A DNA stretch of 64,000 nt from Candidatus Sericytochromatia bacterium (GTDB taxonomy: Bacteria; Cyanobacteriota; Sericytochromatia; S15B-MN24; UBA4093). A program made the position numbers and the translations under genes. The notes below the pieces were generated by a model. It did not search any database, was not told where the DNA came from, and worked only from the letters and a program-made list of their open reading frames with translations. Below, piece after piece: positions 1 to 64,000 of this stretch. How positions within the stretch are numbered: position 1 is the stretch's first letter; the number at the start of each line of letters is the position of its first letter. The stretch spans positions 1-64,000 of the forward strand of contig JAKFCT010000020.1 of NCBI GenBank assembly GCA_036676495.1, in the 5' to 3' direction.

Positions 1-88
1 TCTGCAGGGGCCACTTCGCGCCTCTCTCGACCGCCAGCCGCTTGTCTGCCAGGACCAGGCTGGTGGTTTTCCTTTGGGAGGCCGTCAC
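1..88 (-). CDS. Partial phage hypothetical protein (runs off the window)
   Basis: GTG at 88 overlaps the upstream TGA (GTGA coupling); frame is open to the window edge. Confidence 0.4.
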   Translation of the reverse strand, partial: MTASQRKTTSLVLADKRLAVERGAKWPLQ

Positions 89-426
89 GCCGCCTCCTCG
101 ATCTGGGGATCCGCCGGCTCCGCGGCGACGACCTCGGTGACCGTAACGGCCGGGATGGCCCGCAGTTCGTCCAAGGTCTTGTAGTAGCGATCAGTCTTGG
201 TCCTCGACTCTTCGAGCGCCTTCCTATAGGTAACGTCGGCCTCGACCATGTCGGCCCACGCCGTGAGCTTAGAAAGGTACTTGGCCTCCTCCTGCAGGAG
301 GCTGTGCTTCTCACGGGTCAGGCGGTTCAACTCCGCTCGCTCGTCCTCCTTGAGCTCGAGGATCGCGGCTCTCAGGAGCTGGGCGTCGGCCTGCTGGACG
401 AAGCTCGGTGCTTGAATCTCGCGCAT
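85..426 (-). CDS. Phage hypothetical protein, coiled-coil
   Basis: 113-aa helical ORF, tightly packed in the leftward operon. Confidence 0.7.
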   Translation of the reverse strand: MREIQAPSFVQQADAQLLRAAILELKEDERAELNRLTREKHSLLQEEAKYLSKLTAWADMVEADVTYRKALEESRTKTDRYYKTLDELRAIPAVTVTEVVAAEPADPQIEEAA

Positions 427-427
427 G

Positions 428-586
428 CTAGGCCGCCTTCCCGATCACGAGCTCGCTCATGAGGACGCGGACAGGGATGCCTCCGGGGGAGAGCTTGACG
501 AGGGCGACTCCGGTGGCGTGGCGGATCTCGACGATCTCCGCGACGTTCAGGCCAGCGGTGGTCGAGAGGGTCAAAGAACTGCTCAT
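428..586 (-). CDS. Phage hypothetical protein (52 aa, MSSSLTLST...)
   Basis: GAAAGGAG RBS upstream of ATG 586; abuts its neighbours. Confidence 0.6.
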   Translation of the reverse strand: MSSSLTLSTTAGLNVAEIVEIRHATGVALVKLSPGGIPVRVLMSELVIGKAA

Positions 587-599
587 CTGGGGCTCCTTT

Positions 600-809
600 C
601 TACTTGGGTTGCGGCGCCTCCTGGGGCGCCTGGGGGATGATCTTGGTCTTGGGGGCCGGGAATACCTTGATGCCGGATACCGAGTGCTCCAGGTCTCGCC
701 TGGCGCGATCACTCTCGGCCTCCGCGAGGGCTAGGGCGTAGCGGTTGCCCCTCGCGAGCTCCTTGCGGTAGTCGCCCTTGACGGGCTTCTCGTCGCGCCA
801 CGAGCGCAC
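600..809 (-). CDS. Phage hypothetical protein
   Basis: 69-aa ORF whose start overlaps the upstream stop. Confidence 0.6.
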   Translation of the reverse strand: MRSWRDEKPVKGDYRKELARGNRYALALAEAESDRARRDLEHSVSGIKVFPAPKTKIIPQAPQEAPQPK

Positions 810-1039
810 TAGCGCACCCCGTACATCGTGAGGACGTAGGGCAGGCCCGAAAAGATGCCGTGGGCGAGGTAGCCAATGCTGACTGCGATGGCGACCGTCC
901 AGACGAATCGGGTGATCTGCTCGCGACGGGTCTCCTTGAGGGTGCGCGGCCGGGCGAAGATGGCATTGGACTGGTCGATGCGCTGGAGCTGGCCCGTGCG
1001 GCTGCTGGCGGGCCGGGTGATGATGGGGAACTGGCTCAT
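809..1039 (-). CDS. Phage small membrane protein (76 aa)
   Basis: ATG 1039 coupled to the upstream stop; C-terminal hydrophobic helix FVWTVAIAVSIGYLA. Confidence 0.6.
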   Translation of the reverse strand: MSQFPIITRPASSRTGQLQRIDQSNAIFARPRTLKETRREQITRFVWTVAIAVSIGYLAHGIFSGLPYVLTMYGVR

Positions 1040-1368
1040 TTCTCGTCCCCCCACTCCTTCTCCCGCAGACGCAGGATCTCGCCGGTCTGCTGGTTGAGCC
1101 CCACGTCGCGCTTCTCGACGGCGATGATCTCGTCCGCGAGCTGCCCGATGCGATCGAGCGCGGCTTTCACGCCTTCGAGGTTGCCCTGCTCGAGGGCCTT
1201 CTGTGCGGCGTAGCGTTCGGTCTGGATCTGGTGGGCCAAGGTCAGAATCTCCGTGTCCTGGATGCGCTTTTCGATGAGTAGGTCCGATTCGGTGGTGTGC
1301 CGTTCCCTGAGCCTCTGAGGCTTCCTGCTCGGGGGATCCGGCAGCTTCGCGTGTGCTGTCGCGGGCAT
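1036..1368 (-). CDS. Phage hypothetical protein
   Basis: AGGAGG RBS, 110-aa helical ORF. Confidence 0.7.
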   Translation of the reverse strand: MPATAHAKLPDPPSRKPQRLRERHTTESDLLIEKRIQDTEILTLAHQIQTERYAAQKALEQGNLEGVKAALDRIGQLADEIIAVEKRDVGLNQQTGEILRLREKEWGDEK

Positions 1369-1427
1369 GGTCCCTCCTGCTTTGTAAAGTTCGTCTTAAC
1401 CTGCAAACGCGTGGTCGGTTGTTGGGC

Positions 1428-1580
1428 TTACGCTGAGGTCTGGGTTTGGGAATTGATTTGGGTCTGGTGTTTTGCCCACCACTCCTCGTTGCGGATGCCG
1501 GGTTGGTCCCAGTTATGGAGCAGCCAAGCAAACCGCTGGAAATCGAGTGGCGGAACACTGCTAGGCTGCAGGGTCTCCAT
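1428..1580 (-). CDS. Putative 50-aa phage protein (METLQPSS...)
   Basis: AGGAGG-N6-ATG lying inside the 3' end of xis. Confidence 0.45.
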   Translation of the reverse strand: METLQPSSVPPLDFQRFAWLLHNWDQPGIRNEEWWAKHQTQINSQTQTSA

Positions 1581-1761
1581 CGGGGGCCTCCTGGGCTTCG
1601 GACTTGGGCGGGATTCCCTTCGCGAGGTCATCGGCGTCAATCCGGTATTCTCGACCCGCGCGAATATGCGGGAGGCGACCATCCTTAATGGCATTGCGGA
1701 TGAACATCTCACTGACCTTGAGCGCTACCGCCGCCTCCTGAATGGTCAACAGGGTCGGCAT
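1561..1761 (-). CDS. xis: Excisionase-family HTH DNA-binding protein
   Basis: LLTIQEAAVALKVS...IKDGRLPHIRAGREYRI signature; AGGAGGTG RBS. Confidence 0.85.
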   Translation of the reverse strand: MPTLLTIQEAAVALKVSEMFIRNAIKDGRLPHIRAGREYRIDADDLAKGIPPKSEAQEAPDGDPAA

Positions 1762-1801
1762 AAATCATCACCTCCTCGTATCGGTTATCGGTACGTTACT
1801 T

Positions 1802-1830
1802 ACGATACGTCCGAATCGATTAGGTGTCAA
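1802..1830 (-). promoter_or_regulatory. Sigma70-type leftward promoter for the xis operon
   Basis: TTGACA (1830-1825)-N17-TATCGT on the minus strand; overlaps the inverted repeat CGTATCG(1777)...CGATACG(1803). Confidence 0.6.
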
Positions 1831-1888
1831 TACGTTGTACTCGATTATAGGTAGTAACGATTCGTTGTATTTGGTTTACGGTAGTTGT

Positions 1889-2368
1889 ATGGAACGAAGC
1901 CTTAGCCAAATCGTTACGGAGTTTCGGGACCGCTATCACCTTTCCAAGGCGAAAGCCGGGCAGGTGCTTGGAGTCTCCACGCTTTACGTGCGCTCGCTAG
2001 AAGAAGGCGTAGACGTACGTACTGGCCTGCCTTTCAACCCCCGCGAAGCTACCATCCGCCAACTCGCCGCGAAGATGACGGAGTTCGGCTACCCGGTGAC
2101 ATTCGAGGAGCTGATGGTCGCGGCTGGAAAGCTGCCGCAGGAGGCCGTCGACTTCCACCAAGACAAGGCGCATGAGCCGACTGACGAAGACCTGGAGCGC
2201 GGCGAGCTGGCGATCCCCGGCCTGGATGATCTGGCGGCGGAGTCAGACGCGCATTGGAATGAGCTGACCCCCGATGAGAAGCGTCAGGTGCGCGGGGCGC
2301 TTGCCATTGCCGCCAAGGCGGTGATCGCCGCGATCATGAGCGGTAAGAAGCAGCGAAAACTAGAGTAG
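1889..2368 (+). CDS. XRE-family prophage repressor (ImmR/CI-like)
   Basis: N-terminal HTH (FRDRYHLSKAKAGQVLGVSTLYVRSLEEG); divergent from xis; ATG 1889 lacks an obvious SD. Confidence 0.75.
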   Translation: MERSLSQIVTEFRDRYHLSKAKAGQVLGVSTLYVRSLEEGVDVRTGLPFNPREATIRQLAAKMTEFGYPVTFEELMVAAGKLPQEAVDFHQDKAHEPTDEDLERGELAIPGLDDLAAESDAHWNELTPDEKRQVRGALAIAAKAVIAAIMSGKKQRKLE

Positions 2369-2405
2369 GAATCGACACCCTTAGCAAAGACGTAGCCACG
2401 ATGAG

Positions 2406-2843
2406 ATGCCACGATCAATCAACGCAGCAAAGCGCCTGGAAAAGGCGCGCGTCATTGTCCTAGACCTTGAACTCCCACCGCGCATCAGGGGCCTTTCCTG
2501 CCGGGTGCTTGGTTGGAAGGTGGTGCTCTTGAACCAGACGATGGATCGAGTCGAGCGGCGCTGCGTGATGATGCACGAATACCAGCACTTGTGGCTATTC
2601 GGCGGTTACGTCTTCGGGTTTCACGTGAGCTACCGGCATGCCCTCCAGGAGAGCAAGATCGAAGCCGCGGTAAAGAAGGCCACGGCCATGGCCCTGGTTC
2701 CGCCCAAGAAGCTCCGCGATCTCCTCAAGAAGGGGTGGCGGCGAGATGAGATCGCCGAGTTTTTCGACGTGACTCGTGAGGTCGTCGAGGATGCGATCGC
2801 GCTGCAACTGCGCGCCGACTCGTATCCAAAGGAGGGGGGATGA
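2406..2843 (+). CDS. ImmA/IrrE-family metallopeptidase (anti-repressor)
   Basis: VVLLNQ...ERRCVMMHEYQH (HExxH) and C-terminal IAEFFDVTREVV; follows the repressor. Confidence 0.8.
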   Translation: MPRSINAAKRLEKARVIVLDLELPPRIRGLSCRVLGWKVVLLNQTMDRVERRCVMMHEYQHLWLFGGYVFGFHVSYRHALQESKIEAAVKKATAMALVPPKKLRDLLKKGWRRDEIAEFFDVTREVVEDAIALQLRADSYPKEGG

Positions 2844-3106
2844 ACGGGAAGATCATCCACATGCACCTTTGGGCCGCAACGGAGAGCCGAAAGCCCCGCC
2901 GCTTCGCTATCTCGCCTGTGGCTCCAGCGCCATTTCGCATCAACTGGGAAACGCTTCGCTACCACCTGCCGGAGTGCCGGTACGTCGTTGATTCGTGCCG
3001 CGAAGCCTGGATGACGGACCTCTATCTCGCGAGCGCCAAGCCCTGCGGGGCCTGCAAGCCGCCGCACCACGGCCGAGACAGACGGCCGGCTCCGTCACGC
3101 CCATGA
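2840..3106 (+). CDS. Hypothetical protein
   Basis: ATGA overlap with the upstream stop; GGAGG RBS; Cys-rich C-terminus (CGAC). Confidence 0.55.
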   Translation: MNGKIIHMHLWAATESRKPRRFAISPVAPAPFRINWETLRYHLPECRYVVDSCREAWMTDLYLASAKPCGACKPPHHGRDRRPAPSRP

Positions 3107-3447
3107 AGTTCTCTCGCCAAGCTCGCCCCATTACCCAGGCCCACCTCGAGGGCGTCGACCTCGAGCTGCGTGCACCGCGGATGAAGATCGCTGTCAGGAG
3201 CGAGCGCCTAGGGTGGTGGGTTGACCTTTCCTGGCTGACCGATCGCCGGCAATGGAAGATCGCCTATGCCTGGAAGGTCTGGGGCCGCGATGACGGCGCC
3301 GAGCTCGCTGAATTCTTGGTTGAGCGGTTTTTGTCCTGGGAGCCGTGGCACAAAGGAGAGTCGCCGATCCCTGGGTGGCTGAAGGATTGCGCCAAGGCTG
3401 GGATAGCCGTGCCAGTGGAGAGACTGAAAGGGAGGGTAAGGGGATGA
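3103..3447 (+). CDS. Hypothetical Trp-rich protein
   Basis: ATGA overlaps at both ends. Confidence 0.6.
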   Translation: MKFSRQARPITQAHLEGVDLELRAPRMKIAVRSERLGWWVDLSWLTDRRQWKIAYAWKVWGRDDGAELAEFLVERFLSWEPWHKGESPIPGWLKDCAKAGIAVPVERLKGRVRG

Positions 3448-3773
3448 CGATGAACATCACGCCGAAAGAAGTTGAAGCAATCCGCCGCTGGGCCGAGAGC
3501 ATGCCAGAGGTTAAGCGCTGCTGGATCTTCGGCTCAAGGTACAAGGGTGAGGCCAAGCCGGCGAGCGACATCGACATTGCCGTAGAGCGACTGATTGGCC
3601 CTGACGACGAGCCGAATGGAACGCTTTTTTGGATAGATGCAGGGGATGGCTGGAAAGAGGCTCTGCAAGGGTTGTTGCCCTACGTGATCGACCTGCAGCT
3701 CTACGAAGGCCCCAGCGAAACCCCGAGCCTCCATGAATACCTGAAGGTCTCTCAGATCATCTTTGAGCGATAG
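3444..3773 (+). CDS. Minimal nucleotidyltransferase (MNT, Pol-beta superfamily)
   Basis: WIFGSRYKGEAKPASDIDIAV (GS...DxD) and a later IDL motif. Confidence 0.85.
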   Translation: MTMNITPKEVEAIRRWAESMPEVKRCWIFGSRYKGEAKPASDIDIAVERLIGPDDEPNGTLFWIDAGDGWKEALQGLLPYVIDLQLYEGPSETPSLHEYLKVSQIIFER

Positions 3774-3795
3774 CTCACTGCTCAGGAGCTCCGCC

Positions 3796-5331
3796 ATGCC
3801 CGTAACCAGAGCCGTCGTTTACACCCGAGTCTCTACTTCCATGCAGGAAAGAGATGGTGTGTCACTTGAAACTCAGCTTGAGCTTGCCCGGCAGCATTGT
3901 GAGGCAAAGGGATGGGCTCTCACTGAAACCTATACCGACGTAATGAGCGGCAGAAGTGATCGACGGCCTGATCTCAAGCGCTTAGAGGCAGATGCGCAGG
4001 CAAAGTGCTTTGACGTGGTGATCGTCTACAAGGTCGATCGCTTGAGCCGCTCTGCCCGAAAATACTACGAGCTACTAAGTCTTTTCCGGGACAAGGATAT
4101 TTCGATCTTTAGCCTCACCCAGCCTATCGACACCACGACTCCAACAGGCAAGTTCATGCTGGGACAGATGATCCTCATAGCCGAACTTGAAGCCGACAAC
4201 ACGTCGGAGCGCGTCGCTTCGGCAATGCGAACTGTTGCCGCCAAAGGAAAGCACACTGGGGGCTGGTGCCCACTTGGCTATCGTTACATCCCCAAAACAG
4301 TGGGGCCGGATGGGGTGGTGCATGATGGTCATTTGGAACTTGACCAAGTAGAAGCTGAGATCGTGAAGCTCCTATTCGAGACCTTTCTTAGGCTACGGAG
4401 CTGCAGGGGAGTAGCAGTCCACCTGAACGAACTGGGCCACAGAACAAAGAGGGGAAAGCTATTCTCGATTCAGGCGGTCTCGGACATTCTCCGGAACCCT
4501 GCCTATACAGGAATCATAGCCTATGGCCGCTCAGTCGAAATCAAGGGTCGGAGCGGGCGTCGAAGCGTTCCCATTAGCCCAGAAAAATGGATTATCCGAG
4601 AGAATGCTCACCCTGTCATCATCGACCAGAAAACCTGGGATGAGGTGCAGGAGATCATCCGATCTCGCGAGGGGATGTCCTCTCGATTGAAATACGGGCA
4701 ACAGCGCTACCCATGGTCTGGTTTGCTCTACTGCGCATCCTGCGGAAGCATTCTCAAAAGGACAAAGGACACGTCGCGTGGAAGTCTTGGTTTCGCGTAC
4801 GTCTGCGCAGCCTTCAACGTCAAGGGAAAATCAGCTTGTAAATCGCCATGCCGCGCAAGTGAAAAATATCTAAATCGGGTTGTCCTGGTGGAGCTTGATC
4901 ATGCTCTACGCGAACTCATGCGGAAGGCATTGGACGCCCCTGTTACGCGAAAGCAGGGGAAGCCCCAGGACAGAAGCAAGCAAATCGCCATGCTCGAGGC
5001 GCGCCGCGAACGCGAAAAAGAGCTGTTCCGAGGTGGATTTTGTTCGTTTGAGGAGATGGCAACGAAAATCAGGGGCCTTGATGAACAACTGAAAGCCTTG
5101 GCCTTGCCAACCCAAGCACTCGTCCCAGCGCTTCCCGATCTGCCGGATGCCTTTCTTGACCTATGGGAGCGTTTGAACGAAGCAGCGCGAGGCGAGCTCC
5201 TTCGAACCTTTATCGCCAACTGCGAGGTAGCAAAGGACCGCTTCACCATTTTCCTCAAGCCCTTCAATCACCAGCATTGGCCCGAACAACTCATCATGAG
5301 CAAAACTCCCTCGCGTTGGCATAGGGAGTAG
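3796..5331 (+). CDS. Large serine recombinase (integrase)
   Basis: YTRVST catalytic Ser, VYKVDRLSR, recombinase domain, zinc ribbon (CASCG...YVC...C) and coiled coil; AGGAG RBS. Confidence 0.95.
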   Translation: MPVTRAVVYTRVSTSMQERDGVSLETQLELARQHCEAKGWALTETYTDVMSGRSDRRPDLKRLEADAQAKCFDVVIVYKVDRLSRSARKYYELLSLFRDKDISIFSLTQPIDTTTPTGKFMLGQMILIAELEADNTSERVASAMRTVAAKGKHTGGWCPLGYRYIPKTVGPDGVVHDGHLELDQVEAEIVKLLFETFLRLRSCRGVAVHLNELGHRTKRGKLFSIQAVSDILRNPAYTGIIAYGRSVEIKGRSGRRSVPISPEKWIIRENAHPVIIDQKTWDEVQEIIRSREGMSSRLKYGQQRYPWSGLLYCASCGSILKRTKDTSRGSLGFAYVCAAFNVKGKSACKSPCRASEKYLNRVVLVELDHALRELMRKALDAPVTRKQGKPQDRSKQIAMLEARREREKELFRGGFCSFEEMATKIRGLDEQLKALALPTQALVPALPDLPDAFLDLWERLNEAARGELLRTFIANCEVAKDRFTIFLKPFNHQHWPEQLIMSKTPSRWHRE

Positions 5332-5365
5332 GAACTGCGATATCACGTACCCCTATAGTCAGCGT
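5321..5365. other. Candidate att junction (element/host hybrid site)
   Basis: comEC-like coding resumes at about 5361 (SVGQGDA); imperfect inverted repeat ATAGGG(5321)...CCCTAT(5351) on the element side. Confidence 0.55.
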
Positions 5366-6125
5366 CGGACAGGGGGACGCCCTCGTCGTGAGAACGCCGT
5401 CGCAGCGCTGGTACCTGATCGACGGTGGCCCGTGCTGGCCGGGTGGCGATGCCGGAGAGCGGACGTTACTGCCCTTCCTGAGGCGACAAGGATGCCGGCG
5501 GCTCGATGGCGTGATCCTGACGCATGCGCATGACGATCATGCCGGTGGCCTGGCCTCGGTGACGGAGGGACTCCCGGTCTCCGCGGTCTGGGACTCCGGG
5601 CAGCCGGGGGACTCACCGGCCTACCAGCGCTGGCTGGAGCGCGTCCTCCAGCGCCGGATCCCCATGATCACGGTTCAAGAGGGCATGCGCGCCGAGCTCG
5701 AGGCCGAAATCACACTGGAGGTGCTGGGCCCGCCGGAAAGCGCGCACCGTCGAAGCCGATCCGACGCCAACAACAACTCGATCGTGCTGATGCTCCGCTA
5801 CCGGGACTTCCGCATGCTCTTCGCCGGGGATCTCGAGGAGGAGGCCGAGACCCGGCTCCTCGAACACCCGGGTCGACTGCGGGCGACGGTCTTGAAGGTC
5901 GCGCACCACGGCAGTCGCTACGGTAGCGGCCGCGCGTTCTTGAAGGCCGTTCGTCCGGAGGCCTCCCTCATCTCGGTGGGAGCGCAGAATACCTTCCGCC
6001 ATCCGGCCCCGGAGACCCTGGCACGGCTGCGGCCCTTCGGGCGGGTCTACCGTACCGACCAGGACGGAGCCGTCACGCTGCGAAGCGACGGCGAGACCTG
6101 GAGCCTCAAAGGCTTTCACGACTAG
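5361..6125 (+). pseudogene. comEC: 3' fragment of comEC/rec2 (metallo-beta-lactamase domain)
   Basis: SVGQGDALVVRTP...LIDGG, THAHDDHAGG, NNNSIV, FAGDLE, KVAHHGS, ISVG..N.F.HP, YRTDQDGAV; in-frame stop at 5322 and no membrane competence domain upstream. Confidence 0.85.
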
Positions 6126-6190
6126 CGGCGAGCATCACGCTTGCGGCTAGGGTCGCGTATATGGCTAGGGTATTCGTGCCTGCGGCTCAG
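6125..6190. repeat. Cluster of GCGGCTAG-type repeat units
   Basis: GCGGCGAG 6125, GCGGCTAG 6143, ATGGCTAG 6161, GCGGCTCA 6182. Confidence 0.5.
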
Positions 6191-6191
6191 A

Positions 6192-6869
6192 TCAAGAAAG
6201 CGAAGCTTGAGGCTTGGCGACGCTCAGGGGCAGCGCGCCGCGCTCGATGGCGAACAGGAAGAACGCATAGAGTTCGTCATAGTCGAGCATGCCATCCTGG
6301 TTCGCGTCCACCGCCTTGCTGGCGAAAGCCTCCTTGAGGATCTTCGCCTTCACGTCCTCGAGCTCCAGCTTGGCGTAGGGGCTCCAGGGCTGGGGATCGA
6401 ACTGAAATTGCTTGGCGGCGAGCAGATCGTCCCGGGTGAGCTTGCGATCGCGATCCTTGTCGAGTGCTTTCACGCAGCCCGAGCGGATCCGGATGAGGCG
6501 TTCGGTCATGACGGTGACGATGGCGTCGGTGACCAGTTCGTCGAGCGCCAGCAGGCCATCGTGATCCGTGTCCTTGGAGCGGAAGACGGCTCGGCTATAG
6601 CCAGGCAACTTGGCCTGAAGTTCTGCCAGGGAGAGCTTGCCGTCCTTGGGGTCGCGGTCCGCGAAGGCCATCAACTCCTGGGTGTCGACTTCCAGCGAGG
6701 CCTTCATTTGCTTTCGCATGGTCGTCTTGGAGGCGAGCGCCACGACATCGTCGGATCCCAGTGCCTCGAAGGAGGCCATGCCCGTGAGGGGGGCCGAAGG
6801 CATGACGATCGGGCTGCCGCAACCTGCCAGCAGGGAGGCGAGTATCACCGAGGCGGCCAGCTTCTTCAT
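6192..6869 (-). CDS. EF-hand lipoprotein
   Basis: Lipobox LLAGC; four DxDxDG-like loops. Confidence 0.8.
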   Translation of the reverse strand: MKKLAASVILASLLAGCGSPIVMPSAPLTGMASFEALGSDDVVALASKTTMRKQMKASLEVDTQELMAFADRDPKDGKLSLAELQAKLPGYSRAVFRSKDTDHDGLLALDELVTDAIVTVMTERLIRIRSGCVKALDKDRDRKLTRDDLLAAKQFQFDPQPWSPYAKLELEDVKAKILKEAFASKAVDANQDGMLDYDELYAFFLFAIERGALPLSVAKPQASLS

Positions 6870-6965
6870 GGGCATTCCTCCGAGCAGACGTACCCCATGG
6901 GTATCGACGCGGAAGCGGGCGAGTTTCTTGCCTTTCGGATAACACGCCTTTAATTCAAGGTTAAA

Positions 6966-7436
6966 CTACGTGCGCTCCTCCTCAGGAGGGTGCTGGTGGT
7001 GAAGCCGCTGATGCAGCAAGCGCAGGTCAGCGTCGAGATCGACGACGACCTGGTGGAGGCGGGCGCTCAGCGCCCGGTAGAGCAGGCGCGCGAAATCGGG
7101 GCGCGTCTCCAGCAAGCCCCGCAGGAGGTCGCTGGCGATCACCCCGACGACGGTATCGCGAAAGGCCACGGCGGTCGTGGAGCGGGGGGAGGCGGCGAAG
7201 AGCGCCCCTTCGCCGAAGACGGTCCCCTCGTCGAGAATCGCGAGGCGCAGCATCTTCCCCGAAACCGACTCCTTCATGATCTCGACCAGCCCCCGGCGCA
7301 CGACGTAGATATGCGCGGAGGGGGCCCCTTCGGCGAAGATGATCTGGCCCGGTTCGAACGCGCGCGTCTGCCCCAACTGGAGCATGGCCTGCCAGCCGAG
7401 CGGATCGAGGCCCGGGAGGTCTTTGAAACTGTGCAT
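6966..7436 (-). CDS. Stand-alone cyclic-nucleotide-binding domain protein
   Basis: IIFAEG...FGEGALF...PRSTTAVA; no C-terminal HTH. Confidence 0.85.
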   Translation of the reverse strand: MHSFKDLPGLDPLGWQAMLQLGQTRAFEPGQIIFAEGAPSAHIYVVRRGLVEIMKESVSGKMLRLAILDEGTVFGEGALFAASPRSTTAVAFRDTVVGVIASDLLRGLLETRPDFARLLYRALSARLHQVVVDLDADLRLLHQRLHHQHPPEEERT

Positions 7437-7621
7437 GGGTGCTTCCTTCGGATGATCGGGGAGCCGTGCTTTGCCGGAGGCAAACCCCAGGAACGACGGG
7501 CGCCATCCACGCGATTCCCCTATTTAACGACAGGAGCGTGATCTCGCCGTGAGGGTGTTCTACGGAAGATTCACAACGTCTTTTCGACGCGCGCGAACGC
7601 GAGCTCCCCGCGGGCCTTCCC

Positions 7622-7650
7622 TTGACACCCCCCTGCCGGGGCGGGAGAAT
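7622..7650 (+). promoter_or_regulatory. Sigma70-like promoter upstream of galT
   Basis: TTGACA-N17-GAGAAT. Confidence 0.45.
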
Positions 7651-7695
7651 GAGCCGCGGAGGGCAAAGCGGATGGATCGTGAATCGAACGTGATC

Positions 7696-7815
7696 ATGCA
7701 GAAGGAGACCCTCGTCAAGGACGATGGTCGGCGCCTGATTTACTACCGCTTCGTGCCCGCGGACGCGGCGGTCGAGGCCTCGGCGGTCGCGGAGCCGGGG
7801 CAGGAGGAAGGGTAG
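7696..7815 (+). CDS. Small protein preceding galT (start may be 7672)
   Basis: MQKETLVKDDGRRLIYYRF; stop overlaps the galT GTG. Confidence 0.55.
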   Translation: MQKETLVKDDGRRLIYYRFVPADAAVEASAVAEPGQEEG

Positions 7816-8801
7816 TGTCCGAGCTGCGCTGGAATCCGATAGCCGAGGAATGGGTGGTCACGGCGACCCACCGCCAGGACCGGACCTTCATGCCGCCGGC
7901 GGATTACTGTCCGATCTGCCCTACGCAGCCGGGGGGCTTTCCGACGGAAGTCCCCGCCTCCACGTACGAGTTCGTGGTCTTCGAGAACAAGTTCCCCTCC
8001 TTCCGCCCCGAACCGCCCGAGCCGGCCGTCTCCGGCAGCGAGCTTTTCCCCGTTCGGCCTGCCCAGGGGATTTGCGAGGTGGTGCTGTATACGCCCGAGC
8101 ATGACACGACGCTAGCGGAGCGCTCCGTCACCGAGATCGAGCGGCTCGTGAGGGTTTGGACGGATCGTTACGTCGAGCTGGGGGCCCGTCCGGAGATCGC
8201 GTACGTCTTCATCTTCGAGAACAAGGGCGAGGCGATCGGGGTGACGCTCCACCATCCCCATGGGCAGATCTACGCGTTCAGCTACCTGCCGCCGAAAATC
8301 GAGCGGGAGCTTCAGAGTCAAGCCAAGCACTTCGCCCGCACGGGGCGCTGCCTGCACTGCGACGTGCTGGAGGAAGAACTCCGGGACGGGCGTCGGATCG
8401 TGGCGGAGAACGCGCAGTTCATCGCCCTGGTTCCCTTCTACGCCCGCTATCCCTACGAGGTTCACCTCTATGCCAAGGGGCACCTGGCTTCCCTGGCGGA
8501 GTTTGGGGCCGCGGAGCGCCTGGAGTTCGCCCGGATGCTCTCGACGGTCATGCGAACGTACGACGGGGTCTTCGGGTTTTCGCTGCCCTACATGATGGTC
8601 ATGCACCAGGCTCCCACCGATGGCCAGGATCATCCTGGCAGCCACTTCCACGTCGAGTTCTATCCCCCCAACCGCACGGCCACGAAGCTCAAGTACCTGG
8701 CGGGGTGTGAGTCGGGCGCGGGCACGTTCATCAACGACACGCTTCCCGAAGAGAAGGCCGCCGAGCTGCGGGCGATCGCCGCAAAACTCGGTTCCTCCTG
8801 A
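7815..8801 (+). CDS. galT: Galactose-1-phosphate uridylyltransferase
   Basis: ELRWNP, CPICP, FENKFP, FENKG..IGVTLHHPHGQ (HPHxQ). Confidence 0.95.
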   Translation: MSELRWNPIAEEWVVTATHRQDRTFMPPADYCPICPTQPGGFPTEVPASTYEFVVFENKFPSFRPEPPEPAVSGSELFPVRPAQGICEVVLYTPEHDTTLAERSVTEIERLVRVWTDRYVELGARPEIAYVFIFENKGEAIGVTLHHPHGQIYAFSYLPPKIERELQSQAKHFARTGRCLHCDVLEEELRDGRRIVAENAQFIALVPFYARYPYEVHLYAKGHLASLAEFGAAERLEFARMLSTVMRTYDGVFGFSLPYMMVMHQAPTDGQDHPGSHFHVEFYPPNRTATKLKYLAGCESGAGTFINDTLPEEKAAELRAIAAKLGSS

Positions 8802-8804
8802 GGG

Positions 8805-8833
8805 AGGTCGCTTGCCATGGCGGCAAGCGACCT
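8805..8833. terminator. Hairpin between convergent genes
   Basis: AGGTCGCTTGCC-N5-GGCAAGCGACCT. Confidence 0.6.
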
Positions 8834-8893
8834 TGACGGGCGAATCAGGACGCCCGGGGGGAATGGCCCGTGGCCCTCGGGGTTCGTGACGGG

Positions 8894-9382
8894 CTAGTAC
8901 CCGCCGCCGCCACCGCCGCCACCCATGCCGCCGCCGCCGCCCCAGCCGCCGTGGTCACGGTGATCGCGGCGCATGCGAATGACGATCGAGCGGCCGCCGA
9001 ATCGGGGGGAGTAGTAGGCCGGGACGTAGTAGTAGGTGGGATCATAGTAGTTGTAGTAGGGAACGTAGTAGGGATAGTTGGTCGGGACGTAGGTCGGGTA
9101 GTAGTAAGGAACGAAGTAGGGCACGTTGGCGATCAGGATCCGGCGGAACCGGAAGCGATGCCCCCGGCGGAAGGCGTACTGCTGCGTCTCGAAGGCTTCG
9201 TCGAGATTCTGAGGGGCCACCAGCTCGTTCGCGCTGGCCTGTCTGGGCAGCTCCACGACCGGGGCGTTGGCCTCGCTCGCCGGGTTCTGGCCGGTCGGCT
9301 GGGTCGGAGCCGTCGCGCTGCACCCCACCATGCTGGCTGCCATCAGCCCCAGGATCCCCGTCTTCACCACCTGTTTGATCAT
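8894..9382 (-). CDS. Tyr/Pro-rich lipoprotein with Gly-rich tail
   Basis: Lipobox MVGC; GGAGG RBS. Confidence 0.75.
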   Translation of the reverse strand: MIKQVVKTGILGLMAASMVGCSATAPTQPTGQNPASEANAPVVELPRQASANELVAPQNLDEAFETQQYAFRRGHRFRFRRILIANVPYFVPYYYPTYVPTNYPYYVPYYNYYDPTYYYVPAYYSPRFGGRSIVIRMRRDHRDHGGWGGGGGMGGGGGGGGY

Positions 9383-9760
9383 GTCGTCCTCCCTCGGTAA
9401 ACCCTCTGGATACAGGGGGAACGATAGGCTCCGGGGGTCCCCATGCGCATGGCCCTTCTTCCCAAACTATCGCCCGAATCTTGGCTGCAACTGAGGTGAG
9501 AAGCTATCCCCCGACGATCGGCTACAGCCCCTCGCTCCCGTTCGGGAAGGGAGGCTTCCGGAAATCGACGAAGAAACTCGGCAAAGCGGAGGAAATCCTC
9601 CCGTCGAGGTCCTCGCAAGCTTCTCCGGCGCGGCCGGCCCGAAAACGCCCGACATGGCCCGCCATCATTGACCTTCCGACAAACTAGCGCTCGTTGTACA
9701 GAGCAAGCCCTTGCACCATACTCGAACCGTTCATCCCTCCCTCTCCCAGGAGGTCAACCG

Positions 9761-10540
9761 ATGTTCGAGAAAAATCGACGCCGTTCCATTTTGGTGCTTG
9801 CTCTGGGGGTCCTGGCGGGCTGTGCCTTGCCGCCGTCCACTGCCCCCTCGGTCGAGATTCCCCGGGAATCGCGCCCGGCCCTGCCCGCCCCCGAGGACCA
9901 GGGACCCGAGGCTGCGCTGGCTCCCTTCATCATCAGCCAGGCCACCAGCACGGAAGGCAGCGATCCCCTGGCCGCCCTCAACCTGACGGCCGATCAGCGA
10001 AAACAGCTCGAAGCGATCGGGCGAGACGCTCCGCAGAACGACCGTCCAGCAGCCGTCCAGAAACTCCTCCTCGCTCCTCAAATTGACGTTCAAGCCCTCA
10101 AGGCGATGCTGAGCGAGAGCGAGGCGGAGATCTCCCGCTCCGTCGACAATCTGATGAAAGTCCGCAACATCCTCACTCCGCAACAGCGCGAGCAAGTCGT
10201 CCAGGCCCTCAATCGGGAGCCCGAAGCCACGTCCCAGAGCGGGAACGAGACCGAGTTGCAGGAGTTCCAGAAGCAACTGAACCTCACGGCCGAGCAGACC
10301 CGGCTCTTCAGGGCCATGGTCACGGCCATGCAAAGCCATCAGCAGGCGCAGAGCCGCCCCATGCGCGAGGCCTACGCCAGCCTCATGACCCGCGGGGACG
10401 CGGAGGCCTACCGCCAAGCCATGCTGGCCTCGAACCGCAGCGTGCCGACCGACGCGCTGATCGCGTTCTACAGCAGCTTGACGCAGGCGCAGCGACAGAA
10501 GCTCTTCGGCTCCGAGGCCACTCCCCGTTCGGGATCCTGA
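9761..10540 (+). CDS. Spy/CpxP-like (LTxxQ) lipoprotein
   Basis: LAGC lipobox; LNLTADQ, ILTPQQR, LNLTAEQ, SLTQAQR; AGGAGGT RBS. Confidence 0.8.
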   Translation: MFEKNRRRSILVLALGVLAGCALPPSTAPSVEIPRESRPALPAPEDQGPEAALAPFIISQATSTEGSDPLAALNLTADQRKQLEAIGRDAPQNDRPAAVQKLLLAPQIDVQALKAMLSESEAEISRSVDNLMKVRNILTPQQREQVVQALNREPEATSQSGNETELQEFQKQLNLTAEQTRLFRAMVTAMQSHQQAQSRPMREAYASLMTRGDAEAYRQAMLASNRSVPTDALIAFYSSLTQAQRQKLFGSEATPRSGS

Positions 10541-10586
10541 ACGGGTGGTTCAGGATCCGAGCCTCCCGCGCTCGCGGGAGGCTCGG
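10532..10586. terminator. Two adjacent hairpins
   Basis: GGATCCTGAAC/GTTCAGGATCC and CCGAGCCTCCCGCG/CGCGGGAGGCTCGG. Confidence 0.55.
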
Positions 10587-10589
10587 AAA

Positions 10590-10618
10590 TTGACAAGCGT
10601 CCTCCCGCCTCCTAGCAT
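10590..10618 (+). promoter_or_regulatory. Sigma70-like promoter for galK
   Basis: TTGACA-N17-TAGCAT. Confidence 0.55.
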
Positions 10619-10647
10619 GAGCCCATCGTCGCGGAAAGGATGCCACC

Positions 10648-11847
10648 TTGCAAAACGCCCTGCTTCCCGTCCCGGCCGAAAGCGTCGTGGCGGCGTGTCG
10701 CCGGCTCTTCGGTCCCCCCGAGATCACCGCCCGGGCTCCCGGCCGCGTGAACCTGATCGGAGAGCATACCGACTACAACGACGGCTTCGTCTTCCCGGCG
10801 GCCATCGACCGCGAGGTGGTCGTGGCCGCACGCCGACGGGACGATCGCATGGTGCGGCTCTACTCCGAGAACTTCGCCGAGGAAAGCACGTTCGACCTCG
10901 ACGCCTTCGCGCGCGTCCCCGCGGAAAAGGGCGCCCCCACATGGAGCAACTACGTCCGCGGCATCGTCCGGATCCTGCTCGATGCCGGCCATCCCCTGCA
11001 CGGCTTCGAGGCGGCGATCGGCGGGAACGTCCCCGAAGGAGCCGGCCTCAGCTCCAGCGCCGCCTTCGAGGTCTCCCTCCTCACCGCCTTGAACGCCCTC
11101 TTCGGGCTGGGGTTGCCCGCCAAGGAGATCGCGCTCTTGGCGCAGCGGGCCGAGAACCAGTTCGTCGGAGTGGCCTGCGGCATCATGGACCAGTTCATTT
11201 CGGCGCTGGGCCGGCGCGATCACGCCCTGCTCATCGATTGCCGGAGCTTGGAGACGCGCGCGGTCCCGCTCCAGCTGGAAGCGCGGGGGGTGGCGATCGC
11301 CATCCTCGACTCCGGCGTGCGCCGCGGCCTGGTCGACTCCAAGTTCAACGCCCGCCGAGGGGAGTGCGAGGATGCCGTCCGTCGCCTCAAAACGCTCCTG
11401 GGACGCGCGGAGATTCGCGCCCTGCGCGACGTCAGCCCCCTGGAGTTCAATGCCGTGGCCCGCGAGCTTCCCGACGACATCCGCGCCCGGGCCCGCCACG
11501 TCATCTCGGAGAACGAGCGCGTCCTCCGGGGCGTGGAGGCCCTGGAAGAGGGCAACCTCGCCATCTTCGGCAAGCTCATGAACCAGTCCCACCAGAGCCT
11601 CAAGGACGATTTCAACGTCTCGATCCCTCAGCTCGATCTCCTGGCCTCCCTGGCCCAGAAGGTGCCGGGCGTGCTCGGAGCGCGCATGACCGGCGCGGGC
11701 TTCGGAGGCTGCACGGTCAACCTCGTCGAGGTCAAGGCCCTGCCGGCCTTCCGGGATACCGTTCTGAACGCCTACCGGGAGCGCGCCGGCCTGGAGGCCA
11801 CGCTCTGGGTCTGCGACGCCGTCGACGGCGCCTCGCTCATCACTTGA
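10648..11847 (+). CDS. galK: Galactokinase
   Basis: APGRVNLIGEHTDYNDG, GAGLSSSAA, CGIMDQ, GARMTGAGFGG. Confidence 0.97.
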   Translation: MQNALLPVPAESVVAACRRLFGPPEITARAPGRVNLIGEHTDYNDGFVFPAAIDREVVVAARRRDDRMVRLYSENFAEESTFDLDAFARVPAEKGAPTWSNYVRGIVRILLDAGHPLHGFEAAIGGNVPEGAGLSSSAAFEVSLLTALNALFGLGLPAKEIALLAQRAENQFVGVACGIMDQFISALGRRDHALLIDCRSLETRAVPLQLEARGVAIAILDSGVRRGLVDSKFNARRGECEDAVRRLKTLLGRAEIRALRDVSPLEFNAVARELPDDIRARARHVISENERVLRGVEALEEGNLAIFGKLMNQSHQSLKDDFNVSIPQLDLLASLAQKVPGVLGARMTGAGFGGCTVNLVEVKALPAFRDTVLNAYRERAGLEATLWVCDAVDGASLIT

Positions 11848-13336
11848 TCAGGGCGTAGGTCCCGGTGAGCTCGGCCTCGGCGAGGACGTGGCCTTCCATG
11901 GCCGCGAGCAGCTCGGACTTCGAGCAGCCTTCTCCGACGTCCAGGTGCGCATCGAGGGCATAGAGCTTGAACCGGTAGCGATGCGTCCCCCGGGTCGGGC
12001 ATGGGCCGCCGTACCCGACGTCCCCGAAGTCGTTGAGGCCCTCGCGGCTCGTGGCCTCGAGGCCCCGGGTCCCTTCGGGGAGCATGCCGGCCTCCGGAGG
12101 CAGGTTATACAGCACCCAGTGCACCCAGACCTTCGCCGGGGCATCGGGATCGTCCACCACCAGGGCCATGGCGCGGGCGTCCTCCGGGACACCGCTCCAC
12201 GCGAGGGGCGGCGAGACGTTCTCCCCCTCGCAGGTGTACTTGGACGGGATATGCCCTCCGTTCGGGAAGGCGTCACTCTTCAGATCCATCTTCACCTCCT
12301 TGCGCAAAACCCACCCCTCGGGCGAGACGAGCGGGCGCGTTCCCAGCGCGCGGCAAAACGCCTCGAAGCGCCGTCCGATCCACGCGCGCGCCTCGGTCTC
12401 GGCCGGCAATACGACCCCATGGCGGATCTCGACGGGCATGGCCGCGACCTCCGCGATCCCGCGGGCGGCGAGCGTCACGGTGAAAAGCAGCTGCCGGTCG
12501 TTTCGGTAGGTGGAGTCGACGGCGTAATCATCCACGAAATCCCCGGTGGAGTAGAGGATCGCCGCGTCTTCGACGAGCTCCACCCCCTGGAAGTGATGCG
12601 GGCTATGCCCCCAGACCACGCTCGCCCCTTCCGCGACGCAGCCTCGCGCCAGGCGCCGAATCTCGGGGGAGACCTCGGGGGCCCAGTTGGGCTGCCAGTG
12701 AAAGGAGACCACCCGCCAACTCGCCAGGCGGCGCGCCTCCCCGAGATCATGGCGCAGGGTCGCCCAGGCGCCTTCGAGGTCGGCGAGGTCGAGGTAGCGG
12801 ATGCCCGGCCTGGTGGGCGTCGCGGCGAAGTCCTCCTGGTGATTGCAGTAGGCGAGGAAGGCGATGGGGCCCGAGGGGGAGTCGACGATCGCGGGTCGGG
12901 AAGCCTCCTCCAGGGTCATGCCGGCCCCCGCGTGGGCGATTCCTTGCTCGTCGAGCAGGCGTAAGGTGTCCTGGAGGCCCAATTCCCCGGCGTCCAGGGC
13001 GTGGTTGTTGGCGAGCGAGACGACCCGGACGCCGGCAGCCTTGAGGATCCGGGCGGCCACGGGCCTCGCCTTGAACATGAAGGCCTTCGGGGGGCCTTCG
13101 TACCAGGTCTCGCGGTCGGTGAGGGCGCATTCCAGGTTGACGGCGACGAGATCCGCCCGGTCGAGCCATGGCTGGAGGGGCGTGAAGGGCGATCGCCCCT
13201 CCCGCAGGAACCAGTCGTTCATCAGGCGCCCCAGCATGACGTCTCCGCCCAGCACCATGCGCATGGCCGCTCCTCCGTAGGCAAGCGGGGGAAGGAGCGC
13301 CCTCCGCGTCGTTGTCGGGAGGGCGAGGGCGATCAT
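11840..13336 (-). CDS. CapA (PGA_cap) metallophosphoesterase fused in frame to a YbhB/YbcL (PEBP) domain
   Basis: GDVMLGR, VNLEC, LANNHALD, HW, GHSPH, YSTGDF, then DPDAP..WVHW, YGGPCP..GTHRY; internal AGGAGGTG RBS before ATG 12289. Confidence 0.85.
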   Translation of the reverse strand: MIALALPTTTRRALLPPLAYGGAAMRMVLGGDVMLGRLMNDWFLREGRSPFTPLQPWLDRADLVAVNLECALTDRETWYEGPPKAFMFKARPVAARILKAAGVRVVSLANNHALDAGELGLQDTLRLLDEQGIAHAGAGMTLEEASRPAIVDSPSGPIAFLAYCNHQEDFAATPTRPGIRYLDLADLEGAWATLRHDLGEARRLASWRVVSFHWQPNWAPEVSPEIRRLARGCVAEGASVVWGHSPHHFQGVELVEDAAILYSTGDFVDDYAVDSTYRNDRQLLFTVTLAARGIAEVAAMPVEIRHGVVLPAETEARAWIGRRFEAFCRALGTRPLVSPEGWVLRKEVKMDLKSDAFPNGGHIPSKYTCEGENVSPPLAWSGVPEDARAMALVVDDPDAPAKVWVHWVLYNLPPEAGMLPEGTRGLEATSREGLNDFGDVGYGGPCPTRGTHRYRFKLYALDAHLDVGEGCSKSELLAAMEGHVLAEAELTGTYALIK

Positions 13337-13424
13337 GGCGCGTCCGAACGCGGAGCACCTCGTCTAGGGGGGACGAATCGGCAGCAGGAACAGGGGCCGG
13401 AGAGCCCGAGCGACGCCCGGAGGC

Positions 13425-13516
13425 TAGCGCCCGCGGTTGTTGCGAAAGGCAGCGAGCGTTAAGCGAGAACCACATGGATAGAGGCAGAAAGTCAACGCTC
13501 GCTGTCCTGCAGCAAC
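13425..13516. repeat. Repeat-family element with long imperfect hairpin
   Basis: TAGCGCCCGCGGTTGTTGCGAAAGGCAGCGA resembles 62862-62892; 13436-13462 pairs imperfectly with 13492-13516. Confidence 0.6.
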
Positions 13517-13526
13517 GACGATCGCT

Positions 13527-13892
13527 CTAGGCTTCGGGAGCCGCTCCCAAGAGGCAGCGGCACATCTTATGGCCCTTCATGGGGCCGTGGAAGGGGGGAA
13601 GGTTGGCGGCGAGCAGCTTGGGCTCGGAGAGCGGGATCAGCTTGCCGTCGCGCGCGAGGCATTTCTTGCAGCAGTTGGCGTCCCGGCTGACCCAAATTCG
13701 GGCGGCGCGGACGTCCGAAGGCGGGATGTAGAGGCTCATCACGTCCAGCATGCGGGTCCAGAGCTCGTCGGCGAGTTCCGGCTGCTTGGCCATCCGCTCC
13801 TCCATCGCGGTCTGGAACTCCAGGGCGTAATCGGCCCATTTGAAGTCCGGCAGCGAGAGGGGAGTCGACTCGGGGGCTTTCTTCTCGGTCAT
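13527..13892 (-). CDS. Hypothetical protein with Mu gpF-like Cys/His motif
   Basis: CKKCLARDG...LPPFH...CRC. Confidence 0.65.
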   Translation of the reverse strand: MTEKKAPESTPLSLPDFKWADYALEFQTAMEERMAKQPELADELWTRMLDVMSLYIPPSDVRAARIWVSRDANCCKKCLARDGKLIPLSEPKLLAANLPPFHGPMKGHKMCRCLLGAAPEA

Positions 13893-13903
13893 GGACGCGT
13901 CCT

Positions 13904-15598
13904 CTAGAACCGTGGCTGGCGACGGACCAGGTCGTAGTCGCCGGTGGGGGGCACGACGCTCAGGGCGAGGCCCGAAACCGACGCCGGTTGACGCTGTCCA
14001 TCCGGCGGTAGGCGGAAGTGAGTCACCTCGTTGGCATCGAGGAAGATCACCTGGTTCTCGCCCGAGACGGTGGCCTGCGCCCCGGCGATGGTGACGGCGT
14101 TATCCGGCATGAGGCCGATGGCCAGGGCGCGATCGCCCATCAACTGCATGCGGATCAGCCGCTCCATGGAGTCCCCGTACCAGAAGGCTTTGTCGGCCAC
14201 GACCTGGGGGACCAGTTTCAGGCCCGGCAAGGCCTGGTAGCTATCCGTTCCGAGCTCACCGAAGATCGCGCGCTCCCCCACGATGCGCACCGCCGTGCCC
14301 ACGGCGGCGATGGGGACGCGCTTCCCGTACTCGTGAAGGTAGGCGCTGAGACGGCCGTCATTGGCGAGCAAGGACTTGAGAAGCGAACCTCGCGCATCCT
14401 CGAGGAACATGATGCCCGTCGCATGCTGCAACGCCACTCCCAGCCCCTGCTCCGAGAGCTCCATGGCCATGAAGTTGATGACTTGGGCGGATCCCAGGCG
14501 CATGAGATAGGACTTCCACATCTTGGTGCCCTGGGTGGCGTCATCTCCGGCCAGGAGCAGGATCCGGGCGCCGTTGCCTCCGCTCGCGCGGACGAAGTCC
14601 CCGAGGGGACCGGGCTGCTTGCGGGGGACGTCGGTGCCGGCGAGGACGACGAAGGGGCTTTGCGGGGGAACGGCCTTGCCGGGCTCCAGGGGCTGTGCGG
14701 TGGGAATGGCGCGGACCTTTCGAATGTACGTGTCTCCGGCGACGACCCGGTGAAGCTTGGCGCGTCCGATCGAGAACGGCTGGTTCGGGCCGCTCTGCTG
14801 GGCGTTGTGGGCCGTGACCGTGTCGGTCTCGATCATGGTGGCCGCGCCGGTTCCCAGGACCTGGATGGCCTCGGAGGTGACCTTGGCGGCCGTGGCCTCG
14901 TCGAGGCCCATGCCGGAGGCTCCCGGGATGGCCGCGGTGGCGAGCAAGAGGCGTCCCAGGCGCTGCTGTTCGGAGAAATGGGTGTCGACCACCAACTTCT
15001 CCCAAAGGTTGAGGCCGGGCCTGAGCTCCAGGCCCGGGATACCGCTCGGATCCCGGCTGAACCCGTACTTCATGGCTCCCAGGCTGGTGCCATTGGCGAT
15101 GAACTCAGGCCCCCAGACCATGGCCCCGGCGCTGGTCCCGGCGATCACCGCCCGGCGCTGCCAAGCGGTCTGAAGGGAGCCGTGCACGGCGGTATTGGAA
15201 AGCACGTTCACCAGGCGATTCTGGTCTCCGCCGGTGAAGTAGAGGAGGTCTCCGCGGGCGATGTCCTTGACCGGCGCCAGGTCGTTGGCGGTCTGGCGGT
15301 CATGCAAGGGCAGGGAGTCGACCAGCGTCATGCCGAGCTGGCCGAAGTAATGCTTGTAGGCGAGCCCCGCCTGCATGGGGTCGCTCGAGGCCGTCGGGAA
15401 GACGATGACCCGGCGGTCCTTGCCGCCGGACAGGTCGATCACGGCCTGCGTGATCTCGGGACGCTCGGTTCCGCCGCCGATGGCCACGAAGACGCCCCCA
15501 GGTTCCGCGGTCTGGGCGTGCAAGGGGCTGGGGCCCGGCAATACGGCCGCGCTCAGGGCCACGAGGCCTACGATACTGCGTTGAAAAGCGGGGTTCAA
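13904..15598 (-). CDS. Secreted cyanophycinase-like peptidase S51 with a second degenerate domain
   Basis: Signal peptide; IGGG, PTAS, FTGGDQ, GTSAG, DTHF..RLGRL, GLDEAT. Confidence 0.85.
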   Translation of the reverse strand: MNPAFQRSIVGLVALSAAVLPGPSPLHAQTAEPGGVFVAIGGGTERPEITQAVIDLSGGKDRRVIVFPTASSDPMQAGLAYKHYFGQLGMTLVDSLPLHDRQTANDLAPVKDIARGDLLYFTGGDQNRLVNVLSNTAVHGSLQTAWQRRAVIAGTSAGAMVWGPEFIANGTSLGAMKYGFSRDPSGIPGLELRPGLNLWEKLVVDTHFSEQQRLGRLLLATAAIPGASGMGLDEATAAKVTSEAIQVLGTGAATMIETDTVTAHNAQQSGPNQPFSIGRAKLHRVVAGDTYIRKVRAIPTAQPLEPGKAVPPQSPFVVLAGTDVPRKQPGPLGDFVRASGGNGARILLLAGDDATQGTKMWKSYLMRLGSAQVINFMAMELSEQGLGVALQHATGIMFLEDARGSLLKSLLANDGRLSAYLHEYGKRVPIAAVGTAVRIVGERAIFGELGTDSYQALPGLKLVPQVVADKAFWYGDSMERLIRMQLMGDRALAIGLMPDNAVTIAGAQATVSGENQVIFLDANEVTHFRLPPDGQRQPASVSGLALSVVPPTGDYDLVRRQPRF

Positions 15599-15787
15599 CC
15601 TACTCCCTTTCTGGTCGTCGGCTCCAGACGGTTCTTACCCCTTTCGGAGCTTTCCTACACGGGCTCGCCCGGATGCCGGTCATCGCGGGCGGAAGGGTCC
15701 TTCCATTATAGCGGCCTTGCGCGCCTCGGCCGCCCGTGGGTAGCATGGACGCACGCCCCCTTCCGGAACCGACGAGAGGAGTCCGAG

Positions 15788-17314
15788 ATGCCCGAAACCT
15801 TCGTTCTCGCCATCGACCAGGGAACCACCGGCTCGACGGTGCTGCTCTTCGACCACCAGGCCAAGGTCGTGGGGCGCGCGTACCGGGAGGTGACCCAGCA
15901 CTACCCCGAGCCCGGCTGGGTGGAGCATGATGCCCAGGAGATCTGGGACGGCGTGCGCGACGCTATCGGGGAGTGCCTGCGCAACGCCGGGGTGGAGGCC
16001 CGGGCGGTGGCGGCCATCGGGATCACCAACCAGCGCGAGACCGTGGTGATGTGGGATCGCCGGACCGGCAAGCCCGTCCATCGGGCCATCGTCTGGCAAT
16101 GCCGCCGGACGGCCGCCATGTGCGACGCCCTCACCGAGGCGGGGCATCTCGACGCCTTTGCCGCCAAGACCGGGCTCTTGCTCGACGCCTACTTCTCGGG
16201 GACCAAGGTCTCCTGGCTGCTCGATCACGTCTCCGGCCTGCGGGAGCGGGCCGAACGCGGCGATATCGCCTTCGGCACCATCGACTCCTGGCTGATCTGG
16301 AACCTCACGGGGGGCCGGCGCCACGTCACGGATCCCTCCAATGCCAGCCGCACGCTGCTCTTCAACCTCAACACGCTCGACTGGGATCCGGAGATCCTGG
16401 ACACCCTGCGGATCCCCCGGGCCGTCCTTCCCGAGTTGGTCCCCAACTCGGGCCCGATCGCGACCACCGCCGAGCTGGGCGTGCTGCCGGAGGGCCTCGT
16501 GATCTCCGGGTCGGCCGGAGACCAGCAAGCCGCGCTCTTCGGACAGCGCTGCTTCAAGGAGGGGCAGGCCAAGAACACCTACGGCACCGGCTGCTTCCTG
16601 CTACTCAACACGGGCTCGCGCCCGGTCTTCTCGCGAAACCGCCTGCTGACCACCATTGCCTGGCAGATTGGAGATGAGGTGAGCTACGCGCTGGAAGGCA
16701 GCATCTTCATGGCGGGGGCGACCGTGCACTGGCTGCGCGATCAGCTGGGGATCATCCAGCAGGCGTCCGAGACGGAGGCGATCGCCCGGACCCTGCCCGA
16801 CAACGGAGGCGTCTACCTGGTTCCGGCCTTCGTGGGGCTGGGGGCTCCCCAGTGGGACGCTTACGCCCGCGGCTCCATCGTCGGCCTGACCCGGGGCACC
16901 GGGCGCGCGCACCTGGTGCGGGCGGCCCTCGAAGCCATGGCCTACCAGACCCGGGATCTGGTCACATGCATGGAAGCCGACACCGGCAAGACGCTGGAGT
17001 TCCTCAGCGTGGACGGAGGAGCGGCCGCCAACGACTTCGTGCTGGAGTTCGTGGCCGACATGCTGGACGTCCCGGTGCTGCGCGGAGAGACCCTCGAGAC
17101 GACTGCCCTCGGAGCGGCCCTCCTCGCGGGGCTCGGAAGCGGCTACTGGTCCTCGCTCTCGGAGCTGCCGACCGGTGGAGAGCTTCAACGCTTCTCGCCG
17201 CACATGGCGTCCGAGACCCGCGAGCGCCTCTACGCGGACTGGCTGCGGGCCGTGGAGCGCGCCGAAGGCTGGATCCGGCCCGAAACTGCCCAGCGGGATC
17301 CCGTCAGTCCCTGA
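15788..17314 (+). CDS. glpK: Glycerol kinase
   Basis: AIDQGTTGS, GITNQRET, GDQQAALFG, KNTYGTG. Confidence 0.97.
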   Translation: MPETFVLAIDQGTTGSTVLLFDHQAKVVGRAYREVTQHYPEPGWVEHDAQEIWDGVRDAIGECLRNAGVEARAVAAIGITNQRETVVMWDRRTGKPVHRAIVWQCRRTAAMCDALTEAGHLDAFAAKTGLLLDAYFSGTKVSWLLDHVSGLRERAERGDIAFGTIDSWLIWNLTGGRRHVTDPSNASRTLLFNLNTLDWDPEILDTLRIPRAVLPELVPNSGPIATTAELGVLPEGLVISGSAGDQQAALFGQRCFKEGQAKNTYGTGCFLLLNTGSRPVFSRNRLLTTIAWQIGDEVSYALEGSIFMAGATVHWLRDQLGIIQQASETEAIARTLPDNGGVYLVPAFVGLGAPQWDAYARGSIVGLTRGTGRAHLVRAALEAMAYQTRDLVTCMEADTGKTLEFLSVDGGAAANDFVLEFVADMLDVPVLRGETLETTALGAALLAGLGSGYWSSLSELPTGGELQRFSPHMASETRERLYADWLRAVERAEGWIRPETAQRDPVSP

Positions 17315-17449
17315 GGCCATGCGCGTGGGCGCGGGGCCCTTAAAGTCTTAAATCAACCTTAAACTTAATCGAAGCAAGACCTGAGATTAATCCCGTCATA
17401 ACCTCTAGGACACCAATCGCAATGATGAGTTGAATGGAGGTTCGGATAC

Positions 17450-18007
17450 ATGGCACGCAAGACCCTGGTGGCCCTGGCTTCGTTGACCCTGGCGGCTTCG
17501 GTCCTTGCCGGCTGCGGAACCTCCCCCATGACGGGGATGGGCCAGACGGGCGAGAACGCGGCCAACGCGCAATCCGCCGACACCCAGCGCAAAGCTCCTC
17601 CGGCCGTCGAATCGGCTGCCGCGGCGCAGGTGGGCACCGATGCCGTGGTGGACGCCTCTTATGAAGTCGACAAGGCCCGCCGAATTTCGTCGGACACCCT
17701 CTACCGCTACGACGAGCTGCTTCGGGACTGGAAGCGCGCCTACTCGGACTACGACAAGGACCGGATCGAGGAGCGGATGCTTCGCGAGCTGACCGCGGGC
17801 CTCAACGACGTCCAGCGCGCGGTTTCCTCGGGCCACGGCTACTCGGCGCGTCAGGTCTACGACATCGCGGACCGTGCCCTCAACCGCTACGAGAGCCTGC
17901 GCCGGGACTGGCAGCGCGCCTACTCCACCCGCGAGCGCCGCAACATCGTCAACGACATGCTCGTCGCCCTGACCAACGCGCACAAGGACATCAAGGCCGT
18001 CTACTAA
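17450..18007 (+). CDS. Lipoprotein with internal duplication
   Basis: LAGC lipobox; LYRYDELLRDWKRAYS / LNRYESLRRDWQRAYS. Confidence 0.8.
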   Translation: MARKTLVALASLTLAASVLAGCGTSPMTGMGQTGENAANAQSADTQRKAPPAVESAAAAQVGTDAVVDASYEVDKARRISSDTLYRYDELLRDWKRAYSDYDKDRIEERMLRELTAGLNDVQRAVSSGHGYSARQVYDIADRALNRYESLRRDWQRAYSTRERRNIVNDMLVALTNAHKDIKAVY

Positions 18008-18027
18008 GACGCCCCACGATTCCTCCA

Positions 18028-18055
18028 AAGGCCCCCACCTCCGGGTGGGGGCCTT
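18028..18055 (+). terminator. Intrinsic terminator-like hairpin
   Basis: AAGGCCCCCACC-N4-GGTGGGGGCCTT. Confidence 0.7.
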
Positions 18056-18269
18056 CGGCTTGCCAAATGGGCCCTGTCAGCCCCCGCATGGCTTCCTTTC
18101 CCTGCACGCCTCGCCGGCCCCACCCGAGCCTCGCGCCTGCCGCCCTGACGTTCACGCCCGAGGGTGAACGGAATGACCCGTCGAGGGCAAAGACCAGGAA
18201 GGTGATCCGGGCGCTAAGCAGTAGCAGCTCTCAGCGCACGTCGAATGACGAAAAGCGACTCGCCCTCGT

Positions 18270-18342
18270 CGTCATTCCCGCCCCCCGCTTTCACGGGAGT
18301 GCCGGCGGGAAGCCAGCGGGTCCCGTTTGCACGGGGATGACG
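18270..18342. repeat. Degenerate REP-like element (CGTCATTCCCGC...GGGGATGACG)
   Basis: Related to the copies at 36191-36291. Confidence 0.55.
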
Positions 18343-18566
18343 GACGGGGGAGGGCGGGAGGGCCGGAGGGGTAGCGCATCGCCTCAAAATTGCACCCGGC
18401 AACCCGATGGTCACTGCGGGCAAGGCCCGCTCAGGCCGGAGTGCCGAGAGCACCGGGGCTGCTGGCAGGATTCGCCCCCTCTTGCCTGCAAGAGCGCACG
18501 GTCGCGAAGCCAAACGAGGCGCCCCCTTTCGGGAGCGCCTCGCAGGATCGTTACCGGACGAAGGGC

Positions 18567-19184
18567 CTAGTAACCGGAGCTGGGAGGAGTGGGCCGATCG
18601 TAGCCGCTGCTCGGAGGAGTGGGACGATCATAGCCGGAGCTAGGGGGCTCGGGGCGATCGTAACCACTGCTCGGGGGGGTAGGCCGATCGTAGCCAGAGC
18701 TCGGAGGGGTGGGGCGGTCGTAGCCGCTGCTCGGCGGAGTGGGACGATCGTAGTCGCGAGGCAGGGGATCGTACTCCAGGCGGGTCTTGCGATCGGTCTC
18801 GACCTTCCAGGACTTCTCGAAGAGGCCGCCCACGCTCTTGCGCTTCTCGAAGAAGCCGAGCTTGCCGTCCTTGTTGCTGTCAGCGGCTTCCAGGAAGGCG
18901 TCGAGGACTTCCTGCTGGGTCAGCTTGTTGTCCTTGTTGGCGTCGGCGTTGCGGAACTCGGTGTCCTTGATGCCGCGGAACTTGTCGTAGTAGATGGTGG
19001 TCCGGGTGACGAAGTCGCTGTCGCCGATGCGATCGGAATAGGTCCAGTAGTCCTTGCCGTCAGCCTTGGTGGTTTCCTTCTGATCGACGACGCCGTCGTT
19101 GTTGGTGTCGAACTTGGCGATGAGGCGCTTGGCATCCGCTTCGTAGCGGGCGAGATCCTTGGGCGAGAGTCCAGAAATGGCCAT
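18567..19184 (-). CDS. EF-hand protein with C-terminal (YDRPTPPSSG)x6 repeat
   Basis: DTNNDGVVD, DANKDNKLT, DSNKDGKLG loops; GGAGGT RBS. Confidence 0.8.
   Translation of the reverse strand: MAISGLSPKDLARYEADAKRLIAKFDTNNDGVVDQKETTKADGKDYWTYSDRIGDSDFVTRTTIYYDKFRGIKDTEFRNADANKDNKLTQQEVLDAFLEAADSNKDGKLGFFEKRKSVGGLFEKSWKVETDRKTRLEYDPLPRDYDRPTPPSSGYDRPTPPSSGYDRPTPPSSGYDRPEPPSSGYDRPTPPSSGYDRPTPPSSGY
18573..18752 (-). repeat. Six 30-bp coding tandem repeats
   Basis: Peptide nearly invariant while codons are synonymously diverged. Confidence 0.9.
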
Positions 19185-19387
19185 CGGTAACCTCCATCTA
19201 GGGGGGCGACGCTTGCCTTCAGCGGTTGACCTGTTTGCGCTTTGCCGCCGGGCTGTTGTGGAGGTTATCGCGCTCCGGAGCTAAAGACTTGCTTAACCCG
19301 CATTAAATTCCAGCTTATTAACTCCGCACGGCAGGGGATTCATCTCGGCGCAACCCTGGGGCTTGGCCGGGGAGCTATAATGAAGGC

Positions 19388-21055
19388 ATGCAGACCAAAT
19401 GGTGGGGATGGGGAGACGCGAAGAAGCGCTACTCCCTGGATCAATCGCCGAGATTCTGGCCGTTTCTCGAGGCGCAGATCGGGCCGCTCGGTGAGCAGCC
19501 TGCGCGTCCGGTCGCGCGTGAGGATATCGCCCTTCCCGCGTCGCGCATGACCGGCGAGGACCGGGTGGCCTTGCAGACGATCCTGGGACGCGAAGGCTTT
19601 TCGCAGGAGGCCGGGGATCGGATCGGTCATGCCTACGGCAAGAGCTACCGGGATCTCATCCGGCTACGCCGCGGGGAGGTCCCGCATCCTCCCGACGCCG
19701 TCCTTTGGCCCCGCACCCATGACGAGGTGCAGCGGGTCCTCGATTTCGCCACGGCCCGGGGCTGGGCCGTCATTCCCTTCGGGGGCGGCACGTCGGTGGT
19801 CGGCGGCGTCGAGGTGCCGCCGCACCTCTCCGACCGGATCTTCCTGTCGCTGGATCTCGCGCGGCTCAACCGGGTGCTCGAAGTCGATCCCCTGAGCCGC
19901 CTGGCGCGGGTCGAGGCCGGCATCCTGGGGCCCGACCTCGAGGCGGCACTGCAAGCCCAGGGAATGACGCTCGGCCATTATCCCCAGTCCTTCGAGTTCT
20001 CGACCCTGGGCGGCTGGGTGGCCACCCGCTCGGCGGGCCAGCAATCCACCAAGTACGGAAAGATCGAGGCCATGGTGGCAGGCCTCCGGGTCGCCACCCC
20101 CCGCGGTCCCCTCGTGGTGAAAGCGCTTCCCGCCCGGGCGACCGGCCCCGACCTCAACGGCCTGATCGTGGGTTCCGAAGGGATCTACGGCATCATCACC
20201 GAGGTCAGCGTGCGCATCCACCCGGTCCCCGCCCGTCGGGACTACCGGGGCGTGCTGCTGCCCAGCTTCGAGCGCGGCGTCGAACTGATCCGCGCCCTGG
20301 TGCAGTCCGGCATGCAGCCGGCGACCGCCCGGCTCTCCGATACCGCTGAGACCGAAGCCCTCATGGCCATGAGCAAGAGCCCCAAGAGCCCTTTGCAGGC
20401 GGCCCTCGAGAGGTTCGCCAAGCGCTTCCTGATGCGCGGCCCCGCCGCCGCCAGCCCGTCCCGCTGCATGCTGATCCTGGGTTACGAGGGCAGCCAGGCT
20501 GAAGTGCTGGCCAGCTGGGAGCGCGCGCGCAGTCTCATCCGGGACCATGAGGGCCTGCCCGTGGGCAGTTCGCCCGGCGTCTCGTGGTACCGGAACCGCT
20601 TCGAGCTGCCCTACCTGCGGGACACCCTGCTCGACCATGGCGTCATGGTCGACACCTTCGAGACCTCCGCGACCTGGGCCAAGCTTCCCGAGCTCTACGC
20701 GCAGATCCGCAGCGCCACCCAGAGCGCCCTGGAGCGCGAGGCGGGCCGCGGGCACGTCATGTGCCACCTCTCGCATGCGTATCAAGATGGAGCCTCCCTG
20801 TACTTCACCTTCACCTCTCGCCAGGCGGAAGATGCCCTGGCCCAGTGGCTTGCGGTGAAGCGGGCGGCGACCGACGCGATCCTCGCGGGAGGCGGAGCCT
20901 TGAGCCATCACCACTCGGTCGGCCTCGACCATGCCCCGTGGATGGCCCAGGAAATCGGGGAAACGGGCCTCATGGCCTTGGATGGCATCAAGCGGGCCCT
21001 CGATCCGAGGGACTGCATGAACCCTGGAAAGTTGCTGCCGCGCGACATCGGTTAG
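19388..21055 (+). CDS. FAD-linked oxidase, alkyl-DHAP synthase (AGPS)-like
   Basis: KWWGWG, PFGGGTSVVGG, GHYPQSFEFSTLGGW.ATRS.GQ, SHHH.VG..H, MNPGK. Confidence 0.88.
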   Translation: MQTKWWGWGDAKKRYSLDQSPRFWPFLEAQIGPLGEQPARPVAREDIALPASRMTGEDRVALQTILGREGFSQEAGDRIGHAYGKSYRDLIRLRRGEVPHPPDAVLWPRTHDEVQRVLDFATARGWAVIPFGGGTSVVGGVEVPPHLSDRIFLSLDLARLNRVLEVDPLSRLARVEAGILGPDLEAALQAQGMTLGHYPQSFEFSTLGGWVATRSAGQQSTKYGKIEAMVAGLRVATPRGPLVVKALPARATGPDLNGLIVGSEGIYGIITEVSVRIHPVPARRDYRGVLLPSFERGVELIRALVQSGMQPATARLSDTAETEALMAMSKSPKSPLQAALERFAKRFLMRGPAAASPSRCMLILGYEGSQAEVLASWERARSLIRDHEGLPVGSSPGVSWYRNRFELPYLRDTLLDHGVMVDTFETSATWAKLPELYAQIRSATQSALEREAGRGHVMCHLSHAYQDGASLYFTFTSRQAEDALAQWLAVKRAATDAILAGGGALSHHHSVGLDHAPWMAQEIGETGLMALDGIKRALDPRDCMNPGKLLPRDIG

Positions 21056-21071
21056 AAGAGAGGAGCGGATC

Positions 21072-22814
21072 TTGGCTCGCGAATGGTCGGCGCTCTCGCG
21101 CCAAACCACCCTGGAACGGCTCGGGAAGGAGTCCTGGGACTTGCTCGTCATCGGGGGCGGGATCACGGGGGCGGGCATCGCCCTGGAGGCCGCGCTGCGC
21201 GGCTTCAAGGTGGCGCTGGTCGAGCGAAACGACTACGCGAGCGGCACGTCCTCGAAATCCTCCAAGCTGCTGCACGGCGGCCTGCGCTACCTCGAGCACA
21301 TGGAGTTCAAGCTCGTGCGTGAAGCGCTCACCCAGCGCAACAAGCTCTTCAAGCACGCCCCGCACCTCGCCAAGGAGTTGCCCTTCCTCTTCCCCATCTA
21401 CCGCGAGAACGGCGACAGCCTGGGCATCATGGACGTGGGCCTCTGGCTCTACGACAGCTTCTCGTCCATGTCGGACTTCCACCGCTCGCGCATGCACCGG
21501 CGCATCAAGCCCAAGGAGGCCCTGGCCCAGGAGCCGGCGCTCCGGGAGGAGGGGCTGAAGGGGGCGTTGGCCTACGTGGACGGCCTCACCGAGGATGCCC
21601 GGATGGTCGTCGAGACCCTGAAGACGGCCGTGCGCTGGGGAGCGGCACTGGCCAACTACACGGAGGTCAGCTCCTTCCAGCACGGTCCCGACGGCAAGGT
21701 TTCTCGCGTCCTGGTCACGGACCGCCTGAGCGGCATGGAGATCACCGTGCATGCCCGTCGGGTCATCAACGCGACAGGCCCCTGGGTCGACCGCATCAAC
21801 CGCATGGACGATCCCGAGGCCGTCAGCAAGCTCAAGCCCACCAAGGGCATCCACATCGTCACCCGCCAGGTGACGGATCGCGCCCTGGTCATCAAATCCC
21901 GTCCCGAGGACGGCAAGCGCCGCTGGATGTTCGTCATCCCCTACTACGGCCGCTCGATCATCGGGACCACGGATACCGCCCATCCCGACGACGGCGACGA
22001 TCGCTACCTGGACGACGACGTCTACGCCACCTCGGACGAGATCCGCTACGTCCTGGAGGCCACCAACGACGCCATCCCCGGCGCCAACCTGACCGAAGCC
22101 GACGTCATCGCCACCTTCGGTGGCTGGCGGCCGCTGATCGCCCCTCCCGAAGCGACCTCCGAATCCGACATCTCGCGCGAACACGAGATCTTCGAGACCC
22201 CGTCCGGCATCATCGCCATCGCGGGCGGCAAGTACACCACCTTCCGCTCGATGGCGCGCCAGGTCATCGACTTCACCACCAAGGCCATGCGCGAGGAGGG
22301 CTGGGTCCCCGACGCCAAACGTCGGCACTCCGACGACCTGCCCCTGGAGGGCGGCGACATCCCGCTCGACTCCTTCGCCTCCTACGTGGACTACTCGGTG
22401 CGCCAGCATCCAACTGTCGAGAGCACGCTCATCAAGCGGCTGGTCGAGCGGTACGGGACCAATTACCGGCAAATCCTCGCCCTGATCGAAAGCGACCGCG
22501 GGCTGGACCGCGAAGTCAACGACCTGAGCCCCGAGATCCCCCTGCTGAGGGCGGAGATCGCCTACATGGTCCGCTTCGAGCAAGCCATGACCCTCTCCGA
22601 CGTCATGATGCGCCGCACGCGCATTCACCTGCTGGATGCCGACCAAGGCCTGCGTGCCACGGAAGAGATCGCCTTCACCATGAGCCAGACCCTCCAGGGC
22701 CTGATCGGTTGGGACGAGTCCTATCGGCAGCATTGGACCGATCGCGAGATCGAGGCCTACCGCCAGGAAGTCCGCAGAGGCCGGGAGACGGCTCTCGATC
22801 CGCTTCAAAGCTGA
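21072..22814 (+). CDS. glpD: FAD-dependent glycerol-3-phosphate dehydrogenase
   Basis: IGGGITGAG, GTSSKSSKLLHGGLRYL, NATGPW, GGKYTT. Confidence 0.92.
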   Translation: MAREWSALSRQTTLERLGKESWDLLVIGGGITGAGIALEAALRGFKVALVERNDYASGTSSKSSKLLHGGLRYLEHMEFKLVREALTQRNKLFKHAPHLAKELPFLFPIYRENGDSLGIMDVGLWLYDSFSSMSDFHRSRMHRRIKPKEALAQEPALREEGLKGALAYVDGLTEDARMVVETLKTAVRWGAALANYTEVSSFQHGPDGKVSRVLVTDRLSGMEITVHARRVINATGPWVDRINRMDDPEAVSKLKPTKGIHIVTRQVTDRALVIKSRPEDGKRRWMFVIPYYGRSIIGTTDTAHPDDGDDRYLDDDVYATSDEIRYVLEATNDAIPGANLTEADVIATFGGWRPLIAPPEATSESDISREHEIFETPSGIIAIAGGKYTTFRSMARQVIDFTTKAMREEGWVPDAKRRHSDDLPLEGGDIPLDSFASYVDYSVRQHPTVESTLIKRLVERYGTNYRQILALIESDRGLDREVNDLSPEIPLLRAEIAYMVRFEQAMTLSDVMMRRTRIHLLDADQGLRATEEIAFTMSQTLQGLIGWDESYRQHWTDREIEAYRQEVRRGRETALDPLQS

Positions 22815-22915
22815 GCCAGCAGCGGCTCGCAGAGCCGCCATGGACTTGAAATGGGTACGAAGCCACGGCAGCTGGGTAAGGAGGATCTCGTCCCACCCAC
22901 TGCCGGAAACGCTGC

Positions 22916-24709
22916 ATGACCATTCTTCAACTTGCCGCACTCATCAACATCACCGGGACGCTCGTTGCCTGGCTCATCGCCTTGGCCTTGATCCGGGGCT
23001 ACCCCTACCCGTTTTTCCGCGTCTGGACGGCAGCCTACGGCTGCGGTGTCCTGGTCGCCTGCTTGGAAGGGGTCGCGACCCTGGGCGGGCGACCCGCCTG
23101 GGGAATCGTGCTCGAGATCGGGCTCACAGTGGCGAGCGCCAGCTTGCTGCTTCGGACCAGCTGCCTGCTGGAGGATCGGCCCTATGCGCGATGCTGGTCG
23201 CCGATCTTCGGGCTCGCCGGGATGGGGGTGGCGGTCGTGCTGCTCGGGCTGGGGGCCAGCTTCGACGCGATCGCCGTCTTGCCCCTGCTCTTCCTGACCT
23301 TCAGCTTCATCCGGCTGGGGATCGCGCTGCTCGGAGTCGGTAAGCGAACGGGAATCCGCGGGGCCATCTGGCCGGCCATCCCCTTGCTCCTACACGGTGC
23401 GCTGATCTGGAGTCCCCCGATCCTGAGCCGGATGGACGCACTCTGGGTCAGCTACTGGCTGATTGGACTGGTCGATACGCTGGTGGGAGTCGGCATGATC
23501 GTCTTCATGCTGGAAGAGACCGCCTGGCAACTGCGCATGCGGAACTCCGATCTCACCGGCGCCCAGGACCACCTCAACCGGTATCGCCTGCTGGCCGAGC
23601 GCGCGCGGGACATCATCTTGATCCTCGACACGGAGGGGCGGGTCATCGAGGCCAATCATGCTGCCGTCGCCGCCTACGGCTACACGTACGAAGAACTTCT
23701 GACCAAATCCTTGCGGGAGCTGCGGGCCCCCGAGACCCTCTTGGAGCTCGACCAGCAGCTGGCGCAAGCGGAAAGCGACGGGCTCTTGCTCGAGACCCAG
23801 CACATCAAGAAGGACGGGGAGCGTTTCCCGGTCGAGATCAGCGCTCAGGGGATGGATCTCGAAGAGAGAAGGGTCCTGGTGAGCATCGTCCGGGACATCT
23901 CCGAGCGGCGGCGCATGGAGGCGATCCTGCGCGAGCAGAATACCCGCTTGCTGGAGCTCGACCGGCTCAAGGGGGATTTCATCAATGCCGCGTCCCATGA
24001 GCTCCGGACGCCCCTGACCTCGATCAAGGGCTACGCCGAGTTCCTCGAGGATGAGGTGGGAGGCGCCATGACCGTCGAGCAGCAGGCCTTCGTCCACCAG
24101 ATCCAGGAAGGAGCCACCCGGCTGCAGCGCATCATCGACGACATGCTGGACTTCGCGCGCCTGGAAGCCGGGACGTTCACCTTGCTCCTCCAGGAAGCCG
24201 AGCTGTGCGCCCTGGTCGCGGCGGAAGTCTCCAGCATGACGCCCCAGGTCTCGGAGGCCCGGATCACCTTGACGCTTCAGCTTCCCGAGCGCCCCGTCTG
24301 GGCCCGCATGGATGCGCGGCGGGTCGGGCAGGTCCTCCTGAACCTCTTGAGCAATGCGATCAAGTTCACGCCCGTCGGAGGCCAGATCGACGTGAGGGTC
24401 CTGCCGGGCCCGGATCACGTCCGGCTGGAGGTTCAGGATACGGGAATCGGGATCGCCCCGGAGCACCAGACCCGGCTTTTCGACAAGTTCTTCCAGGTGG
24501 ATCCCAGCACCACGCGCCAACACGGCGGGGCGGGGCTCGGGCTCGCCATCTCCAAGGCCTTGATCGACGCCCATAACGGCTCCATGGGGGTCAGGAGCGA
24601 ACTCGGACGCGGCACGACCTTCTGGTTGGAGTTGCCGGTACCGGCAGCGAGGGCGATCGCCCCCGCGGAGGAGTCGGGTTTACAAGCGGAGCGGATCGGG
24701 CTAGACTAG
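22916..24709 (+). CDS. Membrane PAS-domain sensor histidine kinase
   Basis: About 7 TM helices, PAS, SHELRTPL H-box, NLLSNAIKFT, DTGIG, GAGLGL. Confidence 0.93.
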   Translation: MTILQLAALINITGTLVAWLIALALIRGYPYPFFRVWTAAYGCGVLVACLEGVATLGGRPAWGIVLEIGLTVASASLLLRTSCLLEDRPYARCWSPIFGLAGMGVAVVLLGLGASFDAIAVLPLLFLTFSFIRLGIALLGVGKRTGIRGAIWPAIPLLLHGALIWSPPILSRMDALWVSYWLIGLVDTLVGVGMIVFMLEETAWQLRMRNSDLTGAQDHLNRYRLLAERARDIILILDTEGRVIEANHAAVAAYGYTYEELLTKSLRELRAPETLLELDQQLAQAESDGLLLETQHIKKDGERFPVEISAQGMDLEERRVLVSIVRDISERRRMEAILREQNTRLLELDRLKGDFINAASHELRTPLTSIKGYAEFLEDEVGGAMTVEQQAFVHQIQEGATRLQRIIDDMLDFARLEAGTFTLLLQEAELCALVAAEVSSMTPQVSEARITLTLQLPERPVWARMDARRVGQVLLNLLSNAIKFTPVGGQIDVRVLPGPDHVRLEVQDTGIGIAPEHQTRLFDKFFQVDPSTTRQHGGAGLGLAISKALIDAHNGSMGVRSELGRGTTFWLELPVPAARAIAPAEESGLQAERIGLD

Positions 24710-24736
24710 AACAATCGTTCGAGTCGAAAGGAAGCC

Positions 24737-25204
24737 ATGCGCCGATCCGATTCGCCCTTCACGGGGCTGAGCCCCCAGGAAGGCAAGCGCCTCAACACGC
24801 AACTCAAGGACTACCTGCGCGATTACCCGGACCTTGCCGGCGAGGATCTGGCCGAGGTCTGGCATGACGAGCAGGAATCCCTGGCGGAGGGCACCTGGCT
24901 GGCTCCCTACCTGGAAGGGGAGAGCTGGATGCGGGAGGTTCCGAGGGCGATCGCCTCCCTGCGCCGAGACTCCGCCTACAAGGCGCAGGCCAAGGTCTAC
25001 CGCCAGCAGGCCAAGGAGCGCCACCAGGACCGCCAGCCGGCCACCCCCCGCCAGAAGAAGCTCCTCACACGCCTGACCAAGCGCCAAGAGGCTCCTCCAC
25101 CCATCGAAACCCTGTCCAAGCTGAAGGCCAGCCACCTCATCCAGCAGCTCCTTCAGGAGGGATCGGCGATCGCCCCGCCTCCTTCCCCGGAAACCACGCC
25201 CTGA
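24737..25204 (+). CDS. Hypothetical protein (C-terminal PATxxQ...ASxLI motif, DUF3072-like)
   Basis: QPATPRQKKLL...LSKLKASHLIQQL; AAGGA RBS. Confidence 0.65.
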   Translation: MRRSDSPFTGLSPQEGKRLNTQLKDYLRDYPDLAGEDLAEVWHDEQESLAEGTWLAPYLEGESWMREVPRAIASLRRDSAYKAQAKVYRQQAKERHQDRQPATPRQKKLLTRLTKRQEAPPPIETLSKLKASHLIQQLLQEGSAIAPPPSPETTP

Positions 25205-25227
25205 AGCCTCCGGGCCTTCGCCGCTTC

Positions 25228-25255
25228 CCCCCCGAGCCTGACTCGGGGGGTTTTT
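25228..25255 (+). terminator. Rho-independent terminator
   Basis: CCCCCCGAG-N5-CTCGGGGGG-TTTTT. Confidence 0.75.
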
Positions 25256-25371
25256 CTTGACATGCTTGTCGCCCATTCTTGACATCGGAGAGTCGATATG
25301 AATAAATTATTTCGCAATTTAATCATATTCGTGAATCCTGCATCCTCGCCGCAAGAAGGAGTCCCCCTCTC

Positions 25372-26409
25372 ATGCCCAAACGATTCCTGATCGCCCTGAT
25401 CGTGAGCAGCCTCTCGGTTACCGGATGTGAGCTCCTCAAGCAATCCAACCTGACGCTCTCTCGTGGCAGCGCCGAACTCGTGGTGGTTCCGCAAATCGTC
25501 ACCGGAGGTTACCGAGCACAGGCGCTCGTCGCTCCCTTCACCGCCAAGGATATCGACCACCTCGTGCTCAAGCTCTTCAAGCTGGATGGCCAAGCGGAGT
25601 CTCCGGTCCTGGATCCGGCCGGAAAGGCCGTGGTCAAGGTCATCCCCGGCGCGCAACTCACGAGCGCCGTCAGCTTCAGTGCGCTTCTACCCAATACCAC
25701 CTACCGCATCCGCGCCTATGCCTACAAGGCAGAGGGCGAGAGCCCGAGCAACCTCATCAGCACGGGAGATGCCTCCTCCTACACGGACATCACCCTGACC
25801 AACGACGACCAGCCCGTGACCGCCACCCTCAAGGTGAAGCTGATGGACGTGCTCTTCAACGGTCAGGCCACCGCCTCCGGGATCGTCGTGACTCCCGGAG
25901 GCTACACGACCGATGAGGAGGTCAGCATCCAGCTCGGGCCGATCACCCAGCTCATTCAGCCCGAAAGCCCCTTTTGGGCGCAGCATGGCCCCGAGCTGAC
26001 CCCCGGCATGACCTGGATCTACGAGCAGCAGATGGTGCACCAGGGGAACCCGAAGACCGTACGCTTCCGTGCGGAGATCACCGCGCTCGACGCCAGCGTC
26101 GTCACGTATCGCATCGAAGGCACCATGGACGGCGAAACGCAAAGCTCAACCGGCCCGATGGAGCGGGCGCGCTTCGGTGGGCAGCTGACTCCGATGGGCA
26201 TGGTCTACGTCGTGGAAGGACAGGAAAGCGTCACCGTCCCCGCGGGGACCTTCCCGAACGCCTACAAGCTGATCTCACGGTCCGTCTTGGAGGAATCTCG
26301 CGTCTGGGTGGTCCCGGGAATCGGCATCGTCCGGGAAGAGGTCGTCCCCATCGGGGAGTTTAGTACCACCCGTCCGTCGAGCAGGCAGCTCGTCGAGTTC
26401 ATCCCCTAA
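25372..26409 (+). CDS. Lipoprotein, beta-sandwich-like domain plus C-terminal domain with VTVPAGTF motif
   Basis: VTGC lipobox; LLPNTTYRIRAYAY...TLTNDDQP. Confidence 0.75.
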   Translation: MPKRFLIALIVSSLSVTGCELLKQSNLTLSRGSAELVVVPQIVTGGYRAQALVAPFTAKDIDHLVLKLFKLDGQAESPVLDPAGKAVVKVIPGAQLTSAVSFSALLPNTTYRIRAYAYKAEGESPSNLISTGDASSYTDITLTNDDQPVTATLKVKLMDVLFNGQATASGIVVTPGGYTTDEEVSIQLGPITQLIQPESPFWAQHGPELTPGMTWIYEQQMVHQGNPKTVRFRAEITALDASVVTYRIEGTMDGETQSSTGPMERARFGGQLTPMGMVYVVEGQESVTVPAGTFPNAYKLISRSVLEESRVWVVPGIGIVREEVVPIGEFSTTRPSSRQLVEFIP

Positions 26410-26435
26410 GCGCCCCGGCCATGCGAGGACTCGCC

Positions 26436-27257
26436 ATGAAGAAGAACCTGACCCTGACGTCCCTGATCCTGGCGGCCGCAATGGGGCTCGCGGCATGCAC
26501 GTCCCAGCCCGCCCCTATGCAACCCGAAGCGTCCCGCGAAGCCAGAGACCTCTGGCTCGTCCCCAAGCTCATACGGCCAACGGAACTTCAAGCCAAGATC
26601 CCTGAGTTTCGCGCCGAGGATATCCACCGGCTCGAAATCATCCCTTACTGGCAACCTGATTCCGGGCCGCTCCAGCCGCTATCGAAGGTGAACGGAGAAC
26701 CGACGACCCCCGACGATACGGAGATCCTGAGGGTCCCGATGAGCGCAGCCGAGCTCAGCGAGGGGAGGGCGATCGCCCTGACGGGCCTCCGCCCTCAGCA
26801 GACGTACCAGATCGTTGCCCATGCCTACAGCCTCGACGGGGAGCGGATCTCGAATCCCGGCGACTCGAGGGTCCAGGTGAGGCTCACGAACGACGATCGC
26901 CCGACGGTTCCAACCGTCTTACCCTTGCAACTGCTTCCCACGGCCTTCCATGGGCAGATGCCGCTCCAGCTCGCGCTCGACGACCCCTTTGAAAAGGTCG
27001 ACCACGTCAAGCTGTACGTCTTCGAAGTCTATAACGGCTGGCCACTTTCTGCGGCGATGCCGATCGATATCCGCCGGGATCAGTTGCCGCGACTCGTCAC
27101 CTTGCTCCACCTGAAAGCGCGAACGTCCTACAAGCTCGAAGTGAGGGCGCGTCCCGCGGATCCACAAGGTCCTGACCTGGCCGTCCAGGAACTGACCTGG
27201 CGCATGGAAGACGACGACGAGCTCGCAACCAAAAGCGTGAGCGTGGTCGTGCGCTGA
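26436..27257 (+). CDS. Lipoprotein paralogous to the upstream gene (two related domains)
   Basis: LAAC lipobox; LRPQQTYQIVAHAY...RLTNDDRP and LKARTSYKLEV...MEDDDE. Confidence 0.75.
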   Translation: MKKNLTLTSLILAAAMGLAACTSQPAPMQPEASREARDLWLVPKLIRPTELQAKIPEFRAEDIHRLEIIPYWQPDSGPLQPLSKVNGEPTTPDDTEILRVPMSAAELSEGRAIALTGLRPQQTYQIVAHAYSLDGERISNPGDSRVQVRLTNDDRPTVPTVLPLQLLPTAFHGQMPLQLALDDPFEKVDHVKLYVFEVYNGWPLSAAMPIDIRRDQLPRLVTLLHLKARTSYKLEVRARPADPQGPDLAVQELTWRMEDDDELATKSVSVVVR

Positions 27258-27282
27258 CGAGGAGCCCCCGAGGCCGGGATGC

Positions 27283-27951
27283 CTAAAACTGCCTGGACCA
27301 GCTTAGCGCGGGCCCATCGAGGCCCATGCTGGGCCGGATGCCCGCGGCATCCAGCGACGGGCCCCAGGCGGATTCGGCGGATCCGAAGATCACGCGCGAG
27401 AGGCGGGCGGCACCGATGCCGACCAGCGCTCCGGCCAGCACATCGGTCGGATAATGCACGCCGTTGTAGATCCGGGAGAGGGAGACCAGGGAGGCCCAGC
27501 CGTACGCCGGCCACGCCCACTGGGGATAGGCATCCGAGAGGATGGTGGCCCCGGCGAAAGCCAGGGTGGCATGGCTGGACGGAAGGGAGAACGAGCCTTC
27601 CCTGCCGGCGGGAGTCCGGATATCCGTATGAGTATCGTAGGGGCGAGGCCGTTGAAAGACGAGCTTCAGCCCCTCCGACATGCCGAGGGCGAGGACCTGG
27701 GCTTCGAGCACCCGGATGGGAATGCGGTAATGGCCGTTTCCGAGCGCCACCGCGCCGGCCAGCGGAGTGGCGATCGTCAGAATGTCGTTGGAAAGAATGT
27801 CGTTGACGCTGTCCGCGGTGGGATTGTAGCGGTCGTTGAGCTCTCTGAGCAGGAAGAGGTCAGCGTCATCGATGGGGCCCGCGTACGCGGGCCCCATCGG
27901 GACGAGAACCAGGGAGGCGAGGGCTACCGAGAGGCGGAGGCGAAGGGTCAA
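27283..27951 (-). CDS. PAP2-family phosphatase
   Basis: KLVFQRPRP, SLPSSH, SRIYNGVHYPTD. Confidence 0.9.
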   Translation of the reverse strand: MTLRLRLSVALASLVLVPMGPAYAGPIDDADLFLLRELNDRYNPTADSVNDILSNDILTIATPLAGAVALGNGHYRIPIRVLEAQVLALGMSEGLKLVFQRPRPYDTHTDIRTPAGREGSFSLPSSHATLAFAGATILSDAYPQWAWPAYGWASLVSLSRIYNGVHYPTDVLAGALVGIGAARLSRVIFGSAESAWGPSLDAAGIRPSMGLDGPALSWSRQF

Positions 27952-29120
27952 CGCTCCTCCGATTCGGCATCTTCGGCGGCTTGCTGGATCTGCTCCGGCA
28001 TCTTGCCCAGGGTGAGCGTCAGCTCCTTGGTCTGGCCGCGGCGGTTGACCTTGACCTTGGCCTTGTCGCCGATCTCCAGGGCGCTGACGGCGCGCATCAG
28101 GGCGGCGGAGTCCTCGATCTTCTGGTTATCGAGGGCCATGATCACGTCACCCTCGGCAAGTCCGGCCTTGGCGGCGGGGCTCGACGGCTCGATGCGAGCG
28201 ACCAGGGCTCCGTACTCCGCCGGGTAGAACATGCGGCTGCGATCCTCGGGAAGGTCCGCGAGGCCCACTCCGATCCAGGCGCGCTCCACCCGGCCCTTGG
28301 CCTCGAGCTGAGGCACCACGCGGCTGACGGTATCGACCGGCACCGCGAAGCCGATCCCCTGGGCGTTCTGGATGATCGCGGTGTTGACGCCGATCACCTC
28401 GCCCTGGAGGTTCATCAGAGGACCTCCCGAGTTGCCGGGGTTGATGGGCGCGTCCGTCTGGAGGAAGCCCACGCGGTTCTTGATGCCTTCGCGGTTGACG
28501 GCGCTGAGGATGCCGGCCGTCACGGAATACTTGAGGCCCAGGGGGCTACCGATGGCGACCACCCACTGGCCGACCCGGATGGAGTCGGGGTTGGCGAGCT
28601 TGAGGGACGGGAGATCCTTGCCGTCGATCTTGACGACGGCGAGGTCCGAGGCCGCGTCACGGCCGATGACCTTGCCCTTGAACTTCCGGCCGTCCGGCAG
28701 GGTGACGGTCAGCTCGTTGGCCTTGCGCACGACGTGGTCGTTGGTCACGACCAGCCCCTTGGGGTCGATGATGAAGCCGGAGCCCACGCCCTTCTGCTCG
28801 TAAGTGCGGGTCTGGGGCCGCGACATCCGGGGATCGCCGAACGGGTCGAAGCCGAAGAACGGGTGAATGGGCTGCTGGACCACGGTTCGCCGGCTCACGG
28901 TGTCGATGTTGACGACCGCGGGCCCGACCTTCTCGACGAGGTCCGCAATGATCTCTCCCTGGGGGGAAACGGCCCGAGCTTGGACCTGAGGGGTCTGGGA
29001 GGCGGCGTAGGCCGGAGCTTGCACTCCCGGTTTGGCCCACATCACGGCTCCTGCGCCCAGGACACCTCCCCCGATGCCGAGCGAAAGGCTCAACAAGGCA
29101 GGGATAAAGCGCTGGCGCAT
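27948..29120 (-). CDS. HtrA/DegP-family serine protease with one PDZ domain
   Basis: GSGFII, TNDHVV, DLAV, INPGNSGGPL, PDZ. Confidence 0.95.
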   Translation of the reverse strand: MRQRFIPALLSLSLGIGGGVLGAGAVMWAKPGVQAPAYAASQTPQVQARAVSPQGEIIADLVEKVGPAVVNIDTVSRRTVVQQPIHPFFGFDPFGDPRMSRPQTRTYEQKGVGSGFIIDPKGLVVTNDHVVRKANELTVTLPDGRKFKGKVIGRDAASDLAVVKIDGKDLPSLKLANPDSIRVGQWVVAIGSPLGLKYSVTAGILSAVNREGIKNRVGFLQTDAPINPGNSGGPLMNLQGEVIGVNTAIIQNAQGIGFAVPVDTVSRVVPQLEAKGRVERAWIGVGLADLPEDRSRMFYPAEYGALVARIEPSSPAAKAGLAEGDVIMALDNQKIEDSAALMRAVSALEIGDKAKVKVNRRGQTKELTLTLGKMPEQIQQAAEDAESEER

Positions 29121-29184
29121 GACTAGCTCCTTTCCGGCGTCCGGGACGCCGCTGCAAGACAGGGGGGATATCCGGCACACCCTA

Positions 29185-29403
29185 TTATGACATGCGCCTC
29201 GGGGTCGGCGACAAGCGCCTGCGGCGCGACAAGACCGTCATGGCGGATGAATCCGCCGCAAGCGCCCGCGGCATGGCCGTCGTGCGAGCCAGGGGCGCGA
29301 TCTCGGTGTCGAGCGCGAAGCTGACGCCGGGACCGGCGAGCTTACCGGTGGCAAGCCAGAACTCCACGCGCTGGAGAGGCGTTCGTTGAGATTGGCGTTT
29401 CAT
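29185..29403 (-). CDS. Small hypothetical protein inside the ECF operon
   Basis: AGGAGGA RBS; fills the gap between the rseB-like gene and htrA. Confidence 0.45.
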   Translation of the reverse strand: MKRQSQRTPLQRVEFWLATGKLAGPGVSFALDTEIAPLARTTAMPRALAADSSAMTVLSRRRRLSPTPRRMS

Positions 29404-29525
29404 GGAAGCATTCCTCCTTCATGGAGGGGGCTCCAGAACCGGGGGGACGGTCCCGGAGCTCCCACATGAATGGACGCCTGGAGGGCTCGAAAAGTTCCCG
29501 AGAAGCTGAGGCGAATTGCCTGAAA

Positions 29526-30506
29526 TCAGTGGTCGGAAACCGTGGATCGCGCGACCTTGATCAGCTCGTCCTCGGGGAGTTCGGCCACCATGGCGTAGCC
29601 GACGCGATCCGTCGTCCAGCAGAGCATGCGGCGGCCCGGATGCTCCAGGAGATGCGCCTTCTGGTTCGGGGCCAGGTCGACCGTGCGGGCGGTGGGCAAG
29701 TCCGGGTGGTGCTCCTTGTGGGTCATGAAGAGCGAGAGCGTGGTCAGCCCGTCGGAGAGCCTCCAGTGAACGGACTTGACTCCCTTGGACTCGAAGAGAT
29801 GGAGGTCGAGGGCCTCGTAGCCGCCGGGCAGATAAGAGGGGAGGCGGACGGGGAAAGGCACCTGATCGCCGAGGTCGCCGAGAGTCCGGCCCGAGGCCAG
29901 CATGCGCACGCTGGTGGTCACGGCGGCGTTATGCGGAAGCTCCAGCTGGAAATGCGCGGGATCCACGGCCTCCGGGAACTCGATCTCCCGGAACTCGGTC
30001 CGCTCGAGCAGCGCTCCGTTCGCGCCACGGCGCTCCATCCGCAAGGGCACCGCATGAACATGATCGAGCCAGAGGCGCTGCGTGCCTCGGTTGGCATGCG
30101 TCGGCTGGAGGTCGACGACATGCGCGGAGCGTCCGGCGACCTTCTCGCGGCCCAGCACCTTCATGCGGTAGTTCTGGGTCAGGAGGCGCAGACGCTCGGT
30201 GACCCGGTCCCCCCACTGGCGGGTGGGCGAGAGGTCGACCTTCTGCGTCCGCGGGGAGAAGTGCCAGAGGGTCCGGCCGTTGTCGACGATGAGATCGCCC
30301 TTCATCCGCAGGGGGGAGACGATCTCCTGGCGCTTCCGGTCGCCGGGACCATGCACGACCCGCACGATCGTCTGGCCGTTGATGATCATCGTGCCCTGAA
30401 ACGGGACGTTGCCGGACTTGACCAGGGCTTCAAGACTCGGGGCGGCGGCCCAGGCAGGCCAGCTCAGGGTTCCAGCGAGGAGTGAGCCGAGGATCAGGGG
30501 TCTCAC
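29526..30506 (-). CDS. MucB/RseB-like periplasmic regulator
   Basis: Signal peptide; EKVAGR...LWLD...PLR LolA-like fold; C-terminal LPSYLPGGY. Confidence 0.8.
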   Translation of the reverse strand: MRPLILGSLLAGTLSWPAWAAAPSLEALVKSGNVPFQGTMIINGQTIVRVVHGPGDRKRQEIVSPLRMKGDLIVDNGRTLWHFSPRTQKVDLSPTRQWGDRVTERLRLLTQNYRMKVLGREKVAGRSAHVVDLQPTHANRGTQRLWLDHVHAVPLRMERRGANGALLERTEFREIEFPEAVDPAHFQLELPHNAAVTTSVRMLASGRTLGDLGDQVPFPVRLPSYLPGGYEALDLHLFESKGVKSVHWRLSDGLTTLSLFMTHKEHHPDLPTARTVDLAPNQKAHLLEHPGRRMLCWTTDRVGYAMVAELPEDELIKVARSTVSDH

Positions 30507-30973
30507 GGCAATTCCCCCTGGAGCTGATAGGTGGCCTCGATGGCATGGACGGCGGGGGCGCCCATCATGAGGACGGGTTCGGACTCCATCGAGAAGGAGG
30601 CATGTTCGCGCCAGTAGGTGTCGAGGTCGGCCATCTGCGAGGGGGTCGGGGGGAAGAGAAGGTTCCAGCTGAGGGCGATCGCCCCGCCGCCGACGAGCGC
30701 GGCGGCGACCCAGCGCGCCCGGGGCAGCATGCGGTTCCGGATCAGGCCCTCTCGCCGCAGGCGGAAGCAGATCGCGTCCCACGGATCCTCGCGCGGGGGG
30801 ACGACCGGCAAGGCGGCGATGACGTGAATCACGGCCATGAGATCCGCGAGTTCCTCCGCGCAGCGCGCGCAACCGATCAGATGGGAGTGAACCGCCCGGT
30901 TCTCATCCATCGTCAGGGCACCGTCGGCATAGGCCGAAAGCTGGGAACGGCACTCCTCGCAGTTCTGGGGCAT
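30503..30973 (-). CDS. Zinc-binding anti-sigma factor (zf-HC2) with TM helix
   Basis: CEECRSQLSAYADG...HLIGCARC (HxxxCxxC). Confidence 0.9.
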   Translation of the reverse strand: MPQNCEECRSQLSAYADGALTMDENRAVHSHLIGCARCAEELADLMAVIHVIAALPVVPPREDPWDAICFRLRREGLIRNRMLPRARWVAAALVGGGAIALSWNLLFPPTPSQMADLDTYWREHASFSMESEPVLMMGAPAVHAIEATYQLQGELP

Positions 30974-30996
30974 GGGTTCCTCCTTCTCACCCCTAC

Positions 30997-31653
30997 CTAT
31001 TGCAGATAGTCCTTGAGCCAGCGCACGGCTTGCGCACGGGCGCGGGCAATCCGGCTCTTGACGGTGCCCAGGGCCGCTCCGGTGGCGGTGGCGACCTCTT
31101 CGTAGGACATGCCTTCGACGTCGCGCAGCACCAGGGCCGTTCGAAATTCCGGGGCGAGCTTGTCCAGCGCCACCTGAATGGCCTCCTCCAGCTCCGAACC
31201 CACCATCCGCTCCTCGGGCCCGCGGTCGGGACTGGCCAGGGTATCCCCCAGCGTCGCGGCTCCCTCCTCGAAAACCTCCGCGTCCAGGGAATCCGTCGGC
31301 CCCCGGCGCTTCGCTTTATCGAGGTAGTTGAGGCAGGTGTTGGTGGCGATCCGGTAGAGCCAGGTCTTCAGCGACGCCTCGCCCCGGAAGCCCTTCAAGC
31401 CCCGAAAGGCCCTCAGGAAAACCTCCTGCACACAGTCCTCGACCTCCGGCGACCCGCCCAGCATTCGATAGGCCAGGTTGTGAATCGCCGGGTGGTAGAG
31501 GCGGAAGATCGCCTCCGCCGCCGCTTGATCGCCCTGCTGGTAACGTTCGATGAGTTGGCGCTCGTCGGCCACGGGGACCGCTTCCTCCGCTCTAGGTTCT
31601 TGGACGGATCTCGCGTCCGAAAGTTCCCGCCGGGACCCCGGGGTCCGCGCCAA
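30997..31653 (-). CDS. ECF sigma factor (SigE/SigW-like)
   Basis: VEDCVQEVFLRAF...LKTWLYRIATN, GMSYEEVA...GTVKSRIARAR; start uncertain. Confidence 0.93.
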   Translation of the reverse strand: MARTPGSRRELSDARSVQEPRAEEAVPVADERQLIERYQQGDQAAAEAIFRLYHPAIHNLAYRMLGGSPEVEDCVQEVFLRAFRGLKGFRGEASLKTWLYRIATNTCLNYLDKAKRRGPTDSLDAEVFEEGAATLGDTLASPDRGPEERMVGSELEEAIQVALDKLAPEFRTALVLRDVEGMSYEEVATATGAALGTVKSRIARARAQAVRWLKDYLQ

Positions 31654-31743
31654 GGCACGGAAATCACGAGGACGACGCGCGGGAACGCCTAGCAGATTCT
31701 AGCAGGTCTCACGGGGAGGCGCGACCGGGAAAGGCCGCGCGGC

Positions 31744-32841
31744 CTAGAAATTCTCGGCGAGGTGGCGACCCAGGTCCGCCCCGTAAAGTTCGGCCTTGAG
31801 CTCGTCGGCCTCGTACGCGGCCGTGCCGCGCTTCCAGCCGTGGGCAAGGCTTTCGAGAACCTCGCCCCAGTCCTCGGTGATCCCCTTGCCGCCGGGCTTG
31901 AGGCGATCGACGGCCCCCTTGAGCGCGTCGTTCCAGCCCCCGTCCATGCCGTTCATGAGCACGCCGAAGACCACTTGCTCGCCCAGGGCGTCGAAAAGCG
32001 CCGCCCCGTCCGCCTTGGCCATCCCGAAACGGTTCGCGATCCCATCCGTGAGGGCATCCATGCCTCCAGGAAGATTGGCCATGGTGTTGAGAACGCTTCC
32101 CGCCCAGATCGGAGCCGCCGACCAGAGGCTGGCGTTCTCCGCGGCGACGGCGTCCTTGCGCAGCTCCCAGAAGCCCTTCTGCTGGCTGACGAAGCCCAGG
32201 GCGGCCATCCCGAACATGTGATACCAGTCGTCCGAGAGATCCGTCCGCCGGGTCGTCTCCTCGGTGCGGAAACGGGTATCGAGGTGGTCGTGGAAGAACT
32301 CCAGGTCCTGCTCCTCGATGCCCGTGGCCATGTCGTCCCCGCGGGAAAGCGCGCGCAGGGTGTTGTGCACGGTGATGAGGGCCTTGGCGACGTTCCCGCC
32401 GTTGAGATCCAGCGACACGGCCAGGACGTCCCCCGGCTGAAGCTTCTTGCCGGTCCGCATCGCCTGCTGCGCGATGGCGTCGCGCAGGGGGACCTCGGCG
32501 CCCGTCACGTGCTGCGCGTTGGAGGAATCGGTATGGGCGATGTACGCGTTGAGATCGAAGACGTTGACGTCCTTGGCCCCGCTGGTGAGCGATCGCCCCT
32601 TGAGGGCGCGATCGAACTCCGCGCGCAGGTACTGAAGCGCGGCCTGTGCCGAGGCGGCCCGGGGCGGGACGGCCGCCGTCGAGACGAAGGCATCCGACGG
32701 GATCGCCGCAGACGGTTCGCCCCCGGGTTTCCGGGCGGGTTCCGGCTGGCCGCCCCCAGCTCCGGGGATCCGCGGAAGCCTCGCAGCGCTGGCGCTGGAG
32801 AGGGGCTGGGAACGGCCCTCGGGCCGAAGTGACGCGCTCAT
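31744..32841 (-). CDS. Hypothetical protein
   Basis: AGGAGG RBS, host-like codon usage, disordered N-terminus. Confidence 0.7.
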   Translation of the reverse strand: MSASLRPEGRSQPLSSASAARLPRIPGAGGGQPEPARKPGGEPSAAIPSDAFVSTAAVPPRAASAQAALQYLRAEFDRALKGRSLTSGAKDVNVFDLNAYIAHTDSSNAQHVTGAEVPLRDAIAQQAMRTGKKLQPGDVLAVSLDLNGGNVAKALITVHNTLRALSRGDDMATGIEEQDLEFFHDHLDTRFRTEETTRRTDLSDDWYHMFGMAALGFVSQQKGFWELRKDAVAAENASLWSAAPIWAGSVLNTMANLPGGMDALTDGIANRFGMAKADGAALFDALGEQVVFGVLMNGMDGGWNDALKGAVDRLKPGGKGITEDWGEVLESLAHGWKRGTAAYEADELKAELYGADLGRHLAENF

Positions 32842-32966
32842 GCGGGGGGCCTCCTGACGCGGCGGGAGTCAATGACCAAGGAAGGGTTCTTTCGGATCCT
32901 TACCCGCATGGGCGGTGACTTAACCCCCCGCTTAAAGCGGGCAAGTTGTGGTATAAGAAGAAGGCC

Positions 32967-34010
32967 ATGAACCCCACGATCGCTAAAACACTCTCCCTCA
33001 CCGCGTTCAGCGCCCTCCTGATCGGCATGACGGCGATGCCGGCCCATGCCTGGGGCGACCATCGGCTGCTCACGCGGGAGATTCTCGGGGACGCCTCCTG
33101 GCTGTCCAAGCCGGAGTTCCGGCAGATCGAGGTCACGCCCTACGGCTACGCCGAGCATGATCGTTCTCCGTACGCTCCGGGCTTCCAGCCGATCTACGTC
33201 GATCGCCTGGTCGGCGAGAAGACGACGGCCCGGGAGATCCTGCTGCGCTACGTCGACGAGCCCGACTGGGGCATGGACGACGATCTCTCGCTCTCCCCGC
33301 TTCAAGGGATGGCCGGCGGCAGCAAAGGCTATCGTCACCAGCGCTACTACTACCTGGGCGGCGTGCTGAGGGTGGGGGACGCCCATGGGCGGGCCGAGCA
33401 TTTCTACCGCATGTCGAAGCTGGCCTTCGGCAAGGGGGATAGCTACTGGGGATTCCGCTTCCTGGCTCGCTCACTTCATTACGTGGAGGACATGGGCCAG
33501 CCGCTACACACGCGGCCGTTTCGCATGCGCCAGATCCTGGGCGTGGGGCTCAACCTCGACAAGTTGAAGAACCTGTCCAGCAACTACCATCACTACTACG
33601 AGGCCTGGGTCAGCGATCGCTTGGCCAAGCAGCAGCGCTCGGGATCGGGCAACTGGGTGGGCGCAATCCGGGAAGCGGATGCCGGCAACATCCACAGCGT
33701 CAAGGAAGCCACCAAGGCGCTTTCGGCCTACTCTCACAAGCATGCCGACCAGCTGCTGGAAGCGAGCGAAGGCTACTGGCCCAGCAAAGTGAAGCGGACG
33801 GATGCGATCGCCCCGATCGACCCTCGCCTCTTGGCTCCTCCCAAGCCTCCGGCGGGGTGGGAGACCCTGGACAAGCTCACGACCAATGCGCTTCACGTGA
33901 CCGCCAAGGTCTCAAAGGGGTTCCTCGCCTTCGCCTACCGCGACGCGATCACCCAGAGCCGGCCCCGCAGCCCCGATTCCGGCTGGGGAGGACTCAGCGA
34001 TCTCGATTGA
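32967..34010 (+). CDS. Secreted Zn-dependent phospholipase C/P1-nuclease-fold protein
   Basis: AHA|WGDH mature N-terminus, EPD, HYVEDMGQPLH, HHYYE. Confidence 0.75.
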   Translation: MNPTIAKTLSLTAFSALLIGMTAMPAHAWGDHRLLTREILGDASWLSKPEFRQIEVTPYGYAEHDRSPYAPGFQPIYVDRLVGEKTTAREILLRYVDEPDWGMDDDLSLSPLQGMAGGSKGYRHQRYYYLGGVLRVGDAHGRAEHFYRMSKLAFGKGDSYWGFRFLARSLHYVEDMGQPLHTRPFRMRQILGVGLNLDKLKNLSSNYHHYYEAWVSDRLAKQQRSGSGNWVGAIREADAGNIHSVKEATKALSAYSHKHADQLLEASEGYWPSKVKRTDAIAPIDPRLLAPPKPPAGWETLDKLTTNALHVTAKVSKGFLAFAYRDAITQSRPRSPDSGWGGLSDLD

Positions 34011-34144
34011 CTCCGGACCTGATCTCGACTAGTATGTTAAGTCTGGGCTAAATCAAGCCTGGGATCGTTTTGTCATGGGATCAGTTCGTCCGGTAACGAT
34101 TAGAAGGGGTCCATCCCTTTCCGAAGGGAACCCTCGAAGGCTGC

Positions 34145-35608
34145 ATGTTCGAGTCACTCAGCGACAAACTCCAGGACGTCTTCAAGCGGCTGCGCGGGCA
34201 GGGTAAGATCACCGAGGAGAATATCTCCGAGGCCCTGCGCGAAGTTCGGCGTGCCCTCCTGGAAGCCGACGTCTCCTTGGCCGTGGTCAAGGACTTCGTC
34301 GCCAAGGTCAAAGAGAAGGCCCTGGGCGTGGAAGTCACGCAGGGCCTCAATCCGGGTCAGCAGTTCATCAAGATCGTCAACGACGAGCTGGTCGAGCTCC
34401 TGGGCGGCGAGCGCTCGCCTTTGGAACGCAATCCCAACGGCCTCACGATCATCCTGATGGCCGGCCTTCAGGGCTCCGGCAAGACGACCACCTCGGCCAA
34501 GCTGGCGCTGACCATCCGCAAGCAGGGTCTGCGGCCCATGCTGGTCGCCTGCGACGTCTACCGGCCCGCCGCCATCAAGCAGCTCCAGGTGCTGGGCAAG
34601 CAGATCGACGTCCCGGTCTTCGCCGACGAAGGCAACACCGATCCGGTGAGCATCGCGCGCCAAGCGGTCGACGAGGCCAAGCGCGACGGGCGCAACTACC
34701 TGATCGTCGACACCGCGGGCCGCCTCCACGTCGACACCGAGATGATGGACGAGATCCGGCGCCTCAAGGAGAGCCTGAACCCGCAGGAGATCCTGCTGGT
34801 CGTGGACGCCATGACCGGTCAGGATGCCGTCCAGATCGCCAAGAGCTTCCATGAGTTGCTCACCATCACGGGCGTGGTGCTGACCAAGCTGGACGGCGAC
34901 ACCCGCGGCGGCGCGGCCCTTTCGGTCAAGAGCGTCACCGGGCGCCCCATCAAGTTCGCCGCCACCGGCGAGAAGCTGGATGCGCTGGAGCCCTTCCATC
35001 CGGACCGGATCGCCACCCGCATCCTCGGGATGGGCGACGTCCTCTCGCTGATCGAGAAGGCTCAGGAAGTCATCGACGAGAAGGAAGCGGCCGCCATGGA
35101 GCAGAAGCTGCTCAAGGCCGAGTTCAACCTCGAAGACTTCCTCAACCAGATGAAGCAAGTCAACAAGATTGGATCGCTAGAACAGATCCTGACGATGCTC
35201 CCCATCGGCAACATGCTGGGGGTGAAGCTCGAGAAGGACCAGATCCAGGAGGGGCAGAAGCACCTCAAGAAGATCGAGACCATCATCAACTCGATGACGG
35301 TCAAGGAGCGCCGGCGTCCCGAGATCCTGGACATGTCGCGCAAGCGGCGGATTGCCAAGGGGTCGGGAACCTCGGTCGAGGAAGTCAACAAGATGCTCAA
35401 GGACTTCCAGAACATGCGCAAGATGTTCAAGGAGCTCTCGGGCTTCCAGAAGAACATGATGAAGCGGATGCCCAAGTCGATGCGGAACGCTCCGCAGCAA
35501 GGGAATCCCTTTGGTGGCGGTTTTCCGGGCCTTCCGGGGCTCGGTGGCGGCATGGGGGGCCGTGGCCCCGGGGCCGGTGGCCCCTTCCCCCCGAAGAAAA
35601 AGAAGTAG
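34145..35608 (+). CDS. ffh: Signal recognition particle protein
   Basis: [24 protein letters not shown] domain. Confidence 0.98.
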
Positions 35609-35634
35609 TCCCCCTCAAAGGAGGTGAAATCAGA

Positions 35635-35886
35635 ATGGTCAAGATTCGTTTGAAGCGGTTCGGTCAGAAGAAGGCCCCCAAGTACCGGGTGGTCGTGATC
35701 GACGGACGGGATCGGCGCGATGGCGCCCCCATCGAGGAGATCGGTTTCTACGATCCTAAGAAGCAGCCCGCCGAGATCCGCATCAACGTGGAAGCGGCTC
35801 AGAAGTGGATCCAGAAGGGCGCTCAGCCCAGCGACACCGTGCGCGAGCTCCTGCGTCGCGTCACCGCTGCCGAGGCGACGAAGTAA
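35635..35886 (+). CDS. rpsP: 30S ribosomal protein S16
   Basis: [26 protein letters not shown]. Confidence 0.98.
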
Positions 35887-35895
35887 GAGGGTTCC

Positions 35896-36129
35896 ATGCA
35901 GGCCGTTGCAGAAACCATTCTGAAGGCCTTGGTCTCGCACCCCGAGGCCCTGGTGATCACGCGTTCCGATGAAGGCGATCGCACCCGGATCCTGGTCCAG
36001 GTCGACCCTTCCGACGTGGGGAAGGTCATCGGAAAGCAGGGCCGGACGATCCAAGCGGTCCGGACGGTCCTCAAAGCTGCTGCCGCCAAGCGGCAGGAGC
36101 AGGTGAGCCTGGATCTCGTCACGGAATAG
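35896..36129 (+). CDS. khpA: KH-domain RNA-binding protein
   Basis: DVGKVIGKQGRTIQAVR; follows rpsP. Confidence 0.9.
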   Translation: MQAVAETILKALVSHPEALVITRSDEGDRTRILVQVDPSDVGKVIGKQGRTIQAVRTVLKAAAAKRQEQVSLDLVTE

Positions 36130-36190
36130 CCCAACCGCTCGCGGGGGGGACGGGGAAACCCGTCCCCCCCGCTCGCTTCTCCCCCCCGCC

Positions 36191-36291
36191 CGTCGTTCCC
36201 GCGGAAGCGGGAACCCAGCTGGCTCCCCACGCCGCCCGTCGTTCCCGCGAAAGCGGGAACCCACTGGATCCCCGCTTCCGCGGGGATGACG
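36191..36291. repeat. REP-like palindromic cluster (two direct and one inverted 27-bp units)
   Basis: CGTCGTTCCCGCG(G/A)AAGCGGGAACCCA at 36191 and 36237; inverted variant at 36265-36291. Confidence 0.85.
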
Positions 36292-36463
36292 CAGGAGAGC
36301 GCGAGGATGACGAAGAATGGCGCGGGGATGGTCGATAAGGGCGCAGGGACGACGCATCAGGGGCGGACGCGCACTCTCGCTGGTCACATCGCGTGGCCTA
36401 GGGCTATAATGAGGATCAATGGCAACCCCAGGGGTTGGTATGTCAACCGATAGAGGAGGGCTC

Positions 36464-38266
36464 ATGCTCGAGACCATCGTCGCCATCTACGATCAAACCA
36501 TGCAGCGCCACGGCTCCCGCCAGGCACAAACCGTCAAGATCAACGGCAAATGGACTTCCTGGACATGGACCCAAGTCGACCGCAAGGTTCGATCGCTCTC
36601 CGCGGCGCTGATCGACCTCGGCATCCAACCGGGCGACCGCATCGCTCTGCTGAGCGAAAACCGCCCCGAATGGGTCTGGACGGATCTGGCCATCCTCATG
36701 ACCGGCGCCGTCAACGTCCCCATCTACCCGACCCTTACCGCCAAGCAGATTGCCTACATCCTCAACGACTGCCAGGCCAAGGTCGCCTTCGCCTCCTCCG
36801 CGGCCCAGCTCGCCAAGCTCAAGGAAGCCGCCACGGAAGTCCCCTCCCTCGAAGTCCTGATCCACTTCGATAGCAAGGACTCCGCCGCCTTCGACGGCGC
36901 ACGCTCCCTCGACGAGCTCCTCGCCCTCGGCGAAGACCGCCTCTCCGCCCACGAAGCCGAGTTCAACAAGCGCCGGGACGCCATCCGCCCCGACACGCTC
37001 TGCTCGATCATCTACACCTCCGGCACGACGGGCAACCCCAAGGGGGTCATGCTGACCCACCGCAACTTCTCCACCAACGCCTCCACCGTGGCGGACCTCG
37101 TCGACATCCAGACCGAGGACTCCTGCCTCTCCTTCCTCCCCCTCTCGCACGTGCTCGAACGGGTCGCCTACTACGTCTTCCTCTTCCGCGGCGCCCACAT
37201 CAACTACGCCGAGAGCATCGACACGGTCGCCCAGAACCTCAACGAAGTCCGCCCCAGCTTCATCGTCTCGGTCCCCCGCCTCTTCGAAAAGATCCGCGCC
37301 CGCGTCTTCGACACCATGGCGGAGAGCGGCGGCGTCAAGAAGGCCCTCTTCGAGTGGGGCCTGCGCGTCGGCGGCGAATACTTCGCCGCGAAGACCGAAG
37401 GGAAGGAACCCGGCCCCATGCTCACGCTCGAGTACAAGCTGGCGGACCGGCTGGTCTTCTCGAAGGTGCGCGCCCGCACCGGCGGACGCCTCAAGTACTG
37501 CATCTCGGGCGGCGCTCCCCTGTCCAAGGAAGTCGGCCTCTTCTTCCAGATCATCGGCATCACCATCCTCGAAGGCTACGGCCTCACCGAATCCTCGCCG
37601 GTCATCGCCTGCAACCGCGCGACGGCCAACCGGATCGGCACGGTCGGCATGCCCATCCCGCAGGTGGAAGTCAAGATTGCCGAGGACGGCGAGATCCTCG
37701 CCCGCGGCCCCAACATCATGCTCGGCTACTACAACAACCCCACCGCCACCCAGGAGGCCATCGACGCCGACGGCTGGCTGCACACCGGCGACATCGGCGT
37801 CCTCGATGCGGCAGGCTTCCTCGCCATCACCGACCGCAAGAAGGAAATCCTGGTCATGTCCAACGGCAAGAACGTGGCCCCCGCGCCCATCGAGAATGCC
37901 CTCATCACCAGCTCCTTCATCGCGCAGGCCGTGCTCGTCGGCGACAACCGCAACTTCATCTCGGCCCTCATCGCCCCCAACTTCGAGAGCCTCGGCCGCT
38001 GGGCCAAGGAGAACGGCGTGCACGGCAACCCCAGCGACCTGATCGCCGATGCCAAGGTCAAGGGCCTGTTCCGCAAGGAAATCGACCGGGTCACCGCCGA
38101 CTTCGCCCGCTACGAGCAAATCAAGGAATTCGTCCTGCTGCGCGAAGAGCTCAGCCAGGACAAGGACGAGCTCACCCCGACCCTCAAGTACAAGCGCCGG
38201 GTAATCCTCGCCAACTACGCCAAGGAAATCGACGGCCTGTACGGCAACGCTCCCGTCAACGCCTAA
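36464..38266 (+). CDS. Long-chain fatty acid-CoA ligase (AMP-binding)
   Basis: YTSGTTGNPKG, EGYGLTE, LHTGDIG, TDRKK. Confidence 0.92.
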   Translation: MLETIVAIYDQTMQRHGSRQAQTVKINGKWTSWTWTQVDRKVRSLSAALIDLGIQPGDRIALLSENRPEWVWTDLAILMTGAVNVPIYPTLTAKQIAYILNDCQAKVAFASSAAQLAKLKEAATEVPSLEVLIHFDSKDSAAFDGARSLDELLALGEDRLSAHEAEFNKRRDAIRPDTLCSIIYTSGTTGNPKGVMLTHRNFSTNASTVADLVDIQTEDSCLSFLPLSHVLERVAYYVFLFRGAHINYAESIDTVAQNLNEVRPSFIVSVPRLFEKIRARVFDTMAESGGVKKALFEWGLRVGGEYFAAKTEGKEPGPMLTLEYKLADRLVFSKVRARTGGRLKYCISGGAPLSKEVGLFFQIIGITILEGYGLTESSPVIACNRATANRIGTVGMPIPQVEVKIAEDGEILARGPNIMLGYYNNPTATQEAIDADGWLHTGDIGVLDAAGFLAITDRKKEILVMSNGKNVAPAPIENALITSSFIAQAVLVGDNRNFISALIAPNFESLGRWAKENGVHGNPSDLIADAKVKGLFRKEIDRVTADFARYEQIKEFVLLREELSQDKDELTPTLKYKRRVILANYAKEIDGLYGNAPVNA

Positions 38267-38274
38267 ACCGTCCG

Positions 38275-38304
38275 AACCGCCCCCCGAGGGGGGCGGTTTC
38301 ATTT
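38275..38304 (+). terminator. Rho-independent terminator
   Basis: AACCGCCCCCC-GA-GGGGGGCGGTT followed by TCATTT. Confidence 0.7.
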
Positions 38305-38383
38305 CCGGGGCGATCCTGCCAAGACCGTGAGCCGACGCGGATCTTCCGCGACCACGTCCGGGCAAGTATGCTAAACTAGTCCA

Positions 38384-39328
38384 ATGGAACTATCGGTGCA
38401 CTTTCTCGGAACGGCCGGCTCCGTGCCGACCCCCCAACGCGCCCTCTCGGCCACGCTCGTCCAGCGCGGCGGCGATCGCTTCCTGGTCGATTGCGGCGAG
38501 GGCACCCAACGCCAGCTCATCCGCATCGGGATCGGGATCAACCAGATCTCCCATATCCTGCTCACCCACCTCCACGCCGATCACTACCTGGGCGTGCCCG
38601 GCATGATGAAGACCTGGCAGCTCTGGGGCCGCACCGATCCGGTCGCCATCTACGGTCCCAAGGGCCTGCTCGACTTCCTCGACGTGCTCAAGCGCCTCAT
38701 CGGCAAGGTCGACTACCCCGTTTCCTGGCATGAACTCGCGCCCAACGGGGAGATCCCGTTCGACGACTTCCGGATCGTCGGCGTGCAAACCCACCACAAG
38801 ATCAATTCCTTGGGCTACATGCTGGTCGAGGACCCGCGTCCGGGCCGCTTCGATCCGGCGCGCGCCCAGGAACTGGGGGTGACGCCCGGTCCTGACTTCG
38901 GCAAGCTGCAGCGCGGCGAGGCGATCGCCGTCGGAGATCGGCTCGTGCGTCCCGAGGACGTCATGGGCGAGACCCGGGGCAGCCGTAAGCTGGTCTTCAC
39001 CGGAGATACCCGGCCCTGCGCCAGCGTGATCGCCGCCTCGCAAGGGGCCGACCTCCTGGTCCATGACGCCACCTTCACCGGGGAAGCCCAGGAGCGCGCC
39101 GAACATACCATGCACTCCACCGGGGCCGAAGCTGCCGGGGTGGGCAAGGCCGCCGACGTGAAGCTGCTGGCCCTCACCCACACCAGCTTCCGCCACCACC
39201 CGCGCGAGATCCTGCATGAGGCCCGCGGCGTCTTCGACCGCGTGATCCTTCCCAACGACTTCGACCGGCTGGTCATTCCGCTGCCGGAAAAAGGCCCGTC
39301 CTACCTCCTGAAATCTGAAATCAGTTAG
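38384..39328 (+). CDS. rnz: Ribonuclease Z
   Basis: FLGT, DCGEGTQ, THLHADH, GVTPGP exosite, GDT, HST. Confidence 0.93.
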   Translation: MELSVHFLGTAGSVPTPQRALSATLVQRGGDRFLVDCGEGTQRQLIRIGIGINQISHILLTHLHADHYLGVPGMMKTWQLWGRTDPVAIYGPKGLLDFLDVLKRLIGKVDYPVSWHELAPNGEIPFDDFRIVGVQTHHKINSLGYMLVEDPRPGRFDPARAQELGVTPGPDFGKLQRGEAIAVGDRLVRPEDVMGETRGSRKLVFTGDTRPCASVIAASQGADLLVHDATFTGEAQERAEHTMHSTGAEAAGVGKAADVKLLALTHTSFRHHPREILHEARGVFDRVILPNDFDRLVIPLPEKGPSYLLKSEIS

Positions 39329-39429
39329 CCACGGGCGCTATTTGGTTAGCCTCGATCGCTAGTCCGTTAGGCGTAGGCACTGATCGGTTAGCCGCAAGCA
39401 TTGATCATTTAGCCGCAGGCGCTGAGCCT
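39325..39429. repeat. Five degenerate 21-bp tandem units (consensus about TTAGCCGCAGGCGCTGATCGG)
   Basis: TTAG(C/G)C at 39325, 39346, 39367, 39388 and 39409. Confidence 0.8.
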
Positions 39430-39482
39430 GCAAGGCCTGATCGACGCTTGCAGGCGCCGCGCATGCGCTCTAGCATCGGGGC

Positions 39483-40484
39483 ATGCCTGAGCGCGTCATG
39501 ACGGGCGATCGCCCGACCGGAAAGCTCCACCTCGGCCACTACGTGGGCTCCCTGCGACGTAGACTCGACTTGCAGCAAAAGCACCCCATGATCGTGCTGG
39601 TCGCCGACCTGCAAGCCCTCACCACCCACGCCGAACGCCCTGCGGAAGTCCGCGCGGCCATCCAGGACGTCACGCTCGACTACCTCGCCGTCGGGCTCGA
39701 CCCCGCCCGCACGACCCTCGCCCTGCAATCCCTGATTCCCGAACTCGCCGAACTCGCCGCCATCTTCGGCCTGCTCGTCACCGTCGGCCACCTCTACCGC
39801 AACCCCACCATCAAGGCCGAGCGAGCCAGCCTTGAGATCGACGAAGAACAACTCACCTACGGCTTCCTAGGCTATCCCGTCAGCCAAGCTGCCGATATCG
39901 TGGGACTCGGCGGCGTCCTCGTCCCCGTGGGGGCCGATCAGGTGCCCCATATCGAGGAGGCCCGCCGGATCGTCCGGCGGTTCAACACGCTCTACGGGGA
40001 GGTCCTCACCGAGCCCCGCGCCCTGGTCGGCGAAGTCCCGCGCCTCTCCGGACTCTATGGCAAGGAAAAGATGAGCAAGTCGCTCGGCAACGCCATCTTC
40101 CTCTCCGACCCTCCCGATGTCCTGCGCAAGAAGGTCCGCCAGATCTACACGGATCCCACCCGGCTGCGCGCCACGGATCCGGGACACCTGGAAGGCAACG
40201 TGGTCTTCGAGTACCTGGACGCGTTCGATCCGGATCGCCAGGGACTTGCGGCGCTCAAGGAGCGCTATCAGGCTGGAGGCATCGGGGACGTCGCGGTCAA
40301 GGATCGCCTTTTCGAGGTGCTCGAGGCCCACTTGAGCCCGATCCGAGCCCGGCGGGCCCAGTGGGAACAAGATCCCGAGGCGGTCAATCGGGTGCTCCAG
40401 GAAGGCTCCGAGCGGGCGCGGGCGATCGCCATCGGCGTGCTCACCCAGGTACGCGACGCCATGGGCTTGCCCTTGCGGCTATAA
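39483..40484 (+). CDS. trpS: Tryptophanyl-tRNA synthetase
   Basis: [34 protein letters not shown]. Confidence 0.96.
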
Positions 40485-40520
40485 TAGTACGAATAGGCCA
40501 AATGGCACTCTCTTCCACCA

Positions 40521-40558
40521 CTAGCGCCAGCGGCTAGGACAGCGCCCGCGGCTCGGAC
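40521..40558. repeat. Two 18-bp units of the AGCGCCCGCGGCT family
   Basis: AGCGCCAGCGGCTAGGAC / AGCGCCCGCGGCTCGGAC. Confidence 0.7.
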
Positions 40559-40603
40559 CAAGGACCTCTAGAACCTGCGCTAGCACTTAGGAGCATCGAA
40601 CTT

Positions 40604-40987
40604 ATGGACGTCGTCTTATTCAACGTGCACAGCATTTTCGGCGAGCGGGTACTCACCGTCGTGATCCTGCTGGGCCTCATCTACCTGGCGGCCACCTGGA
40701 AGGCGGATAACGAGCGCCCCGTCGTCGGCCGCATCCTGGCCGTCCTGGTCGACATCCAGGTCGCCCTCGGCTTGATCCTTTACGTCGTGTTGATGACCGC
40801 AGGCCGGGCCTTCTCGGGTCAGGTCTTCGTTCACGCGGCCTTCGGCGTGCTCGCCGCGGGCGTGGCCCACATGGCCGCCAAGAACCCGCCCTTCCTCGCC
40901 AAGCTGGGCCGCTTCAGCCCCGTCGTCGGCTTCGGCCTCGCGCTGGTCCTAATGCTGGTCGCGGCCGTCGTGGGACGCTCCGTCTAA
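40604..40987 (+). CDS. Small 4-TM membrane protein
   Basis: AGGAG RBS; four hydrophobic helices with His residues. Confidence 0.75.
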   Translation: MDVVLFNVHSIFGERVLTVVILLGLIYLAATWKADNERPVVGRILAVLVDIQVALGLILYVVLMTAGRAFSGQVFVHAAFGVLAAGVAHMAAKNPPFLAKLGRFSPVVGFGLALVLMLVAAVVGRSV

Positions 40988-41102
40988 GTCCTTTTGCCGC
41001 AAGCGCGATCGGCCTTGCTGCGGGCGCTCAGCCCCGCATGACGCCCTTGCGAGCCAGGCTACTTAGCCGCTGAAGTCGCCAATAAGGCGTCCATCCAAGC
41101 GA

Positions 41103-41138
41103 GAAATCGGCCCCCAGGATATCCTGGGGGCCGATTTC
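41103..41138. terminator. Perfect 36-bp palindrome between convergent genes
   Basis: GAAATCGGCCCCCAGGAT|ATCCTGGGGGCCGATTTC. Confidence 0.75.
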
Positions 41139-41167
41139 CCTTTGAGGCGGCGCTGCCTGGGTTCGGC

Positions 41168-42874
41168 TTACTTCAGCGTGGCGACGATCTGGTTCATCTT
41201 GAGGCCCAGGTGCAGCATGAGGCGGTTCTCCGAGTCGTCGAGATCAATCTGGGTGATGTCCCGGATCCGCTCGAGGCGGTACTTCAGGGTATTGCGGTGA
41301 ATGAAGAGGCGATCCGAGGTCTCGGTCAGATTGCCATTGCACTCGAGGAAGGCCCGGAGGGTTTTCACCAACTCCTTGTCGGCCTGCTGATCGTACTCGA
41401 GCAGCCGTTCGAGGGCCTCGCAGAAGAACTCGTTGGGGTTGCGGCTCTCGGCGAACTGAAGAAGCATCCGGTAGATGCCCAGCTCCGAGAAGGAGGTGAT
41501 GGAGTGGCTGCCTCCGAGCGCCCGCCCGATCTTGACCGCATGCTGGGCTTCGCGGTAGGCCCGCGGGATCGAGAGCAGGTCGGGATAGAGCATGCCCACC
41601 CCGATGGAGACGGTCCAGCCTTCGGTGGTGCCCGAGACCTTCTGGCGGATGGTTTCGGCCAGGTGCTGCACCTTTTCGAGGGTCGGCTGGCCCTCCTTGA
41701 CCGGGTAGAGGATGGTGGCCCCCTGGGTCTGGGTGATGACCAGGGCCTGACGGAAGCTCAGCAAGGAGTTGAGGGTGCTCGCCAGGCGTTTCACCTCGTC
41801 GGGCAGCAGCTCCTCGTTGGGGACGAGGTCGTACTCGACCACGAGCACCCAGTAGGAGCTGGAGAGCTGGTAGCCCAGGTAGGTGGCGCGGCGATGCAGG
41901 GTCTCGGGCGAGATATTGCCGTTGGCGAAGAGCAGATCGCGGAAGAACTCGCGGCGCATCTTTTGCTCGGTCTCGGCGATGCCCTTCTGCTTGAGCAGCT
42001 CGATGGCGATCGCATGCGTCGCATGCATCATGATGCTCGAGCCCTCGGATCCCAAGGGACGGCCGGTCTCGACGTGAGAAAGGAAGCCGCAGATCTCGCC
42101 TCCGACCACGACCGGGAAGATGTGGCGGGCCTCGGCATGGCCGTCTCCCGCAGGCAGGATGACCGGGCTCTTGTCATTGCGAAGGGCCCGAAGGGTCCCG
42201 TCGTCCTCCAGGACCTTGAGCACCGCCATGGGAGTCCCGTTCGAGCCCACGATCAGATCGTAGGTCTCGGACTCGACGCCCTGGGGATTGGCGGCCACCA
42301 TCAGGTTGAACTGGCGATCCTCCACCATGATGGGCCCCTCGAGACGGGTGGCGAGCACCTTGACGATCTCCTCCAGGCCCGCCCCATCGAGCGCGATCTG
42401 GGTGAGCTGGTGCGAGAGGAGCAGGCCGGCCGCCGCCGCCCCGTCGGAGCTGACGAGCTTTTGAAGGCTCTGGAGCAGCTCGCCGGGAGCCTTCGGCAAA
42501 GGCGCCTGAAGGATCGGGAACTGGGCGGTATCCGCCAGGGCCACCAGCTCCTTTTTGAGGCCGCCGGCGGCCGCGGCGCCCAGGATGAGGAGGCCGGCGG
42601 CCTCCGAGCGGATCAAGGCCGATAGGGCTTCGGGGGTCCAATCCGCGCGGGAGCTGACGACCAGCTCTCCGCTCCGGGCGTACGGAGCCACCTCACGGAG
42701 ATCCAGCGAAAGAATCCCCTTGACGGGCCGGGTCATCCCGGGGGCGCCCGCCAAGATCTCGGCCTCGCGCAGCGGATCCAGAACCAGGACGGAGGCCACC
42801 GTCACGCCAAGGACGCCTGAGGACGACGGATCCCGCGGAGTCGCCGTCTCGGGGACGTAGAAGCTCACGTGCAT
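41168..42874 (-). CDS. PucR/CdaR-family transcriptional regulator
   Basis: N-terminal PucR-like domain, GAF-like region, C-terminal LFIHRNTLKYRLERI HTH. Confidence 0.9.
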   Translation of the reverse strand: MHVSFYVPETATPRDPSSSGVLGVTVASVLVLDPLREAEILAGAPGMTRPVKGILSLDLREVAPYARSGELVVSSRADWTPEALSALIRSEAAGLLILGAAAAGGLKKELVALADTAQFPILQAPLPKAPGELLQSLQKLVSSDGAAAAGLLLSHQLTQIALDGAGLEEIVKVLATRLEGPIMVEDRQFNLMVAANPQGVESETYDLIVGSNGTPMAVLKVLEDDGTLRALRNDKSPVILPAGDGHAEARHIFPVVVGGEICGFLSHVETGRPLGSEGSSIMMHATHAIAIELLKQKGIAETEQKMRREFFRDLLFANGNISPETLHRRATYLGYQLSSSYWVLVVEYDLVPNEELLPDEVKRLASTLNSLLSFRQALVITQTQGATILYPVKEGQPTLEKVQHLAETIRQKVSGTTEGWTVSIGVGMLYPDLLSIPRAYREAQHAVKIGRALGGSHSITSFSELGIYRMLLQFAESRNPNEFFCEALERLLEYDQQADKELVKTLRAFLECNGNLTETSDRLFIHRNTLKYRLERIRDITQIDLDDSENRLMLHLGLKMNQIVATLK

Positions 42875-43248
42875 ACTCTGTTCCCTCCCTGGTTACTCTC
42901 CGAGAAGAAGCTCCCCGACTCACCATCCATGCGCGCTGGGCGCGGAACCGGGGGCCGAATCATGGGCTGATCATGGGCCCGACGGGGGCCTCGCTGGGGT
43001 AAGCGGTCAGGGCTAGCGATCGGGGCAAGCGGATGAAAAATGTCCGATTGTTAAGTTGCGTTACAGCTTAACACATCGTTACAAAGCTTGCAAGCGATCT
43101 TGCCCCATCCTTCCGCGCAAGCCCTTCCCCTGGGATTCTCCAGGGAGAAGACTCCTGAGACTTGACAAGACCAGACTAACGTTATAGAAGTCTGTTGCTG
43201 ACAACCTCGATGCCCTTGCTCTGCCCGTTCGCGTCAAAGGAGGCCGCC

Positions 43249-45840
<2,592 letters not shown>

Positions 45841-45858
45841 CGTCAGCGAAAAAGCGAC

Positions 45859-46440
45859 TCAGCGCGCGGGAAGCCCGAGGGCTTCCCGCAGCGCGATCTC
45901 CAGCTCTTTCGTCAGCGGGCCCGTCCCCCGGAGGGCGAAGGGACCGCCGACCTGTCGCTGTCGCTCGGCGTCGAGCAGAACCTCGCCGGAAGCCGGGCTC
46001 ACGACGCGCAGCCGAAACTTGACGTCGCTGTAGGTGCTCCAGAGCACCGGGATGGACAGGTAGAGCAAGGGGCCGAGCTCCGCGACCCGGACGATGACGA
46101 CGGTGTCGACGCCCGCCGCCTTGGCCTCGTCGAGACGAGCTTGCTCGGAGGCGGCGGAACTGGCTGCCACGGGCCGGATCTCGGTCACGCGGCCATGGGG
46201 GAAGTCCTGGAAAGTGTTCTCGATCGCCGTCCGGGCCATGGCCTCCCGGGACGGCTTCTCTTTTTGATCCGGCCGCCAGTCCACCTCGGGCCAGACCGAA
46301 ATGCGGCCCAGGGGCTGCCCTGACGGCAATCCCCAGGGCAAGGCGCCGTGGTGGACCGCATCACGAACCTGTACGGAGGCGCACCCACCCGTGAGAAGCG
46401 CGAAAGCCAGCGGGATCACCCAGCAGCGAAGGGAACGCAA
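45859..46440 (-). CDS. Hypothetical lipoprotein
   Basis: LLTGGC lipobox; GGGAGG RBS. Confidence 0.7.
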   Translation of the reverse strand: MRSLRCWVIPLAFALLTGGCASVQVRDAVHHGALPWGLPSGQPLGRISVWPEVDWRPDQKEKPSREAMARTAIENTFQDFPHGRVTEIRPVAASSAASEQARLDEAKAAGVDTVVIVRVAELGPLLYLSIPVLWSTYSDVKFRLRVVSPASGEVLLDAERQRQVGGPFALRGTGPLTKELEIALREALGLPAR

Positions 46441-46498
46441 TTAAAACCTCCCGGGGAGCGGTGGAGCAGGACCGGCATGGGGCTGATGAGGCTCCGCC

Positions 46499-46993
46499 TC
46501 ACGCATCGTCCGCGCGCACCATGGCCCGCAAGCGATCCAGGTAGGCCTCGGCTTCGGCCCGGTCGCGGAAATCGGGGGTCTGGATACGCGTGCCGTTGGC
46601 GAGTCGGAACTCGATCCGCCAGGTATCGGCCCGCGTTTCCCAATCCTGGACGACGAGCGCCATCTCGGCGATCGCCTCGAAGGGGTAAACCGCCTGGAAA
46701 GGGCGACCATTGGAGCCCGCGTGACTCATGCGGCGGCTACGGGCGTCGAGGCGGAGACTCTCCGACGGGGCGATCAAAGCGATCCAGACGCAAACGGCTC
46801 CGAGGCCCATAGCGACCAGCGAGATGAGCAACGGGACGATGGCGGCCAGACTGGGCCGCAGGCCGGGGACAAGCAGCAGTTCGTAGGGCGCGAGCAGGGT
46901 GAGTAGCCCCGCGAGCAGCAGCGTGATCCGCAGCCACGCCGGGGTCCACTTTCGGAAGGTGAGACCGTCCGGGGTTTCGTGGATCTCCGGCAT
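46499..46993 (-). CDS. Two-TM membrane protein with PH-like C-terminus
   Basis: MPEIHETPDG start just after the mutL stop; two hydrophobic helices. Confidence 0.65.
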   Translation of the reverse strand: MPEIHETPDGLTFRKWTPAWLRITLLLAGLLTLLAPYELLLVPGLRPSLAAIVPLLISLVAMGLGAVCVWIALIAPSESLRLDARSRRMSHAGSNGRPFQAVYPFEAIAEMALVVQDWETRADTWRIEFRLANGTRIQTPDFRDRAEAEAYLDRLRAMVRADDA

Positions 46994-47001
46994 GGGGAGA
47001 G

Positions 47002-48930
47002 CTAGCCCCTCAGGCAGCGGCGGTTGAGCTCGTTCATGGGCATCAAGAAGCCCGTAGGACGGCCGTGGGGACAGGTGAACGGCTGCTCGCACTTGCGCCA
47101 AAGGCTGAGGATGCGCTGCATTTGCTCTTCGTTGAGGCGATCGCCCGCACGGGTGGCCGAGTGACAGGCGATCGAGACACGCCATGCGTCGTCCTTGTTC
47201 TTGGGAGAGACGAAGCGGGACTCGCACCCGCGTCCGAGCATGTCGCGGATCACCTCTTCGGCCTCCGAGACCGGAAGGATGCTGGGGACGGCCCGGACGG
47301 CCCAGGTGACCTCGCCGAAGGGCTCGAGACGGAAGCCGAGGGCCTCGAGCTTCGCGAGGTTCTCCTCGAGGACGGCGTTTTCGGCATGGCTCAGCGAGAG
47401 GGGCACCGGCAGCAGCAGTTCCTGGCTGATGGGCTCGGCGGGAAGCAATTGCTCGTAGAGGTAGCGCTCGTGCGAGTTGTGCTGATCGAGCAGGTAAAGG
47501 CCTTCGGGGTGCTCGAGCACGATATAGGTAGATTGAAGCTGCCCGATGATCCGCAGGGAATCCCAGGGGAAATCGACCTCGCGATTCTGGGCGACCATGT
47601 CGGGAAGAAATTGCTGGTAGGGTCGGGCCGGCATCAAGGGCCGGTAGGCATCCATGGCGGCATCCGACGCGGCGGGGCCGCCTTCCGAGGGCCGGGGCTC
47701 GGCGGGTCTGAGGACCGAGCCGAAGGAACCGAAGGCCGGAGGACCGCCAATCGGCGGACCGGAGGCCGGCAGACCGGAGACCGGCAGACCGGAGGCCGGC
47801 AGACCGGAGGCCGGCAAACCGGAAGCCGGCGAGCCCGCAGGAGTAGGCCCCGTGAAGGCCCCCGTCATCGGCCCCTGGGGACCGAGTCCATGAGGACCGG
47901 TTCCTTCGAGGTAAGCGCCGGGAGTGGATTCCGCCGCGGCGAGGGGGTTGCGGCGCAACGCGCGGGCTACCGCTTCCCGGATGAGGAAAAAGAAGCTCTG
48001 GGCGTCCGCGAGGCGGACTTCCTTCTTGGTCGGGTGGACGTTGACGTCGACGCGCTCGGGATCGACCGTCAAGGACAGGATATAGAGCGGGTGCCGGCCG
48101 GAGGGGATGTGGCCGAGGAAGGCTTCCTCGACGGCGCGGGCGAGGGTCGGGTGGCGCACCGGGCGGCCGTTGAGGAAGAACCACTGCTTGTCCTTGCCGG
48201 AACGGATGAGTTCCGGCGGGCTGACGAGACCCTTGAGGGTGCCATGGGGGCTCTCGCCCTCCACGGGGAGCATGGCCTGGGCGATATCGAGGCCGAGCAC
48301 GTATGCGGCCGTATCGGCGAGGTGCTGGGATCCCGACGTGTTGAAGACCTCTCGCCCGTTGGACGTGAGGACCATCTGCGTGTCGGGATTGGCCAGGGCG
48401 AGCGAGGTGACGGTTTCGACGACATGGCCGATCTCGGTATTGGCCGAGCGCATGAACTTGAGGCGGGCCGGCGTGTTGTAGAAGAGCTCCTCGACGAGGA
48501 TCTGGGTGCCTTCGGGGCAGCCGGCAGGGCTGACCTCGGGCTCGGAGCCGCCATGGATGACGATCTGGGTGCCGGTCTGTTCGCCGCGGGCGCGGGTGGT
48601 CAGGGTGACCTTGGCGACCGAGGCGATAGAAGCGAGGGCCTCGCCGCGAAAACCGTTGGAGGTGAGCCGGAAGAGATCGTCGGCGGATTGGATCTTGGAG
48701 GTGGCGAAGCGCTCGAAGGCCAAGAGGGCGTCCTCGGAGGACATGCCCTCGCCGTCGTCGACCACGCGGATGGTCCGGCCGCCGTCCGAGGCATAGACTT
48801 GAATCCGACTCGACCCGGCATCCAGGGAGTTCTCGACCAGCTCCTTGACGACGGAGCTAGGGCGCTCGATGACCTCGCCGGCGGCGATTTGGTTGGCGAT
48901 ATGAAGCGATAAGCGACGGATTTTGGCCAT
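47002..48930 (-). CDS. mutL: DNA mismatch repair endonuclease MutL
   Basis: IAAGEVIERP..VVKELVENSLDAG, GFRGEAL, DVNVHP.K.EV, DQHNSHERYLYE, ACH, CPHGRP. Confidence 0.97.
   Translation of the reverse strand: MAKIRRLSLHIANQIAAGEVIERPSSVVKELVENSLDAGSSRIQVYASDGGRTIRVVDDGEGMSSEDALLAFERFATSKIQSADDLFRLTSNGFRGEALASIASVAKVTLTTRARGEQTGTQIVIHGGSEPEVSPAGCPEGTQILVEELFYNTPARLKFMRSANTEIGHVVETVTSLALANPDTQMVLTSNGREVFNTSGSQHLADTAAYVLGLDIAQAMLPVEGESPHGTLKGLVSPPELIRSGKDKQWFFLNGRPVRHPTLARAVEEAFLGHIPSGRHPLYILSLTVDPERVDVNVHPTKKEVRLADAQSFFFLIREAVARALRRNPLAAAESTPGAYLEGTGPHGLGPQGPMTGAFTGPTPAGSPASGLPASGLPASGLPVSGLPASGPPIGGPPAFGSFGSVLRPAEPRPSEGGPAASDAAMDAYRPLMPARPYQQFLPDMVAQNREVDFPWDSLRIIGQLQSTYIVLEHPEGLYLLDQHNSHERYLYEQLLPAEPISQELLLPVPLSLSHAENAVLEENLAKLEALGFRLEPFGEVTWAVRAVPSILPVSEAEEVIRDMLGRGCESRFVSPKNKDDAWRVSIACHSATRAGDRLNEEQMQRILSLWRKCEQPFTCPHGRPTGFLMPMNELNRRCLRG
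47758..47832 (-). repeat. Five 15-bp tandem units in the MutL linker (PASGL)
   Basis: ACCGGAGGCCGGCAG units, near identical. Confidence 0.85.
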
Positions 48931-49225
48931 GAGCACCCTTGAGGGGCCGCCGAAAGCGGCCGTAAGATTCCGAGTGAGGCCCCATTGTAACACCGGGGCA
49001 TGCGGCGGGCAAAGCGGCAGGGGAGAATGGCAGGACGTAACGCCACGAAGAACCGGCTTGAAGGAACGGAAGAGGGACGTCCGGAAAGGGGCTGCCGGCT
49101 CGGTGGGAGAGGGGGTCGAGGCGCTAACCGAGTGAAGGAGCGAGCAAAGCCCGGAATCGGGGTACATGAAACGGGGAAACCTCAGGCCCGCTGGGCCCCG
49201 GATCGCAGGCACGGGAGGTGATGAC

Positions 49226-49933
49226 GTGAAGACACCGGAAGAAGGCGGGATCTGGCGGCCGTCCGGCGAAGGTGAGCTGGATCTCAGCAACCCACGGCAA
49301 CTTTCCTTTGCGATCCTCAACATCGCGCTCCTGAGCGAGGAGGAGCGGGTGCGGGTGGTCAGCCACCTGGCGGAGGTCGGTCAGTTCTACCAGGCGGCCC
49401 GCTGCCTCGAGATCGTGGCACAGCACCGGCTGGGATTGGACTTCACGGGCACGGAGCTGATCGATTATCAGATTCCGGGGTTCGGGGGCTTCCACGCCAT
49501 GATTTACGATCTCCTGCGCTCCGGCACGCTCTACCACAAGGCCAAGCGACCGAGCACGGCCCTGGCGGCCTATCGGCGAGCCCTCCTATTCGTCGAGGAA
49601 GCCCTGCGCAGCATGAAGCGCTACCCGCAAGACGATCAGGATGCCGTATGGGGGATCGGGTTGGCATTCGAGTTGGCCGGCCATTGCTGTGCGGCGATGG
49701 ACGATTCGAATGGACTGGAGTATTATCAAGCGGCAGAGAGTTACTGGGGCAAGGCGGTCCGGCTGCGACCGGAAGAGATCACGCACTGGACCTACCACCC
49801 GGTGACCAAGACCGTCATCAATTGCCTGAAGCCCGTCGTGGAAACGCGCGCGCTGAGCGACGACTACCGCGAGCAGTTGCTGACGAGCGACTACCAGACC
49901 CGTCTGGAGTCCGCCAAGAGCCTCCTGCGATAA
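49226..49933 (+). CDS. Helical TPR-like hypothetical protein
   Basis: GGAGGTGA RBS before GTG 49226; TPR-like helices. Confidence 0.7.
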   Translation: MKTPEEGGIWRPSGEGELDLSNPRQLSFAILNIALLSEEERVRVVSHLAEVGQFYQAARCLEIVAQHRLGLDFTGTELIDYQIPGFGGFHAMIYDLLRSGTLYHKAKRPSTALAAYRRALLFVEEALRSMKRYPQDDQDAVWGIGLAFELAGHCCAAMDDSNGLEYYQAAESYWGKAVRLRPEEITHWTYHPVTKTVINCLKPVVETRALSDDYREQLLTSDYQTRLESAKSLLR

Positions 49934-49999
49934 GGCGCCGCCCGCGGCCCTGAGACCGTCCTCCGGGAGGGCGGGGCCGCGCTGATACGGAGAAGATGA

Positions 50000-50722
50000 T
50001 TGGAAGTTCTGGAAGAGGACCTCTATGCCATTCTCGGCGTCGACGCGGAAGCCACGGACGCCCAGATCCGCAAAGCGTACAAGAAACTCGCCGTCGAGCT
50101 TCATCCGGACCGCTACGTCGGTCGTCCCGCTGAGCAGGAAGAGGCGCAGAAGCGCTTCTCGCAGGTTTCTCATGCCTATAACGTCCTGAAGGACGCCGAG
50201 CAGCGCAACGAGTACGACTTCATGCGCCGCTTGCAGGCCGGCGAAGGCGGGGAGGCGCCACCGGCAGCCCCCGACGACGAGGCCCAGCAGCTTCGGCGCG
50301 AACGCGGGGAGCGCTACTTCAAGCAGGGCATGAACCGGCAGATGGAACGGAACTTCAAGGGGGCCATCGACTCCTTCAAGGAAGCCATCCGGCACGACCC
50401 CTCCGTGGCGCAGTGGCACAGCATGCTCGCGGTCTGCTACCAGAAGCAGGGCTGGACTTCCTACGCCAAGGCCGAGGTGGACGCCGCGCTGAAGCTCGAT
50501 CCCCGGGACGCCCTCGCCGTCAAGCTCCGCACCGCCCTGCGCCAGCAGGAAAAGGCCACGCAGGAGCTCGAGGCCAAAGAGGCCAAAAAGGGCAAGAAGA
50601 AAAAGAAGGGGCCGGTCCAGAAGAAGACCCGGGCTGCCACCGGACAAGTCGCCTTCAAGAAGAAGCGCACCAGCTTCCTCCAGAACCTCCTGGGCATGTT
50701 CCGACGCAAGGCAAACGACTAA
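50000..50722 (+). CDS. DnaJ (J-domain) plus TPR protein
   Basis: DLYAILGV...IRKAYKKLAVELHPD, AYNVLKD..R..YD; TPR repeats. Confidence 0.9.
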   Translation: MEVLEEDLYAILGVDAEATDAQIRKAYKKLAVELHPDRYVGRPAEQEEAQKRFSQVSHAYNVLKDAEQRNEYDFMRRLQAGEGGEAPPAAPDDEAQQLRRERGERYFKQGMNRQMERNFKGAIDSFKEAIRHDPSVAQWHSMLAVCYQKQGWTSYAKAEVDAALKLDPRDALAVKLRTALRQQEKATQELEAKEAKKGKKKKKGPVQKKTRAATGQVAFKKKRTSFLQNLLGMFRRKAND

Positions 50723-50770
50723 GCCTATCCCCGACCCCGCGGCTCCGCGTCGGAACCTTGAACAGGCGTG

Positions 50771-50863
50771 CTACTCGCCGTCCCTCGGAGGCCGCGCCGG
50801 CAGGTAATACGCCAAGAGTAACGACGCGATCCCGAGTCCGATCACCCACCAGTCATTGGTCAT
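50771..50863 (-). CDS. Putative 30-aa single-TM small protein
   Basis: MTNDWWVIGLGIASLLLAYYLPARPPRDGE; purine-rich upstream sequence. Confidence 0.45.
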   Translation of the reverse strand: MTNDWWVIGLGIASLLLAYYLPARPPRDGE

Positions 50864-51175
50864 CACACCCGCCCTCTCACACCCGGCCGCCCTGACCACC
50901 AGCTTTTCCAGCTGACATCCGGGCCGCAAGCTCACTCCTCAGGACTTCACAAAACTTTACGTTTCGCCCATTGTACTGCCCGCGCCCCCTCCCAGCAAGG
51001 CCAGGAGGGATGATGTATCAATCAAAATTTCGTTTTTTCATCAAGCCGGAAAAGCGGTTGCTTGCCTACCTTTCCGGGGTATAACCCCTTTACTGGCCCG
51101 CAAGGGCCACCCTGTTGAGTTTCCGGGACTCGGCCGCCCCCCGTGCCGCGATCGTCAGGAGCGCCAAGCCGCACC

Positions 51176-51790
51176 ATGGCAGCGAAGTTCAAGTACCGCC
51201 TGCAAAAGGTCCTCGACATGCGCGTCAAGCGCGAGGATGCTGTCAAGCTGGAAGTGGCCGCCCGCAAACGCGAGCGCGACGCCGAAAAGGCCGTGCTCGA
51301 CGACCTCAAGGACCGGGAAAACAACTCCCAGCGCCAGATGAACGACCAGCTAGCCGCGGGACGAACCGCCGATGTCCAGATGTCCAACGACTATCTCGGT
51401 GCCCTCGCCGACAAGATCAAAGCCCAGGAGGCCAAGCTCAAGGCCGCTGAAACCCGCCTCCAGGAGACCGAGGCCGAGTACAAGAAGGCCCAGCGCGACC
51501 TCGAGATCATCAAGAAGCACAAGGAAAAGAACCGCGAGCGCTGGCTCGCCGAGGAGAAACGGCTCGAGGGCCTTCGCCTCGAGGAGATGGTCGGCAACAT
51601 GAACGCCTTGAAGCAGCGCAAGGCCCTCGAAGAGCAAGCCCAGGACGAGGAGTACGAAGAACGCAAAGCCCAGGCCGAAAGTCTGGCCGCTACGATGCTT
51701 GCGGAATCCTCATGGGCCCAAGGCTTTCTGCAAACGGCTTACCAGGAAGCCGAACGCCTCAACGCCCAGCGTGCCAAGCGTTCATCCTGA
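51176..51790 (+). CDS. fliJ: FliJ/SctO-like export chaperone
   Basis: FKYRLQKVLDMR..RED N-terminus; coiled coil. Confidence 0.7.
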   Translation: MAAKFKYRLQKVLDMRVKREDAVKLEVAARKRERDAEKAVLDDLKDRENNSQRQMNDQLAAGRTADVQMSNDYLGALADKIKAQEAKLKAAETRLQETEAEYKKAQRDLEIIKKHKEKNRERWLAEEKRLEGLRLEEMVGNMNALKQRKALEEQAQDEEYEERKAQAESLAATMLAESSWAQGFLQTAYQEAERLNAQRAKRSS

Positions 51791-51813
51791 CGCCTTACCC
51801 CCCGGAGGCCCGG

Positions 51814-52671
51814 ATGGCTTCCTTCGGAATCGAGCGAGTTTCGCTCCCAGGAGGTGCGATGTTTCCAATCGATCCCCCCACCCGAGTTCCGCTCGAGCGC
51901 ATGGGCATTCCGCCGGCTGCCGATGAGGCCACCCGCCAGGAGGAGGTCGAGGAAGCTCGCCGCCGCGAGGATGACAAGCGCGTTCGCGATCGCCGCACCA
52001 CCTTCGACGAACACCTCAACACCCTCTTGCCGCCCGGCTGGGCCCCCTTGAGCGAGACCGAAGCGCTCGCCCTCCCCGAGTTGCAGCTCACCGACCTCGG
52101 CCTCGCCGCCGGAGTCCAGGGCTACGTGCGCTCCGAGTGGCAGCTTCGCCTGGCCGATCCCACCCAGACCTCCGAGATCCAGGAAGCGGTCTCCACGCCC
52201 TTGCTGATCCCGCTGGCTCCGCAGGCAACCTCCTTCGACCCCCAGGCCCTGCTCGAAGCCGTGAGCGAAGGCCGCCCCGTCGACGTGAGCTTCCTTCCCA
52301 ACGTGCTCATGGCCCAACTCACCCAGCTCAAGCAAGCCGGACAACCCGTCACCCAGCTGGCCCTCCGTCTCAACCCCGAGCACCTCGGTCCGCTCAACAT
52401 GACGGTCGTGGCCGAAGGCAACAAGGTCTCGGTGCAGCTGGCGGCCCAGAGCGAGTCCAGCCGCAACGTCCTCGAACGTCAGCTCGAAGACATCAAGGCC
52501 ATCCTGGTCGCCCATCAGCTCGCCCCGGGAGAGCTCAAGGTGGTGGCGACCCCCAAGGGGCAATCCAGCGGAGGACAGTCCTCACGGGACGAGGAGGCCT
52601 ACCCCACCCCGAATCGCTGGGTCGCCCGCAAGCCGAGCAAACCCGACGAACCCCTGGACGTCGCCGTCTAG
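51814..52671 (+). CDS. fliK: Hook-length control FliK/SctP-like protein
   Basis: LRLNPEHLGPLNMTV...VSVQL.A...R..LE.....I...L C-terminal domain. Confidence 0.75.
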   Translation: MASFGIERVSLPGGAMFPIDPPTRVPLERMGIPPAADEATRQEEVEEARRREDDKRVRDRRTTFDEHLNTLLPPGWAPLSETEALALPELQLTDLGLAAGVQGYVRSEWQLRLADPTQTSEIQEAVSTPLLIPLAPQATSFDPQALLEAVSEGRPVDVSFLPNVLMAQLTQLKQAGQPVTQLALRLNPEHLGPLNMTVVAEGNKVSVQLAAQSESSRNVLERQLEDIKAILVAHQLAPGELKVVATPKGQSSGGQSSRDEEAYPTPNRWVARKPSKPDEPLDVAV

Positions 52672-52686
52672 CGTCGTCATCCCCCT

Positions 52687-52724
52687 ACGAGAAGAGGCCG
52701 CCCCGTGGGGCGGCCTCTTCTCGT
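52687..52724. terminator. Bidirectional terminator hairpin
   Basis: ACGAGAAGAGGCCGCCCC-GT-GGGGCGGCCTCTTCTCGT. Confidence 0.75.
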
Positions 52725-52734
52725 TTGCTTTCGG

Positions 52735-53832
52735 CTAGTTGCGGATGGTGATGGGAACCTGTTGGGAGGAAATCACGGCTCCGTCGACTTCCATGGCCAG
52801 GATCTGCAGCGTGTGATCGCCGTTCTTGAAGGTCGTGGAATCGAACGGGACCTCGATCAGCTCCGAGATCTGGGGGACGGCCTTGATCGGCTTGCCATCG
52901 AGCGCGAGGTTCACCAGCGCGAGCTTGCTGGGATTCTCCACCCGGATGCGAATCATCGGGGTCGAGCGAACGGTATTTCCGGGATGCGGGAAGGCGACGT
53001 CGAGTTTCGCGGGGGCGGCCGAGACGGGAGCCGCCGTGGGCGCTTCCACCGGGGCGAACTTCTGGCGCGAGGCGATCGGGTAGCTCAGGGCCTTCGAGGG
53101 GGCTGCGGCCTCAGGGCGGGGGGCGGGACGGGACTCCGCCGGGACGGCGCGTCCGGGATTGGGCATGCCCGCCCGGGGAGTCGAGACCAGCGGCTGGCTC
53201 TGACGGACCGGGACGTGAATGTAGACCGGCTTGAACTGCACGGAAACGGGGGGCTGAGTCGCGGGCTCCTCGGAAAGCACGGGCGCGGCTTGCGTGACGT
53301 CAGGGATCTCGGCGGGCGGAACCGTCGCCGACACCGAGCCCTGGCGGGCAAAGAAGGTCCCCAGGCTGAAGGCCACCAGCATCAGGAGGGCCATCCGGCT
53401 GATGGGCGAGCGAGAGACGCGAACCAGGGGCGCCACCGAGGGCATGAGGAAGCCGTAGGACATCGGTCGGCGCGTCTTGACGGCACGCGGCTTGCGCAGG
53501 CTCTTGCGCTTCACTCCGGCACGAGCCTCGGTGTCAATCAGCTTGCGGGGAAGCTTGAGCGCGGCGTCGGGACGCGCGGTGACGTGAGACTCACCGAGCA
53601 CCTGGCGCTGCAGGCGATCGAGCATGAGCTCCATGGTGATCGAGCGTTTGGGAGCAGGGGGTTCGATCAGGCGAGGAGGCTGGGCGCCCGAGTAGCCGCG
53701 CTGAACGAAGCGCTTGAGCTTGGCGCATTCCGGACAGAGGTCCTCTTCGACGCAATGGAAGCAGACCATCAGCTTGCAGCCCGTGCAAAGGCTTATCGCC
53801 TCGATTTTCGGATGGTAGTAACAACGCTGCAT
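52735..53832 (-). CDS. B-box-like zinc finger, TM helix, Pro-rich linker and Ig-like domain protein
   Basis: CYYHP...CTGC...CFHC...CPEC; C-terminal FDSTTFKNGDHTLQILA. Confidence 0.8.
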   Translation of the reverse strand: MQRCYYHPKIEAISLCTGCKLMVCFHCVEEDLCPECAKLKRFVQRGYSGAQPPRLIEPPAPKRSITMELMLDRLQRQVLGESHVTARPDAALKLPRKLIDTEARAGVKRKSLRKPRAVKTRRPMSYGFLMPSVAPLVRVSRSPISRMALLMLVAFSLGTFFARQGSVSATVPPAEIPDVTQAAPVLSEEPATQPPVSVQFKPVYIHVPVRQSQPLVSTPRAGMPNPGRAVPAESRPAPRPEAAAPSKALSYPIASRQKFAPVEAPTAAPVSAAPAKLDVAFPHPGNTVRSTPMIRIRVENPSKLALVNLALDGKPIKAVPQISELIEVPFDSTTFKNGDHTLQILAMEVDGAVISSQQVPITIRN

Positions 53833-54008
53833 CGCGACCTCCTCGTACTTTCCTTCTTGTCGCGGGTTCCGGACGATCCTTTCTTAAGCCCGGACTAAGG
53901 TTGATCGAAGGGAGGTTTAACTCACGTGCTCACGGGATTTCGATCGTAAGAATCGGGCGGGAATGCCGAGGCCGCGCTTGTCCCGGGATCCTGCGAGTGC
54001 TATGATCG

Positions 54009-55181
54009 ATGGCTGTGATTGAGATTGAGCGCACCCTCCGGCAACTGATCGTCCCCGATGCCTCCGCCCTGGCCACGACGCGGGGGGCATGGATGGGGGT
54101 CGATCTCCGTGCGATCGCCGAGAACGTCTCCGCGCTGCGGCAGTGGCTGCCCGCGCATACCCATCTCCTGGCGGTGGTCAAGGCCGACGGCTACGGTCAC
54201 GGCGCCATGGCCGTCGCCCAGACCGCGCTCTTGGCCGGAGCCGATTGGCTGGGGGTCGCCACCGTGGCCGAAGGCTTGCGCTTGAGGGGGCTCGGCTTCA
54301 ACCAACCGATGCTGCTCTTGGGCTTGCTGACGCCCGCCGCCTACCCCTCGGCCATCGAGGCCAACCTCGACGTCACGGTGGGATCGGCCGCCGCGCTCAC
54401 CCAGCTCGCGCGCACGGCCAGCCAGATGGGCCAGGTGGCCCGGGTCCACCTCAAGCTCGACACCGGCATGACGCGGGTCGGCGAACCGATCTCCCAGGCC
54501 GATGAGCTGGTGGCGATCGCCCTCGGCTCCTCTAACCTCGAGCTGGTGGGCCTCGAGAGCCACCTCGCGACCGCCGAGGATCCCGACGGTCGCTATGCCC
54601 GCGAACAATTGCGGCGCTTCGCCGACGCGGCCTCCCATCCCGGCCTGCCCTCCCGCGTGATCCGCCACGTGGCGAACTCCGCCGCGACCGTCTTCTACCC
54701 CGAGGCCCACTGGGACATGGTCCGGCCCGGCCTGCTGCTCTACGGCATCCCTCCGCGGCCGGGGGCGAGCGTGCCTTTCCCGCTGCGCCGCGCCATGACC
54801 ATCAACGCGCTGATCACCCAGATCCGCGAGGTCGGCCCCGGAGTCGCGGTCGGCTACGGCGGCAATTTCGTGACGACCCGCCGGACCAAGCTCGCCCTGC
54901 TGCCGGTCGGCTATGCCGATGGGCTGCCCCGGGCACTTTCCAACAAGCAGACCGTCCTGGTCGGCGGCATCCGCTGCCCGTTCGCCGGGAACATCTCCAT
55001 GGACCAGTGCGCGGTCGACGTCACCGACGCGGATCCCAACCTGGGAGACGAGGTGGTCTTCCTCGGGCCTCAAGGTGAGGACGAGGTCCTGGTCGAAGAG
55101 TGGGCCGACGCGGCCGGCACCATCCCCTACGAGATCATCTGCGGCCTCGGCCGCCGCTTGCCCCGCCTCTACCACAAGTAG
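54009..55181 (+). CDS. alr: Alanine racemase
   Basis: AVVKADGYGHG, HLKLDTGMTR, VRPG..LYG, GYADG, SMDQ, TIPYEI. Confidence 0.96.
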   Translation: MAVIEIERTLRQLIVPDASALATTRGAWMGVDLRAIAENVSALRQWLPAHTHLLAVVKADGYGHGAMAVAQTALLAGADWLGVATVAEGLRLRGLGFNQPMLLLGLLTPAAYPSAIEANLDVTVGSAAALTQLARTASQMGQVARVHLKLDTGMTRVGEPISQADELVAIALGSSNLELVGLESHLATAEDPDGRYAREQLRRFADAASHPGLPSRVIRHVANSAATVFYPEAHWDMVRPGLLLYGIPPRPGASVPFPLRRAMTINALITQIREVGPGVAVGYGGNFVTTRRTKLALLPVGYADGLPRALSNKQTVLVGGIRCPFAGNISMDQCAVDVTDADPNLGDEVVFLGPQGEDEVLVEEWADAAGTIPYEIICGLGRRLPRLYHK

Positions 55182-55191
55182 CCCCCCCTAT

Positions 55192-55232
55192 CGCAGAAGC
55201 CCCGGAACGCGATGCGTTCCGGGGCTTCTGCG
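55192..55232. terminator. Long hairpin between convergent genes
   Basis: CGCAGAAGCCCCGGAACGC-GAT-GCGTTCCGGGGCTTCTGCG. Confidence 0.7.
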
Positions 55233-55249
55233 TAGACGACTAACTGGGA

Positions 55250-55933
55250 CTAAGCCAGGATCGCCGCCTGAAGCGCGGCATCTTCCCGGAAGACCAGCTC
55301 GTAGAAAGCCTTCACGTTCTCGGCGGAAGCGGGATCCCCCTGGTACTGGTAGCGCGGAGCCAAGGCCTTGCGCACCGAGGGCGGGGTCTCGGGCCCGAAG
55401 GCCGCCTTGAGGAAGACGATCTCCGCGTGCAAGCGGCCCGCGCGCTCCAGCGACGCCATCAGCCACTGATAGGCTTCCGGCACGAAGCGCAACGGCTTCA
55501 AGGCCGCCTTGAAGGACTTGACCGCCTCGGCGTAGTCCGCGCTCAGGAAATGCGAGATGCCCTTGTAGTAGTGGACCTCGCCCAGGACGGCATCCAGCTC
55601 GTTGCGCTCCGGGATGCTTCCCTCGAAGGCCACCTGCAAGGCCGCGTGATAGGAGTTGATGGCTTCCTCGTAGATCCGGCTGCTGAAGCACTGGTGGCCT
55701 TCCCGAACCGCACGCAGGAAACGCTCACCATCCGGAGTCGAAGGCTGAAACCTCGGAGCCTGGTAGGCCTTGGGCGGGACGGGCTTGGCTTCGTCGAGAG
55801 AGCCCTTGCACTTGCCGCAAGCAGGCCGGGGCTTGTTGTAGGCCAGACGGTTCTTGGTCGTACAGCCGGGGCAAACGACGATCTGGCGGAAAAGCTTGAA
55901 ATCCCAGAGTCCGGGCTCGGTCGCGATCGACAT
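55250..55933 (-). CDS. Zinc-ribbon plus TPR protein
   Basis: CPGCTTKNRL...CGKC (TrxC-type zinc finger), TPR helices; AGGAGG RBS. Confidence 0.75.
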   Translation of the reverse strand: MSIATEPGLWDFKLFRQIVVCPGCTTKNRLAYNKPRPACGKCKGSLDEAKPVPPKAYQAPRFQPSTPDGERFLRAVREGHQCFSSRIYEEAINSYHAALQVAFEGSIPERNELDAVLGEVHYYKGISHFLSADYAEAVKSFKAALKPLRFVPEAYQWLMASLERAGRLHAEIVFLKAAFGPETPPSVRKALAPRYQYQGDPASAENVKAFYELVFREDAALQAAILA

Positions 55934-56079
55934 GCATCCTCCTGAGTCCATGCAGGGTGCCTCGCGAGTCAGGCTCAGCTACCGACGGAAGCCGGGCAAT
56001 CGGTTCTCGGCAACGCGCCAGGCGCGCGCACGGAGCCTGAGGGCAGCGCAAAACGAAAGATCTCCATCATACCACGGGC

Positions 56080-57267
56080 TTATCGGGTCGCCCCCGCGAC
56101 ATCTTGCCGCCCAGCAGGCAGGACGAAAAAGGCCAGCGCCGCCGCAGCCCCCATGATCCCCAGACCCAAGAGATAGGGAAGGCCTTGGTGCAGCGAGTAG
56201 AGGATGCCGCCGGCCATGGGACCGAAGACCCGGGCCAATGAATCGAAGCTCTGCATCATGCCCATGGCCGTGCCCTGCCCGGCCGTGGCCCCGCGGGAAA
56301 CCCCGGTGGCCAGGGAGGTGCGGAGCAGGGCCGCGCCGATCCCGGTCACGCAGAAGGCGCCTAGCAGCCATGCCGGATGCGGGGCGAGCGGAATCATGGC
56401 GAAGGAAAGGCCGAGCACCAAGGCACCGGCCCGGCTGACGGCAGAGGCTCCGAAGCGGCCGATCAACTTGGCGACGCCACCTCCCTGGAACCCCGCCGAG
56501 ACGAGCCCCATCGCCATGAACATCAATCCGACCTGGAGGATGCTCAAGCCGAAGCGGTCCTTGGCATACAGGACGAAGGTGGCCTCGAGGTTGGTGAAGG
56601 CGAGCATCTGGAGGAAGGTCAGCGCGTAGAAGGGCCAGAGCTTCCCCCCGGTCTCGCGCAGCCCTCCCAGGAAGGACAGGGTCTGGGGGGTTTCCGGGGC
56701 GCGATGAGGCAAGATGAGGGCCACGACGAGCGCCGTCGCGAACGCGAGCCCGCCCGCCACGAGGAAGGGGACGTGATGGCCCCAGTGGCCCGCGACGCCC
56801 CCCAGGGCGGGGCCCACCACCATGCCGAGCCCCAGGCCGGCGCCCAGGATTCCGAGCGCTTTGGCGCGGGCCTGGGGCTGGGTGATGTCTCCGGCGTAGG
56901 CCATCGCGGTCGGAAGGGCCGCCGCTCCGAGGGCTCCTCCGAGTAGCCGCGCCGCAAAGAGCTGCCAGAGCGAGCCTGCCACCCCGAACCAAAGGAAGGA
57001 CATGGCGAGGCCGAGGATACCGACCAGGAGGACGGGCTTGCGACCGATCTTGTCGGAAAGGCGCCCCCAAAGCGGGGCGCAAAGGACGTTCATGACCGAA
57101 TAGGAAGCGAGCAGAAAGCCCACGGTGCGGGCGTCGCCTCGCAGTTCGAGAGTCTGGTAGGGAAGGGCCGGGATGATGATCCCGAAGCCGGTCATGACCA
57201 AGAAAAGGGTGACGAAGAGGATCGCCAGGAGGCGCTTGGACTCCGACGAATCGACCGAAGCTGGCAT
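56080..57267 (-). CDS. MFS drug:H+ antiporter (TetA/DHA1-like)
   Basis: WGRLSDKIGRKP motif A, motif C GMVVGPALGG, about 12 TM; start uncertain. Confidence 0.9.
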   Translation of the reverse strand: MPASVDSSESKRLLAILFVTLFLVMTGFGIIIPALPYQTLELRGDARTVGFLLASYSVMNVLCAPLWGRLSDKIGRKPVLLVGILGLAMSFLWFGVAGSLWQLFAARLLGGALGAAALPTAMAYAGDITQPQARAKALGILGAGLGLGMVVGPALGGVAGHWGHHVPFLVAGGLAFATALVVALILPHRAPETPQTLSFLGGLRETGGKLWPFYALTFLQMLAFTNLEATFVLYAKDRFGLSILQVGLMFMAMGLVSAGFQGGGVAKLIGRFGASAVSRAGALVLGLSFAMIPLAPHPAWLLGAFCVTGIGAALLRTSLATGVSRGATAGQGTAMGMMQSFDSLARVFGPMAGGILYSLHQGLPYLLGLGIMGAAAALAFFVLPAGRQDVAGATR

Positions 57268-57364
57268 GAAAAGTCTCCGCAACAGGGGGTCTCAGCGCCA
57301 GCATACCACGCGAGCGGGCGTGCTCACATCGTTACAGAGTATTGCGAGAGGCATGCCGTCAATG

Positions 57365-57388
57365 TGGCAAACTACTGATCTTTTGCCA
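57365..57388. promoter_or_regulatory. Inverted repeat upstream of the cox operon
   Basis: TGGCAAA-N10-TTTGCCA in an AT-rich intergenic region. Confidence 0.4.
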
Positions 57389-57478
57389 AAAACCCTTGCC
57401 TGCGTGTATTATACGTGTTAATCATCGTAAACAGCAAGTAATATCAGTAGAAACCACCGTTGCCACAGGAGAAACTTC

Positions 57479-58306
57479 GTGAACCAACACGCGCTTGATC
57501 CTCATGGCCACTCCGCAGAGCACGACGCCCACGTGATGAACAGCCCCTGGCCTCCGGTCGCCTCGATCGGCGCACTGGTGATGTTCTTCAGCTTCGTGGC
57601 GTTCTTTGCGGGGAAGGCTACCATTGCCTGGCCGATGCTCGCCGTGGGCGTCGCCGTCACCCTGGTCGGCTCGATCGGCTGGTGGACGTCCCTGGTCAAG
57701 GAACAGCTTCCCGGCCCCCCGCCGGTCGGCATGCCCGGCCAGACCAACGACTTCAAGCTGGGCTGGATCCTCTTCATCGCCTCGGAGACCATGTTCTTCG
57801 CGGCCTTCTTCGGGTTCATCTTCTACACCCGCTTCCGCGCCACGACCTGGCCGCCGGAGGGCGTGCCCCTTCCCATCCACGATCTGACCCTGCCGGCCGT
57901 CATGACGGTCCTGCTGGTCACCAGCGGACTGACCTACACCTTCGCCGAGTGGTCCTTGATGGCCAAGAAGCGCGGGGGCATGATCGTCGGCCTCGCGCTG
58001 ACCGTCCTCATGGGCGCCGTCTTCCTCGGCATCCAGTACTACGAGTGGACCCACTCGCCTCTCAAGATCACCGACGGCCTCCTGGGCTCGGGCTTCTTCA
58101 TGCTGACCGGCTTCCACGGCATCCACGTGATCATCGGGGTGGTCTTCATCGCGGTGAACCTGTTCCGGTCCCTGCTCGGCCACTTCACCCCGCAGCGGCA
58201 CTTCGCCCTGCAGGCCGCCGGATGGTACTGGCACTTCGTCGACGTGGTCTGGATCATCCTGCTCGTCGTGCTGTACCTGCCCCTGGTCCCGGGCGGAGGA
58301 CACTAA
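57479..58306 (+). CDS. ctaE: Cytochrome c oxidase subunit III
   Basis: SPWPP, LFIASETMFF, TGFHGIHV, WYWHFVDVVW. Confidence 0.95.
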   Translation: MNQHALDPHGHSAEHDAHVMNSPWPPVASIGALVMFFSFVAFFAGKATIAWPMLAVGVAVTLVGSIGWWTSLVKEQLPGPPPVGMPGQTNDFKLGWILFIASETMFFAAFFGFIFYTRFRATTWPPEGVPLPIHDLTLPAVMTVLLVTSGLTYTFAEWSLMAKKRGGMIVGLALTVLMGAVFLGIQYYEWTHSPLKITDGLLGSGFFMLTGFHGIHVIIGVVFIAVNLFRSLLGHFTPQRHFALQAAGWYWHFVDVVWIILLVVLYLPLVPGGGH

Positions 58307-58362
58307 CGCACCTCATGGTTTGTTTGCAGTTTCGAATTCAATCCGATGTTGGGAGGACAGAA

Positions 58363-59442
58363 GTGCTAGAGCGATGGCAGGATGCCTTCGGAAAGCTTGA
58401 GGGCAAGGCAGTGCTCGGCTTGTTGCTTTGGGGGCTCATGGCCTCCACGGCAATGGCAAACCCCATGGAAGCGGGCATCACGCCGATCGCCTCCGAGGTC
58501 AACGGGGTCTACAACCTGATCATGTGGATCACCGGCATCCTCTTCGTGGGAATCTGGGCGGCCCTGGGCTATGCCCTCTGGAAGTTCCGCTACCGCAAGG
58601 ATCGCCAGGTCAACGACTTCCACGGCAACCTCACCCTCGAGGTGGTCTGGACGATCATCCCGGTGATCTTGCTGATCATCATCTCGGTGCCGGCCTTCCG
58701 GGTGCTCCAGTTCACGGAGTACGCCCCCAAGGAGATCTCCGAGACCGTCGAAGTCATCGGGCACCAGTTCTTCTGGGAGTACCGCTACCCCGACTCGGGC
58801 ATCACCATCGCCAACCAGCCCATGCGCCTGCCGGTGGGCCAGAACATCCGGTTGCTCGTCACCTCGGATGACGTCATCCACTCCTTCTCGGTCCCCGAGT
58901 TCGGCTTCAAGCAGGACGCGATTCCCGGGCGGGTGAACGAGCGCTGGGTCCGCGTCGACAAGGCCGGGACCTACGACGGCTACTGCGCGCAGCTCTGCGG
59001 CGCGCTCCACGCCAACATGCTCTTCAAGGTCGAAGCCATGGAGCCCGAGGCCTATGCCGCCTGGAAGGCCGAGAACCAGAAGGCCGCCGCCGCTCCCACC
59101 GGCCCCGTGTCCAAGGAAGACCTCATGGCCTCCGGGGAGAAGCTCTACGCCTCGAACTGCGCCTCTTGCCACCAGGTCAACGGCCAGGGCCTCCCCGGCG
59201 TCTTCCCGCCGATCGCCGGCTCCGACTGGATCAAGGGCGACAAGAACGCGCATATCGACGTCATGCTCAACGGCCTGCGCGGAGAGATCACCGTCAACGG
59301 CCAGAAGTACAACGGCGTCATGCCGGGCTTCGGCCACCTGACCGATGTCGACCTCGCCGCGATCGCCACCTACGAGCGCAACGCGTGGGGCAACAACGCC
59401 GGCGTCGTCACCCCCGACGAGGTCAAGGCCCGCAGAAAGTAA
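58363..59442 (+). CDS. ctaC: Cytochrome c oxidase subunit II with fused cytochrome c (caa3 type)
   Basis: LEVVWT, DVIHSF, CAQLCGALHANM (CuA), CASCH; GGGAGG RBS before GTG. Confidence 0.95.
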   Translation: MLERWQDAFGKLEGKAVLGLLLWGLMASTAMANPMEAGITPIASEVNGVYNLIMWITGILFVGIWAALGYALWKFRYRKDRQVNDFHGNLTLEVVWTIIPVILLIIISVPAFRVLQFTEYAPKEISETVEVIGHQFFWEYRYPDSGITIANQPMRLPVGQNIRLLVTSDDVIHSFSVPEFGFKQDAIPGRVNERWVRVDKAGTYDGYCAQLCGALHANMLFKVEAMEPEAYAAWKAENQKAAAAPTGPVSKEDLMASGEKLYASNCASCHQVNGQGLPGVFPPIAGSDWIKGDKNAHIDVMLNGLRGEITVNGQKYNGVMPGFGHLTDVDLAAIATYERNAWGNNAGVVTPDEVKARRK

Positions 59443-59450
59443 GTTCGCCT

Positions 59451-59488
59451 GAGGTCTCCCGCCCCGGTTTCCCGGGGCGGGAGACCTC
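59451..59488. other. Strong intercistronic hairpin without a U-tract
   Basis: GAGGTCTCCCGCCCCGG-N4-CCGGGGCGGGAGACCTC. Confidence 0.65.
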
Positions 59489-59517
59489 GGGTCCCGAAGC
59501 TTTTCAGGAGTAAAACG

Positions 59518-61098
59518 ATGTCTACCGCAGCACACGCCCCAGCGGGACACCCCCACCCGCTCAAAACCAGCCTCTGGGACTGGATCACCTCCACCGACCA
59601 CAAGAAGATCGGGATCATGTACCTGATCCTCGCCCTCTTCAGCTTCTTCGTCGGAGGCCTCTTCGCCCTCCTGGTCCGCCTGCAGCTCTGGAGGCCCGAC
59701 GCCGGCATCCTCGCGCCCGACGTCTACAACCAGATGCTCACCATGCACGCCACGGTCATGATCTTCCTGGCCGTCATCCCCCTCTTGACCGGATTCGGCA
59801 ACTACGCCGTCCCTCTGATGCTCGGCGCCAAGGACATGGCCTTCCCCCGGCTCAACAACGTCGCCTTCTGGCTGAACGCTGCCGGCGCCGTCGTCCTCAT
59901 GTCCGCCTTCGCCATGGGCGGCTCCGCCGCTGCCGGCTGGACCAGCTACCCTCCGCTTTCCGGCGGCATCTTCAGCCCCGGCCGCGGCGTCGACCTCTGG
60001 ATCCTGGGCATCCACCTCGCGGGTATCAGCTCGATCCTCGGCGGCGTGAACTTCATCGTCACCATCATCAACATGCGCGCCCCGGGCATGTCCATGCACA
60101 AGATCCCCCTCTTCTGCTGGACCTGGCTCGTCACCGCCTGGCTGCAAGTCATCGCCACCCCGGTCCTCGCCGGCGTCCTCACGATGCTCCTCTTCGACCG
60201 GAACCTCGGCACCTCCTTCTTCCGGCCCGAAGCCGGCGGCGACCCGGTCCTTTGGCAGCACCTCTTCTGGTTCTACTCGCACCCCGCCGTCTACATCATG
60301 ATCCTGAGCGGCTTCGGCATCGTCTCCGAGATCATCCCCGTCTTCAGCAAGAAGCACATCTTCGGCTACCTGGCCATCGCCTACTCGTCGGTCGCCATCG
60401 GCCTCCTGGGCTTCCTCGTCTGGGCCCACCACATGTTCGCCACCGGCATCGACGTCCGCGCCCGCACCATCTTCTCGGTGCTGACCATGCTGATCGCCGT
60501 GCCCACCGGCATCAAGATCTTCAGCTGGGTCGCCACCATCTGGGGAGGCAACGTCCGCCTCACCTCGGCCATGCTCTTCGCCGTCGGCTTCGTCGCCTTC
60601 TTCCTGATCGGCGGCCTGGACGGCATCTTCCTCGCCATCATCCCGGTCGACATCCAGCTCACCCATACCTACTGGGTCGTCGCCCACATCCACTACGTGC
60701 TCTTCGCCGGCTCGATCATGGCCATCATGGCGGCAGCCTACTACTGGTTCCCCAAGATGTTCGGCCGCATGATGAACGAGACCCTCGGCAAATGGCATTT
60801 CTGGCTGACGGTCATCGGCATGAACGTCACGTTCTTCCCGATGCACTTCCTCGGCGTCCAGGGCATGCCCCGCCGGTACTACACCTACCCGGAGCAGTTC
60901 GCCTTCTGGAACACCACCGAGACCATCGCGGCCTTCGTGATGGGCTTCGCCCAGCTGATCTTCGTCTACAACATCATCCACTCGCTGCGTAAGGGCGAGG
61001 CCGCTCCCGACGATCCGTGGGAAGGCCGCACCCTCGAGTGGACCGTCTCTTCGCCCCCGCCGTCCCATAACTTCGACACCATGCCGGTGATCAAGTAA
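59518..61098 (+). CDS. ctaD: Cytochrome c oxidase subunit I (A2 type)
   Basis: DHKKIG, WFYSHPAVY, WAHHMF, VVAHIHY, GMPRR. Confidence 0.97.
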   Translation: MSTAAHAPAGHPHPLKTSLWDWITSTDHKKIGIMYLILALFSFFVGGLFALLVRLQLWRPDAGILAPDVYNQMLTMHATVMIFLAVIPLLTGFGNYAVPLMLGAKDMAFPRLNNVAFWLNAAGAVVLMSAFAMGGSAAAGWTSYPPLSGGIFSPGRGVDLWILGIHLAGISSILGGVNFIVTIINMRAPGMSMHKIPLFCWTWLVTAWLQVIATPVLAGVLTMLLFDRNLGTSFFRPEAGGDPVLWQHLFWFYSHPAVYIMILSGFGIVSEIIPVFSKKHIFGYLAIAYSSVAIGLLGFLVWAHHMFATGIDVRARTIFSVLTMLIAVPTGIKIFSWVATIWGGNVRLTSAMLFAVGFVAFFLIGGLDGIFLAIIPVDIQLTHTYWVVAHIHYVLFAGSIMAIMAAAYYWFPKMFGRMMNETLGKWHFWLTVIGMNVTFFPMHFLGVQGMPRRYYTYPEQFAFWNTTETIAAFVMGFAQLIFVYNIIHSLRKGEAAPDDPWEGRTLEWTVSSPPPSHNFDTMPVIK

Positions 61099-61134
61099 AA
61101 CCACGGACCCATCGAGACCCTGAGGACCACGCCC

Positions 61135-61752
61135 ATGACGACCCCGGCCAACTCCGGGCAGGCTGAAACGCCCGCCCCCATCGACCTCGAAGCACGAAAC
61201 CGTCGCCTCGCCAAGCGCGTCGGCCTCGTGATCCTGGGCATGGCCTTGTTCGGCTGGGCGCTGGTCCCCATCTACCGCTGGGTCTGCACCGAGTACGGGG
61301 TCGGCGTCGTCCAGCAGAAACCCGACAAATCGAACGTCCCGGGCGCCATCGGTGAACGCGAGGTGGAAGTTCGCTTCGTGGGCCTGGTGGACGTCCTCGC
61401 GCCCGCCAAGATCGAACCCCTGAAGCCCAGCCTCGTCGTCAAGGTCGGAGAGCAGCGCGAAGTCATGTACCGCTTCACCAACCTCTCCGACGCCCCCCTC
61501 GACTTCCAGGCCGTGCACAGCGTCGCCCCTTCCCTGGCCGATCCGATGTTCCACAAGGTGGAATGCTTCTGCTTCACCACGCAGACGCTCAAGCCTCGCG
61601 AGGTGAAGGAGCTTCCGGTCGCCTTCTGGGTCGACCCCAAGTTCCCACCCCAGTACCACACCGTCACCCTTCAATACACCCTCTACAACCTGAAGCCCGA
61701 CCCGGCGCTGCTCAAGAAGCGCCAGGAAGAAAGCGCCCGCAAGTCGTCTTAA
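61135..61752 (+). CDS. ctaG: Cox11/CtaG copper chaperone
   Basis: LVPIYRWVC and KVECFCF motifs. Confidence 0.9.
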   Translation: MTTPANSGQAETPAPIDLEARNRRLAKRVGLVILGMALFGWALVPIYRWVCTEYGVGVVQQKPDKSNVPGAIGEREVEVRFVGLVDVLAPAKIEPLKPSLVVKVGEQREVMYRFTNLSDAPLDFQAVHSVAPSLADPMFHKVECFCFTTQTLKPREVKELPVAFWVDPKFPPQYHTVTLQYTLYNLKPDPALLKKRQEESARKSS

Positions 61753-61762
61753 GGAGCCGATC

Positions 61763-61915
61763 ATGACCAACGCCGTAACCGAATCGGAACGCGATCGCCT
61801 CATCGCCCGGAACAACCAGAAGCTCGGAGTCATCCTCGCCCTGGTCATCGCGGGCCTGCTCTTCGTCGCCTACCTGTCCCGTTTCGTCCTCTGGCACGTC
61901 GTCTTCGCGAAGTAA
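61763..61915 (+). CDS. 50-aa single-TM protein in the cox operon
   Basis: AAGGAG RBS; MTNAVTESERDRLIARNNQKLGVILALVIAGLLFVAYLSRFVLWHVVFAK. Confidence 0.7.
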   Translation: MTNAVTESERDRLIARNNQKLGVILALVIAGLLFVAYLSRFVLWHVVFAK

Positions 61916-61928
61916 CCGGAGGCCCCCC

Positions 61929-62864
61929 ATGGCAAACGCCGAACGCAATCCTTTCCGCCCGTTCAGCCGCTTCGCGCTGACGCTCAGCATCCTGACCTTC
62001 ATCCTGATCGTCCTGGGGGCCACCGTCCGCGCCATGGGCGCGGGCCTCGCCTGTCCGGACTGGCCCCTCTGCCACGGCCAACTCATCCCGCCGATGGACC
62101 CCGAGATCTTCATCGAGTGGTTCCACCGGCTGGTCGCCGCCCTGGTCAGCACGCTCTTCCTCGGCCTCACGATCTGGGTCGTCGCGGTGAAGGAGCTGCG
62201 CGTCAAGTTCCTCGGCCTGGTCCTCGTGGCCGTCGGCCTTTTGATCATGCAGATCATCCTGGGCGCCCTCACGGTCCTGAAGCTTTTGGCCTTCGAAACC
62301 GTGACCATGCACCTCGGCACCGGCACGCTCTTCCTCTCGAGCCTGGTGCTGCTCACGGTCATGGCATGGAAGGAAGCCGGCGGGCTCCCGACGCTTTCGG
62401 CGCAGCCCGGGATCATCCAGCCGCTCGCTTTCGTGACCATGCTGGCCACCTACGGGCAAATCCTCCTGGGCGGCCTGGTCTCGACCAAGTACGCGGCGCT
62501 GGCCTGCCCGGACTTCCCCACGTGCCACGGCGTGCTCTTCCCTCCGATGGAAGGGGCGATCGCCACCCATATGATCCACCGCTACGGCGCCTACACCCTG
62601 GCCCTGCTCGTCACCGCCCTCATGATCGTCGCCCGCAAGAGCCCCGACGCCTTCGTCCGCCGCGGCACCATGCTCGCCTTCGGCCTCGTGGCGGTTCAGG
62701 TCGGCCTCGGGATCGCCAACGTCCTCATGCGCGTCCCCGTCCCGCTCTCCGCCTCGCACCTGGGAGTGGCCGAACTCATCCTCATGACCCTCCTCGTCGT
62801 CAATCTCGGCATGCTGGGAGCCCGTAAGATCGCATCTGCGGTGCGCCCCGCGCTCGCCCAATAG
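61929..62864 (+). CDS. ctaA: Heme A synthase
   Basis: GLACPDWPLC, EWFHRL, second ACPDFPTC, IHR. Confidence 0.93.
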   Translation: MANAERNPFRPFSRFALTLSILTFILIVLGATVRAMGAGLACPDWPLCHGQLIPPMDPEIFIEWFHRLVAALVSTLFLGLTIWVVAVKELRVKFLGLVLVAVGLLIMQIILGALTVLKLLAFETVTMHLGTGTLFLSSLVLLTVMAWKEAGGLPTLSAQPGIIQPLAFVTMLATYGQILLGGLVSTKYAALACPDFPTCHGVLFPPMEGAIATHMIHRYGAYTLALLVTALMIVARKSPDAFVRRGTMLAFGLVAVQVGLGIANVLMRVPVPLSASHLGVAELILMTLLVVNLGMLGARKIASAVRPALAQ

Positions 62865-62909
62865 CGCCCGCGGCTGTTGCGTAAGGCAGCGAAGCTGACT
62901 TGAAGCAAC
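62863..62909 (+). repeat. 47-bp element, copy 1
   Basis: Colinear with 63893-63939. Confidence 0.8.
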
Positions 62910-62971
62910 GACCGGCTGATAAACGCGGCCCAATCTCAGCGCCCGCGGCTAGGAATTTAAGGAGCTTTCCC

Positions 62972-63889
62972 ATGTTGCTTGGGGCAAGAATCGAAGGCCG
63001 GCTCAACCTCTTGAGCGTGGTCCGTGACTACTACCAGCTCACCAAGCCCACGATCGTCATGCTCATGCTCGTCACGGGCTTACCCGCCCTCCTGATGACG
63101 GGCACGGTTCCCGATCCCGTGGCCGGCGTGATCGCGATCTTCGGCACCATGCTCGCCGCCTCCTCGGCGAGCGCCATCAACCACTACATCGATCGCCACA
63201 TCGACGCCGTCATGGATCGCACGCGCAGCCGCCCCATCCCGCGCGCCCGCGTCACCCCGGAACGGGCCCTGGTCTTCGGCATCGTGCTCGGAATCCTCTC
63301 GGTCCTGCTCTTGGGCCTCTTCGCGAACTGGGTCGCCGCCGCCGTCGCGCTCGCCAGCATCCTCTTCTACACCGTGATCTATACATGGTGGCTGAAGCCC
63401 CGCACGCCCCAGAACATCGTCATCGGCGGAGCCGCCGGAGCGACCGCGCCCCTGATCGTCTGGGCGGCGCTCACCGGGGACTTGCCGCTGGCGCCCTGGC
63501 TGATGTTCGCGATCATCTTCGTCTGGACGCCCCCGCACTTCTGGGCGCTGGCCCTCTTCCGCAAGGAAGACTACGCCAAGGCCAAGATCCCCATGATGCC
63601 CGTCGTGGCCGGGGAGGACTCCACCCGCCGTCAGATGCTGGTCTACACCCTGCTCCTGATCCCGACCACGCTCAGCCTCGTCTGGATCGGAGCCAACGGC
63701 GGACTTTACCTCCTGGGGGCGCTCGTGCTCAACGGGATCTTCACCTGGCACGCCGTGAGGCTCTGGCGCTCGAAGGACGTCGCGCACGCCAAGCGGATGT
63801 TCATCTTCTCGAACTTCTACATGATGCTCCTCTTCGTCATGCTCTTCCTGGACGCGGCCCTGACGCTGGTCCTGGAAACGATGGTTTAG
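62972..63889 (+). CDS. ctaB: Protoheme IX farnesyltransferase
   Basis: LTKP, NHYIDRHIDAVMDRT.SRP, QNIVIGG, WTPPHFWAL. Confidence 0.95.
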   Translation: MLLGARIEGRLNLLSVVRDYYQLTKPTIVMLMLVTGLPALLMTGTVPDPVAGVIAIFGTMLAASSASAINHYIDRHIDAVMDRTRSRPIPRARVTPERALVFGIVLGILSVLLLGLFANWVAAAVALASILFYTVIYTWWLKPRTPQNIVIGGAAGATAPLIVWAALTGDLPLAPWLMFAIIFVWTPPHFWALALFRKEDYAKAKIPMMPVVAGEDSTRRQMLVYTLLLIPTTLSLVWIGANGGLYLLGALVLNGIFTWHAVRLWRSKDVAHAKRMFIFSNFYMMLLFVMLFLDAALTLVLETMV

Positions 63890-63892
63890 ATA

Positions 63893-63939
63893 AGCGCCCG
63901 CGGCTAATACGCAGGAACGCGAAGCTGACCTGAAGCAAC
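63893..63939 (+). repeat. 47-bp element, copy 2
   Basis: Colinear with 62863-62909. Confidence 0.8.
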
Positions 63940-63959
63940 ACATAGATAAGGAAGCCACG

Positions 63960-64000
63960 ATGAGTGAAAAAGCCGCCGCGCCCAAGCGCGGCATGACCCT
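63960..64000 (+). CDS. Start of the next gene (truncated by the window)
   Basis: AAGGA RBS, MSEKAAAPKRGMT. Confidence 0.5.
   Translation, partial: MSEKAAAPKRGMT

Follow-up and report, generated by a model that had tools for sequence, protein, structure and literature searches.

A comEC gene probably split by a serine-recombinase prophage in an uncultured soil bacterium of the class Sericytochromatia

Prophages of the phi10403S / A118 type, which interrupt the competence gene comK of Listeria, carry an integrase of the serine class. In Bacillus subtilis, large serine recombinases rebuild split host genes by precise excision, spsM being interrupted by SPbeta and sigK by skin. Precise excision of the Listeria comK prophage restores the competence gene, and its excision without lysis in macrophages is reported to have been documented experimentally (PMC7397523). 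Serine-recombinase prophages are also already known in comEC of streptococci, among them Phi1207.3, whose dinucleotide core is given as GA (PMC4260502). A review tabulates mobile elements inserted in comK, comGA, comFA, comEC, comM and ssbB (PMC12378983). Escape from 'chromosomal curing' by transformation is put forward as the benefit of insertion in a competence gene (PMC12378983; PMC4774983, PMC11441513). The literature searched contained no competence-gene insertion from the lineage studied here and no paper joining comEC with a large serine recombinase, and active lysogeny in a competence gene was found there for Listeria comK only.

The DNA analysed here, a stretch of 64,000 nucleotides referred to below as the window, belongs to contig C20 of a metagenome-assembled genome of 106 contigs, with a completeness of 91.9% and a contamination of 6.7%. 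The presence of a prophage in the comEC gene of this genome is a real event of a familiar type. Its most probable origin, which we hold with good though not full confidence from the sequences compared below, is the insertion of a temperate phage by attP x attB recombination, carried out by its own serine recombinase and splitting the gene. Like S. pyogenes Phi1207.3, Phi10394.4 and phi29961 and S. suis phi-SsuSH0918_comEC, the element is a tailed prophage located inside the MBL coding sequence of comEC. The serine-recombinase genes in the phi29961 annotation are placed, as here, at the end of the element adjoining the comEC 3' fragment and read toward this fragment; integration at a dinucleotide core is likewise common to Phi1207.3 and the present element, with GA in the former and a putative CA in the latter. 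The position of attB differs, however. The annotated attB of phi29961 has its 3' end at residue 54 of the MBL query (the T of THxHxDH), whereas the junction described here falls at residue 3-4 (VGQGD); the streptococcal site is located ~50 codons downstream. The streptococcal comEC prophages also encode two or three integrases, against one here, and carry resistance or toxin cargo, none of which was seen among the prophage genes of the present element. Their hosts are Firmicutes, in contrast to an uncultured high-GC soil bacterium, and the best streptococcal integrases among the matching phage records are only ~29-31% identical to the one found here.

The comparison can be extended to less closely related systems. 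The Listeria case is likewise a serine-integrase prophage interrupting a competence gene, but its target is the regulator comK, whereas here it is the channel/nuclease protein ComEC. SPbeta and skin also combine a large serine recombinase with a split host gene; they excise as part of sporulation, in a mother cell that differentiates terminally. The comM islands of Acinetobacter, the comFA, comGA and comYC prophages and the comEC island of S. pneumoniae are likewise mobile elements in genes of DNA uptake or processing, with other elements, recombinases and hosts than those described here. The features of the present locus are collected in Table 1.

Table 1. Features of the interrupted comEC gene and of the adjoining prophage arm (window coordinates, except where contig C79 is named)
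Feature	Coordinates	Strand	Basis
Prophage right arm (early region, lysogeny module and integrase)	1..5369	.	Phage-type genes, lower GC; runs off contig start
Early-region ORF, 113 aa, no family	85..426	-	No Pfam or PHROG match
Early-region ORF, 110 aa, no family	1036..1368	-	No Pfam or PHROG match
HTH_17 (MerR/excisionase-like) protein, 66 aa, heading leftward operon	1561..1761	-	Pfam HTH_17 3.9e-11
Putative repressor, divergent from HTH_17 gene	1742..2368	+	Located upstream of ImmA; matches neither Pfam nor PHROG
ImmA/IrrE-type metallopeptidase (anti-repressor protease)	2406..2843	+	Pfam Peptidase_M78 9.9e-10; PHROG metallo-protease 3.3e-08
ORF, 150 aa, no family	2995..3447	+	No Pfam or PHROG match
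Nucleotidyltransferase (Pol-beta fold), cargo gene adjoining integrase	3345..3773	+	Pfam Polbeta 7.4e-09, NTP_transf_2 6.5e-06
Large serine recombinase (phage integrase), intact	3796..5331	+	Pfam Resolvase, Recombinase, Zn_ribbon_recom; PHROG_95 integrase
attR P arm	5340..5369	+	13-bp repeat arm CGTACCCCTATAG at 5346-5358; inner arm GTCGGA at 5364-5369
Inferred crossover dinucleotide CA	5370..5371	+	Common to attL and attR; exact centre of attP dyad
attR B' arm (host comEC DNA)	5372..5401	+	Codon-for-codon alignment with comEC of G001 and G002
comEC 3' fragment (MBL nuclease domain, THAHDDH motif)	5361..6125	+	Lactamase_B match; identity to relatives' ComEC C-terminus
comEC 5' half ORF, 594 aa	C79:26746-28530	-	DUF4131 9.7e-36; Competence 1.6e-41

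The integrase comprises 511 aa counted from the ATG, with its stop codon at 5329-5331. Pfam matches were obtained to Resolvase (PF00239, 2.1e-37, residues 6-153), Recombinase (PF07508, 7.8e-24) and Zn_ribbon_recom (PF13408, 1.4e-07), and the PHROG_95 integrase family was matched at 1.4e-109. In an alignment of 13 homologues, Ser13 (in RVST) is nearly invariant, while D81, R82 and R85 and the zinc-ribbon cysteines C313, C316, C337 and C348 are invariant. Judged by these catalytic, recombinase and zinc-ribbon features, the product is an intact large serine recombinase. When the integrase was searched against 47 genomes of the class, a single match was returned (G021, 33% identity), and a search of IMG/VR gave four pattern matches and no relatives. 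A total of 81 serine-recombinase loci was surveyed, namely 80 metagenome loci and that of G021. The comEC halves were detected by TBLASTN (E <= 1e-4) at none of the 81, and the DNA that comes after the closest integrase homologue (locus L024, 46% identity) is unrelated and devoid of comEC. The integrase clade is therefore not generally directed to comEC.

An MBL frame opens after an in-frame TAG at 5322-5324 and reads GVGTAISRTPIVSVGQGDALVVRTP...LIDGG...THAHDDH. Its SVGQGD motif begins at 5361, 30 bp past the integrase stop, and no ATG, GTG or TTG occurs upstream of the GTG at 5388. The 258-aa translation matches Pfam Lactamase_B at 2.8e-19 and is 75-78% identical to the ComEC C-termini of two relatives of the same genus, G001 (798 aa) and G002 (~786 aa), an identity that excludes a chance frame. 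Among named sources, an Abditibacteriales genome has the closest MBL domain of ComEC, at 46% identity. The GC content is 0.53-0.54 within the integrase and rises to 0.66-0.68 in the MBL part; across 1500-5000 it amounts to 0.53-0.61, as opposed to 0.64-0.71 in the host DNA to the right. The remainder of the gene is found on contig C79, which bears the only match to the Competence domain (PF03772) in the genome, at C79:27019-27810 on the minus strand and within the 594-aa ORF. A ComEA-type protein (SLBB and HHH_3, 1.9e-20) is encoded immediately upstream. An earlier note on this DNA had read the start-less MBL frame directly after the integrase stop as the 3' half of a comEC interrupted by a serine-integrase prophage, and had predicted the 5' half at the opposite prophage end. 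Both the frame and its interpretation were borne out, and the missing half was recovered at that end, where comEA precedes it.

The N-terminal half ends with ...DLSIVMLSIG before reading into phage DNA, and the C-terminal half opens with ...SVGQGDALVV. In a MAFFT alignment the two meet on ...VLGIGQGDAIV... of G001, neither dropping nor repeating a residue, and together they fit, without loss or overlap, the single ComEC of 778-801 aa present in four relatives. Both halves map to one ORF in G001 (798 aa), G003 (778 aa) and G008 (792 aa), and to a single 970-aa open frame in G002, which measures ~786 aa from its likely start. The divergence of the two halves from the same-genus genes is similar, the N-half being 69-70% and the C-half 75-77% identical to them. 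Membership in the ComEC/Rec2 family is indicated by DUF4131 and the polytopic Competence domain on C79 and by the MBL domain with its HxHxDH motif (THAHDDH) in the window. The gene is not a single uninterrupted frame in this genome, being divided between C79 and C20, and it counts as a disrupted member of the family because the frame is continuous in G001, G002, G003 and G008. The relatives compared as lacking the element behaved accordingly: G001 and G002 have an intact comEC and no integrase match at E <= 1e-30. As further competence context, this genome has a dprA gene.

The MBL frame could alternatively be a stand-alone gene, phage cargo or host paralogue, starting at the GTG at 5388 behind a G-rich stretch, in which case the comEC piece on C79 would be unrelated to it. 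ComEC-like genes of this kind are present in phages, as exemplified by the 'late competence protein' of Geobacillus phage GBSV1 and by a 491-aa NatCom phage protein. They are found in distant bacteria too. Among 80 comEC-like loci from genome contigs, none of which has a serine-recombinase match in its flank, 55 have an N-half match and 17 have none upstream; open frames of 294-646 aa were observed at 15 of these 17. For the present locus such a reading is nevertheless hardly credible. The similarity to the ComEC of the relatives begins 9 codons before the GTG and continues the C79 half without a gap, the GC content is host-like, and no second Competence-domain gene exists in the genome. In five relatives of the same family, the best match falls at the C-terminal end of a 778-970 aa frame. 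Close relatives thus encode the domain within a full-length ComEC, and the stand-alone gene named by the earlier note as a refuting outcome is absent from them. The symmetry of the attachment sites, moreover, is centred on the junction.

With the two comEC pieces taken as halves of one gene, both attachment sites can be compared. attL and attR have TCAGC.TCGG.CA in common (window 5359-5371). Compared with the P' arm on C79 in reverse complement, the attR P arm agrees at 22 of 30 positions; for the background, 3820 positions gave a mean of 8.1 and a maximum of 18. The rebuilt attP displays a dyad about CA that includes the perfect inner repeat GTCGGA / TCCGAC, and attB is symmetric at only 9 of 30 positions. 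The latter site lies in the comEC codons for LS(I/V)GQGD, which open the MBL nuclease domain. We infer that the crossover is best placed at the CA dinucleotide, the identity block permitting other points as well. The junction in the VGQGD region of comEC proposed in the earlier note is retained, whereas the crossover is shifted from around 5355-5362 to 5370-5371, within the block 5359-5371. The 26-mers spanning the attB and attP junctions are absent from all 106 contigs of the assembly. A search of IMG/VR with the exact 26-nt P-arm pattern gave no match, and no free-phage attP was therefore recovered.

The two prophage ends are located on separate contigs, C79 and C20, which do not overlap each other, and the middle of the element is unassembled. 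The bin also includes a second, related prophage (C104), which entangles the graph of the assembly. An artefact of assembly or binning has thus to be weighed, in which the two contigs would originate from different strains or organisms and no cell would carry the split gene; the contamination and contig number of the genome are compatible with it, and two related phages in the sample break the assembly at both inner ends. We consider this very improbable, as each junction between prophage and comEC is internal to its contig and an independent Logan contig from run X1, probably the source sample, confirms attR by spanning 3345-5640 with no difference. In addition, both comEC pieces show the matching divergence given above, and the two junctions have one core and jointly yield a symmetric attP. 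Run X2, which belongs to another study, contains a 190-nt contig that matches 5359-5491 with 2 differences and whose remaining 57 nt do not fit the phage arm. According to the alignment bounds, the match of this contig breaks off precisely at the att core, as an empty attB would predict. Runs X3 and X4 contain next to none of the stretch, only short divergent pieces, and the parts of the window uncovered by X2-X4 carry no evidential weight.

Contig C79 carries, from position 1 to ~26,900, about 26.9 kb of phage late genes that abut the comEC 5' half and encode a ParB-methyltransferase, large terminase, portal, head protease, scaffold, major head protein, tape measure and tail proteins. A possible endolysin matches weakly a PHROG of unknown function. 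The first 102 nt of the window overlap the heads of contigs C78 and C2, both with phage DNA-metabolism genes. The prophage measures at least 32 kb, and probably ~46 kb with the linking contigs; from its gene content, the phage is apparently complete, temperate and siphovirus-like. The ImmA-type gene claimed by the earlier note was found as a Peptidase_M78 protein. The ORF upstream is assigned a repressor role from its position, and its true start is probably a later ATG. The HTH_17 protein matches PHROG 'HTH DNA binding' and 'excisionase' families (8e-08 to 8e-06) and may be either a Cro-like regulator or a weak candidate directionality factor.

Under the favoured explanation, that of a temperate phage inserted by its own recombinase, the integrase would join attP to attB within the LS(I/V)GQGD codons. 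The lysogen would then display, in order, comEA and comEC codons 1 to ~548 (DUF4131 and the Competence channel domain) on C79, followed by attL; lysis, tail, head and packaging genes, with the DNA-metabolism genes probably on the linking contigs; early genes, the immunity module (putative repressor and ImmA) and the integrase; and finally attR and comEC codons ~549 to the end (MBL domain) in the window. This arrangement leaves no way of producing an intact ComEC, and the lysogen is therefore probably non-transformable, or poorly transformable, as the truncated channel half could retain some function. By analogy with the systems described above, comEC most likely serves as a conserved and dispensable target, whose loss would shield the element from deletion by transformation. 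Recombination of attL with attR by the integrase and a directionality factor would rebuild comEC without a scar: the halves abut exactly, and precise excision would restore an intact frame.

The prophage may on the other hand be locked in, as a permanent knock-out of a comEC on its way to a pseudogene, for want of a working directionality factor or through a defective middle. No directionality factor was identified among the prophage genes, the middle is unassembled, and prophage and host contigs have similar mean word depths (17.8, 19.2 and 19.8), which gives no sign of replication, depth not being equal to copy number. We judge a locked-in element unlikely, since the inspected phage genes and both comEC halves are open frames with no internal stops and the att arms are undecayed. 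The probably empty site in a near relative also speaks for a recent or reversible event.

A regulated competence switch ('active lysogeny') would go further: stress would cause excision without lytic completion, comEC and transformability would be restored, and reintegration would follow. The scar-free geometry permits this, the enzyme class is that of gene-reconstituting elements (the Listeria comK phage; SPbeta and skin of B. subtilis), the putative repressor and ImmA module could sense damage, and the site seems polymorphic in nature, as seen in the X2 contig. This use of comEC by the host is nonetheless not favoured and appears quite improbable. SOS-type induction normally ends in lysis, which speaks against damage-coupled control, and the prophage looks complete and lytic-competent (terminase, portal, capsid, tail, possible endolysin), so that ImmA-type induction would normally kill the cell. 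Plain lysogeny predicts the polymorphism equally, no host-controlled excision regulator was seen, and the excision products are absent from the assembly. The coupling of DNA damage to competence put forward in the earlier note, and excision that spares the cell, thus find no support in the sequences analysed. In a weaker variant of the switch, the truncated channel half and the MBL fragment, the latter expressed by read-through from the integrase gene, would still work in trans.

The locus, taken as a phage insertion in comEC, provides a clean example from a soil lineage that is uncultured and of high GC, in which the two comEC halves and the two att sites are available and a crossover can be predicted. 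The targeting of the DNA-uptake machinery by mobile elements now extends past streptococci, Listeria and Gammaproteobacteria. A new natural integrase is also made available together with its attP/attB pair, a combination useful as an orthogonal recombination tool; the attB is situated in a protein motif that is very conserved. Should excision without lysis prove true, control of competence by active lysogeny would have a second case, independent of the first. A true switch would be the first on comEC and the first outside Firmicutes, and would make a barely studied soil class transiently transformable.

The ORF lists of the two prophages have further similarities in their early regions. The 113-aa ORF corresponds, by position and by a similar N-terminal sequence, to an ORF of the second prophage (C104), and the first ~50 residues of the 110-aa ORF are near-identical to those of a C104 ORF.

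The right-hand junction of the prophage (attR) separates the serine integrase gene from the 3' half of comEC, and all the features that the earlier note had reported there were recovered by open reading frame, Pfam and GC checks. The integrase, a complete large serine recombinase whose stop codon occupies 5329-5331, retains the nucleophile Ser13 (RVST), D81, R82, R85 and the four zinc-ribbon cysteines upon comparison of 13 homologues. The comEC frame differs from that of the integrase, is open after a TAG codon at 5322-5324 and reads ...RTPIVSVGQGDALVVRTP...LIDGG...THAHDDH..., with no ATG, GTG or TTG before the GTG at 5388. It encodes a metallo-beta-lactamase (MBL) domain whose closest named counterpart is only 46% identical, and the GC content is 0.53-0.54 across the integrase versus 0.66-0.68 across this domain. 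The nucleotidyltransferase gene immediately 5' of the integrase could be MNT-type toxin-antitoxin or defence cargo. The gene pair located 3' of comEC consists of ordinary host genes outside the element; its EF-hand protein appears lipoprotein-like by eye.

The metagenome-assembled genome under study, G000 (106 contigs; 91.9% complete, 6.7% contaminated), contains a single match to the Competence domain (PF03772), on contig C79. The corresponding open reading frame, preceded by a ComEA-type gene, is ComEC-like up to ...DLSIVMLSIG and stops 46 codons further on. This is the 5' half of comEC that had been predicted at the other prophage end, and it runs into phage late genes across the junction attL; the other 26.9 kb of C79 are devoted to late functions. 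The 219-aa protein encoded nearest attL has, by eye, an N-terminus resembling a lipobox, and a role as spanin or exclusion protein is possible. Its gene is followed by a GC-rich hairpin that would double as a terminator for the shortened comEA-comEC transcript.

Features of the interrupted comEC locus and of related prophage contigs (window positions unless a contig or locus stretch is named)
Feature	Location	Strand	Evidence
Pol-beta-fold nucleotidyltransferase	3345-3773	+	Polbeta 7.4e-09
Serine integrase	3796-5331	+	Resolvase 2.1e-37; Recombinase 7.8e-24; Zn_ribbon_recom 1.4e-07; PHROG integrase family 1.4e-109
comEC 3' half	to 6125		Lactamase_B 2.8e-19
EF-hand calcium-binding and cyclic-nucleotide-binding proteins	6192-7436	-	EF-hand_7 5.4e-11; 2.4e-20, respectively
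comEC 5' half, 594-aa ORF	C79:26746-28530	-	DUF4131 and Competence domains
219-aa phage protein nearest attL	L001 (C79) 623-1282	+	no family hit
Possible endolysin	beside C79 junction		weak match only, to phrog_30036 (PHROG of unknown function); no Pfam hit
ParB-domain/DNA-methyltransferase fusion	L002 (C79) 2711-4006	+	PHROG_498 3e-160
Further late genes: large terminase, portal, head protease or morphogenesis protein, scaffold, major head protein, tape measure, tail proteins	C79		Pfam, PHROG
Second methyltransferase	L185 (linking contig C55) 6104-6913	-	
Second prophage, with 559-aa serine integrase	L184, C104:16126-21871		PHROG_95 1.2e-72

In the comEC sense, the left part of the locus comprises comEA, the comEC 5' half, attL and the late genes (reversed), and the right part the early genes, a putative repressor, ImmA, the nucleotidyltransferase, the integrase, attR and the comEC 3' half, which is a normal temperate-phage layout. 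No overlap was found between C79 and C20, the contig whose first 64 kb form the window. The head of C79 shares a 123-nt overlap with C55 and the head of C20 shares 102 nt with C78 or C2; RuvC-like, methyltransferase and SbcCD-like phage genes lie on these contigs in matching orientation, and C78 resembles C2 at 80-96% in some stretches. The linking contigs probably supply, as two variants, the part of the prophage middle that is missing from the assembly, and we infer both this middle and the physical linkage of C79 to C20. The assembled arms alone set the prophage at 32.3 kb or more (at least), and one copy of each linking contig would bring it to about 46 kb. A nucleoside deoxyribosyltransferase gene is also found among the resolvase, methyltransferase and SbcCD-like genes of C55, C78, C2 and C17 (L185, L186). 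A second, related prophage in the bin accounts for the contig breaks: window 1-1450 has an 85.6% identical counterpart in the tail of C104, a contig with another immunity region and an integrase of its own, which adjoins a host gene starting at C104:15931. In X1, the probable source sample, a contig joining window 1450 to 3101 (depth 18.2; touching window 3101-3395) is probably a variant of the C104 type.

The MBL half was searched in 41 genomes, comprising relatives up to class level and G000 itself (47 species genomes of the host class are in the collection), and was matched in 38 of them. In two same-genus genomes (G001, G002) and three family-level relatives (G003, G005, G008), the match forms the C-terminus of a 778-970 aa open frame, and both G000 halves map to neighbouring parts of one gene in G001, G002, G003 and G008. 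The stand-alone MBL gene in relatives that would have refuted the earlier note is therefore not seen in the genus or family, and the MBL frame is part of a split comEC. MAFFT alignment places the halves end to end on ...VLGIGQGDAIV... of G001, with no residue lost or duplicated. No integrase match at E <= 1e-30 was obtained in G001 or G002. Stand-alone genes of this kind do occur in more distant lineages: among 80 distant comEC-like loci, 17 are devoid of an upstream N-half match, 15 of these having frames of only 294-646 aa.

For serine integrases, one expects an attP of about 50 bp that is symmetric, an attB of weak symmetry and a central dinucleotide that is not a palindrome. The two junctions share, in the comEC sense, the interrupted block TCAGC.TCGG.CA (window 5359-5371). 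Rebuilding attP by script from both phage-side arms gave 22 symmetric positions out of 30, centred on CA 5370-5371; the inner repeat (GTCGGA / TCCGAC) is perfect, and the outer repeat CGTACCCCTATAG / CTGTAGGGGTACG matches at 12 of 13. When the symmetry test was slid over 3820 prophage positions, the mean was 8.1 and the highest value 18. In the host-side arms (attB), only 9 of 30 positions show symmetry. This pattern of symmetry points to crossover at CA 5370-5371 and, if this is right, the restored codons read LSIGQGD.

An independent X1 contig spans 3345-5640 with 0 differences, and attR is therefore not an artefact of genome assembly. Another X1 contig fits the window to 5462 and continues with 91 nt of unlike sequence; it may stem from another strain or from a paralogue within the MBL region. 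Mean word depths, which are not copy numbers, are similar for prophage and host contigs (17.8, 19.2, 19.8). The attB and attP junction words are absent from all 106 contigs of G000. In X2, a groundwater metagenome from a different study, a 190-nt contig fits 5359-5491 with 2 differences, its other 57 nt being unlike the phage arm. The match begins exactly where the att identity block starts on its left side, and an attB with crossover at CA would be expected to differ at 2 positions. The other X2 pieces are more divergent, and this contig is taken only as compatible with a close relative whose site is empty.

The comEC gene is thus split exactly, where the first strand of the nuclease domain is encoded, by a prophage with an intact serine integrase, and is whole in close relatives. 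The lysogen would lack the capacity for functional ComEC, which the integrase and a putative directionality factor could restore. The earlier note went further and proposed ImmA-triggered excision as a link between DNA damage and competence. This coupling is improbable, since induction of a complete phage would normally kill the cell. The model for 'active lysogeny' is the Listeria comK prophage (PMC7397523); our literature search returned no active-lysogeny paper having comEC as target. The best reading is plain lysogeny by site-specific integration into a target that is conserved and dispensable, the shutdown of DNA uptake being a side effect or a selected benefit.

Prophage insertion in comEC is already known, and G000 adds a well-resolved case. 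Streptococcus pyogenes Phi1207.3 and relatives encode serine recombinases and integrate at a GA dinucleotide within comEC (PMC4260502), and an S. suis phage is named after its comEC site. In the phi29961 record, two serine-recombinase genes are immediately followed by features annotated 'comEC gene 3' end, disrupted by integration' and 'attB 3' end'; the comEC fragment there starts at residue 54 of the MBL query (T of THxHxDH), about 50 codons downstream of the present site. A 2025 review covers targeted mobile-element insertions in comK, comGA, comFA, comEC, comM and ssbB and treats them as interference with transformation (PMC12378983). No paper linking comEC with 'large serine recombinase' was retrieved in the literature search. 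ComEC-like MBL genes are also carried by some phages themselves: Geobacillus phage GBSV1 (DQ340064.2, L023) has, between the modules for lysis and lysogeny, an 846-nt CDS (~281 aa) annotated 'late competence protein', and gut 'NatCom' phages (PV036436.1, L022) encode a protein of 491 aa in which the C-terminal ~250 residues match the entire MBL query. Such genes might derive from capture of comEC ends or encode phage nucleases.
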